DNA of 64,000 nucleotides. Source: Eledone cirrhosa (Eukaryota). The notes beneath the pieces were generated by a model that was not told where the DNA came from, ran no database searches, and saw only the letters and a list, made by a program, of their open reading frames with translations. Every line of letters starts with the position of its first letter. Positions within the stretch are counted from its first letter, which is position 1. The stretch lies in NCBI GenBank assembly GCA_964016885.1, contig OZ024741.1, forward strand, positions 107,570,001 to 107,634,000, written 5' to 3'. Positions 1 to 64,000 of this stretch are shown in pieces. The translations under genes were made by a program, and so were the position numbers.

Positions 1-960
1 ACTAAGCTAAACTTTTAATGATATGATGGCACATGAGACTTAAAGAACATTTAGATGAGAACTCTATAACCCTTACTATGTACCCCCGCTACGTAGATGA
101 CATCAATATCGTAGTTATATCATCCCCACAGGTGAACAGCTAGGAATTAGAAAGGAACACCATGGAAAGTACCCAGCAAGTAGTTCAGTCTATCTAACAG
201 AATGTTACGTAGACCACCCAACCAAACATCCCAACCATAGACTACCCGTACTAGGCACAGAACTCAGGTTAGAAGCCCTTAGTAATAAAAAACAAATTCT
301 CCATTTATATTATGCCAAATCCATGGCCTCCAATTACCTGCTTCACCAAAACTCAGCCATTTCAGATAACATGAAAGTCAACATACTAATTTCAGACTTA
401 GTATGAGTATTCGTCAATGCAACCCTAGAGGCGAACTAGCATACATATTTGGAAGGGCCCTAGACAAACTTAAATTAAATATTAAGATAGAAGAAAAGCC
501 AAAGAACTAGTTAGTAGAACACACGCTTTTAAGAACATCCCTGCAGTGATAAAAATATATCGTCTGCAAATTAGGCCCCCAAATTAACTGTAAAACTAGC
601 AACGTATTATATAAGATGAAGGTAGGATAGTGTAGGAATAGGAACGCGAATTACATAGGAGAAATAGTGTGTAAAAGGAACACTATCGAGAACACCAAAA
701 GGAAAACAACCTCATCAGTACTCCATCAACATGCTATCAACATGCCAGAATGGAACATCTGAAGGAACAACGAGAAGGAAATCATGTCAACACAGGATAT
801 CAAGTCCACACATAGAACTGACGCAACACTCCAACGGATTACAGAAGCAACAATTAGTAACTAAGGGTACGATAAAAACATACAGACACACACAAAAACT
901 AAACTAATAAGGCAAACCAAACAAACACAAATAGAACAAGTAGTCAACAAGTAACAACTA
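1..960 (+). mobile_element. Degenerate Penelope-like retroelement fragment (RT C-terminal part + GIY-YIG remnant)
   Basis: tacccccgctacgtagatgacatcaatatc (~80-110) reads YPRYVDDINI, an RT YxDD motif. YIGE occurs at ~652 and SVLHQHA at ~715, resembling the GIY-YIG ORF at 19414-19704. Many stops and frameshifts. Confidence 0.7.
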
Positions 961-991
961 AATAATGTATAATAAAATAATAAATATATTA

Positions 992-1515
992 TCTATATAT
1001 ATAAAGCTGTGGTTGTCTGTCTGTCTATCGATTTTTAGCACACATCTCTTAGAATCTCTGACGGAATTGCACCGAAATTGCTATACTTGTACATTGAGCC
1101 CTAGCGAAGACATCGGAAAAAACATATTTCAAATTGACCCACCCTATGTGACGAAATCGAATCTAATGTATCGATTTTTGAGCGTAAGTGACGAGTTATT
1201 TCCCTTTGTTCTGTTTAGATTGAGCGCCTTACGTTGTTTTTCTCTGCGTTGCAGTGTTTACATTTTCGATCTTTGTTAATAAATAACCAGTGCAGTTTTT
1301 ATCCCCAGCATCCTCTTTTGTTATAACATTCGGGTTATCGTTATGTTTTCTTAACTTCATAAGGCATATTGTTGGTTGAGGGAATATTAATCAAAAACAC
1401 CACATGCAAGTCTGCACAGTAGACACTACAGTTTTTAAGCCAAAAAAGAAACTTAACATTGTAACTTTAACACAGCTACTGAGCGACCCCGAGCAACGCC
1501 GGGCTTTACTGCTAG
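992..1515 (+). mobile_element. Non-autonomous Helitron
   Basis: 5' TC(TATATATATAAAG), subterminal GC-rich hairpin cccgagcaacgccggg, 3' CTAG. Inserted between A and T with no TSD. Confidence 0.7.
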
Positions 1516-1566
1516 TAATAGATAAATAAATGAAGACACACACAAATACATATATATATGCACACA

Positions 1567-1633
<67 letters not shown>

Positions 1634-1841
1634 GTGCAGAGGCTATGTTTAATTTGTTGGGATTCAACAAGCTTAAACATTTTTTTATAACTGATATAAA
1701 GCACTCAACAATTTAGTGGAGTAAATATACAATATATTAACAAATGGAAACTATATTTATAAAACCATATTTATTCTATTATACATATTTCAAGGGCCAC
1801 CAAGGCAAATTATGGTGCGCTTTCATAAGATTAAATATAAG

Positions 1842-1953
1842 TTTTTTTTCCTACGTTAGGCACAAGGCCAGCAATTAACCAGTGTATTACTGGTACTTTA
1901 TTTTATCGACCCTGTAAGGATGAAAGGCAAAGTTAACCTCGGCGGGATTTGAA
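1842..1953 (-). mobile_element. 5'-truncated tRNA-derived SINE
   Basis: Reverse complement begins with B-box gttcaaatccc and matches the SINE at 13006-13200 (gccgaggttaactttgcctttcatcc...gtcgataaaataaagtaccagtaatacactgg). Confidence 0.8.
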
Positions 1954-2066
1954 CAGATTAGTTTTATAAATAAATATTGACATACCATATCCAGGAAGCT
2001 CCAATCGTTAAGGTTGTCTTTTTTTCAGGTTATGTCAATATTTATTTATAAAACTAATCTGTATTA

Positions 2067-2132
2067 TATTTTATCTGATGAAAGCGCACCATAATTTGCC
2101 TTGGTGGCCCTTGAAATATGTATAATAGAATA
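2067..2132 (+). ncRNA. Type I hammerhead ribozyme
   Basis: Helix I tattttat/atagaata, core CTGATGA (2075), helix II aag-cgcacca...tggtggcc-ctt, GAAA (2113), near-palindromic helix III ATATGTAT, AUA cleavage triplet. Confidence 0.75.
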
Positions 2133-2170
2133 AATATGGTTTTATAAATATAGTTTCCATTTGTTAATAT

Positions 2171-2293
<123 letters not shown>

Positions 2294-2384
2294 CTATATA
2301 AACAAAGAGATATTTAATTTGTTGGTTATTCCACAAATTTATTTATAACAGATTCTAAGCACTTTTCAGATTTTCTGGAGTATA

Positions 2385-2549
2385 ATATCAATGATATTAA
2401 TAAATGGAAACAATACTTATAAAACCATATTTATTTTATTATATATATTTCAAGGGTACCAAAAGTGTCTCAAAATGTTGGTACACTTGAAATCTATATA
2501 ATAAAATAAAGATGGTTTTATAAATATTGTTTCCATTTATTTATATCAT

Positions 2550-2555
<6 letters not shown>
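2385..2555. repeat. Fold-back palindrome of the same family as 1730-2175, centred on HHR helix II
   Basis: Arms ...tatttcaagggtaccaa / ttggtacacttgaaat... with a loop at ~2463-2477. Confidence 0.7.
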
Positions 2556-2594
<39 letters not shown>

Positions 2595-2685
2595 AAAGGT
2601 AAACAGAAATAACAACACAATCGGTACAGTATATAGAAGGGATATATTAGGTTAACGCTTGATATAGCAGGAAGAGGGTCTTGAC

Positions 2686-2821
<136 letters not shown>

Positions 2822-2885
2822 CATCCCGGGTTCAATCGGGGACCATCAGAAAATGTATATATAGCTCTATATTACATTGACAGTC

Positions 2886-2936
2886 GGCTTCCTGATGATT
2901 TCTCCCGAATGAAAGAGTTCTAGTCCTGTAGAAGCC
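2886..2936 (+). ncRNA. Type I hammerhead ribozyme (helix III mismatch)
   Basis: ggcttc CTGATGA tttctcccgaat GAAA gag ttctagtc ct GTA gaagcc. Helix I is ggcttc/gaagcc. Same family as 16730-16780. Confidence 0.7.
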
Positions 2937-2958
2937 ATTTCTGTATTAAATATATATA

Positions 2959-4279
2959 CAGGGTGCGGACGATATTTGTTCGCAAGATTACTGTCTAGGA
3001 AAAGGTAACACAGTAGTTTTTTTTTTTAAGATATATTTTTTAAGATATATATTTTTAAGATATATTTATCAAACTTGGGTCAGTTTGTCTTCATGACTTG
3101 TTCTTTCGATCTCACTCGATAAACCCACCATTGGCTTTGATGACGGCCTCAAGGTGGCCTCGGAACCGACTACAGAGCTTCGTCACTGTCCCCCGACTTA
3201 AAGGCACCTGTGATCCTGGCTTTCAGATCGTCTTTCGTATTGCAGCTAGATCGGTTTGTCTCGTTCCACTGCGCCCAACACAAAGATGTCGAGGGAGTTG
3301 CAGTCAGGCGAGCTGGGAGGCCAGATGTCAGGTGAAGTGTGGTCGACGAAGTTCTCTGACAGCCAAACTTGGGTCTTTCAGCTGGTATGGCAGGGCGCTA
3401 AGTCTTGCTGCCACACGTACGGCCTACCTGCAGCTACCTGGTCGATCCAGGGCTTTACTATCTCGCTCAGAACGCGGATGTAGCCATCGGTGTTCAGCTT
3501 GAAGCCCTCAAGGAAGAAGTGAGGTGGCATGACGTCACCTTGACTGCTGACGACACCCAAGACCAATGTTGTTGCTGGAAACTTTGTTTGCATGACTCTG
3601 GGCACGTCTTTGGATGAGACAGCGAGCCACCTGTTGTTATGGGAGTTGATCTTCTGGTCTTGGCAGAATTTTTTCTCGTCGGAGAAAACCCACATCATCT
3701 CTGGCTCCAGTGGGTGTTTCAACTTATTGATCAGCTTCTTTGCGTGCCTCAGTCGCTTTTCTTGCATCGCCTTTAACAGAAATTGTCCTTTCCTCATCTT
3801 GTATGAAATGTAGCGAATGTCTTCATGTACCACCAGCCTAATGAGCGTTTCATCCACGCCTTTCTCCCTTGTAATGGCACGCATCGGCTTGCTAGGTTCA
3901 TTGTTGATGATATCCTGAACTTCAGCGACGAACTCAGGCGTTTTAAAGGGCTCAGATCGCCGATCATGTGTTTTCCTCTCAGATGTTGCTTCGTAGTCGA
4001 ACCCTGAATCTTCCAATTCCTTTCTGACCTTTTCCACCATTCTCCTGCAGACGCTGAGAAAGTCTGAAATTTCCTTATTTGTCCTTCGGCGCGGATTCCA
4101 AGAAGAACTCCGTGTCTCTTCCACAAATTTGGAGGTTCAAAATTATTCATAATAAATTATTCTGAAAATAAATAATAAAAATATAGTCACTGTTTTTATG
4201 AAGACAAGAGTGACAACGGAAGTAAAAAAAATTGCATAAAATAAGCAGTTGAAAGCGAACAAATATCGTCCACACCCTG
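2959..4279 (-). mobile_element. Tc1/mariner superfamily DNA transposon, DD37D (maT-type), full length
   Basis: TIRs CAGGGTGCGGACGATATTTGTTCGC / GCGAACAAATATCGTCCACACCCTG with TA on both sides. Encodes a transposase. Confidence 0.92.
3240..4124 (-). pseudogene. DD37D transposase with premature stop
   Basis: FSDEKKF, WQQDLAPCHTS*, then in-frame KTQVWLSENFVDHTSPDIWPPSSPDCNSLD. There are 37 residues between the 2nd and 3rd D. The stop is TGA, probably from CGA. The C-terminal boundary is approximate. Confidence 0.88.
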
Positions 4280-4423
4280 TATATATATATATATATATGA
4301 AGACAAACATAGAATATTCGAAAATATTCTGTATGTTTATAATAAACATTTCGAAGACCCAATCGCTATAGAATAGAATACGTCACGTATTACAATTTGA
4401 GATTCACGATAAAAGCAAGGGAA

Positions 4424-4466
4424 GTAACCTACGCGTTTCATTCTTATTAGAAATCATCCGGATTAC
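4424..4466 (-). ncRNA. Minimal type I hammerhead, core mutated (CGGAUGA)
   Basis: Copy of 4736-4778 with one core substitution. Confidence 0.6.
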
Positions 4467-4735
4467 ATTTCCAGTGCTTTTATCGAGAATGACACAGCTA
4501 GAGACTTATAGAATACTTAGCTGTGTACAGGAACTGGTTTGAAAGAGCGGTTGCCGGTCCGGCAGAAATTAGAATTTGGATATAATGCTCTGAAATAGCG
4601 ATATATATGTGAAGACAAACATAGAATATTCGAAAATATTCTGTATGTTTATAATAAACATTTCGAAGACCCAATCGCTATAGAATAGAATACGTCACGT
4701 ATTACAATTTGAGATTCTCGATAAAAGCAAGGGAA

Positions 4736-4778
4736 GTAACCTACGCGTTTCATTCTTATTAGAAATCATCAGGATTAC
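4736..4778 (-). ncRNA. Minimal type I hammerhead ribozyme
   Basis: Reverse complement: gtaatc CTGATGA tttctaataagaat GAAAC gc GTA ggttac. Confidence 0.85.
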
Positions 4779-5108
4779 ATATCCAGTGCTTTTATCGAGA
4801 ATGACACAGCTAGAGACTTATAGAATACTTAGCTGTGTACAGGAACTGGTTTGAAAGAGCGGTTGCCGGTCCGGCAGAAATTAGAATTTGGATATAATGC
4901 TCTGAAATAGCGATATATATGTGAAGACAAACATAATATTTTCGAATATTCTATGTTTGTCTTCACATATATATCGCTATTTCAGAGCATTATATCCAAA
5001 TTCTAATTTCTGCCGGACCGGCAACCGCTCTTTCAAACCAGTTCCTGTACACAGCTAAGTATTCTATAAGTCTCTAGCTGTGTCATTCTCGATAAAAGCA
5101 CTGGATAT

Positions 5109-5151
5109 GTAATCCTGATGATTTCTAATAAGAATGAAACGCGTAGGTTAC
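5109..5151 (+). ncRNA. Minimal type I hammerhead ribozyme
   Basis: gtaatc CTGATGA tttct-aata-agaat GAAAC GC GTA ggttac. Palindromic helix III ACGCGT as in dimer-acting Penelope HHRs. Confidence 0.85.
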
Positions 5152-5308
5152 TTCCCTTGCTTTTATCGAGAATCTCAAATTGTAATACGTGACGTATTCT
5201 ATTCTATAGCGATTAGGTCTTCGAAATGTTTATTATAAACATACAGAATATTTTCGAATATTCTATGTTTGTCTTCACATATATATCGCTATTTCAGAGC
5301 ATTATATC

Positions 5309-5361
<53 letters not shown>

Positions 5362-6364
5362 CTATATATCGTTTGAGAAACAAACACACATGTATATATT
5401 TATATGTAACAAGAAACGAAACTTGACAGATAGAATTGATTCAGTCACGGTTGTTTTCTCGCTCAATAATTATTTACGTTTGTATTATTAAAATACAGAT
5501 CCACCAACTTTAATGGACACATGCATTCAACAGTGAGGAAAACGACTACCTCTGAGCAGGGTATTGAAATTTCTAGTTTCCCGGATTGATGCATCAGGTT
5601 CTACGATTCCGATTTGCCAACGGTAGTTCAACTGGGACCACCATTCCCAGAAATGATGTTATGAGACATTACGTAATTCGGTTAGGAATTAATTAACAGG
5701 ATTTAGTCTCCGTGGAAGGGAAAGATCCGTTTAGCTAGCTGGTACACCGTGCTGACAGACATCACCGAGTGTTGTAGTCAACCTAGACCTTCAATGACAC
5801 GGGATTTCACACCAAAGAGGAGGTAAGCGAGACCTGACCATTTTCAGAGAACATGATGTTGATTCAAAACTGGAAAAAGGAACAAGCATGAAGTACCAAA
5901 GTCCCTCATTAGAGAAACAAAAATTGGGTTGCAAATAATAAATAAATATATCGAACTTGATTAAACAAATTAAATCGCTCGGGAGTGTCAATAACTAGGA
6001 AACTCAGCTTGTCTGAATGTGAATTGTAATTATGAAAAAAAAGCGCCCCCGATGTGCAACAATAGAGGCACTTAATATTATTTAAAATAGATGACAATTA
6101 AACATATATTTTCGCCGGTATTCAGCGTTTTATGATTGTATCCGATTAATAGTAACTGAATAATCTCTTATGTACCAGCAATTTTCAGCCGTTTTAAGAA
6201 TATCAAAAGATAAATGTTGAAGATTTATGTGTGCACGCGAGATTGATCTGCTACGATTAATCCAATGCCATTATGAAATAACGACTGAAACTTATGCTTA
6301 GTTGATATTAGTTGGTATGTGTTTTAAGAAATAATAACATCAACAACAATAATAATAATAATAA

Positions 6365-7445
6365 TAATAGACCTGATATAATACTGAAGGACTTTAAAAA
6401 GAGGGTATGCCTGCTAATTGATATGTCCGTTCTAATAGACAAGAACGTATCTATAAAAACACAGAAAAACACAGAAAAAGCAAAGCAGGTAAAAGTAACT
6501 GCAAAGAAAGAACTGCTACAGAAACTGGCTAATAAATGGCAAGAAAAGCCTCTGTATGGAAAATACCCAGAAAGAGCTAACAATCCTGATGTTGACAAAA
6601 CTTTAACCCATCAGTGGTAGGCATCCTCTGGACTGAAATCGGAGACTGAAGGACTGATTATATCAGCAGAAGGTCAGTGTCTGCCAACAAAAAATTACCA
6701 AGCCAACATAATAAAAAATGGATGCAGCCCATTATGCTGTGTATGTAAAAAACAACCAGAGACCATTGATCATATAATTTCAATGTGCAGTCCTATAGCT
6801 CCAACCGAATACCTAAACAGGCATGACAGAGCTGCACAATACATACATTGGATAATGTGTAAGCATTTTGACCTGCCCCATCAAAAGAATTGGTGGGAGC
6901 ATCAACCACCTCCCATACTTGAAAAAGATCACATCTCAATCTTGTGGAACTTTAGCATCCAAACAGACCGAAAAATAGATACAAATAGACCTGATATAAT
7001 ACTGAAGGACTTTAAAAAGAGGGTATGCCTGCTAATTGATATGTCCGTTCCAATAGACAAGAATGTATCTATAAAAACATTTGAAAAATTGAGCAAGTAT
7101 AAGGACCTGGAGATAGAAATTGGAAAAATATGGAAATTGATAACTAAAACAATACCAGTGGTTGTAGGCGTTCTAGGAATGATACCTAAGGGGTCTAATG
7201 ATTACTTATCGCAAATCCCAGGAAACCCGCGTATAGGAGAAATACAAAAGATAGTACTAATGGGAACTGCCCATATACTAAGGAGGATTCTGTCAATATA
7301 AGTACATCACAAGTCTAAAGACCTAAAGATGCATGTGTGTGTATGTATGTTCTTTCTTGAACATGGCGGACCTTGTTGTCTCTTGGGGTCACTGGTTGTG
7401 ACTTGGTGATACCTCGTATGAACATAAAGCAAGATAAATGCAGCT

Positions 7446-7446
<1 letters not shown>
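6365..7446 (+). mobile_element. 5'-truncated R4/Dong-type LINE 3' fragment in (TAA)n
   Basis: Near-identical to 9084-10060 (zinc knuckle, RLE RPDIILKD...IDMS, 3' UTR). In-frame stop at 6618. (TAA)n on both sides. Confidence 0.9.

Positions 7447-7515
<69 letters not shown>
7447..7515. repeat. (TAA)n microsatellite, LINE target site
   Basis: Pure TAA run between two LINE copies. Confidence 0.95.
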
Positions 7516-7516
<1 letters not shown>

Positions 7517-10060
7517 TACAAAAGATCTGGGCCGAAGAAAAAGTTCATAACATACATGCCCCATGGATAGACAGACAAATGAAAGAAACAGCTCACCTTG
7601 AAGAACAAACATGGGAAAATATAACAGTTGAACAGCTGCGCTTGGCTCTAAGAAAAACCAGCAAATGGAAATCCCCAGGAAAAGACAAAATACAAAACTT
7701 TTGGATAAATGCCTTCACAGAGTCTCATGAGCTGTTAGCCCAACTTTACAATGAAATAGTTAAGGAGCCAGAAAAGATACCATCATGGCTAGTTAACGGC
7801 AATACATTCCTGCTACCGAAGAATGATGAGACAAACAATCCCAAAAATTACAGACCGATAACCTGCTTGACCACAATGTATAAAATTTTAACATCAGTCC
7901 TAACTGAATACACATATGACCACCTGATAACAAATGACCTATTTCCCATTGAGCAGAAAGGGTGTAAACGAGGCTCATATGGCTGTAAGGATCAGCTTCT
8001 GGTTAACAAAATGATACTGGAAGATTGTCATAATAGACACAAAAATCTATCGATTGCTTGGATAGATTATAAAAAAGCATTTGATAGTTTGCCACACAGT
8101 TGGATTGAAAAATGTTTAGAGATTTTCAAAATATCCCCCGTTGTCAGGAGGTTTTTGTCATTCAGTATGAGGAAATGGAGAACGACACTCCTTCTGAATA
8201 GTGAAACAAAATCACTGGAAGCTGGAGAAGTTAACATTAATTGTGTAATTTTTCAGGGTGACTCTTTATCACCGCTTTTATTCTGCATCGCACTTATACC
8301 ATTAAGTAAAATGCTCAATGAAACAAAACATGGATATAGAGTCTATGACAAAACCATTAATCACCTGTTCTACATGGATGACCTGAAACTATTTGCAAAA
8401 AATGATGAACAATTGCAAGGGCTATTATCCACTGTGAAGCAGTTCAGTGATGACATTAAAATGGAGTTTGGACTGGATAAATGCGCCAAAGCAACGTTCA
8501 CCAGAGGAAAGCTGCTGAAGAGTTCAGACATTAATCTTGATCGGGGGAACGTGATAAGAGAGCTTGATCAAGAACAAACTTACAAATATCTAGGTGTTTG
8601 TGAAGGAGACGGAATCAAGCACTCGACAATGAGGGAAAGGATAAGGAAGGAATGTTACCGCAGAGTCAGAGCAATCTTAAGAACGGAATTTAATGCAAGG
8701 AATAGGATCGATGCCATAAACATGCTTGCCATACCAGTAGTAATCTACAGTTACAATGTCATCAACTGGTCAAGCACAGAGATCCGTAGGCTCGATACAA
8801 AAATCCGAAAATTCTTATCCATGCACAGAATGCATCACCCTAAGGCAGACATAGATAGAATATATCTCCCTAGGAAAGAAGGAGGACGTGGGTTAATCCA
8901 GTTAGACATTGCGTTGAAAACTGCAACAATTGGATTATCCACATATCTAAGGGAATCACATGATTGGATGATCAAACTCGTTTTGAAACACGAAAGCACC
9001 AAAAGATCATATTCCATTACAAAAGATGCACAAAGATACAGTAATGGACTACAAATTTCAGAAGTCCCATTTACTGCTGAAATGGAAAACACAGAAAAAG
9101 CAAAGCAGGTAAAAGTAACTGCAAAGAAAGAACTGCTACAGAAACTGGCTAAGAAATGGCAAGAAAAGCCTCTGTATGGAAAATACCCAGAGCGAGCTAA
9201 CAATCCTGATGTTGACAAAACTTTAACCCATCAGTGGTTGGCATCCTCTGGACTGAAATCGGAGACTGACGGACTGATTATATCCGCACAAGATCAGTGT
9301 CTGCCAACAAAAAATTACCAAGCCAACATAATAAAAAATGGGTGCAGCCCATTATGCCGTGTATGCAAAAAACAACCAGAGACCATTGACCATATAATTT
9401 CAATGTGCAGTCCTATAGCTCCAACCGAATACCTAAACAGGCATGACAGAGCTGCACAATACATACATTGGATAATGTGTAAGCATTTTGACCTGCCCCA
9501 TCAAAAGAATTGGTGGGAGCATCAACCACCTCCCATACTTGAAAAAGATCACATCTCAATCTTGTGGAACTTTAGCATCCAAACAGACCGAAAAATAGAT
9601 GCAAATAGACCTGATATAATATTGAAGGACTTTCAAAGGAGGGTATGCCTGCTAATTGATATGTCTGTTTCAATAGACAAGAATGTATCTATAAAAACAT
9701 TTGAAAAATTGAGCAAGTATAAGGACCTGGAGATAGAAATTGGAAAAATGTGGAAATTGAGAACTAAAACAATACCAGTGGTTGTAGGCGCTCTGGGAAT
9801 GATACCTAAGGGGTCTAACGACTACTTATCGCAAATCCCAGGAAACCCGCGTATAGGAGAAATACAAAAGATAGTACTAATGGGAACTGCCCATATACTA
9901 AGGAAGATCCTGTCAATATAAGTACATCACAAGTCTAAACACTAAGGATGCATGTGTGAATATGTGTGTTCTTTCTTGAACATGGCGGACCTTGTTGTCT
10001 CTTGAGGTCACTGGTTGTGACTTGGTGATAACTCGTATAAACATAAAGCAAGATAAATGC
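7516..10060 (+). mobile_element. R4-clade (Dong-like) non-LTR retrotransposon, 5'-truncated
   Basis: Open frame from the (TAA)n junction, ~140-bp 3' UTR, then (TAA)n. Confidence 0.92.
7579..9921 (+). CDS. Reverse transcriptase - CCHC zinc knuckle - restriction-like endonuclease (5'-truncated ORF)
   Basis: KSPGKD, NYRPITCL, WIDYKKAFDS, FQGDSLSP, FYMDDLKL, YKYLG, CRVC..ETIDHII.MC, RHD, RPDII...D...K..KY. The frame is already open from 7516 (QKIWAEEKVHNIHAPWIDRQ), so this ATG is internal. Confidence 0.93.
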   Translation: MKETAHLEEQTWENITVEQLRLALRKTSKWKSPGKDKIQNFWINAFTESHELLAQLYNEIVKEPEKIPSWLVNGNTFLLPKNDETNNPKNYRPITCLTTMYKILTSVLTEYTYDHLITNDLFPIEQKGCKRGSYGCKDQLLVNKMILEDCHNRHKNLSIAWIDYKKAFDSLPHSWIEKCLEIFKISPVVRRFLSFSMRKWRTTLLLNSETKSLEAGEVNINCVIFQGDSLSPLLFCIALIPLSKMLNETKHGYRVYDKTINHLFYMDDLKLFAKNDEQLQGLLSTVKQFSDDIKMEFGLDKCAKATFTRGKLLKSSDINLDRGNVIRELDQEQTYKYLGVCEGDGIKHSTMRERIRKECYRRVRAILRTEFNARNRIDAINMLAIPVVIYSYNVINWSSTEIRRLDTKIRKFLSMHRMHHPKADIDRIYLPRKEGGRGLIQLDIALKTATIGLSTYLRESHDWMIKLVLKHESTKRSYSITKDAQRYSNGLQISEVPFTAEMENTEKAKQVKVTAKKELLQKLAKKWQEKPLYGKYPERANNPDVDKTLTHQWLASSGLKSETDGLIISAQDQCLPTKNYQANIIKNGCSPLCRVCKKQPETIDHIISMCSPIAPTEYLNRHDRAAQYIHWIMCKHFDLPHQKNWWEHQPPPILEKDHISILWNFSIQTDRKIDANRPDIILKDFQRRVCLLIDMSVSIDKNVSIKTFEKLSKYKDLEIEIGKMWKLRTKTIPVVVGALGMIPKGSNDYLSQIPGNPRIGEIQKIVLMGTAHILRKILSI

Positions 10061-10090
10061 AAATAATAATAATAATAACAATAATAATAG

Positions 10091-11195
10091 AGATGGCTTG
10101 CAGAATTTCTGGCTGAAATATCTCAATGTGCTCCATGAAGTATTGGCTGCTGAATACTCCAGGATTGTAGCAAACCGAAGAGAGGTCTCAAAGTGGGTGA
10201 CAACGGGGGTAATGCATCTTCTACCGAGTTATGGGTGCAAAGATCAGTTAGTCATAACGAAAAACTGCAAAGAGATAAAGAAAAACCTGTCAATGGCCTG
10301 GATAGACTACAAGAAGGCATTCGACAGCGTACCTCATTCATGGATCATGAAGCCACTTGAAATGTATCACATAGCACCTGAGATAACAAACTTCCTCAAG
10401 TAAATGATGAGAGACTGGAAAACTGCGATGGACCTTCAACACCACAACGGAACACCGGAATCTAGACAGATCAAGTTTAATCGTGGAATATTCCAAGGTG
10501 ACTCATTGTCCCCTTTGCTGTTCTGTATATCACTTGCTCCGCTAAGTCAGTTACTACTACGGAGGACAGGCTATGGATATAAAATAGACAACAGCCACTA
10601 CAGTCACCTTCTTTATTTAGATATCAAGCTATTTTGAAACAATGATGGGCAGCTGGACACAGCGAAATAATTCAGTGATGACATCCATATGGAATTTGGA
10701 CTGGACAAATGTGCAAAAGCTACATTCAAGAGAGGGGTGCTCTCTAACCATAGACCAACAAACCACCACAAAGGAACTTAACAATGAAGAGTTCTAGAAA
10801 TCGTTGCCAACAGACCAGATATCATCAAACACAAAACAGATGGGACATGTAGCCTTATAGATATTTCCGTACCAGCTGGCAAGAATATATCTATAAAAAC
10901 AATGGAAAAACAGTCAAAATACAAAAGACCTGGAAATAGAGATCAACCGCATATGAAGGATGACCACAAACATTATCCCTGTGGTAATAGGAGCATTAGG
11001 ATTAATACCCAAATCATCAGACCTGCAAGATCAGCAAATATGAGCTACAGAAGATCGGGCGACTCGGAACAGTACACATTCTCAGACGAATTCTCTCTCT
11101 ACAATGAAAACATCTATTGTCCTAGGCTCAAGGCGTGAACCCGGCAATAGATGAACAGAACTGAGCTAAACGAAATAACACAATAATAATAATAA
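10091..11195 (+). mobile_element. Second, older R4/Dong-like LINE, internally deleted
   Basis: WIDYKKAFDSVPHSW, GIFQGDSLSPLLF, FGLDKCAK and NRPDII remnants with stops. Begins and ends at TAA runs. Confidence 0.85.
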
Positions 11196-11209
11196 TATAT
11201 ATATCCACA

Positions 11210-11452
11210 GTTGATCCCAGATCTTGTTCGCTTAACGAGTGGGGTGGATCTCGTCAAATCGGACCGACGAAGCAATGTTACCATTGGTCTTTCCAATAGA
11301 TAATACTATCTATCGGTCTCAAATGCAGGTAGAAGGAGCAACGTAAAATAAAGTGTCTTGCTCAAGGACATAACCCATCTCTCGCTCCGGGAATCGAACT
11401 CACAACCTCACAATTACTAATCCAATTCTCTAACCACTCAGCCACGGGCCTT
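11210..11452 (-). mobile_element. tRNA-derived SINE
   Basis: Reverse complement has A-box tggctgagtgg, B-box gttcgattcc, then tgtccttgagcaagacactt. Confidence 0.7.
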
Positions 11453-11463
11453 CACAATATATA

Positions 11464-11545
11464 TCTATATATATAAAACTGTTGTTGTCTGTGTATGTGT
11501 GTGGAAGGATGTATGTATCTATGTATGTATGTATGTATGTATGTA

Positions 11546-11618
<73 letters not shown>

Positions 11619-12244
11619 GTGTGTGTGTGAAACCCGAGAAGCTCCCAACCGATTTTTTTCAAACTTTACATGTGTATTACTTATGTTTCAGGGAGTGTTA
11701 TGCACATAAACAATTCCACTTTTTGATCCCCTAAGGCCCGCATTAGGTGAAAACCTGCTTTTCCCTGCTTCATCGAGGAAAATCTTAGATTATCCAGTGT
11801 TTTCAGCCTTTTAGGGGTTTTTGAGGCGTTACATCAAACCGATTTCCTTGAAATTGTAACTATGTATTAGTCAGTCTCTTCTTCATACCGTGAGCAAAGA
11901 AAATTCCACTTTTTTATGGCCTAGGGCCCACATTAGGTGAACAACTTCAATTTTCCGCTTTTTAGTGCTTTTTTGAGGCGTTACGTCTAGCCGATTTTCC
12001 AGAAATTTCAAGGCATATTATGCACATAAAAAATTCATTTTCTTGATCTCTTAGGGCCCGCATTAGGTGAAAACCTGCCTTTTTCCTTCTTCATCGAGGA
12101 AAATCTTAGATTATCCAGCCATCAGAGTATTCGGTTTATTTTCTTTACATATTTTCCGGGCATGCAGTTTTTCCACGATTAGGTCTGTTGGCGGCCCTCG
12201 TTCCAAAATACCTTATCCCGTGCAACACCGGGTACCACTGATAG
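11464..12244 (+). mobile_element. Non-autonomous Helitron with internal (TATG)n/(TG)n and internal duplications
   Basis: 5' TCTATATATATAAAAC and 3' hairpin cccgtgcaacaccggg followed by ATAG|T, parallel to 992-1515. 11698-11797 is repeated at 12018-12118. Confidence 0.65.
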
Positions 12245-12559
12245 TAATATATATTTGTCCGGATTAATTTATTATGGCTAAACACTTTTGTCTCGCCCTT
12301 CTATAACACATAGATATATCTGTATGGAATATTATATGAATAGTTGCACGTATGGTGGCCGTTTTGTGAAAAGCACGTTAACAATTTCACAGTCCGTATC
12401 CTCTTCTTAACTACAAAGCAACTCTGTCCAGAATGGTACTACTTTCCCGGAAATGGGAGGAAGGGGCTAGAAAATATTGTTTGATCACTTAATCCTGTCA
12501 CCATGCTGCAGGTCACTGGATGTCCACATTTGCTGTCGAAAAAATACAAAAAAATAATC

Positions 12560-14250
12560 AAAAATCCCAAAACGAAAGAAAGAGGATATATGTGGCGACT
12601 TAGCTTGTACGTACATTGCAAGACCACACGAAACAGGATTCAAGTAAAGCTAAGCAAAATGAAACAAAAACGGTGACATAAAAAAGGGAATGTAGATATG
12701 ATCTTCAGTATGTGACAGGTACAGGAAAAGGCTTGTGAGCATGACAAGGACTTGTATATAGTCTTTGGTGATCTTACAAAAGCCTTCGACACTGTATCAC
12801 ACGAGACATTATGGCAAGTTCTGAGAAAGTTGGCCTGTTTGAGCAAATGCTCTTTACTTAAGGGCGGTGGATTGGCAGTATCAGTAGAGGGTCGGACGCC
12901 ATGCTTTCCAGCATAGTTACGTCCCTTTACGATCTGAGTTCAAATCCCGCCGAGGTTGACTTTGCCTTGTGCCTAAAGTAGAAACAATTATTTCCTTACT
13001 TAAAAAGGGCAGTGGATTGGCACTATCGGTAGAGGGTCTGACGCCATGCTTTGAAGCAAAGAGTTACGGCTCTTTATGGTCTGAGTTCAAATCCCGCCGA
13101 GGTTAACTTTGCCTTTCATCCTTACGGGGTCGATAAAATAAAGTACCAGTAATACACTGGGATAATTGCTAGCTTTGTGCTAAAAGTAGAAACAATTATT
13201 TCCTTACAATCAGAATCAGTGATGTGAAAAATTGTACAAAACAAAGATGTGTGTTAGCCCCAGTCCCCTTTACCTTATTCTTCTCAGTAATGCTCTAATA
13301 TGCTTTCGCAGACGTTATTTAAAACGTCTTATTGGAATACCGAACTACAGGAGACATCTTCCATCAGCAACACTTCAAAGTAATAACTAAAATAGCGTAT
13401 CAAACGTTACGCAATTTTGCTCTTTGCATGAGACTGAGCTTACCTGCACGAGACATGCATTTCAGTTTTGAGAAATTTGTTTCAGCAGCTAGAGCTTTCG
13501 GGCTAAAAGTAAGCATAAAGAAGTCTGAACGCATGTTTCATCCAAGGCCAGGCAATAATCTCAAAACGCTGTCAAATACTGAAGACAGTCAGTAGCTTTA
13601 CATACTTTGGACCAACTGTAACTAATGATGCAAAGTTAGACAAGGCAACTGAAATACGCATAGGAAAGGGTAGTTCAGCTTTTGGTAAACTTTATGGCAG
13701 ACTATGGAACACTCACCATGTGTCAATTAAAACAAAATTCGATATCTATAAAGATATTTCCTTTATACCTCTCTTTTATGGAGCAGAAGCCGGGACTGCC
13801 TTTTGCAAACATAAACCAAATGACCAGTTTCCATATGAGGTGTCAATGGCAGATCTGTGGTGTAAAAAGGGATGATAGAGTGAAAAATAGTGAAGTGCTA
13901 TGGTATTGCTCTATATCTAGACGAAGAACGTTCTTGATCAAATTTCGAATGAGATGGTATGGCCACATTTTGATAATGAATGATGAAAGAATGCCAAAGC
14001 AAGTCATATTTCGTCAACTTAAATGCACTCATAGAAATGTAGGCCGACCACTAGCTTGCTATAAAGACAAGCTTAGGGACAATTTGAAACGTCTGAATAT
14101 GAATATTAACAGCTGGGAAAATGTTTTCAATAATAGGACTGATGGGAGAAATTAATGTCATACGACGTTTGTTAACTTTGAAAACGAACGTATTCGTCAT
14201 CAAGATTAGTTGTATGTAAATCGAAAACACATTTATCAACATATCCACGT
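12560..14250 (+). mobile_element. Degenerate RTE-clade LINE
   Basis: DMIFSM*QVQEKAC...DLTKAFDTVSRETLWQVLRK, KQRCVLAPVPFTLFF, FGLKVSIKKSE, FTYFG, RMRWYGHILIMNDERMPKQ, GRP..YKDKL. Confidence 0.85.
12860..13200 (+). mobile_element. Two tandem tRNA-derived SINEs inserted into the RTE LINE
   Basis: gggc(g/a)gtggattggca...gagttcaaatcccgccgagg occurs at 12861 and 13006. Both end aagtagaaacaattatt. The first has an internal deletion. Confidence 0.85.
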
Positions 14251-14547
14251 TCCTGCAATTATTTTCTTCAATGCAGCTTTTCCACTAGGTAAGATGTTGG
14301 GATGAAGATCATCTCAGGATTCACGTCATTCCTGAAAATCTGTAAGAGTCCCTTTAAAAATGCTACAGGCTTGAAATTACACATGCATGCTCACCAAATG
14401 AAATAACGTTGGGACATTTTCTTTGCTGAAATCCATTAACTAGTTCTTGACTGGGATTTTCTTTTGCTTTGATTACTGTTGAACACTCACACGTTGTCTT
14501 CGACATTAGATTCCGTCTTTCATATCTAGAATAAGGAGCAGATATTG

Positions 14548-14790
14548 CAATAGCCTGGGGTTCAAAAGCCCTCAACTCTTCAACATGCTGCCAAGAAATT
14601 TGAGAGATCTGGGTGGTGAGGACGTGGATGTTTTCAGGAAACATCTTGACACCCTGCTATCCAGGATCCCAGAGGAGCCCACATCACGATACGAAGGTAA
14701 CCTGAAGGCAGCAGCAACGTACTCCCTCTTACACCAATGGCCAGCCAACACAGGCTGGAGATAGAATGTGTAGCAACAAATGCCGGATGG
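14548..14790 (+). mobile_element. CR1-group LINE 3' end fragment
   Basis: Reads NSLGFKSPQLFNMLPRNLRD...VDVFRKHLDTLLSRIPEEP, like the C-terminus of CR1/L2-group ORF2. Confidence 0.6.
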
Positions 14791-14899
14791 CTGGAACATG
14801 TAAAAGAGTAAAAGTGTAAAAGAGTATATGCGTGTGTCTGTGTGTGTGAGCGCATGCGGGTGTGATTAGATTATTAACTATTATAGCTTACCGAGCATC

Positions 14900-16150
14900 C
14901 ATAATATAAACAATTAAGCCAAGCGTGCCATATAATCAATATCGATTTCAAATCGAGACCTATTGTCACGCCCCCTATGTACGGCAATGATTATACAATT
15001 TTATCATATTCTGTTAAATCATTTTCTAAAATGTGTACCAACCTATATTCGTGATGGCCTAGATAAGCTAAACCAGGTAACAAACATTGTTTCGTTCGAT
15101 GTCGTCACTTTATACACTAATCTGCTACACAGTTTTGGAACGGAAGCTATTCACATACCAGTTTGAATTACCGGACCATATAGAAATGGATTTCGTTATA
15201 GAAATTTGTTCTATAGATGAATTATCTCAGGTTCGATGAGCGTATATATCACAACATATCGGTGCCAGTAACCCCGACATACACCAATCTTGTTATAGCT
15301 TGCTACGAAAAGAAAATCTATCAAGCGTCAAAAGTTTTGGAACCATTCTTATTGAAATCTGAAAGAAAACTGGGAAAATGTATGTTTATGATTAAATCAT
15401 CTTATTGAATGCAACAGTTAATATACTATAGGAATTTAATATGTTATAGGAGTTTAAATGTATTATTCACACTAAAAATACCAATATTTAATTCACGATG
15501 TCATTTAGCAAGATAAAACATTTCTATACCATCAGATGCATAGGAAAAAATGTAATGCAGAAAGTCCACATTGGCCAGGTTTGTGGTGACTGCGATGAAG
15601 TTCCTTATGAATAATTTCTGGACATCAACACTCGTAAACAATACCACTATAGAAATCCGCACGATGAAACGGTGTATATAGGTAGGAACTCCAATAACCT
15701 CTCAACTAAAGTTAGGAGCCTTGTAAACGGGATTCGGAGAAGAATAACTAGCTTATCATACGCCAAAGTTGCGCCCGATTACAAAAATGCATTAACGAGA
15801 AGTTTCACCACAGAAAAACATAGTATACATGGAGGACACCCCACCCAATCTGAAGAGACGCAGTGAGAGAAAAATAACCTGGTTCAATCTTGTATCCACT
15901 TATATAGCTAATAATTTCCTGTTCCAAATCAGGAAACATTTACCATATAACCATAAATAACATATAACCATAAAGAATTTGAACTAACACAATATTATGG
16001 TTAGCTACCCCTGTTTAGATAGTATCTCGTCAAATATTTTACGTAATAACCGCGATAAAAACACTTGTTCACACAAACCCCAAATTACACAGTTGCTTGA
16101 AACCGCCAAAATCTTGCTAATTGTCCTCTAGGGAAATTCCGTCTCTGAAA
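14900..16150 (+). mobile_element. Highly degenerate Penelope-like RT fragments
   Basis: IVSFDVVTLYTNL, NYLRFDERIYH, PTYTNL, FLDI and RKITWFN-like segments. Confidence 0.6.
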
Positions 16151-16558
16151 TGTCCTGTCTTAAAATACATGCTGAGCAACGATCAAAATGGAGTGGATCA
16201 TTAGCAAAAAAACAAAGAAAAAAAAAAAAAGACAGTGAAGAGCGGGAGAGATCATCCTGACGAGTACCAGTTGAGTTCGAAATGCATCGACGATTGTCCC
16301 CCCCCCTTGCTTCTGCCGGACACCACTGGGTAGTGTTAGTTGCCAGTGTTTTTCATAGCTATGGCTTTTTTAAATGTTTATTTATAAGCATACAGTATTT
16401 CTTTAGAAATACCAAATTCAAATACATATTTGTATACAGCCATGTTAAATCCTAATTCTATTCTATATTAATATATTCATATGCAAGTGAGATTAATCAC
16501 CTCCGTATTTCTTTAGAAATACGAAATTCATATATATATATAATATATATATATACAC

Positions 16559-16602
<44 letters not shown>

Positions 16603-16604
<2 letters not shown>

Positions 16605-16782
16605 GTTATTCCGGGTTGAATCGGAGGTAACCACAGTAAGTAAGGTACTCAATACATAGCAGAGTATAACAGTTTTAATATAGATGAGATTCTACAGGAC
16701 TAGAACTGTTTCATTCATTAGAAATCATCAGATTCCTGATGATTTCTAATGAATGAAACAGTTCTAGTCCTGTAGAATCTCA

Positions 16783-16790
<8 letters not shown>
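16603..16790. mobile_element. Small fold-back HHR element in (TA)n
   Basis: Near-perfect palindrome 16679-16788 centred on cag-attc-ctg. The 5' end resembles 2819-2850. Confidence 0.75.
16730..16780 (+). ncRNA. Type I hammerhead ribozyme
   Basis: agattc CTGATGA tttctaatgaat GAAACAG ttctagtc CTGTA gaatct. Helix I is 6 bp, helix III is ACAG/CTGT, cleavage triplet GUA. Confidence 0.85.
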
Positions 16791-16870
<80 letters not shown>

Positions 16871-16875
<5 letters not shown>

Positions 16876-18232
16876 ACTAGAAATTGATTAACATATAAAT
16901 AAACATGAATAATCACAGGAGATAATTTTTACAAGTGTGTAAGCACACATAGCTAGGTAGGTAACTAAATAAAGTTAACCAGAACTTCAAAAATAGATAC
17001 CTTATAATATGATTAATCTTCCCTGTATATATTCCATTAAAGAAATATATTTCACCAATTAATCGAATGGTAAACCATGGAGGCCGGTACTTGGATTTTC
17101 AACAAGGAAGAAGTCCAGCGATCTATGTTTACACTTCAAGTTCAAATCAGCGACTGGCCAGCAACACGTGCTGTATCTACAACAAATACACACATCATAC
17201 CAGCTTAGTCACAGTGGCGTGAATAGGGTTATCGACAACTAGAAACAGCAGTCAAATCCTTTCAACAGAGTTAGCTCTACAATTAAGGAGCCGTATTTAT
17301 ATATCTATATCCAAAATTAAGATAATCAAAATTATGGGTGTCATGCGAGAAAGACATGTGCCATATCACCCGCAAAATAAGCTCTAAGATTCTAACGAAT
17401 AGGTCCGAGCATTTTATAATAACTAGAAATTGATTAACATATAAATAAACATGAATAATCACAGGAGATAATTTTTACAAGTGTGTAAGCACACATAGCT
17501 AGGTAGGTAACTAAATAAAGTTAACCAGAACTTCAAAAATAAATACCTTATAATATGATTAATCTTCCCTGTATATATTCCATTAAAGAAATATATTTCA
17601 CCAATTAATCGAATGGTAAACCATGGAGGCCATGTGACTAATACAGGGTTTCTAGCCGACACCCATAATTTTGATTATCTTAATTTTGGATATAGATATA
17701 TAAATACGGCTCCTTAATTGTAGAGCTAACTCTGTTGAAAGGATTTGACTGCTGTTTCTAGTTGTCGATAACCCTATTCACGCCACTGTGACTAAGCTGG
17801 TATGATGTGTGTATTTCTAGTAGATACAGCACGTGTTGCTGGCCAGTCGCTGATTTGAACTTGAAGTGTAAACATAGATCGCTGGACTTCTTCCTTGTTG
17901 AAAATCCAAGTACCGGCCTCCATGGTTTACCATTCGATTAATTGGCGAAATATATTTCTTTAATGGAATATATACAGGGAAGATTAATCATATTATAAGG
18001 TATCTATTTTTGAAGTTCTGGTTAACTTTATTTAGTTACCTACCTAGCTATGTGTGCTTACACACTTGTAAAAATTATCTCCTGTGATTATTCATGTTTA
18101 TTTATATGTTAATCAATTTCTAGTTATTATAAAATACTCGGACCTATTCGTTAGAATCTTAGAGCTTATTTTGCGGGTGATATGGCGCATCTCTTTCCAG
18201 CATGACACCCATAATTTTGATTATCCTAATTT

Positions 18233-18236
<4 letters not shown>
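16871..18236. mobile_element. 546-bp-unit tandem + inverted non-coding element in (TA)n
   Basis: ataactagaaattg at 16873 and 17419 (period 546). 17658-18236 is the reverse complement. (TA)n on both sides. Confidence 0.75.
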
Positions 18237-18280
<44 letters not shown>

Positions 18281-18594
18281 TATATATAATTGGAAATTTA
18301 GTAAAATGAATCTCTGGCGGTTTGCAAGCAAATTCAGCCTACTTATATGAAATGATGAGTTATCAAAGCACTCGATAAGTAAGGTCCTTAGAGTAATAAC
18401 ATACGTTTAAATAGTTTGACAAATCGAACATTGTGGTAGGCAAAATCTAACACACAATAATATACCAAAGTAACGATAGAACTAACAGGTTGGGAAAAAT
18501 ACACCTGGACAAATCAAATGATTATACGTTTAAAGTATTTCTTTGAATCCGAAATCAAATATCAGACTTACGTGAGTGGCAAACTCGTGGTATT

Positions 18595-18705
<111 letters not shown>

Positions 18706-18847
18706 GTTTAGTATTTTGGGGAATAATATTTGAAGGAAGCGGCAGGGTTTGCAGTTATTTTCGGCGTCTGGGATTCCTAAACTGTCTAGGTATTACATAA
18801 CTAAGCAGTTCTTCAATAGTTAGATACTTTGCTCTCTCTCTCTCTCT

Positions 18848-18879
<32 letters not shown>

Positions 18880-19110
18880 TTCTCCATCTCTCTCTCTCTA
18901 TATATATATATTGTTATACTTGGGGAGGGTCATATTTGTGTAATAATATTGCCAGAATTAATAACAGAACACACCCACTGTTTGGTTGGTTTTCGCTTCT
19001 GTGTCTTTTATATCGGTTAATTTAATTTATTCGGTCCTCAATGTTACCATTGACTGACCAACGATAAAAAATACAGATACAATATATACACAAACACATA
19101 TATATATATA

Positions 19111-20055
19111 GTCTAACAAAGTTCTTTCGTTGCACATCTGCAACATCGTCAGTGGTGCTATTATGTTTCCTCCCGTTGTATTGTATGCCTACGCCATCTT
19201 TATTTAGTCTGTTTATTTATTTATTAATTTTTTTTTTTGTCTTCTCTGCGCATGCGTTTTCGTGTGTGTATAGTGTTTTTTTATGTGTGTTCGTGTTTGG
19301 GTGACTGTGTATTGGTTATCGTATTCTATCGTTGTTTACTAGTGTGCGTTTATATGTGTTTGTTGTTATTGTGCTTGTGTATGCATTTCTTTATTTCTTT
19401 ATTTATACTTTTCTTAGGTCAGTGTTGTTTGTTTGGGTGTTGTTGTTATTCCATTAATTTTTTTTCCGTTTAGCCTTGGCCTTCTAAGTTCTATTTCGCT
19501 GGCCTCTCTGATTTGCCTATCTACTGGGTCATTTCTATGTTTAGATATTATTCTAATTTCTATGTTGTCTATGTTACCGTCGTGTCGTTGTCTGGCATGT
19601 TCGTATAGTACTGACCCGTTTTTTCGTCCTTTTAGTTCCCCCCAGTGTTGATCTATCCTTTCACCTATGCTACGAGCTGTCTCGCCTATGTATGTTGTTG
19701 TCATGTTTCTGCAAGTAACCTCTGTAATCTTATGCTATAGACTACGTTTCTAGTTTTACAGTTTATCCGGGGGTTTACTTTACATATGATACATTTCCTA
19801 TTAGTACAGTGGGTTTTCTTAAAAGGATAGGTTTTGGTGATCAGGGATTTTATGGTGGTTCCTGGCTTTTCTAGCACCTTAATCTTTAAGGGCCTTTCTA
19901 CACTGGTTAGCTACAGAAGCGAAAACCACCCAAACAGTGAGTGTGTTCTGTTATTAATTCTGGCAATATTATTACACAAATATGACCCTCCCAAGTATAA
20001 CAATATTTCTTTCGACACACGATTTCATATAAAAAACCTCGCAAAACTAATTCAT
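19111..20055 (-). mobile_element. Penelope-like element 3' part (GIY-YIG endonuclease + 3' UTR ending in a partial HHR)
   Basis: GIY-YIG ORF upstream of which are VLEKPGTTIKSL and C..C motifs. The 3' end reads CTGACGA t-gttgca-gatg-tgcaac GAAA. 18910-19000 is an inverted copy of 19912-20005. Confidence 0.8.
19414..19704 (-). pseudogene. GIY-YIG endonuclease domain of Penelope-like element
   Basis: TYIGETARSIGERIDQH...SVLYEHA...RQIREASEIE...RLN. Confidence 0.85.
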
Positions 20056-20060
20056 CGCTG

Positions 20061-20104
<44 letters not shown>

Positions 20105-20171
20105 AAGGTTTAGTAAATAATGAAAAAGTTTCAAAATAAATTTTAAAAAATTGACTTTACCTACTATAGTT

Positions 20172-20255
20172 ACCTTTACCGATCGGTTTCGAATCCCAAA
20201 AATAAAACGTAGGCCATACGGCCTTCGTTGCAAAGAGAGATTCTCGTCAGAAGGT
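20172..20255 (-). ncRNA. Type I hammerhead ribozyme, extended helix II (copy 1)
   Basis: Reverse complement: acctt CTGACGA gaatct...aacg-aaggcc-gtat-ggcct-acgtt...ggattc GAAAC CGATCG GTA aaggt. Confidence 0.9.
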
Positions 20256-20654
20256 TCTTTTCATTCAAAGAATATAAAATTCCTGAATTTAAATCACAAA
20301 CTAGCGCTATCAAAGACTGTTCCTGGGATGAGAGTGGATGATGTAGAACAGGTTTATCAAGGGCCGTAGTAAAGATAGAGGCAAAAGGAGGTAGGTCAAA
20401 CTAGCCACCGCTGTTATCAGCAGCAGTCGGAATGACTCGGTTTGTTCTCAACGTTTGTGGAGGTAGTAGTAATATGAAATACGTCCTTTCACGCACAAGG
20501 CGCCAAGGTACGCATGTATTGTCCAACCAAGTGCCAGTGTGGTTCAATGGCGGGTTAATAAATTAACGAGCCAGAACAAATATAAACAAGGTTTAGTAAA
20601 TAATGAAAAAGTTTCAAAATAAATTTTAAAAAATTGACTTTACCTACTATAGTT

Positions 20655-20738
20655 ACCTTTACCGATCGGTTTCGAATCCCAAAAATAAAACGTAGGCCAT
20701 ACGGCCTTCGTTGCAAAGAGAGATTCTCGTCAGAAGGT
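20655..20738 (-). ncRNA. Type I hammerhead ribozyme (copy 2)
   Basis: Same sequence as 20172-20255. Confidence 0.9.
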
Positions 20739-21137
20739 TCTTTTCATTCAAAGAATATAAAATTCCTGAATTTAAATCACAAACTAGCGCTATCAAAGAC
20801 TGTTCCTGGGATGAGAGTGGATGATGTAGAACAGGTTTATCAAGGGCCGTAGTAAAGATAGAGGCAAAAGGAGGTAGGTCAAACTAGCCACCGCTGTTAT
20901 CAGCAGCAGTCGGAATGACCCGGTTTGTTCTCAACGTTTGTGGAGGTAGTAGTAACATGAAATACGTCCTTTCACGCACAAGGCGCCAAGGTACGCATGT
21001 ATTGTCCAACCAAGTGCCAGTGTGGTTCAATGGCGGGTTAATAAATTAACGAGCCAGAACAAATATAAACAAGGTTTAGTAAATAATGAAAAAGTTTCAA
21101 AATAAATTTTAAAAAATTGACTTTACCTACTATAGTT

Positions 21138-21221
21138 ACCTTTACCGATCGGTTTCGAATCCCAAAAATAAAACGTAGGCCATACGGCCTTCGTTGCAAA
21201 GAGAGATTCTCGTCAGAAGGT
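21138..21221 (-). ncRNA. Type I hammerhead ribozyme (copy 3)
   Basis: Same sequence as 20172-20255. Confidence 0.9.
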
Positions 21222-21620
21222 TCTTTTCATTCAAAGAATATAAAATTCCTGAATTTAAATCACAAACTAGCGCTATCAAAGACTGTTCCTGGGATGAGAG
21301 TGGATGATGTAGAACAGGTTTATCAAGGGCCGTAGTAAAGATAGAGGCAAAAGGAGGTAGGTCAAACTAGCCACCGCTGTTATCAGCAGCAGTCGGAATG
21401 ACCCGGTTTGTTCTCAACGTTTGTGGAGGTAGTAGTAATATGAAATACGTCCTTTCACGCACAAGGCGCCAAGGTACGCATGTATTGTCCAACCAAGTGC
21501 CAGTGTGGTTCAATGGCGGGTTAATAAATTAACGAGCCAGAACAAATATAAACAAGGTTTAGTAAATAATGAAAAAGTTTCAAAATAAATTTTAAAAAAT
21601 TGACTTTACCTACTATAGTT

Positions 21621-21704
21621 ACCTTTACCGATCGGTTTCGAATCCCAAAAATAAAACGTAGGCCATACGGCCTTCGTTGCAAAGAGAGATTCTCGTCAGA
21701 AGGT
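21621..21704 (-). ncRNA. Type I hammerhead ribozyme (copy 4)
   Basis: Same sequence as 20172-20255. Confidence 0.9.
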
Positions 21705-21735
21705 TCTTTTCATTCAAAGAATATAAAATTCCTGA

Positions 21736-21942
<207 letters not shown>

Positions 21943-21961
21943 TATATATATGTATATATAT

Positions 21962-22385
21962 ATATAGAAAATAAGCAAGTGAAACATGTAAAATTTGGCT
22001 TCGTTTACTATAAATTCTCTGCTATATATATTTCGGTGACAGCTATTATTGGCTGTGACCTCTTCAAGCTGTCTGAATTAGTGTGGAAAAGCCAGGTACA
22101 CATGGTGTTGAAGTAGGTTCCACTCTGTCAATACATCGATATGTCCAGCTCCTGGGTGTGTTGTTAGTCCTCCGATATGATTCCAGTTCCTCGGAGGACT
22201 AACAACACACACAGGAGCTGGACATATCGATGTATTGACAGAGTGGAACCTACTTCAATAACATGTGTACCTGTCTTTTCCACACTAATTCGGACAGCCA
22301 ATAATAGCTGTCACCGAAATATATATAGCAGAGAATTTATAATAAACGAAGCCAAATTTTACATGTTTGACTTACTTATTTTACA
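21962..22385. mobile_element. Fold-back pLTR-like element with degenerate HHR
   Basis: 21965-22174 is inverted against 22191-22385. Minus strand 22019-22071 reads cagc TTGAAGA ggtcacagc..gctgtcacc GAAA tatata TA gcag. The core is deleted in the right arm. Confidence 0.65.
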
Positions 22386-22639
22386 TTATTCCAGAGTAAA
22401 CAAACCAACCTGCGTACTTCGTCGAGTGCTCCAATCTTCATACTGAGGTATCGGTGAACAACCAACATATACTCAAAATGTATATATATATATATATATA
22501 CTTAGGTTAATAGGAGTTAGGTATTGTATACCCGTGTCCCATTAAGGTATTGGCAGCATAATAATTAGCTCTATGCTTTGGAGCAGAGCCGTATATATGA
22601 TAAAGAACACGAGCGTCTACAACATCAACAGATTTTTAT

Positions 22640-22688
22640 TGGCTTACAATGTTTCTTCCTTACGTAACCGTATGATTCGTCAGAGCTA
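22640..22688 (-). ncRNA. Type I hammerhead ribozyme (slightly degenerate)
   Basis: Reverse complement: tagct CTGACGA atcatacg-gtta-cgtaaggaa GAAAC att GTA agcca, followed by aataaa. Confidence 0.65.
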
Positions 22689-24090
22689 TAAAAGGGGTTT
22701 GATTGGTGTTATGGACTCTACCAACCAAACATTCAAGAACAAATAGTAAAGAGAGTAAAGAGCAAAAGTAGGGGACGATAAGTCTAATTTTGGTGCGGGA
22801 GGGTGGGGTGTGGGTCCTTGTTTACTAGCTGCGGTCATATTCATTGCCGGGAGTCGAGTGGTTAGCTGAACCATAGATGGGGTGGCGTCGATAGTATGGT
22901 GCAGAGGGTGTGCAGAGGCCACACAGACACAAAGGGCATACAATATATATATATATAACGGAGGAGAAAGTACATGAGGTAATTAGAAATGGAAAAAGAG
23001 TAATAATAATAATCTATAATTAATAATGTATAATAAGGCATGGGGAAGATTACACTATAATAAGGTATAAAAGTAAGAATATATATATATATATGAGATT
23101 AATCACCTCATCTTTCCTATGTATATCTTACTTATTATTTTTTATATGCCATTGCCGAAAGGCAGTGTTGTCGGTAGAAACACTGGAGATTTATACGCAA
23201 TATTTTCGAATATTTATATAATGTCCACCTTATTGCACATAAACACTTCAAATCACTCCGTTGTCTACTTTAACATTCCTCATTCTTTGAGCAATAAATT
23301 TAGTAGAAAAGCATTCTTGTGTTTTATAGAATATATATATATTTATTGATTATGTAACATTATAAGTTTCGTGTTTGCTGCAGTATGATAAATTGAAAAA
23401 CAACTAGACAGGAATTATAATTTCTATTCATGGTTTATACTTACTAGATTCAAATAAATGATATATTAAACGAAACATTAAATAATAATATCGGAAAATA
23501 AATGTTTAAAAAGAAATACGATTAATTGCATAATTGGGTATAAACCAATGTTTTCCAAACTTCTCACTACCAAGAACTCCTTTATAGAAATTACTTTCAC
23601 ACAGACATAAAAATTTTGAAAATATCTACTCGCTGATCTGTCAATTACCCAGTCGACAGGAAGATCTCCCCGTTTGGCTCATTTCTCCCCGTCTCCACTT
23701 TTTTGTGAAAATGGGTTTTATTATGTAAAATCTAAACATTTTGCCTCATTTCTCCCCATTTTGGGACACTTTTTTCATGGTACTCCGCATTTGAGTTTTT
23801 AGAGGTTGGTAGGTCTGTACTCGAGGCATAATAAGTAATTGACAAGAAATTTGTTTGTTAGTTACCAGGTCACGGAGAGTGGGACGAAAGTTTTGACACC
23901 AGGAAATAACTACAAAACAACGTAACTGTGTTTTGTGTGATTAAATAGTTCTCAGGTTTTCTACAGGCTATAATTGTTTTAGTTTTAACACACAGACGCA
24001 GGCCAGGTTATTTGACAGACAAGTAAAACTCATATATATATATATATATATATATAAATATACACGAGTGTGTATGATTGTGTATAGAAG

Positions 24091-25230
24091 ATTACATTAA
24101 TAAAAGGAATTCCAACTTTGTCTGATTTACACGTTTTATTTAGAATCCTTTAAAATTATAACGAAATAGTATGGTAGAATATAACCGATCATTGCTCAAA
24201 GAAATGAATTAAAAAGTTTAATTAAAGACTGAGCTTTGATTCTTAGTAAAAGCCGAAAAATTTGAAGCAATTACTAACAAAGGCAAAGTTTGACCTTAAC
24301 AGCAAAAACCAATCATTCACTGTATCTAAATGCAATGATAGTCGATATGCCACATGTCAGTTCATACATAGTGGTCAATATATGAACACAAAAACTGGAA
24401 AAATATTCCCAAATGCAAATATGAACTGCAAATCAGAATTCTAATTTACTGCATTAAATGCCCGAATTGTGAAGAACTATATGTCGCTCAAACTGGAAAT
24501 ACACTATCGGAACGTGCACGGGTGCACCGAGAGCAAATCAGAGACCCAAATGTCCGTCAGATACTCCTGAGTAACCATCTAGCAACATGTGATCAGAAAA
24601 TATTTATAATATTTCCATTCTAAAAAACTACACAGCCCAAATGAAATCAAGAGAAAAATTAAAGAAAATAATTGATAAATTCTAACCCAAGCTAAATGAA
24701 CAATAATAATGCTTAGGGTATTACTTCTACTATGACTACGCCTACGACCATGTCGACTAAAACCACTGACAACACCAACAACAACAACAATAATAATAAA
24801 AGTGATGTTGATACTGATGATTACTGAAGATTTTTTTATAAAAACCTTAGAAAACGCTATTTTCATCATTTCTAAAAATAGCAAAACAATTGATGCTTTG
24901 GATAGGGTCAAATAGAAGTCGTTAGACATGCTCAACCAACCGTGACGCCTAAACCAATCAGCTTTAGTAATCTAGCGAAACCAGACACCGATTGGTCGAA
25001 ATACAGTTTGCAAAACTTAGCATTCTGTAGCCCCTTTTTAGCCATCTCATTACAGTTGAAAATTGCAAACTTGACTGTCACCATAGAATATGAACGTGAA
25101 GATTGCCAAAGCATGAAAGTACTTGTTCAATTAACATTTAACGTTTAATATTCTACCATACTATTTCATTATACTATCATTATAATTTTAAAGGATTGTA
25201 AATCAGACAAAGCTGGAATTCCTTTTATTA

Positions 25231-25235
<5 letters not shown>
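24091..25235 (+). mobile_element. 5'-truncated Penelope-like element with inverted 5' pLTR piece
   Basis: LKQLLTKAKF..KCNDSR..TC...CKS, then LIYCIKCPNCEELYVAQTGNTLSER..VH (GIY-YIG). 24095-24182 is inverted against 25147-25232. TA flanks. Confidence 0.8.
25091..25129 (+). ncRNA. Degenerate minimal hammerhead in Penelope 3' UTR
   Basis: tgaac GTGAAGA ttgc-caaa-gcat GAAA gtac TT gttca. C3G substitution, palindromic helix III AGTACT. Confidence 0.55.
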
Positions 25236-25265
<30 letters not shown>

Positions 25266-25748
25266 TAGATAGATAGATAGAGAGAGAAAGATATATATAT
25301 ATATATATAGAGGGGGGGGGGGGCAGGGAGAGAGAGAGAGAGTCTTGAGCAAACGTTGAAGACCAGCTTAGCTTACGATCTTAACTGAAATGATTGTAGC
25401 ATTATATAAAATGAAAATATAATTTAATACTCACACTAAAGCCACAATTGTATTTAAGACATAATTTCACTTATTGATTTCACTATAGAATAGTATTTTA
25501 TATGTCCATCTTTTGACTAAGTGATCATTTGAATATGACGAACTATTCAAGATATAAAAATCTGGCAATATTCGTGTGAAAATGCTATACGTTGAACCTA
25601 TTGCGAATATTTTGAAAAGATATAGTAATACTTTGCAATAATTGAGAAATTAAAGATTTTTGGAAGGTACTCTTAAACATTTGGCTACGACTGAATAAAT
25701 AAATATATGTGTGTGCGAATGCGTGGGCGTAATGTATGTGTGTGTGTG

Positions 25749-25779
<31 letters not shown>

Positions 25780-25801
25780 TAAATATATATATACATGTGT
25801 G

Positions 25802-25844
<43 letters not shown>

Positions 25845-26278
25845 GTCTGTGTCTGTGTGTGTGTATGTGTGTGCGTGTGGGTGTATGTGTGTGTGTGTGT
25901 CTGTGTCTGTGTTTGCGTACGTGTGTATGTGTGTGTGTATTATTGGTAAAATGTGGACAGATATTCGAGTATGCAGATGCAGACGCACATATATCCATCT
26001 ATCTAACAATCTATGTCTATTTATACACACAGCATTCACATGCATATGTATAACTTACAAATAAATGAATAAATATACACATACATACATTCTTACATAC
26101 GTGTTATATCAGAGTTTTCCTTCTCCAAGAATTCTGCCTTGACAAAGGCTAAGGGGTCATCTCTCCCGGTGATTTTGGATGGCCATTGACTCTTAAGAGC
26201 TCCTTTGCCCTTTGACAGGTTTTGTTTTTAGTCCTGCAGGATGTCCAAAGTCACCCTCCTCACATAAAAGCAAGGGAA

Positions 26279-26321
26279 GTAATCTACGCGTTTCATTCTT
26301 GTTAGAAATCTTCAGGACTAC
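26279..26321 (-). ncRNA. Minimal type I hammerhead ribozyme
   Basis: Reverse complement: gtagtc CTGAAGA tttctaacaagaat GAAAC gc GTA gattac. Confidence 0.85.
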
Positions 26322-26494
26322 ATACCCAGTGCTTTTATCGAGAATGACACAGCTAGAGACTTATAGAATACTTAGCTGTGTAGAGGAACTGGTTTCTGCC
26401 GGACCGGCAACCGCCCTTTCAAACCAGTTCCTGTACACAGCTAAGTATTCTATAAGTCTCTAGCTGTGTCATTCTCGATAAAAGCACTGGATAT

Positions 26495-26537
26495 GTAGTC
26501 CTGAAGATTTCTAACAAGAATGAAACGCGTAGATTAC
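26495..26537 (+). ncRNA. Minimal type I hammerhead ribozyme
   Basis: gtagtc CTGAAGA tttctaacaagaat GAAAC gc GTA gattac. Confidence 0.85.
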
Positions 26538-26804
26538 TTCCCTTGCTTTTATCGAGAATCTAATTGTAATACGTGACGTATTCTATTCTATAGCGATTAG
26601 GTCTTCAAAATGTTTATTATAAACATACAGAATATTTTCGAATATTCTATGTCTATATTCACATATATATCGCTATTTCAGAGCATTTATTCTAATTTCT
26701 AATTTCTGCCGGACCGGCAACCGCTCTTTCAAACCAGTTCCTGTACACAGCTAAGTATTCTATAAGTCTCTAGCTGTGTCATTCTCGATAAAAGCACTGG
26801 ATAT

Positions 26805-26847
26805 GTAGTCCTGAAGATTTCTAACAAGAATGAAACGCGTAGATTAC
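26805..26847 (+). ncRNA. Minimal type I hammerhead ribozyme
   Basis: Same sequence as 26495-26537. Confidence 0.85.
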
Positions 26848-27000
26848 TTCCCTTGCTTTTATCGAGAATCTAATTGTAATACGTGACGTATTCTATTCTA
26901 TAGCGATTAGGTCTTCAAAATGTTTATTATAAACATACAGAATATTTTCGAATATTCTATGTCTATATTCACATATATATCGCTATTTCAGAGCATTTAT

Positions 27001-27035
<35 letters not shown>

Positions 27036-27384
27036 TATATGTATACATATATGTATATACATATATGTGTATGTATGTATGTATATATATGTATGTATAT
27101 GTAGACGTACACGTTTATTTGATCTGCTGTGAAATAGTATAGTATAGTTGTTTTTAGTTTGAACTACTATCCACTTCATCGATATTTTCTGTTAACCCTC
27201 TGCCACGTCGGTGTCCATTGAGAAGTTCAAAGAGATTGCAATTCAAGAAGAATTGCGCATAAAGATCAAAATAACAACTTGCCCAGCTATTTTATCATCG
27301 GTATAGAATCACAGAAACATTGGATATCTAATTAAAAATGAAGCTGAATACTAACACATACACACCTTCAATTACACACACATT

Positions 27385-27535
27385 TATTATTTTCATTCTA
27401 ACAGTGACACGAGGCCAGCAATCTGAGGGAAGGAGAATGTCGATTTTATCGACACCAGTACTAAGCTCATACATTATTGTATCAACTCCAGCAGAATGAA
27501 AAGCAAAGTTGATCTTGGCGAGACATCAACTAAGT
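27385..27535 (-). mobile_element. Old degenerate SINE
   Basis: Diverged match to 1842-1953 (atcgacaccagtac...gaatgaaaagcaaagttgatcttggcg). Confidence 0.6.
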
Positions 27536-27914
27536 ATATAGAAAAATAATGCAAAACACATTTTCAAATGTTCTATCGATTCTGGTTCTACACCACATTA
27601 TCACTCACACACATATAAACTACATTCGCAAAGGTTGAACGTTAATGAAAAGAATAATAGCCAGTCTCTATAAATAATATTTGAAAACATGGGGACAAAT
27701 ATATTAGATAGAAGCTAATCCACTTTTTTCCAGATTGAGAGCTAAATGGTAATACCCTGTTACCCAAAAGCGTATTATCATACCCAGTTACACAACACCC
27801 CAGTAATCGGCTGTATGTATAACGCCTTACGTACGCATTGCCGCCACAACGGTTACCGCATGCTTCAGATGTACGTAAAGGAAATATATGTATGTATTTA
27901 TGTTTGTATGTATG

Positions 27915-28170
27915 TTCTTTTGGTTTTATAATTTCACACATTATTCAGTTCTGGTTCTCTGCTTCATTATGGGACCTTCATATCTGACATTTTCATCCTG
28001 TCCAAGATATCTGTAGTTGTCACCTGACTGTTGAGGTTGTATTGTCAAGCCGTTCATCTCTAGATTTCCAGACGAGGGCATAACCCGTCCACGTTTTACT
28101 GTCAAATATGCACATTTGGATTCACCAAATTTAATTCTGATGTCAATTGTGTAATGAGGTTCAATTGCTT
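27915..28170 (-). mobile_element. R4-like LINE fragment between (TATG)n tracts
   Basis: 27943-28170 matches RT region 30580-30817. 27915-27942 matches the 3' terminus at 30950. Confidence 0.75.
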
Positions 28171-28210
28171 GTGTATGTATGTATGTATGTATGTATGTAT
28201 GTATGTATGT

Positions 28211-29237
<1,027 letters not shown>

Positions 29238-29251
29238 TGTATGTATGTATG

Positions 29252-30916
29252 TTATTTCTTTCTTTTAATTTCAGGTACATTTTTTTGACCGGCCACCTTC
29301 CTGGTGGCAAGGTTGTAAAAGAAAAGAAATTGTCATCCCTTGAATCGCAAGAATATTTTGCAAATTTTGAAGGTGCCAGCTATCGCAGCCATTTGTAGGC
29401 TATGAATTAGGGAGCTGCGCTCTTTGTCCGCAAATCCAAGTTCAGTCATACTTTGGTCCAAGCGGGTTGGTATATAACCCGTAGCTCCAATAATGATGGG
29501 TATGAAGCTAAAGGTGTATCTTGGATACTGGATTTGTAAACTCCTCATCAATGGTCCGTAGATATCCTCCTTCTCCTGTATTTTTCTGACAACGTTTACA
29601 TCAAGTGGGCAGCTGATCTCCACAACAGACCACGTTTTCAATGTGTGGTCCCAAACAACAATATCAGGCCGGTTGTGCTTTAATTTGGTGGTAGTTTTTA
29701 TTTTCAGGTTCCACCAGTATTCCTTAGTGCCATCTGTCTCAATATATTCTTCCTCGTTTGTTGTTAATTTTGTTTTCCGAAGTGCGTTCCAGATGGTTCT
29801 AGCTATCCCAACGTGTCTAATGGAGAGGTAGTTGCGAGATGACATTCTTTCGCAGCTGGCAACAATGTGTCTTACATCCTCGATCTTTGTTTTACATAGC
29901 CTACATTTATTGTCAGCTGACGGCCCTCCCCTTTTGTGCAGCAGATATTTGGTAGGGAGTTCTTGTTCCTGTATTGCATAGAGATATCCCTCAAGGTGTG
30001 ATGTCATAAACTTGTCGGAACTCCATGCCAGGCTTTTTGAGTGGTTTATCCCCTCTATGGTCTGTGTTTTACGTCTCAAGTATCCATGCACAACTTTTTC
30101 TGTAAATTGGTCAATTTTTTCATCTTGTTTGAACATTGAATAGGATCTTCCGATTTCTCTGGGTGAGAGATTTATATCAGGATTTATTCCATATCTCCCC
30201 TCCAGATCAGTGGCTATTCTAATTATATTTTTTTTCATGCTCATAAACCTGGGCAAGATGGTTGCCAACCTTTTTCCTCTGTTGAAGATGTTGCTTCAGT
30301 GTTACTATCCGGGTCTCATATGATGTTAATATGGATTTTAGACCCCGGCCACCTTCCTTGCGTGAGAAGTATAGCCTATCCACATCACCATTGATGTTAA
30401 AGTTGCCAGTAACACTGAGAAGTTTTCGAGTTCTAACATCCATCTCACTTAGTTCTTGCAATGACCAGTTCAGCAGGCCAAATGTTGGCGTTAGAATTGG
30501 TACAGCATAAGTATTGTGGGCAATGTATTTGTTGTACGCTGACAATTCTGATGACCATATTTTCTTTACTCTTCTGAAGTATTCAGTTCTGGTTGTCTCC
30601 TTATTTATGGGTCCATCATATCTGACATTCTCATCCTGTCCAAGATATCTGTAGTTGTCACCTGACTGTAGAGGATGTATTGTCAGGCCGTTCATCTCTA
30701 GATTTCTAGATGAGGGCACAGCTCTTCCACGTTTTACTGCCAAATATGCACACTTGGACTCAACAAATTTCATTTTGATGTCTGTTGAAAATTGTGTAAT
30801 GAGGTCCAATTGTTGCTTGATGTCATTGATATTTGGCCCATACAACTTCAGGTCATCAACAAAGAAAAGATGGGAGATACTTCTGGACCCACCTCTTTGT
30901 CCACCTTGTTTCCTTA
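29252..30916 (-). mobile_element. 5'-truncated R4-like RLE LINE in (CATA)n, family A
   Basis: HLFFVDDLKLY, YRYLGQ, VDRLYFSRKEGGRGL, CRLCKTKIEDVRHIVASC, HNRPDIVVWD..VVEISCP. One frameshift at ~30230. Confidence 0.9.
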
Positions 30917-30950
30917 TGTATGTATGTATGTATGTATGTATGTATGTATG

Positions 30951-32563
30951 TTCTTCTGGTTTTATAATTTCACAAAGTTTTACCAATAGAGAGAGAGAGT
31001 CGGTTTCTAACATAGACACAAGACTCTCTCATTGGGATTTACACAACATCAACTAGGTAGATTATGTATGCATGCATGTGTAGATATGGATGTTATTGTA
31101 TGTGTGGATGTGGATGTTTTGAGTTGTATGTGTGATGTGTATTTGCTTTGCATCTGTACATGTGTATATGAAGTTATTAGATGCAACACTTTTGGAATGT
31201 TTTACATATTTTTACTGTTCCATATTTTGACTGGATTGTACTTATAATTTCCTAACTAGTTGTGTTCTTTCTGTTCCTGTGAAGCCTAGCTTCTCAAGAT
31301 TTGTATTGAGGCAGTTACTAACATACCCCAGTGCCCCAATAATCACAGGCATAAATCTGAAGGTGTAATCAGGGTGGAGTATCTGCAGATTTTTCATCAG
31401 TTCTGTATAAATATTCTCCTTTTCGCTAATCTTTGATAATATATTGGCATCTGCTGGTCAGCTAATTTCAACTACTGTGCATGCTTTCTTCTCCCTATCC
31501 CATATCATAATATCTGGTCTGTTATGCCTGCATTTCATTGGGTTTTTCTGGAACATTCCACCAGTACTTTTTCATATTATATATATGTATGTCTTCCATA
31601 TTGCTGTAGCTTTTAATGGGTTTATTATCGGGGCTATATTTTCTACGGATTGCATTGTACAGTGTTTCGGCCATTACATCATGCCTCATAGGTAGATAGT
31701 ACCGCAAGAAATCTTAGGACAGCTGCTGATGACATGGGTGATATCCTCGATGTTAGTTTTGCAGAGTCTGCACTTGTTATCACATCTAGGTGTTTTGCCT
31801 GCATCACTATCTCTTTTGTGAATCCGATATTTCTTATTAATTTCATGTTCTTGGATTGCAAATGCGTATCCTTCAAAGTGGGAGCCAATTTAGGGGTCCA
31901 AAATAGACTACTTTCTTTATCTATATTACTCTCACTGTAGAGCTTCCTGGCCACATATCCTTGCATGATTTTTTGCTGATAAGCATGCAGTTTTTCATCG
32001 ATGGATTCACTGCGATACTGCTGAGCGACTTCCCTGGGTGAGAGTTCTTGATTATCACACAGAGAATATCTCTCGAGGAGTTCCTTCCCAACTCTCATGA
32101 TCTTATCTGTTTCATGCAGATAGACTTGCTCGAGAAACGGGCTCCTACTCTTCGAGGTTCGTAGATGTTGTCGGAGAGATATGATGCGACATTCAAATGT
32201 TGTCTGGGCTGATGTTAGGCCTCTGCCTCCCTGCTTACGTTTCAAGTGAAGTCGGTCTATGTCACTGTTGATGTGTAAGTTTCCGGTGTTGTTTAGTATT
32301 TTTCGAGTTCCAACATCAACTGCTCGGATTTTGTCCCATATCATAATATCTGGTCTGTTATGCCTGCATTTTATTGGGGTTTTTACTGGAACATTTCACC
32401 AGTACTCTTTCATATTATGTACATGGATGTCTTCCACATTGCTGTAGCTTTTAATGTGTTTATTATCGGGGCTATCTTTTTTACGAACTGCATTGTACAG
32501 TGTTTTGGCCACTACATCATGCCTCATTGGTAGATAGCACCGCGATGACATCTTTGGACAACT
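30951..32563 (-). mobile_element. 5'-truncated, rearranged R4-like RLE LINE in (CATA)n, family B
   Basis: IDRLHLKRKQGGRGL, YLPMRHD, HNRPDIMIWD and a 3' UTR ending ...aaaccagaagaa-(CATA)n. Confidence 0.88.
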
Positions 32564-34142
32564 ATGTATGTATGTATGTATTATAAGGTCGCTCTTTAAC
32601 GCAACTGGTAACATGTAGCCATATACAGCCTGTGCATGATCGGGTCGTCGACGATTAAACCGGTAACCACCCGAAGCTTGCTTGGTGAGGAGGCTGATTT
32701 TGAACACCCAGAGGGATGAAAAACAAGACCCATTAAAGGGCAAAGAAACCCAAGAGAGTCAACGGCCATCCAACAAGGTCTTTTCCTTTTTGAGCGAGAG
32801 ATTCCTATACTTCATTAAAACATCTCTCCGGGGAAATGTCACTCTGATATAAAACCTACGACTTCGTTTGTTTCCAATGATGTAAGCCAGTTCTTCTTTT
32901 TGGGAAAATGCATTCGATGTTCAGAGAGTGACATTGGCCCCCTGTAAAGCCTTTCCTCTCTTAAAAAAACCTTCAATCACAGGAATCACTTGACATGTGA
33001 CATTTGTTGTGATGCAACTCATTGTTGGCCATAGGCGGGTACCTAGCAGGACTAAAAACCACGTCCGTGGGGCTCATGCTTAAGTATCAAGCGATGGCAT
33101 AACACGAAATCGATTTGCAGCTATCATATATATGTATATATATATATAGAGAGAGAGATTTATAAACACACACACACACACATATACATCCCCCCCACAC
33201 ACACATACCCCCCCCCCCCATATATATATATATCATAAAGAATGCTAAAATATATATAATACGTATATAAATGGATTCACGGAAGTTGAGGCCCCCACCC
33301 CCCACACATCTTCATATAAAGGCTATGTTCATAACTTATGTATAGTAGAGCATAAATCAATTATGTTAGGTAACATAAGTAGGAATGCGGTAACTACTAT
33401 AACACATACTCTAACAATCTTTTCCTTCTTTTCCTACTATGACAATCGTTAAACTAATATACATTTTCATTACACTGTGTCGTTCCTCGTTGTTGTATCT
33501 CGTTTAATTTTCGAATACATACTTTGATAACTTGATGCTTTAAAAATGCATACGCACCTGCGAAACTGTGCACATATGCATGCGTTTGCGCATATGTCTC
33601 GGACATATCAAAAAGCCAAAGGTGCTATTTACAAAATCAACAGGTGGTATAAAACTTTTAGGACATTCTATCTTGATAAGATTCTTAGGTCATACATGAA
33701 TTGTTGAAAACGTTTAAATGAAATCTGTGTGTACAGGGATCAGGTTTTCTACTTTCTTCTCTCTAATTATCCTGTATTTCTCGTCATTTATCTTCCTCTC
33801 ACTTTCTTCCACCCGTCTCTCCTTTACATCATTTAGTTTTCGCATTTCTTACTTTCAGCTAATTTATTTTAAAATCTGTTTCCTTAAATGTTACCCAGAA
33901 AATGTAACAATGCTGCTGTTATAATGTAAAATGATTCATTCGGAATATTATTCTCTTTGTAGCAGTTTGATAATGTGACACAACTCTTATAGCCCAGCTA
34001 AATTTAGTTATGCAATGCGTGGTCTGTAAAAATAGGCTTTAAAAAAAGACTACGAACAGGATTGTTGCTGGAACTGTGATTACGTGAGAAAATAGGTCTT
34101 ACATTCAAGCCTTCGTTTGTTTACATTAATATATATATATAT

Positions 34143-34260
34143 ATAAGAAAATGTTTAACCCCGACGGCAGAGCTCAAGCCGTTTTGACGGATATTTCTGA
34201 GTCCAGAAATAGCCCTCGAAACGGCTTGAGCTCTTCCGTCAGGGTTAAACATTTTCCTAT
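34143..34260. repeat. Palindrome made from the 3' half of a hammerhead, centred on helix II
   Basis: Right arm: ...agccctc GAAAC GG cttgagctctt CC GTC agggtt. The left arm is its reverse complement. Lies in (TA)n. Confidence 0.7.
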
Positions 34261-34351
34261 TACCCACTCTACTACCCTAAGTATAGAGTAATCTGGTGCG
34301 TTATGGTCCATCTGGTTTCTTACCACACTTCCTTCATTATACAGATATGAA

Positions 34352-34388
<37 letters not shown>

Positions 34389-34719
34389 ATGCATGAATGC
34401 ATGAATGTATGAATGTATGTATGTATGTAATGTATGTATGTATTTATATATGTATGTTTATATGTCGTCAATGAGGTTCGTATTTTCAGAATTTAAAGCA
34501 AACACTCTACCTGTGAAGAGGCCTCTATGCTTCATTCATGATATTTCCAGACGTTTGTAAATATATGAGCGAATTAAAGTGTAGTTGGAGTTATATATCC
34601 ACATATATCATGGATGTAAATGTTTCATTGATACAAATGAATGTGTGCCTGTCTGGTGAGGGTTTATGTATATATGTTCGTTCTATGTACATAATGGATG
34701 GTATGTATGTATTCATCTA

Positions 34720-36302
34720 TGTTCTTCTGGTTTTATAATTTTACACATTTTTGCCAATATAGAGAGAGAGTCGGTTTCTAACGTAGACACAATACTCTCT
34801 CATTGGAATTTACACAACATCAACTAGGTAGATATGTATGCATGTATGCATGCAAGAATGTGTAGATATGGAGGATATTGTATGTGTGGATGTGTATGTT
34901 TTGAGTTGTATGTGTGCATGTGTATATGCTTAGTATCTGTACATGTGTATATGCAGTTATTAGATGCAACATTTAGGAATGTTTTACAAATTTTTACTGT
35001 TCTAGTAATGGATTGTACTTGTAATTTCCTAACTAGCTGTGTTCCTTCTGTTTCTCTGAAGCCCAGCTTCTCAAGATCTGTATTGAGGCAGTTACTAACA
35101 TATTCCAGTGCCCCAATAATCACAGGCATAAATCTGAAGGTGTAATCAGGGTGGAGTATCTGCAGATTTCTCATCAGTTCTGTATAAATATTCTCCTTTT
35201 CGCTAATCTTTGATATTATATTGGCATCTGCTGGACAGCTAAAATTCACTACTGTCATGCCTTCTTCTCCCTGTCCCATATCATAATATCTGGTCTGTTA
35301 TGCCTGCATTTTATTGGGGTTTTACTGGAACATTCCACCAGTACTCTTTCATATTATGTATATGTATGTCTTCCACATTGCTGTAGCTTTTAATGTGTTT
35401 ATTATCGGGGCTATCCTTTTTACGGATTGCATTGTACAGTGTTTCGGCCATTACATCATGCCTCAAAGGTAGATACTACCGCGAGAAATCTTAGGACAGC
35501 TGCTGATGACATGGGTGACATCTTCGATGATAATTCCGCAGAGTCTGCACTTGTGATCACATCTAGGTGTTTTGCCTGCATCCCTATCTCTTTTGTGAAT
35601 CCGGTATTTCTTGTTGATTTCCTGTTCTTGGATTGAAAAGCGTATCCTTCAAAGTGGGTGCCAATATAGGGGTCCAAGATAGACTACTTTCTTTATCTAT
35701 ATTACTCTCACTGGGGAGCTTCTTGGCAACATATACATGCATGATTTTTTGCTGATAAGCATGCAGTTTTTCATCCATGGATTCACTGCGATACTGCTGA
35801 GCAACTTCCCTGGGTGAGAAATTTTGATTATGACACAGGGAATACCTCTCGAGGAGTTCGTTCCCAGCTCTCATGATCTTTTCTGTATCATGCTGATAGA
35901 CTTGCTCGACAGACGGGCTCCTACGCTTCGAGGTTCGTAGATGTTGTCAGAGGGATATGATGCGACATTCAAATGCGGTCTGGACTGATGTTAGGCCTAG
36001 TAAAGGCGGTCTATGTCAATGTTGATGTGTAAGTTTCCGGTGTTGTTTAGTATTTTTCGAGTTCTAACATCAGTCGCTCGGATTTCGTCTATCGTACAAT
36101 TGAGTATTCCAAAAGTTGGTGTTAGGGCAGGCGCAGAAAACACATTGTGAGCCACTGTTTTGTTTTATGCAGAGAGTTCCAATGACCATATCTTTCTTAA
36201 TCGGGTGAAGGATTCTCTGGTTACGCGTTCCTTATTACAGATACCATTATAGGATTTGTTCTCATCTATCCCCAGGTATCTGTAGCAGTCCTCATCAGAT
36301 AT
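34720..36302 (-). mobile_element. Second family-B R4-like LINE copy, 5'-truncated and degenerate
   Basis: Collinear with 30951-32330, with [14 protein letters not shown] at the 5' end. TATG-like flanks at both ends. Confidence 0.88.
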
Positions 36303-36679
36303 TGTATGTATGTGTAAACGTATGTTTCTATGCATGTATATATGTACATACGAATATGCGTATATATGTATGTATATATATATATGTATATACGAATATG
36401 TGTATATATATAAATATATATGTATGCATTTATATGTATATATAAACATATATATATATAAATTTATTTATCTAGAGAGAGAGTTTTCCTTGTATGTATG
36501 TATATATATATACATATATATATTGAAAGGATAACAAGGACGATTGATTACTCCTTCATTGCATTATAGATAAGTGACGCACGTTTCGCCACTTATCAGC
36601 TCAAGGTTCGATCTGTATCGATCCTACCCGACTCATCTCAATAATCGGCGGCTCGACTGACCCTTTTAAAATGCTATAA

Positions 36680-36804
<125 letters not shown>

Positions 36805-36848
36805 CACAGAAAAAAGAGAATCAGTGTTGCGACGAAAGGAATTTATTG

Positions 36849-36944
36849 GACATATTACAAATGTTTCTCGGGTGACCAGCTAGAGGCACGATCGATATGG
36901 TGATCACCCCTGACTGTGAAATCAACACAGTCGTCAGATACGTC
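36849..36944 (-). ncRNA. Hammerhead-like motif with a two-hairpin domain II
   Basis: Reverse complement: gacgtat CTGACGA [ctgtg-ttgattt-cacag][tcaggggtgatca...tggtcacccga] GAAAC attt GTA atatgtc, followed by aataaa. Confidence 0.6.
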
Positions 36945-37914
36945 TCGATTCTGCGAAGCAGATTTCCCTATAGCCCTTTAACGTCGAATTTCTTCCTTTA
37001 TTTATTTAGATCCTGTTGTTGTCATTCTATGAGTGGTCAAGAATTGTACACGTCATCGGTATTTCTAGCCACACATGGTTGCCCACTTCTTGCTTCCTTT
37101 CGTTCTCCACCTGTCAATCAAAATTTCTTCATGTATCAGAATTACTACTGTGGTGGGAGAGGAGCTGTAATCTTGAACGGCTGGCATCTCTTCGACGTCT
37201 TCATTGCCCTAGGGCCTTAGTCTACATCGGTCAAGTACACACCCGCAATTATGCTGTATGCGGCATTCATCATCAATAATGTTTTGCGGGAATTTAAAAA
37301 AAAAACAATCCTGGGGATATTTAGCGTAACATTTGTAGGACACAGCCTTAGGATACACTCCGCCATACATATTTCAAAGAGAAAAGGAAAAAGAAAAAGA
37401 AAGAACCTGTAGCAAGAACGTTTTAAAAAAAAAACGTTTTTAAAAAGAAAGCTTTCAACAGCCATTCAAACAGAGGGCTATATCAAAGGTGTTTTCAACA
37501 AATAGACCCAATTCTACACTCATACACGGGACTCAGGGTAGCGTGCGTAGCCAAGACGCCGCCCACTTATATAGGCAGATGGGAAAAGAAAAATCCATGG
37601 AAAGTCATCCGTACCCCCACGCATACAGGCTCAGACAAATTCTTCGACCCATGCCTGCACACACCCGTGCTCATGCATGTCTGTGTGGACACGCATACTT
37701 ACCGCGTGCTCAGCACCTGATGAATATACTTGATGAGTACCCCCCCCCATCCGTCCCCCCACGCGCCGCTGCGCAGATGGTGCACACAGTATTGTATGAG
37801 ACAACGCGTTTGAGGCCTTGACCCAACCTGATCACGTGGCGGTGTGAGTCCGGGGGTGTCTGCACAATATGCCTACATGTTATGGCAGCACAATATCCCT
37901 GCACTGAAAGTTAT

Positions 37915-38080
37915 GGGAGCTGTGCTGTTTTCTGAGTCAATGTTCTGAGCACGATAGGGGTTCCAGACTGATGATGCGAATTCCAAGTGTGGTCGTACCA
38001 TAGCTGTATACAGCTTTAAATAGATGGCTGGAGAGCGGCTAACAAAGGTCTTGCTGAGTGATGCCAAGACACCCTCGGAC
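37915..38080 (-). mobile_element. CR1-type LINE RT C-terminal fragment
   Basis: LKLYTAMVRPHLEFASSVWNPY. Confidence 0.75.
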
Positions 38081-38084
38081 TTTT

Positions 38085-38425
38085 ATAGTTGACTTTTATA
38101 GTTTAGCTGTGACAAGAATAGTACAACTATGCTATCAATAGTATAGTTGGGATATCATTAGTATTGCTAGGACATCTATAGCGTAATGTTAACATCATTA
38201 ATCGAGCTGTAACATCTATAGTGTAGCTGTGATATTTATAGTGTATCTGGGACATGTATTGCATACCTGTGAAATCAATTCTATTTCTTTGCCATCTATA
38301 TTAATGTTGTAGCAATTATAGTATAGCTAAGTACAATGTGGCATCGATAGTGCAGCTGTGACATCTATAGTACAGGTGTTACAGTTATAGAATAATCAGG
38401 ATATTTATAAAATACCTGAAGCATT
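38085..38425. repeat. Degenerate ~20-21-bp minisatellite (atctatagtgtagctgtgac-like)
   Basis: Recurring ctatag...gctgtgacat motif. Confidence 0.55.
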
Positions 38426-38689
38426 TCAAATTCCACATTTCTACAATAACGCATTCATATATCCAAATTTCTACACTACTACGACTAATCCACATTACAT
38501 TTCAAGATTTGCATGCCGTCCATTCAGAACTCCGCTTTAAAATAAATCTACATTTTTTAACCTCTTTAGAACACCACATCACCACCTGTTCTCTTTATCA
38601 TGTTACCATACCATCACTTTTCAACACCATCGCATATAGCCACAGAGACCTGAACTCACTTTCAGGATCCTCCCATATTCATTCTTTGG

Positions 38690-41100
38690 AATATCTACAT
38701 GTCTGCTCAATATAACCCTCACCCCACGTTTCCACACAAAGCATTTCTACTAATTTCCTCACTTCTTAGTTTCCACTTCTCGAATGATCCACAATTCCGG
38801 ACAAACATCTTACCCCCAGGCGTTACATTTCTCTTTCTCACCACCTCTATATCTAACCCTCCAATCAACCTCTATTTCGAACCATCCAGTCCCCCATTAC
38901 CTCTTCTATTCACCATCCAACCCACCTCAACAGCTAACAATCCAACCCACCTCTAAAGATAACCATCCAACACAACTCTACAGCTAACCATCCAACCTAC
39001 CACTACACCTAACCATCCAATCCTCCTCTATAACTAACCATCCAGCCAACCTCTACACTTAACCATCCATTTAACCACGGCAACAACCAGCCTTTCCCTC
39101 TCTTACATAACCCCCCTGTTCATATCTACCATCTACACTTAACTATAAAACCCTCCTCTTTATCTAACCATCCAGTTCACCACTACACCTAACCAGACAT
39201 GTCTCCTCTACATGCAGCCATAGAATTCGGCATTACACCTAACCACCCACTCCACCTCCACACCTAACCCCCCTGGCCGCCTTTGCAACCAACCATCCAA
39301 CACTTAACTATGTAGTTCACCGCTACATCTAGTCATCCAGTTCACCTCTTCACCTAACTATCCATTCCACCTCTACACTTAACCATCCATTCCACCACTA
39401 CAACTAACCAGCCTTTTCCTCTCTTACTTAACCATCCAGTTCACATCTACCATCTACACTTAACTATACAATGCACCTCCTTACCTAACCATCCAGTGCA
39501 CCACTTCACCTAACTATCCATTCCACCGCTACACATAACCATCCAACCGTCCTATACACCTAAACCCCAACCGTCCTTTACACCTAACCATGAAGTCCAC
39601 CACTAAATCTAACCACCCACTCCATCACTACGCTATATCTAACCATCCAGCTCATCTCTACACGTAACACACCAATTAATTCACCACTACAACTAACCAT
39701 CCAGTTCACTTCTACACCTAGCCATCCAGTCCACCTCTAGACCTAACCAACCAGTCATCCTCTACACCTAATCATCCAGTTCACCCTACACTTAACCATC
39801 CACCCCACCTCTACACATAACCCTCCAACCCATCTCTACACCTAACCATCCACCCATCCTCTACGCCTAACCAACCACCCCACCTCCACACCTAACCATC
39901 CAACCCCCATCTACACGTAACCATCCAACGCATCTCTACACATAACCATCCACCCTACCTCTACACCTAACCATCAACCCCACCTCAACAACTAACCATC
40001 CACCCCACCTCTACACTTAACCATCCACCTCACCTCTACAACTAACCATGCACCCCAACTCTACAACTAACCAGCCACCCCACCTCTACACTTAACCATC
40101 CACCCCACCTCTACAACTAACCATCCACCCCACCTTTACACATAACCATCCACCCCACCTCTAAACCTAACCATCCACCCCACCTCTAAACCTAACCAAC
40201 TAGTCATTATCTACACCTAACCATCCACCCCACTTCTAAACCTAACCAACCAGTCATTATCTACACCTAACCATCCAACCCAACTCTAAACCTAACCATC
40301 CATCCCAACTTAATCTTAACCATCCATCCCAACTTTACACCTAACCATCCACCCCACTTCTGCACCTAACCATCCTCGCCACCTCTACACCTAAACATCC
40401 ACCCCTACACCTAGCCATCCAGTTCAGCTCTACACCTAACCATCCACTCCAACTCTACACCTAGCCATCCACCCCATCTCTACACCTAACCATCCAACCC
40501 ATCTCTGCACCTAACCATCCATCCAAACTTTACACCTAAACATCCAGTCCCCCACAACATCTAACCATCCAACTCTCCTTTCCATTAACCAATTTGTTCC
40601 CTTCTTGGCCTAACCATCATTTTCTCTTCGACATCTAACTACCTAACTTACCCCTACACGTAACCAGCCAGTCCACCTCTTCAAATTACCATTTAGCCCC
40701 CCTCTAACCCAACTTAACAGTTAAGCTCTACACCTAACCATCCAACCCCCTCTACACCAAACCATCCGGTCCAACTCTACACCTAACCATCGAACGCCCT
40801 CTACACCTAACCATCCGGTCCAACTCTACAACTAACCATCCAGTCCAACACTACACCTAACCATCCAACGCCCTCTACGCCTAACCATCCGGTCCAACTC
40901 TACACCTAACCATCCGGTCCAACTCTACACCTAACTATCCGGTCTAACTCTACACCTAACCATCCAACGCCCTCTACACACAGCCACACATTCAGGTCTA
41001 CACAAAAACATCCTGTCCAGCTCTGTACATAACAATCCAACCCCCCTCAAAACCTAACCATCCAACCCCTTCTAAACCTTACCATCCAGTCCACCTCTAC
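38690..41100. repeat. Diverged edge of the 25-bp satellite
   Basis: ctacacctaaccatcca-type monomers with many substitutions and indels. Confidence 0.9.
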
Positions 41101-44100
41101 ACCTGACCATCCATTTCACCACTACACTTAACCATCCAATTCACCACTACACCTAACCACCCAGTTCACCACTATACCTAACCATCTAGTTCACCACTAC
41201 ACCTAACCACCCAGTTCACCACTACACCTAACCATCTAGTTAACCACTACAGCTAACCATCTAGTTCACCACTACACCTAACCATCTAGTTCACCACTAC
41301 ACCTAACCATCTAGTTCACCACTACACCTAACCATCCAATTCACCACTACAGCTAACCATCTAGTTCACCACTACACCTAACCATCTAGTTCACCACTAC
41401 ACCTAACCATCCAATTCACCACTACAGCTAACCATCTAGTTCACCACTACACCTAACCATCTAGTTCACCACTACACCTAACCATCTAGTTCACCACTAC
41501 ACCTAACCACCCAGTTCACCACTACACCTAACCATCTAGTTCACCACTACACCTAACCATCCAATTCACCACTACAGCTAACCATCTAGTTCACCACTAC
41601 ACCTAACCATCTAGTTCACCACTACACCTAACCATCTAGTTCACCACTACACCTAACCATCTCGTTCACCACTACACCTAACCATCCAATTCACCACTAC
41701 AGCTAACCATCTAGTTCACCACTACACCTAACCATCTAGTTCACCACTACACCTAACCATCCAATTCACCACTACACCTAACCATCTAGTTCACCACTAC
41801 ACCTAACCATCTAGTTCACCACTACACCTAACCATCTCGTTCACCACTACACCTAACCATCCAATTCACCACTACAGCTAACCATCTAGTTCACCACTAC
41901 ACCTAACCATCTAGTTCACCACTACACCTAACCATCCAATTCACCACTACACCTAACCATCTAGTTCACCACTACACCTAACCATCTAGTTCACCACTAC
42001 ACCTAACCATCTAGTTCACCACTACACCTAACCATCCAATTCACCACTACAGCTAACCATCTAGTTCACCACTACACCTAACCATCTAGTTCACCACTAC
42101 ACCTAACCATCCAATTCACCACTACACCTAACCATCTAGTTCACCACTACACCTAACCATCTAGTTCACCACTACACCTAACCACCCAGTTCACCACTAC
42201 ACCTAACCATCTAGTTCACCACTACACCTAACCATCTAGTTCACCACTACACCTAACCATCTAGTTCACCACTACACCTAACCATATAGTTCACCACTAC
42301 ACCTAACCATCTAGTTCACCACTACACCTAACCACCCAGTTCACCACTACACCTAACCATCTAGTTCACCACTACACCTAACCATCTAGTTCACCACTAC
42401 ACCTAACCATATAGTTCACCACTACACCTAACCATCTAGTTCACCACTACACCTAACCATCTAGTTCACCACTACATCTAACCACCCAGTTCACCACTAC
42501 ACCTAACCATCTAGTTCACCACTACACCTAACCATCTAGTTCACCACTACACCTAACCACACAGTTCACCACTACACCTAACCATCTAGTTCACCACTAC
42601 ACCTAACCATCTAGTTCACCACTACACCTAACCATCTAGTTCACCACTACACCTAACCATCCAATTCACCACCACACCTAACCATCCAATTCACCACTAC
42701 ACCTAAACATCCAATTCACCACTACACCTAAACATCCAATTCACCACTACACCTAACCATCTAGTTCACCACTACACCTAACCATCCAATTCACCAATAC
42801 ACCTAACCATCTAGTTAACCACTACACCTAACCATCTAGTTCACCACTACAGCTAACCATCTAGTTCACCACTACACCTAACCATCTAGTTCACCACTAC
42901 ACCTAACCATCTAGTTCACAACTACACCTAACCACCCAGTTCACCACTACACCTAACCATCTAGTTCACCACTACACCTAACCACCCAGTTCACCACTAC
43001 ACCTAACCATCTAGTTCACCACTACACCTAACCATCCAATTCACCACTACAGCTAACCATCTAGTTCACCACTACACCTAACCATCTAGTTCACCACTAC
43101 ACCTAACCATCTAGTTCACAACTACACCTAACCATCTAGTTCACCACTACACCTAACCATCTAGTTCACCACTACACCTAACCATCTAGTTCACCACTAC
43201 ACCTAACCATCTAGTTCAGCACTAAACCTAACCATCCAATTCACCACTACACCTAATCATCTAGTTCACCACTACACCTAACCACCCAATTCACCACTAC
43301 ACCTAACCATCTAGTTCACCACTACACCTAACCATCTAGTTCACCACTACACCTAACCATCTAGTTCACCACTACACCTAACCATCCAATTCACCACTAC
43401 ACCTAACCATCTAGTTCACCACTACACCTAACCATCCAATTCACCACTACACCTAACCATCTAGTTCACCACTACACCTAACCATCTAGTTCACCACTAC
43501 ACCTAACCACCCAGTTCACCACTACACCTAACCATCTAGTTCACCACTACACCTAACCATCTAGTTCACCACTACACCTAACCATCTAGTTCACCACTAC
43601 ACCTAACCATATAGTTCACCACTACACCTAACCATCTAGTTCACCACTACACCTAACCACCCAGTTCACCACTACACCTAACCATCTAGTTCACCACTAC
43701 ACCTAACCATCTAGTTCACCACTACACCTAACCATATAGTTCACCACTACACCTAACCATCTAGTTCACCACTACACCTAACCATCTAGTTCACCACTAC
43801 ATCTAACCACCCAGTTCACCACTACACCTAACCATCTAGTTCACCACTACACCTAACCATCTAGTTCACCACTACACCTAACCACACAGTTCACCACTAC
43901 ACCTAACCATCTAGTTCACCACTACACCTAACCATCTAGTTCACCACTACACCTAACCATCTAGTTCACCACTACACCTAACCATCCAATTCACCACCAC
44001 ACCTAACCATCCAATTCACCACTACACCTAAACATCCAATTCACCACTACACCTAAACATCCAATTCACCACTACACCTAACCATCTAGTTCACCACTAC

Positions 44101-47100
44101 ACCTAACCATCCAATTCACCAATACACCTAACCATCTAGTTAACCACTACACCTAACCATCTAGTTCACCACTACAGCTAACCATCTAGTTCACCACTAC
44201 ACCTAACCATCTAGTTCACCACTACACCTAACCATCTAGTTCACAACTACACCTAACCACCCAGTTCACCACTACACCTAACCATCTAGTTCACCACTAC
44301 ACCTAACCACCCAGTTCACCACTACACCTAACCATCTAGTTCACCACTACACCTAACCATCCAATTCACCACTACAGCTAACCATCTAGTTCACCACTAC
44401 ACCTAACCATCTAGTTCACCACTACACCTAACCATCTAGTTCACAACTACACCTAACCATCTAGTTCACCACTACACCTAACCATCTAGTTCACCACTAC
44501 ACCTAACCATCTAGTTCACCACTACACCTAACCATCTAGTTCAGCACTAAACCTAACCATCCAATTCACCACTACACCTAATCATCTAGTTCACCACTAC
44601 ACCTAACCACCCAATTCACCACTACACCTAACCATCTAGTTCACCACTACACCTAACCATCTAGTTCACCACTACACCTAACCATCTAGTTCACCACTAC
44701 ACCTAACCATCCAATTCACCACTACACCTAACCATCTAGTTCACCACTACACCTAACCATCCAATTCACCACTACACCTAACCATCTAGTTCACCACTAC
44801 ACCTAACCACCCAGTTCACCACTACACCTAACCACCCAGTTCACCACTACACCTATCCATCTAGTTCACCACTACACCTAACCATCTAGTTCACAACTAC
44901 ACCTAACCATCCAATTCACCACTACAGCTAACCATCTAGTTCACCACTACGCCTAACCACCCAATTCACCACTACACCTAACCATCTAGTTCACCACTAC
45001 ACCTAACCATCTAGTTCACCACTACACCTAACCATCTAGTTCACCACTACACTTAACCATCCAATTCACCACTACACCTAACCACCTAGTTCACCACTAC
45101 AACTAACCATCCAATTCACCACTACACCTAACCATCTAGTTCACCACTACACCTAACCATCTAGTTCACCACTACACCTAACCATCTATTTCACCAATAT
45201 ACCTAGCCATCTAGTTCACCACTACACCTAACCACCCAGTTCACCACTACACCTAACCATCTAGTTCACCACTACACCTAACCATCTAGTTCACAACTAC
45301 ACCTAACCATCTAGTTCACCACTACACCTAACCACCCAGTTCACCACTACACCTAACCATCTAGTTAACCACTACAGCTAACCATCTAGTTCACCACTAC
45401 ACCTAACCATCTAGTTCACCACTACACCTAACCATCTAGTTCACCACTACAGCTAACCATCCAATTCACCACTACAGCTAACCATCTAGTTCACCACTAC
45501 ACCTAACCATCTAGTTCACCACTACACCTAACCATCCAATTCACCACTACAGCTAACCATCTAGTTCACCACTACACCTAACCATCTAGTTCACCACTAC
45601 ACCTAACCATCTAGTTCACCACTACACCTAACCACCCAGTTCACCACTACACCTAACCATCTAGTTCACCACTACACCTAACCATCCAATTCACCACTAC
45701 AGCTAACCATCTAGTTCACCACTACACCTAACCATCTAGTTCACCACTACACCTAACCATCTAGTTCACCACTACACCTAACCATCTAGTTCACCACTAC
45801 ACCTAACCATCCAATTCACCACTACAGCTAACCATCTAGTTCACCACTACACCTAACCATCTAGTTCACCACTACACCTAACCATCCAATTCACCACTAC
45901 ACCTAACCATCTAGTTCACCACTACACCTAACCATATAGTTCACCACTACACCTAACCATCTAGTTCACCACTACACCTAACCATCTAGTTCACCACTAC
46001 ACCTAACCACCCAGTTCACCACTACACCTAACCATCTAGTTCACCACTACACCTAACCATCTAGTTCACTACTACACCTAACCATCTAGTTCACCACTAC
46101 ACCTAACCACCCAGTTCACCACTACACCTAACCATCTAGTTCACCACTACACCTAACCATCTAGTTCACCACTACACCTAACCATCTAGTTCACCACTAC
46201 ACCTAACCATCCAATTCACCACCACACCTAACCATCCAATTCACCACTACACCTAAACATCCAATTCACCACTACAGCTAACCATCTAGTTCACCACTAC
46301 ACCTAACCATCTAGTTCACCACTACACCTAACCATCCAATTCACCACTACAGCTAACCATCTAGTTCACCACTACACCTAACCATCTAGTTCACCACTAC
46401 ACCTAACCATCCAATTCACCACTACACCTAACCATCTAGTTCACCACTACACCTAACCATCTAGTTCACCACTACACCTAACCATCTAGTTCACCACTAC
46501 ACCTAACCATCCAATTCACCACTACACCTAACCATCTAGTTCACCTCTACACCTAACCATCCAATCCACCACTACACCTAACCACCTAGTTCACCACTAC
46601 ACCTAACCACCCAGTTCACCACAACACCTAACCATCTAGTTCACCACTACACCTAACCACCCAGTTCACCACTACACCTAACCATCTAGTTCACCACTAC
46701 ACCTAACCATCTAGTTCACCACTACACCTAACCATCTAGTTCACCACTACACCTAACCATATAGTTCACCACTACACCTAACCATCTAGTTCACCACTAC
46801 ACCTAACCATCTAGTTCACCACTACACCTAACCACCCAGTTCACCACTACACCTAACCATCTAGTTCACCACTACACCTAACCATCTAGTTCACCACTAC
46901 ACCTAACCACCCAGTTCACCACTACACCTAACCATCTAGTTCACCACTACACCTAACCATCTAGTTCACCACTACACCTAACCATATAGTTCACCACTAC
47001 ACCTAACCATCTAGTTCACCACTACACCTAACCATCTAGTTCACCACTACACCTAACCACCCAGTTCACCACTACACCTAACCATCTAGTTCACCACTAC

Positions 47101-50100
47101 ACCTAACCATCTAGTTCACCACTACACCTAACCACCCAGTTCACCACTACACCTAACCATCTAGTTCACCACTACACCTAACCATCTAGTTCACCACTAC
47201 ACCTAACCATCTAGTTCACCACTACACCTAACCATCCAATTCACCACCACACCTAACCATCCAATTCACCACTACACCTAAACATCCAATTCACCACTAC
47301 ACCTAAACATCCAATTCACCACTACACCTAACCATCTAGTTCACCACTACACCTAACCATCCAATTCACCAATACACCTAACCATCTAGTTCACCACTAC
47401 ACCTAACCATCTAGTTCAGCACTACAGCTAACCATCTAGTTCACCACTACACCTAACCATCTAGTTCACCACTACACCTAACCATCTAGTTCACAACTAC
47501 ACCTAACCACCCAGTTCACCACTACACCTAACCATCTAGTTCACCACTACACCTAACCACCCAGTTCACCACTACACCTAACCATCTAGTTCACCACTAC
47601 ACCTAACCATCCAATTCACCACTACAGCTAACCATCTAGTTCACCACTACACCTAACCATCTAGTTCACCACTACACCTAACCATCTAGTTCACAACTAC
47701 ACCTAACCATCTAGTTCACCACTACACCTAACCATATAGTTCACCACTACACCTAACCATCTAGTTCACCACTACAGCTAACCATCTAGTTCACCACTAC
47801 ACCTAACCATCTAGTTCACCACTACACCTAACCACCCAGTTCACCACTACACCTAACCATCTAGTTCACCACTACACCTAACCATCTAGTTCACCACTAC
47901 ACCTAACCATCCAATTCACCACCACACCTAACCATCCAATTCACCACTACACCTAACCATCCAATTCACCACTACACCTAACCATCTAGTTCACCACTAC
48001 ACCTAACCATCCAATTCACCACTACACCTAACCATCTAGTTCACCACTACACCTAACCACCCAGTTCACCACTCCACCTAACCATCTAGTTCACCACTAC
48101 ACCTAACCACCCAGTTCACCACTACACCTAACCATCTAGTTCACCACTACACCTAACCATCCAATTCACCACTACAGCTAACCATCTAGTTCACCACTAC
48201 ACCTAACCATCTAGTTCACCACTACACCTAACCATCTAGTTCACAACTACACCTAACTATCTAGTTCACCACTACACCTAACCATCTAGTTCACCACTAC
48301 ACCTAACCATCTAGTTCACCACTACACCTAACCATCTAGTTCACCACTACACCTAACCATCCAATTCACCACTACACCTAATCATCTAGTTCACCACTAC
48401 ACCTAACCACCCAATTCACCACTACACCTAACCATCTAGTTAACCACTACACCTAACCATCTAGTTCACCACTACACCTAACCCCCTAGTTCACCACTAC
48501 ACCTAACCATCCAATTCACCACTACACCTAACCATCTAGTTCACCACTACACCTAACCATCCAATTCACCACTACACCTAACCATCTAGTTCACCACTAC
48601 ACCTAACCACCAAGTTCACCACTACACCTAACCACCCAGTTCACCACTACACCTACCATCTAGTTCACCACAACACCTAACCATCTAGTTCACAACTACA
48701 CCTAACCATCCAATTCACCACTACAGCTAACCATCTAGTTCACCACTACGCCTAACCACCCAATTCACCACTACACCTAACCATCTAGTTCACCACTACA
48801 CCTAACCATCTAGTTCACCACTACACTTAACCATCTAGTTCACGACTACACTTAACCATCCAATTCACCACTACACCTAACCACCTAGTTCACCACTACA
48901 ACTAACCATCCAATTCACCACTACACCTAACCATCTAGTTCACCACTACACCTAACCATCTAGTTCACCACTACACCTAACCATCTATTTCACCACTACA
49001 CCTAGCCATCTAGTTCACCACTACACCTAACCATCCAATTCACCACAACACCTAACCATCTAGTTCATCACTACACCTAACCATCCAGTTCACCACTACA
49101 CCTAACCATCTAGTTCACCACTACACCTAGCCATCTAGTTCACCACTACACCTAACCATCCAATTCACCACAACACCTAACCATCTAGTTCACCACTACA
49201 CCTAACCATCTAGTTCACCACTACACCTAGCCATCTAGTTCACCACTACACCTAACCATCCAATTCACCACAACACCTAACGATCTAGTTCACCACTACA
49301 CCTAACCATCCAGTTCACCACTACACCTAGCCATCTAGTTCACCACTACACCTAACCATCCAATTCACCACAACACCTAACCATCTAGTTCACCACTACA
49401 ACTAACCATCCAGTTCACCACTACACCTAGCTATCTAGTTCACCACTACACCTAACCATCCAATTCACCACTACACCTAACCATCTAGTTCACCACTACA
49501 CCTAACCATCCAATTCACCACTACACCTAGCCATCTAGTTCACCACTACACCTAACCATCCAATTCACCACTACACCTAACCATCTAGTTCACCTCTACA
49601 CCTAACCATCCAATCCACCACTACACCTAACCACCTAGTTCACCACTACACCTAACCACCCAGTTCACCACAACACCTAGCCATCTAGTTCACCACTACA
49701 CCTAACCATCCAATTCACCACTACACCTAACCACCTAGTTTACCACTACACCTAACCATCCAATTCACCACTACACCTAACCATCTAGTTCACCACTACA
49801 CCTAACCATCCAATTCACCACTACACCTAACCATCTAGTTCACCACTACACCTAACCATCCAATTCACCACTACACCTAACCATCCAATTCACCACTACA
49901 CCTAACCATCTATTTCACCACTACACCTAACCATCCAATCCACCACTACACCTAACCACCTAGTTCACCACTACACCTAATCACCCAGTTCACCACTACA
50001 CCTAGCCATCTAGTTCACCACTACACCTAACCATCCAATTCACCACTACACCTAACCATCTAGTTCACCACTACACCTAACCATCCAATTCACCACTACA

Positions 50101-53100
50101 CATAACCATCTAATTCACCACTACACCTAACCATCTAGTTCACCACTACACCTAACCATCTAGTTCACCACTACACCTAACCATCTAGTTCACCACTACA
50201 CCTAACCATTCAGTTCACCACTACACCTAACCATCTAGTTCACCACAACACCTAACCACCCAGTTCACCACTACACCTAACCACCCAGTTCACCACTACA
50301 CCTAACCATCTAGTTCACCACTACACCTAACCATCTAGTTCACCACTACACCTAACCATCCAATTCACCACTACAGCTAACCATCTAGTTCACCACTACA
50401 CCTAACCATCTAGTTCACCACTACACCTAACCATCTAGTTCACCACTACACTTAACCATCCAATTCACCACTACACCTAACCACCTAGTTCACCACTACA
50501 CCTAACCATCCAATTCACCACTACACCTAACCATCTAGTTCACCACTACACCTAACCATCTAGTTCACCACTACACCTAACCATCTAGTTCACCACTACA
50601 CCTAGCCATCTAGTTCACCACTACACCTAACCATCCAATTCACCACAACACCTAACCATCTAGTTCACCACTACACCTAATCATCCAGTTCACCACTACA
50701 CCTAACCATCTAGTTCACCACTACACCTAGCCATCTAGTTCACCACTACACCTAACCATCCAATTCACCACAACACCTAACCATCTAGTTCACCACTACA
50801 CCTAACCATCTAGTTCACCACTACACCTAGCCATCTAGTTCACCACTACACCTAACCATCCAATTCACCACAACACCTAACGATCTAGTTCACCACTACA
50901 CCTAACCATCCAGTTCACCACTATACCTAGCCATCTAGTTCACCACTACACCTAACCATCCAATTCACCACAACACCTAACCATCTAGTTCACCACTACA
51001 CCTAACTATTCAGTTCACCACTACACCTAGCCATCTAGTTCACCACTACACCTAACCATCCAATTCACCACTACACCTAACCATCTAGTTCACCACTACA
51101 CCTAACCATCCAATTCACCACTACACCTAACCATCTAGTTCACCACTACACCTAACCATCCAATTCACCACTACACCGAACCTTCTAGTTCACCACTACA
51201 CCTAACCATCCAATCCACCACTACACCTAACCACCTAGTTCACCACTACACCTAACCACCCAGTTCACCACTACACCTAGCCATCTAGTTCACCACTACA
51301 CCTAACCATCCAATTCACCACTACACCTAACCATCTAGTTCACCACTACACCTAACCATCCAATCCACCACTACACCTAACCACCTAGTTCACCACTACA
51401 CCTAACCACCCAGTTCACCACTACACCTAGCCATCTAGTTCACCACTACACCTAACCATCCAATTCACCACTACACCTAACCACCTAGTTTACCACTACA
51501 CCTAACCATCCAATTCACCACTACACCTAACCATCTAGTTCACCACTACACCTAACCATCCAATTCACCACTACACCTAACCACCTAGTTCACCACTAAA
51601 CCTAACTATCCAATTCACCACTACACCTAACCATCTAGTTCACCACTACACCTAACCATCCAATCCACCACTACACCTAACCACCTAGTTCACCACTACA
51701 CCTAACCATCTAGTTCACCACTACACCTAACCATCCAATTCACCACTACACCTAACCATCTAGTTCACCACTACACCTAACCATCTAGTTCACCACTACA
51801 CCTAACCACCCAGTTCACCACTACACATAACCATCTAGTTCACCACTGCACCTAACCATCTAGTTCACCACTACACCTAACCATCTAGTTCACCACTACA
51901 CCTAACCATTCAGTTCACCACTACACCTAACCATCTAGTTCACCACTACACCTAACGATCTAGTTCACCACTACACCTAACCATCTAGTTCACCACTACA
52001 CCTAACCATCTAGTTCACCACTACACCTAACCATCTAGTTCACCACTACACCTAACGATCTAGTTCACCACTACACCTAACCATCCTGCTCACCACTACA
52101 CCTAACCACCCAGTTCACCACTACACCTAACCATCCAATTCACCATTACACCTAACCATCTAGTTCACCACTACACCTAACCATCTAGTTCACCACCACA
52201 CCTAACCATCCAATTCACCATTACACCTAACCATCTAGTTCACCACTACACCTAACCATCTAGTTCACCACTACACCTAACCATCTAGTTCACCACTACA
52301 CCTAACCATCCAATTCACCACTACACCTAACCATCTAGTTCACCACTACACCTAACCATCCAATCCACCACTACACCTAACCACCTAGTTCACCACTACA
52401 CCTAACCATCCAATTCACCACTACACCTAACCATCTAGTTCACCACTACACCTAACCATCCAATCCACCACTACACCTAACCACCTAGTTCACCACTACA
52501 CCTAACCATCCAATTCACCACTACACCTAACCACCTAGTTCACCACTAAACCTAACTATCCAATTCACCACTACACCTAACCATCTAGTTCACCACTACA
52601 CCTAACCATCCAATTCACCACTACAGCTAACCATCTAGTTCACCACTACACCTAACCATCTAGTTCACCACTACACCTAACCATCCAATTCACCACTACA
52701 CCTAACCATCTAGTTCACCACTACACCTAACCATCTAGTTCACCACTACACCTAACCACCCAGTTCACCACTACACCTAACCATCTAGTTCACCACTACA
52801 CCTAACCATCTAGTTCACCACTACACCTAACCATCTAGTTCACCACTACACCTAACCATATAGTTCACCACTACACCTAACCATCTAGTTCACCACTACA
52901 CCTAACCATCTAGTTCACCACTACACCTAACCACCCAGTTCACCACTACACCTAACCATCTAGTTCACCACTACACCTAACCATCTAGTTCACCACTACA
53001 CCTAACCACCCAGTTCACCACTACACCTAACCATCTAGTTCACCACTACACCTAACCATCTAGTTCACCACTACACCTAACCATATAGTTCACCACTACA

Positions 53101-56100
53101 CCTAACCATCTAGTTCACCACTACACCTAACCATCTAGTTCACCACTACACCTAACCACCCAGTTCACCACTACACCTAACCATCTAGTTCACCACTACA
53201 CCTAACCATCTAGTTCACCACTACACCTAACCACCCAGTTCACCACTACACCTAACCATCTAGTTCACCACTACACCTAACCATCTAGTTCACCACTACA
53301 CCTAACCATCTAGTTCACCACTACACCTAACCATCCAATTCACCACCACACCTAACCATCCAATTCACCACTACACCTAAACATCCAATTCACCACTACA
53401 CCTAAACATCCAATTCACCACTACACCTAACCATCTAGTTCACCACTACACCTAACCATCCAATTCACCAATACACCTAACCATCTAGTTCACAACTACA
53501 CCTAACCATCTAGTTCACCACTACAGCTAACCATCTAGTTCACCACTACACCTAACCATCTAGTTAACCACTACACCTAACCATCTAGTTCACAACTACA
53601 CCTAACCACCCAGTTCACCACTACACATAACCATCTAGTTCACCACTACACCTAGCCACCCAGTTCACCACTACACCTAACCATCTAGTTCACCACTACA
53701 CCTAACCATCCAATTCACCACTACAGCTAACCATCTAGTTCACCACTACACCTAACCATCTAGTTCACCACTACACCTAACCATCTAGTTCACAACTACA
53801 CCTAACCATCTAGTTCACCACTACACCTAACCATATAGTTCACCACTACACCTAACCATCTAGTTCACCACTACAGCTAACCATCTAGTTCACCACTACA
53901 CCTAACCATCTAGTTCACCACTACACCTAACCACCCAGTTCACCACTACACCTAACCATCTAGTTCACCACTACACCTAACCATCTAGTTCACCACTACA
54001 CCTAACCATCCAATTCACCACCACACCTAACCATCCAATTCACCACTACACCTAACCATCCAATTCACCACTACACCTAACCATCTAGTTCACCACTACA
54101 CCTAACCATCCAATTCACCACTACACCTAACCATCTAGTTCACCACTACACCTAACCACCCAGTTCACCACTACACCTAACCATCTAGTTCACCACTACA
54201 CCTAACCACCCAGTTCACCACTACACCTAACCATCTAGTTCACCACTACACCTAACCATCCAATTCACCACTACAGCTAACCATCTAGTTCAGCACTACA
54301 CCTAACCATCTAGTTCACCACTACACCTAACCATCTAGTTCACAACTACACCTAACTATCTAGTTCACCACTACACCTAACCATCTAGTTCACCACTACA
54401 CCTAACCATCTAGTTCACCACTACACCTAACCATCTAGTTCACCACTACACCTAACCATCCAATTCACCACTACACCTAATCATCTAGTTCACCACTACA
54501 CCTAACCACCCAATTCACCACTACACCTAACCATCTAGTTAACCACTACACCTAACCATCTAGTTCACCACTACACCTAACCACCTAGTTCACCACTACA
54601 CCTAACCATCCAATTCACCACTACACCTAACCATCTAGTTCACCACTACACCTAACCATCCAATTCACCACTACACCTAACCATCTAGTTCACCACTACA
54701 CCTAACCACCCAGTTCACCACTACACCTAACCACCCAGTTCACCACTACACCTACCATCTAGTTCACCACTACACCTAACCATCTAGTTCACAACTACAC
54801 CTAACCATCCAATTCACCACTACAGCTAACCATCTAGTTCACCACTACGCCTAACCACCCAATTCACCACTACACCTAACCATCTAGTTCACCACTACAC
54901 CTAACCATCTAGTTCACCACTACACTTAACCATCTAGTTCACGACTACACTTAACCATCCAATTCACCACTACACCTAACCACCTAGTTCACCACTACAA
55001 CTAACCATCCAATTCACCACTACACCTAACCATCTAGTTCACCACTACACCTAACCATCTAGTTCACCACTACACCTAACCATCTATTTCACCACTACAC
55101 CTAGCCATCTAGTTCACCACTACACCTAACCATCCAATTCACCACAACACCTAACCATCTAGTTCATCACTACACCTAACCATCCAGTTCACCACTACAC
55201 CTAACCATCTAGTTCACCACTACACCTAGCCATCTAGTTCACCACTACACCTAACCATCCAATTCACCACAACACCTAACCATCTAGTTCACCACTACAC
55301 CTAACCATCTAGTTCACCACTACACCTAGCCATCTAGTTCACCACTACACCTAACCATCCAATTCACCACAACACCTAACGATCTAGTTCACCACTACAC
55401 CTAACCATCCAGTTCACCACTACACCTAGCCATCTAGTTCACCACTACACCTAACCATCCAATTCACCACAACACCTAACCATCTAGTTCACCACTACAA
55501 CTAACCATCCAGTTCACCACTACACCTAGCTATCTAGTTCACCACTACACCTAACCATCCAATTCACCACTACACCTAACCATCTAGTTCACCACTACAC
55601 CTAACCATCCAATTCACCACTACACCTAGCCATCTAGTTCACCACTACACCTAACCATCCAATTCACCACTACACCTAACCATCTAGTTCACCTCTACAC
55701 CTAACCATCCAATCCACCACTACACCTAACCACCTAGTTCACCACTACACCTAACCACCCAGTTCACCACAACACCTAGCCATCTAGTTCACCACTACAC
55801 CTAACCATCCAATTCACCACTACACCTAACCACCTAGTTTACCACTACACCTAACCATCCAATTCACCACTACACCTAACCATCTAGTTCACCACTACAC
55901 CTAACCATCCAATTCACCACTACACCTAACCATCTAGTTCACCACTACACCTAACCATCCAATTCACCACTACACCTAACCATCCAATTCACCACTACAC
56001 CTAACCATCTATTTCACCACTACACCTAACCATCCAATCCACCACTACACCTAACCACCTAGTTCACCACTACACATAATCACCCAGTTCACCACTACAC

Positions 56101-59100
56101 CTAGCCATCTAGTTCACCACTACACCTAACCATCCAATTCACCACTACACCTAACCATCTAGTTCACCACTACACCTAACCATCCAATTCACCACTACAC
56201 ATAATCATCTAATTCACCACTACACCTAACCATCTAGTTCACCACTACACCTAACCATCTAGTTCACCACTACACCTAACCATCTAGTTCACCACTACAC
56301 CTAACCATTCAGTTCACCACTACACCTAACCATCTAGTTCACCACAACACCTAACCACCCAGTTCACCACTACACCTAACCACCCAGTTCACCACTACAC
56401 CTAACCATCTAGTTCACCACTACACCTAACCATCTAGTTCACCACTACACCTAACCATCCAATTCACCACTACAGCTAACCATCTAGTTCACCACTACAC
56501 CTAACCATCTAGTTCACCACTACACCTAACCATCTAGTTCACCACTACACTTAACCATCCAATTCACCACTACACCTAACCACCTAGTTCACCACTACAC
56601 CTAACCATCCAATTTACCACTACACCTAACCATCTAGTTCACCACTACACCTAACCATCTAGTTCACCACTACACCTAACCATCTAGTTCACCACTACAC
56701 CTAGCCATCTAGTTCACCACTACACCTAACCATCCAATTCACCACAACACCTAACCATCTAGTTCACCACTACACCTAATCATCCAGTTCACCACTACAC
56801 CTAACCATCTAGTTCACCACTACACCTAGCCATCTAGTTCACCACTACACCTAACCATCCAATTCACCACAACACCTAACCATCTAGTTCACCACTACAC
56901 CTAACCATCTAGTTCACCACTACACCTAGCCATCTAGTTCACCACTACACCTAACCATCCAATTCACCACAACACCTAACGATCTAGTTCACCACTACAC
57001 CTAACCATCCAGTTCACCACTATACCTAGCCATCTAGTTCACCACTACACCTAACCATCCAATTCACCACAATACCTAACCATCTAGTTCACCACTACAC
57101 CTAACCATTCAGTTCACCACTACACCTAGCCATCTAGTTCACCACTACACCTAACCATCCAATTCACCACTACACCTAACCATCTAGTTCACCACTACAC
57201 CTAACCATCCAATTCACCACTACACCGAACCTTCTAGTTCACCACTACACCTAACCATCCAATCCACCACTACACCTAACCACCTAGTTCACCACTACAC
57301 CTAACCACCCAGTTCACCACTACACCTAGCCATCTAGTTCACCACTACACCTAACCATCCAATTCACCACTACACCTAACCATCTAGTTCACCACTACAC
57401 CTAACCATCCAATCCACCACTACACCTAACCACCTAGTTCACCACTACACCTAACCACCCAGTTCACCACTACACCTAGCCATCTAGTTCACCACTACAC
57501 CTAACCATCCAATTCACCACTACACCTAACCACCTAGTTTACCACTACACCTAACCATCCAATTCACCACTACACCTAACCATCTAGTTCACCACTACAC
57601 CTAACCATCCAATTCACCACTACACCTAACCACCTAGTTCACCACTAAACCTAACTATCCAATTCACCACTACACCTAACCATCTAGTTCACCACTACAC
57701 CTAACCATCCAATCCACCACTACACCTAACCACCTAGTTCACCACTACACCTAATCACCCAGTTCACCACTACACCTAGCCATCTAGTTCACCACTACAC
57801 CTAACCATCCAATTCACCACTACACCTAACCATCTAGTTCACCACTACACCTAAGCATCCAATTCACCACTACACATAACCATCTAGTTCACCACTGCAC
57901 CTAACCATCTAGTTCACCACTACACCTAACCATCTAGTTCACCACTACACCTAACCATTCAGTTCACCACTACACCTAACCATCTAGTTCACCACTACAC
58001 CTAACGATCTAGTTCACCACTACACCTAACCATCTAGTTCACCACTACACCTAACCATCTAGTTCACCACTACACCTAACCATCTAGTTCACCACTACAC
58101 CTAACGATCTAGTTCACCACTACACCTAACCATCCTGCTCACCACTACACCTAACCACCCAGTTCACCACTACACCTAACCATCCAATTCACCATTACAC
58201 CTAATCATCTAGTTCACCACTACACCTAACCATCTAGTTCACCACCACACCTAACCATCCAATTCACCATTACACCTAACCATCTAGTTCACCACTACAC
58301 CTAACCATCTAGTTCACCACTACACCTAACCATCTAGTTCACCACTACACCTAACCATCCAATTCACCACTACACCTAACCATCTAGTTCACCACGGCAC
58401 CTAACCATCCAATTCACCACTACACCTAACCATCCAATTCACCACCACACCTAACCATCCAATTCACCACTACACCTAACCAGCTAGTTCACCACTACAC
58501 CTAACCATCTAGTTCACCACGGCACCTAACCATCGAATTCACCACAACACCTAACCATCCAATTCACCACCACACCTAACCATCCAATTCACCACTACAC
58601 CTAACCAGCTAGTTCACCACTACACCTAACCATCTAGTTCACCACTACACCTAGCCATCTAGTTCACCACTACACCTAACCATCCAATTCACCACTACAC
58701 CTAACTATCCAATTCACCACTACACCTAAACATCTAGTTCACCACGGCACCTAACCATCCAATTAACCACTACACCTAACCATCCAATTCACCACCACAC
58801 CTAACCATCCAATTCACCACTACACCTAACCATCCAGTTCACCACTACACCTAACCATCTAGTTCACCACTACACCTAACCATCTAGTTCACCACTACAC
58901 CTAACCATCCAATTCACCACTACACCTAACCATCTAGTTCACCACTACACCTAACCATCTAGTTCACCACTACACCTAACCATCCAATTTACCACTACAC
59001 CTAACCATCCAGTTCACCACTACACCTAACCATCTAGTTCACCACTACACCTAACCATCTAGTTCACCACTACACCTAACCATCCAATTCACCACTACAC

Positions 59101-62100
59101 CTAACCATCTAGTTCACCTCTACACCTAACCATCTAGTTCACCACTACACCTAACCATCTAGTTCACCACCACACCTAACCATCCAGTTCACCACTAGAC
59201 CTAACCATCTAGTTCACCACTACACCTAACCATCCAATTCACCACTACACCTAACCATCTAGTTCACCACTACACCTAACCATCTAGTTCACCACTACAC
59301 CTAACCATCTAGTTCACCACTACACCTAACCATCCAATTCACCACTACACCTAACCATCCAATTCACCACTACACCTAACCATCCAATTCACCACTACAC
59401 CTAACCATCCAATTCACCACCACACCTAACCATCCAATTCACCACTACACTTAACCATCTAGTTCACCACTACACCTAACCATCTAGTTCACCACTACAC
59501 CTAACCATCCAATTCACCACTACACCTAACCATCCAATTCACCACTACACCTAACCATCCAATTCACCACCACACCTAACCATCCAATTCACCACTACAC
59601 CTAACCATCTAGTTCACCACTACACCTAACCATCTAGTTCACCACTACACCTAACCATCCAGTTCACCACTACACCTAACCATCTAGTTCACCACTACAC
59701 CTAACCATCTAGTTCACCACTACACCTAACCATCTAGTTCACCACCATACCTAACCATCCAATTCACCACTACACCTAACCATCCAGTTCACCACTACAC
59801 CTAACCATCTAGTTCACCACTACACCTAACCATCTAGTTCACCATTACACTTAACCATCTAGTTCACCACTACACCTAACCATCCAATTCACCACAACAC
59901 CTAACCATCTAGTTCACCACTACACCTAACCATCTAGTTCACCACTACACCTAACCATCCAATACACCACTACACCTAACCATCCAATTCACCACTACAC
60001 CTAACCATCTAGTTCACCACTACACCTAACCATCTAGTTCACCACTACAGTTAACCATCTAGTTCACCACTACACCTAACCATCTAGTTCACCACTACAC
60101 CTAACCATCTAGTTCACCACTACACCTAACCATCCAATTCACCACTACACCTAACCATCCAATTCACCACTACACCTAACCATCTAGTTCACCACTATAC
60201 CTAGCCATCTAGTTCACCACTACACCTAACCATCCAATTCACCACTACACCTAACCATCTAGTTCACCACTACACCTAACCATCTAGTTCACCACCACAC
60301 CTAACCATCCAATTCACCATTACACCTAACCATCTAGTTCACCACTACACCTAACCATCTAGTTCACCACTACACCTAACCATCTAGTTCACCACTACAC
60401 CTAACCATCCAATTCACCACTACACCTAACCATCTAGTTCACCACGGCACCTAACCATCCAATTCACCACTACACCTAACCATCCAATTCACCACCACAC
60501 CTAACCATCCAATTCACCACTACACCTAACCAGCTAGTTCACCACTACACCTAACCATCTAGTTCACCACGGCACCTAACCATCGAATTCACCACAACAC
60601 CTAACCATCCAATTCACCACCACACCTAACCATCCAATTCACCACTACACCTAACCAGCTAGTTCACCACTACACCTAACCATCTAGTTCACCACTACAC
60701 CTAGCCATCTAGTTCACCACTACACCTAACCATCCAATTCACCACTACACCTAACTATCCAATTCACCACTACACCTAAACATCTAGTTCACCACGGCAC
60801 CTAACCATCCAATTAACCACTACACCTAACCATCCAATTCACCACCACACCTAACCATCCAATTCACCACTACACCTAACCATCCAGTTCACCACTACAC
60901 CTAACCATCTAGTTCACCACTACACCTAACCATCTAGTTCACCACTATACCTAACCATCCAATTCACCACTACACCTAACCATCTAGTTCACCACTACAC
61001 CTAACCATCTAGTTCACCACTACACCTAACCATCCAATTTACCACTACACCTAACCATCCAGTTCACCACTACACCTAACCATCTAGTTCACCACTACAC
61101 CTAACCATCTAGTTCACCACTACACCTAACCATCCAATTCACCACTACACCTAACCATCTAGTTCACCTCTACACCTAACCATCTAGTTCACCACTACAC
61201 CTAACCATCTAGTTCACCACCACACCTAACCATCCAGTTCACCACTAGACCTAACCATCTAGTTCACCACTACACCTAACCATCCAATTCACCACTACAC
61301 CTAACCATCTAGTTCACCACTACACCTAACCATCTAGTTCACCACTACACCTAACCATCTAGTTCACCACTACACCTAACCATCCAATTCACCACTACAC
61401 CTAACCATCCAATTCACCACTACACCTAACCATCCAATTCACCACTACACCTAACCATCCAATTCACCACCACACCTAACCATCCAATTCACCACTACAC
61501 TTAACCATCTAGTTCACCACTACATCTAACCATCTAGTTCACCACTACACCTAACCATCCAATTCACCACTACACCTAACCATCCAATTCACCACTACAC
61601 CTAACCATCCAATTCACCACCACACCTAACCATCCAATTCACCACTACACCTAACCATCTAGTTCACCACTACACCTAACCATCTAGTTCACCACTACAC
61701 CTAACCATCCAGTTCACCACTACACCTAACCATCTAGTTCACCACTACACCTAACCATCTAGTTCACCACTACACCTAACCATCTAGTTCACAACCATAC
61801 CTAACCATCCAATTCACCACTACACCTAACCATCCAGTTCACCACTACACCTAACCATCTAGTTCACCACTATACCTAACCATCTAGTTCACCATTAAAC
61901 TTAACCATCTAGTTCACCACTACACCTATCCCATCCAATTTACCACAACACCTAACCATCTAGTTCACCACTACACCTAACCATCTAGTTCACCACTACA
62001 CCTAACCATCCAATTCACCACTACACCTAACCATCCAATTCACCACTACACCTAACCATCTAGTTCACCACTACACCTAACCATCTAGTTCACCACTACA

Positions 62101-64000
62101 GTTAACCATCTAGTTCACCACTACACCTAACCATCTAGTTCACCACTACACCTAACCATCTAGTTCACCACTACACCTAACCATCCAATTCACCACTACA
62201 CCTAACCATCCAATTCACCACTACACCTAACCATCTAGTTCACCACTACACCTAGCCATCTAGTTCACCACTACACCTAACCATCCAATTCACCACTACA
62301 CCTAACCATCTAGTTCACCACTACACCTAACCATCCAATTCACCACTACACATAACCATCTAGTTCACCACTACACCTAACCATCTAGTTCACCACTACA
62401 CCTAACCATCTAGTTCACCACTACACCTAACCATTCAGTTCACCACTACACCTAACCATCTAGTTCACCACTACACCTAACGATCTAGTTCACCACTACA
62501 CCTAACCATCTAGTTCACCACTACACCTAACCATCTAGTTCACCACTACACCTAACCATCTAGTTCACCACTACACCTAACGATCTAGTTCACCACTACA
62601 CCTAACCATCCTGCTCACCACTACACCTAACCACCCAGTTCACCGCTACACCTAACCATCCAATTCACCATTACACCTAACCATCTAGTTCACCACTACA
62701 CCTAACCATCTAGTTCACCACCACACCTAACCATCCAATTCACCATTACACCTAACCATCTAGTTCACCACTACACCTAACCATCTAGTTCACCACTACA
62801 CCTAACCATCTAGTTCACCACTACACCTAACCATCCAATTCACCACTACACCTAACCATCTAGTTCACCACGGCACCTAACCATCCAATTCACCACTACA
62901 CCTAACCATCCAATTCACCACCACACCTAACCATCCAATTCACCACTACACCTAACCAGCTAGTTCACCACTACACCTAACCATCTAGTTCACCACGGCA
63001 CCTAACCATCGAATTCACCACAACACCTAACCATCCAATTCACCACCACACCTAACCATCCAATTCACCACTACACCTAACCAGCTAGTTCACCACTACA
63101 CCTAACCATCTAGTTCACCACTACACCTAGCCATCTAGTTCACCACTACACCTAACCATCCAATTCACCACTACACCTAACTATCCAATTCACCACTACA
63201 CCTAAACATCTAGTTCACCACGGCACCTAACCATCCAATTAACCACTACACCTAACCATCCAATTCACCACCACACCTAACCATCCAATTCACCACTACA
63301 CCTAACCATCCAGTTCACCACTACACCTAACCATCTAGTTCACCACTACACCTAACCATCTAGTTCACCACTATACCTAACCATCCAATTCACCACTACA
63401 CCTAACCATCTAGTTCACCACTACACCTAACCATCTAGTTCACCACTACACCTAACCATCCAATTTACCACTACACCTAACCATCCAGTTCACCACTACA
63501 CCTAACCATCTAGTTCACCACTACACCTAACCATCTAGTTCACCACTACACCTAACCATCCAATTCACCACTACACCTAACCATCTAGTTCACCTCTACA
63601 CCTAACCATCTAGTTCACCACTACACCTAACCATCTAGTTCACCACCACACCTAACCATCCAGTTCACCACTAGACCTAACCATCTAGTTCACCACTACA
63701 CCTAACCATCCAATTCACCACTACACCTAACCATCTAGTTCACCACTACACCTAACCATCTAGTTCACCACTACACCTAACCATCTAGTTCACCACTACA
63801 CCTAACCATCCAATTCACCACTACACCTAACCATCCAATTCACCACTACACCCAACCATCCAATTCACCACTACACCTAACCATCCAATTCACCACCACA
63901 CCTAACCATCCAATTCACCACTACACTTAACCATCTAGTTCACCACTACACCTAACCATCTAGTTCACCACTACACCTAACCATCCAATTCACCACTACA
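41101..64000. repeat. Homogeneous 25-bp satellite (ACACCTAACCATCTAGTTCACCACT)n, runs off the window
   Basis: Roughly 900 monomers. Main variants are ATCTAG, ATCCAA and ACCCAG. Higher-order duplications present. Confidence 0.98.

What the first reader, a model, noticed from the sequence alone, without database searches (positions are those of the whole stretch)
4297..5312. 310-312-bp HHR-bearing tandem + inverted family at two loci, with helix I covariation
Seen: two direct 312-bp units plus an inverted unit here, and an inverted piece plus two 310-bp units at 26264-27005, giving six HHR copies. Between loci helix I changes from GUAAUC/GGUUAC to GUAGUC/GAUUAC while staying paired. The free core position 7 changes U to A and the helix II loop changes aata to aaca. 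Substitutions therefore fall where the fold tolerates them. The two loci begin at different points of the unit (circular permutation). Helix III is only the palindrome ACGCGU, typical of minimal HHRs proposed to cleave as dimers. Inference: a second retrozyme-like family under selection for ribozyme function.
Basis: partly seen in the sequence, partly recalled or inferred. Interest (0 to 1): 0.8.

Follow-up and report, generated by a model that had tools for sequence, protein, structure and literature searches.

The report
Two-armed hammerhead retrozyme with Penelope footprint
This is a young, protein-less 310-bp repeat with a conserved hammerhead-ribozyme motif, found at about 1,700 or more places in this animal genome as two back-to-back arms with two fixed ends; it is likely copied from one small circular RNA by a borrowed Penelope-type enzyme, and its inherited changes are biased to A-to-G in a way that would fit RNA editing being written back into DNA.

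Summary
The repeat and its hammerhead (HHR) are real: 14,189 exact HHR-core matches and 1,678 tailed ends genome-wide, 0 in the reversed controls. One of the six cores is mutated (U4G). The helix I change is two one-sided wobble swaps, not covariation. The ends are fixed, not permuted. In 104 of 111 two-armed loci the arms join 5'-to-5', one ending at a ~33-nt tail and the other without it, never two alike. Targets are (TA)n with ~14-bp duplications. This is the Penelope-like (PLE) footprint, and ORF-bearing PLEs here show it too. Real selection appears across 16 older copies (about 65% identical): 16 of 25 pairs co-vary, including core C3-G8 to U3-A8. Both arms share one haplotype in 100 of 103 loci, and no 5' ends pile up at the cleavage site. 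Locus-wide changes are 38% sense A>G against 7.5% of single-unit changes (P=2e-8). Best reading: a non-LTR retrozyme copied from a monomeric circle by twin-site PLE priming, probably ADAR-edited. No RNA data, no cleavage test, no partner PLE identified. Known class; the genomic evidence on mechanism looks new.

The parts
4280..4298 (.). left (TA)n target of locus 1; merges with the unit's internal TA run (tail-less end)
   Evidence: sequence; end class
4297..4935 (-). locus 1 tail-less arm, about 2 units of subfamily A, 3' end pointing left
4424..4466 (-). HHR copy with mutated core (U4G), probably dead
4736..4778 (-). type I HHR, intact core
4927..4958 (.). 5'-to-5' inversion junction, inside a self-complementary AT-rich hairpin of the unit
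4936..5312 (+). locus 1 tailed arm, about 1.2 units; reference unit A = 5000-5311
5084..5171 (+). long stem that presents the HHR at its tip; co-varies across lineages
5109..5151 (+). type I HHR: helix I 6 bp, CUGAUGA, helix II 4 bp over U.U, GAAA, palindrome ACGCGU; predicted cleavage after 5145
5279..5312 (+). ~33-nt tail between the two fixed 3' ends
5312..5346 (.). right (TA)n target of locus 1
26264..26392 (-). locus 2 short inverted arm (0.4 unit); its outer end (unit 167) is atypical, perhaps deleted later
26279..26321 (-). type I HHR, subfamily B
26393..27005 (+). locus 2 tailed arm, 2 units of subfamily B (310 bp), ending ..TCCAA at (TA)n; reference unit B = 26696-27005
26495..26537 (+). 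type I HHR, subfamily B
26805..26847 (+). type I HHR, subfamily B

Best explanation
This is a protein-less hammerhead retroelement whose insertions are two back-to-back tandem arms with one tailed and one tail-less end in (TA)n; it is likely a non-LTR retrozyme whose RNA would self-cleave, close into a 310-nt circle and be copied by a borrowed Penelope-like reverse transcriptase/endonuclease. SHOWN: architecture, fixed ends, TA targets, ~14-bp duplications, HHR covariation, one haplotype per locus, sense A>G excess. INFERRED: (1) array transcripts are cut to monomers by HHRs acting as dimers, because ACGCGU cannot close helix III alone; (2) monomers are ligated into circles; (3) the PLE protein nicks both target strands ~14 nt apart and primes cDNA from both nicks on the same circle, one at the tail end and one ~33 nt upstream at the internal UA run; (4) each cDNA rolls round the circle for 0.2 to over 20 turns and the two are joined by 0-4 nt microhomology, giving head-to-head arms; (5) some templates carry A-to-I edits, which then appear in every unit of both arms. 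My odds: PLE-driven RNA mobilisation 0.9, monomeric circle as template 0.7, ADAR as the source of the A>G excess 0.6.
For: Ends: of 111 two-armed loci scored, all are head-to-head; 104 have one tailed and one tail-less end, 0 have two alike, and 7 have one atypical end (one of them cut by the fetch). 35 of the 104 were picked for a tailed end, so only tail/tail could be excluded there. 144 of 161 outer ends abut a TA run; duplications of about 14-16 bp are readable where the target is not pure TA (L105, L283, L113, L119). ORF-bearing RT+GIY-YIG elements in this genome end the same way, 3 of 3 head-to-head loci (L174, L178, L182). PMC11167929 shows two RT start sites delimiting the tail and extension of both target strands in vitro. 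Single template: arms agree at lineage-marking sites in 100 of 103 loci, where 67-80% discordance is expected for independent draws; 9 of 157 multi-unit loci are mosaic. No template end: 0 of 234 5' ends at unit 147, and 3 within 144-150 against 5.2 expected. Selection: 9 core nucleotides 98.6% identical vs 55% for helix I/II pairs and 80-85% elsewhere; 16 of 25 pairs change on both sides, 92.6% of cells pair, 0/500 shuffles reach this, slid controls pair 38-47%; the U3-A8 core lineage has 205 exact copies. RNA-level change: A>G is 24 of 63 locus-wide changes vs 17 of 226 single-unit changes (P=2e-8); terminal branches only 16/41; distinct sites only 13/46 (P=2.5e-4); outside the HHR P=3e-6; A>G:C>T 24:5 vs 17:39.
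Against: No RNA or cleavage data. No PLE with a homologous pLTR was found among 50 GIY-YIG loci plus five others, nor by two junction patterns (100 rows of 402 and of 162 seen, 30 loci each fetched). ViennaRNA gives helix II only P=0.07-0.67 and the inter-unit helix III P=0 in the two natural dimers. In the Xenopus preprint 8 of 9 predicted dimers did not cleave. In PMC11167929 HHR cleavage is not needed and uncleaved RNA is the main template. 29 variants in 19 loci are shared by only some units, so arrays are also duplicated or converted after insertion. In older lineage C, 4 of 21 two-armed loci look tail-less at both ends (read by eye). Both window loci are exceptions of a sort: locus 1 arms differ at unit 216, and locus 2's left end is atypical. 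The 5'-U context of the A>G changes (16/24) is also seen in single-unit A>G (10/17), so context does not single out ADAR. Within young lineages, 0 of 52 locus-wide variants hit the 11 invariant core positions, but only ~1.8 were expected.
Confidence: 0.68

Rival explanations
1. Same PLE machinery, but the template is a long uncleaved linear transcript of a source array, twin-primed at two sites; the HHR is selected for another step or cuts only when protein-bound, and arrays are homogenised later as DNA.
For: PLE RT in vitro prefers uncleaved RNA and does not need HHR cleavage (PMC11167929). The young HHR looks weak (U.U, 1-bp helix III). Absence of 5' ends at position 147 fits this too. Partly shared variants show DNA-level shuffling.
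Against: A change in one unit of a source would give mosaic daughters. Instead about 50 distinct haplotype rows are locus-wide and cross the inversion, and strand-biased A>G changes are fixed in all units, 32 of 48 times across both arms. One locus holds 24 units and arms exceed 20 units with intact cores.
Confidence: 0.2
2. The monomer bottleneck is a DNA circle (cDNA or excised unit) amplified by rolling-circle replication and then inserted; the A>G bias would come from RT errors or transcription-coupled mutation in source loci.
For: Explains locus homogeneity without an RNA circle. Transcription-coupled A>G asymmetry is known in animal germ lines (recalled).
Against: Does not explain two fixed ends matching RT start sites, TA targeting or target duplications shared with ORF-bearing PLEs. 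The recalled transcription-coupled bias (under 2-fold) is smaller than the 5-fold excess seen, and single-unit changes lean the other way (A>G 17, T>C 34).
Confidence: 0.07
3. These are truncated pLTR remnants of an autonomous PLE, expanded locally as satellite DNA by unequal crossing-over (the model favoured for tandems in the 2026 preprint).
For: Tail and inverted ends are pLTR features. Local duplication occurs. Three loci fuse a unit piece to PLE ORF sequence.
Against: No recurrent foreign sequence upstream of the unit or beyond the tail. Unit length stays about 310-320 bp across lineages about 65% identical. Young B loci differ by only 0.07% within arrays, too little time for separate expansion of both arms, which share haplotypes. 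The three fusions involve three different PLE families.
Confidence: 0.05

Closest known systems
Metazoan non-LTR retrozymes (Cervera and de la Pena 2020, PMC7229834; coral, mussel, axolotl)
   Same: 150-450-bp low-GC tandem unit, one type I HHR per unit, no ORF, thousands of copies, PLEs in the same genome. Axolotl HHR_Amex1 has the 1-bp helix III with a palindromic tetraloop; HHR_Amex2 has the U.U at the base of helix II.
   Different: That paper shows circles and cleavage, which I could not test. It does not mention inverted arms ('inverted' 0 hits) or fixed tail ends, and only proposes PLEs as the driver.
Animal retrozymes as non-autonomous PLE derivatives (bioRxiv 10.64898/2026.07.22.740005)
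   Same: Same overall claim: tandem HHR units derived from and moved by PLEs.
   Different: Its evidence is co-occurrence and pLTR homology in Xenopus. Here homology to a partner is missing but the integration footprint is present. It has no data on tails, inverted arms, per-locus haplotypes or editing (supplements not visible).
EN+ Penelope-like elements (Penelope/Poseidon, Neptune; PMC11167929, PMC3846280, PMC8557442)
   Same: Inverted 5'-truncated arm, 30-40-nt tail at one end only, AT-rich microsatellite targets, target duplications, HHR; U3-A8 core variant as in Schistosoma Cercyon (PMC4209133).
   Different: No RT or GIY-YIG ORF; arms are multi-unit tandems of one short unit.
Non-autonomous Chlamys elements such as MRC1 (PMC8557442)
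   Same: Non-autonomous PLE partners with multicopy head-to-tail insertions.
   Different: [quoted passage not shown]

Membership tests
Non-LTR retrozyme | Tandem unit of 150-450 bp, low GC, no ORF | tested here: met
   310/312 bp, about 34% GC; no ORF of 120 aa or more in the loci
Non-LTR retrozyme | Type I HHR in every unit, conserved as a fold | tested here: met
   5 of 6 window copies intact; Rfam below gathering score
Non-LTR retrozyme | Dispersed loci with target duplications longer than 4 bp, no LTR | tested here: met
   1,678 tailed ends; ~14-16-bp duplications where readable
Non-LTR retrozyme | Self-cleavage of the transcript | not testable with these tools
   needs a bench assay; folding gives weak helix II and no inter-unit helix III
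Non-LTR retrozyme | Expressed as monomeric circular RNA | tested here: inconclusive
   only indirect genomic signs
Penelope-like element, autonomous EN+ | ORF with RT and GIY-YIG endonuclease | tested here: not met
   none in the unit or as its homologous neighbour
Non-autonomous PLE derivative | Inverted 5'-truncated arm plus 30-40-nt tail at one end | tested here: met
   104 of 111 two-armed loci; tail about 33 nt
Non-autonomous PLE derivative | Microsatellite target bias | tested here: met
   144 of 161 outer ends abut a TA run
Non-autonomous PLE derivative | Sequence homology to the pLTR of an autonomous partner | tested here: inconclusive
   none among 55 PLE loci; the search scored 150 of 10,597 GIY-YIG candidates and I fetched 50
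Plant LTR retrozyme | Type III HHR in LTRs with 4-bp target duplication | tested here: not met
   type I topology, tandem units, ~14-bp duplications

The most novel reading that the evidence does not exclude
Each insertion is a fossil of one circular RNA molecule read twice at once: a PLE RT dimer primes both target nicks on the same 310-nt ribozyme-made circle at two start sites and rolls round it. A-to-I edits made on that circle become heritable, locus-wide DNA changes, so host RNA editing supplies over a third of the variation on which this ribozyme evolves. It would be the first genomic evidence I could find for a circular template in PLE-driven retrotransposition and for ADAR write-back in a retrozyme.
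Probability: 0.4. Interest if true: 0.82.

Novelty: new member of a known kind. Interest (0 to 1): 0.6.

Why it matters
How PLEs make their tandem/inverted, one-tailed insertions is named as unresolved in PMC8557442 and PMC11167929. That retrozymes move through circular RNA by PLE enzymes is so far only proposed (PMC7229834; the 2026 preprint). This family has thousands of very young copies, a 310-nt template and an almost exceptionless end rule, so it makes both questions directly testable: a short RNA, circular or linear, with a purified PLE protein and a (TA)n target. The strand-biased A>G signal, if it is editing, would show RNA editing feeding heritable change and gives named sites to check in RNA-seq.

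Tried and rejected
RNA: no RNA holder listed; this is no evidence either way. Contigs of six runs of unrecorded kind cover the unit and its head-to-tail joint but cannot show expression or circles. Partner search: GIY-YIG family search and 50 loci; profile searches from 3 and 16 unit sequences; patterns for foreign sequence upstream of the unit (402 matches) or beyond the tail (162), with no recurrent neighbour. L140 (unit piece beside a PLE) and L281/L336 (PLE across an assembly gap) are unrelated neighbours with their own HHRs. One young family with long ORFs (L171 type) has a 38-nt tail ending in the same six letters as subfamily B, but no wider homology, so it is a weak candidate only. A DNA search for family D returned nothing, probably because common words are skipped. 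Rfam on the whole window gave only miRNA-type hairpin noise. The idea that a ligation scar shows at position 146 rests on 4 of 45 A loci and is not separable from editing or chance. Rejected: circular permutation of ends; helix I covariation between the two window loci; wobble tolerance as the cause of the A>G excess (C>T would rise too). Three look-ups in earlier findings were empty.

Full report
OBSERVATION. The window holds two loci of one repeat. Locus 1 has about two 312-bp units on the minus strand (4297-4935) joined 5'-to-5' to 1.2 units on the plus strand (to 5312). Locus 2 has a 0.4-unit minus arm and two 310-bp plus units. Each unit holds a type I hammerhead: a 6-bp helix I, CUGANGA, a 4-bp helix II over a U.U mismatch, GAAA, the palindrome ACGCGU and a GUA cleavage triplet. 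One of six cores is mutated (U4G). The helix I difference between loci is two one-sided wobble swaps. The monomer folds well (z=-5.5) with the HHR at the tip of a long stem. Rfam sees it only weakly.

COPY NUMBER. G000 is a 3.0-Gb animal genome; its make-up recalls octopus assemblies (from memory, not tested). It has 14,189 exact HHR-core matches and 1,678 exact tailed ends, with 0 in both reversed controls. Subfamily B is very young: 0.07% single-unit differences within arrays against 0.26% for A.

ENDS ARE FIXED. I scored 79 loci chosen by similarity, 16 in genome order by the HHR pattern, and 60 stretches chosen for a tailed end. Of 111 two-armed loci scored, all are head-to-head. 104 have one end at ..TCCAA (tailed) and one about 33 nt earlier at an internal TA run (tail-less); none has two alike; 7 have one atypical end. 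Stretches cut by the fetch were otherwise left out, as were one duplicate locus and, in later counts, one locus with an assembly gap and one overlapping stretch. Arms run from 0.2 to over 22 units. 144 of 161 outer ends abut (TA)n, and duplications of about 14-16 bp are readable at complex targets. 66 of 117 inversion junctions share 1-10 nt. [quoted passage not shown] In vitro the tail corresponds to two RT start sites, with both target strands extended (PMC11167929, main text parts 1-2 of 4). ORF-bearing RT+GIY-YIG elements in G000 carry their own HHRs and the same two ends in (TA)n; 3 of 3 head-to-head loci have one of each. I call them Neptune-like from recalled motifs, with no tree.

SELECTION ON THE RIBOZYME. 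Older relatives about 65% identical exist. In 16 hand-picked copies spanning the lineages, nine core nucleotides are 98.6% identical while helix I/II pairs are 55% and the rest 80-85%. 16 of 25 pairs change on both sides and 92.6% of cells pair, against 38-47% for slid controls and 0/500 shuffles (rows are related and the structure came from unit A, so this is not a P value). The core pair C3-G8 switches to U3-A8 in 6 rows, and one such lineage has 205 exact copies; the same switch is described for Schistosoma PLEs (PMC4209133, parts 1-2 of 4). Helix III keeps a palindromic or near-palindromic short-loop form with different letters. After insertion the core decays neutrally (11 of 265 single-unit changes, 9.4 expected), whereas 0 of 52 locus-wide variants touch it (1.8 expected, not significant alone). 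A variant restoring the helix II base pair is fixed in 16 B loci.

ONE TEMPLATE PER LOCUS. Among 157 multi-unit loci (1,007 pieces), units share a locus haplotype; 9 loci are mosaic at lineage sites. The two arms agree in 100 of 103 informative loci, where 67% (A) and 80% (B) discordance is expected for independent templates. 5' ends do not pile up at the cleavage site (0 of 234 at position 147), as they would for cleaved linear RNA. A monomeric circle read repeatedly explains these facts. Against it, 29 variants in 19 loci are only partly shared, so DNA-level duplication also acts, and a single dominant source locus per germ cell could mimic arm concordance.

A>G EXCESS. On a tree of 53 haplotype rows from 146 loci, leaving out 6 unpolarised root-branch changes, 24 of 63 locus-wide changes are sense-strand A>G against 17 of 226 single-unit changes (P=2e-8). 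The result holds on terminal branches, on distinct sites and outside the HHR. Site 166 changes five times and site 112 four times. C>T, which also keeps a wobble pair, is not raised. None of the 24 has a 5' G, which fits the recalled ADAR preference, but single-unit A>G changes show a similar 5'-U lean. Editing of the RNA template is the simplest reading; recombination inflating repeats, RT error through a DNA circle, or transcription-coupled mutation remain possible.

PARTNER. Not found (see Tried and rejected). Three loci join a piece of an older-lineage unit to PLE ORF sequence of three different families. L339 has a PLE tail-less arm and a unit tailed end, as one mixed event would. L341 has two tail-less ends and looks like two events. 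These are suggestive only.

COMPARISON AND NOVELTY. The class is known: non-LTR retrozymes (PMC7229834, Results parts 1-2 of 3 and passages), argued to be non-autonomous PLE derivatives (10.64898/2026.07.22.740005, parts 1-3 of 5; supplements not visible). In those texts the circle-as-template and PLE-as-driver steps are proposals, and 8 of 9 Xenopus dimers did not cleave. Eight searches (listings and abstract starts) showed no paper on this family, on head-to-head retrozyme arms or on editing written back by a retrozyme. PMC2873906 (passages) covers APOBEC traces in retroelement DNA and ADAR traces in RNA only. Subscription journals and Repbase were not searchable, so the family may be catalogued as a Penelope repeat.

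VERDICT. A real, young, abundant non-LTR retrozyme with a PLE integration footprint: a new member of a known kind. Its value is mechanistic: a near-exceptionless end rule, single-template loci and an RNA-strand mutation bias. Interest 0.6.

Noticed in passing
window 16604-16786 (also L174, L178, L187, L336): Family D: short head-to-head insertions in (TA)n with a full type I HHR (4-bp helix III) whose core and helix II resemble unit A; probably very abundant.
   Followed up: partly
window 16238-16438: Old diverged piece of the same unit family (profile E=1.2e-8), with its own HHR-like core.
   Followed up: no
window 20097-21740: 483-bp tandem, 3.4 units, 99% identical, flanked by (TA)n on both sides; no HHR by my scan and no Rfam match. 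Possibly another non-autonomous PLE passenger.
   Followed up: partly
L339:4000-6970; L341:2740-5660; L344:410-1530: Unit pieces fused 3' of PLE ORF fragments from three different families; template switching or secondary insertion with deletion.
   Followed up: partly
unit position 24 (subfamily A; L079, L089, L419, L274): A>T recurs in only some units of several loci and is fixed in five; an unexplained hotspot.
   Followed up: no
unit position 146 (L078, L092, L421, L082): The cleavage-site A is changed in 4 of 45 A loci; in L078 5 of 6 units across both arms read G. Could be inosine or a ligation scar read variably on each turn.
   Followed up: partly
alignment A1, older lineages: An intron-like pair (GTAAGT ... 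TTTCAG, about 125 nt) lies between the HHR and the tail in older lineages; the donor has decayed in A and B.
   Followed up: no
Arms are longer in young lineages with a 1-bp helix III (mean about 2-3.5 units) than in older ones with 3-5-bp helix III (about 1 unit); age or ribozyme strength.
   Followed up: no
L169, L170, L171, L182, L336: At least six ORF-bearing PLE families with distinct HHRs, several with U3-A8 cores; the L171 type has many long open frames.
   Followed up: partly
window 7516-9921, 3378-4136, 39300-64000: An 801-aa frame resembling a non-LTR RT with a restriction-like nuclease after an (AAT)n run, a Tc1/mariner-like transposase fragment (both labels recalled), and a 25-bp satellite of about 990 copies.
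   Followed up: no
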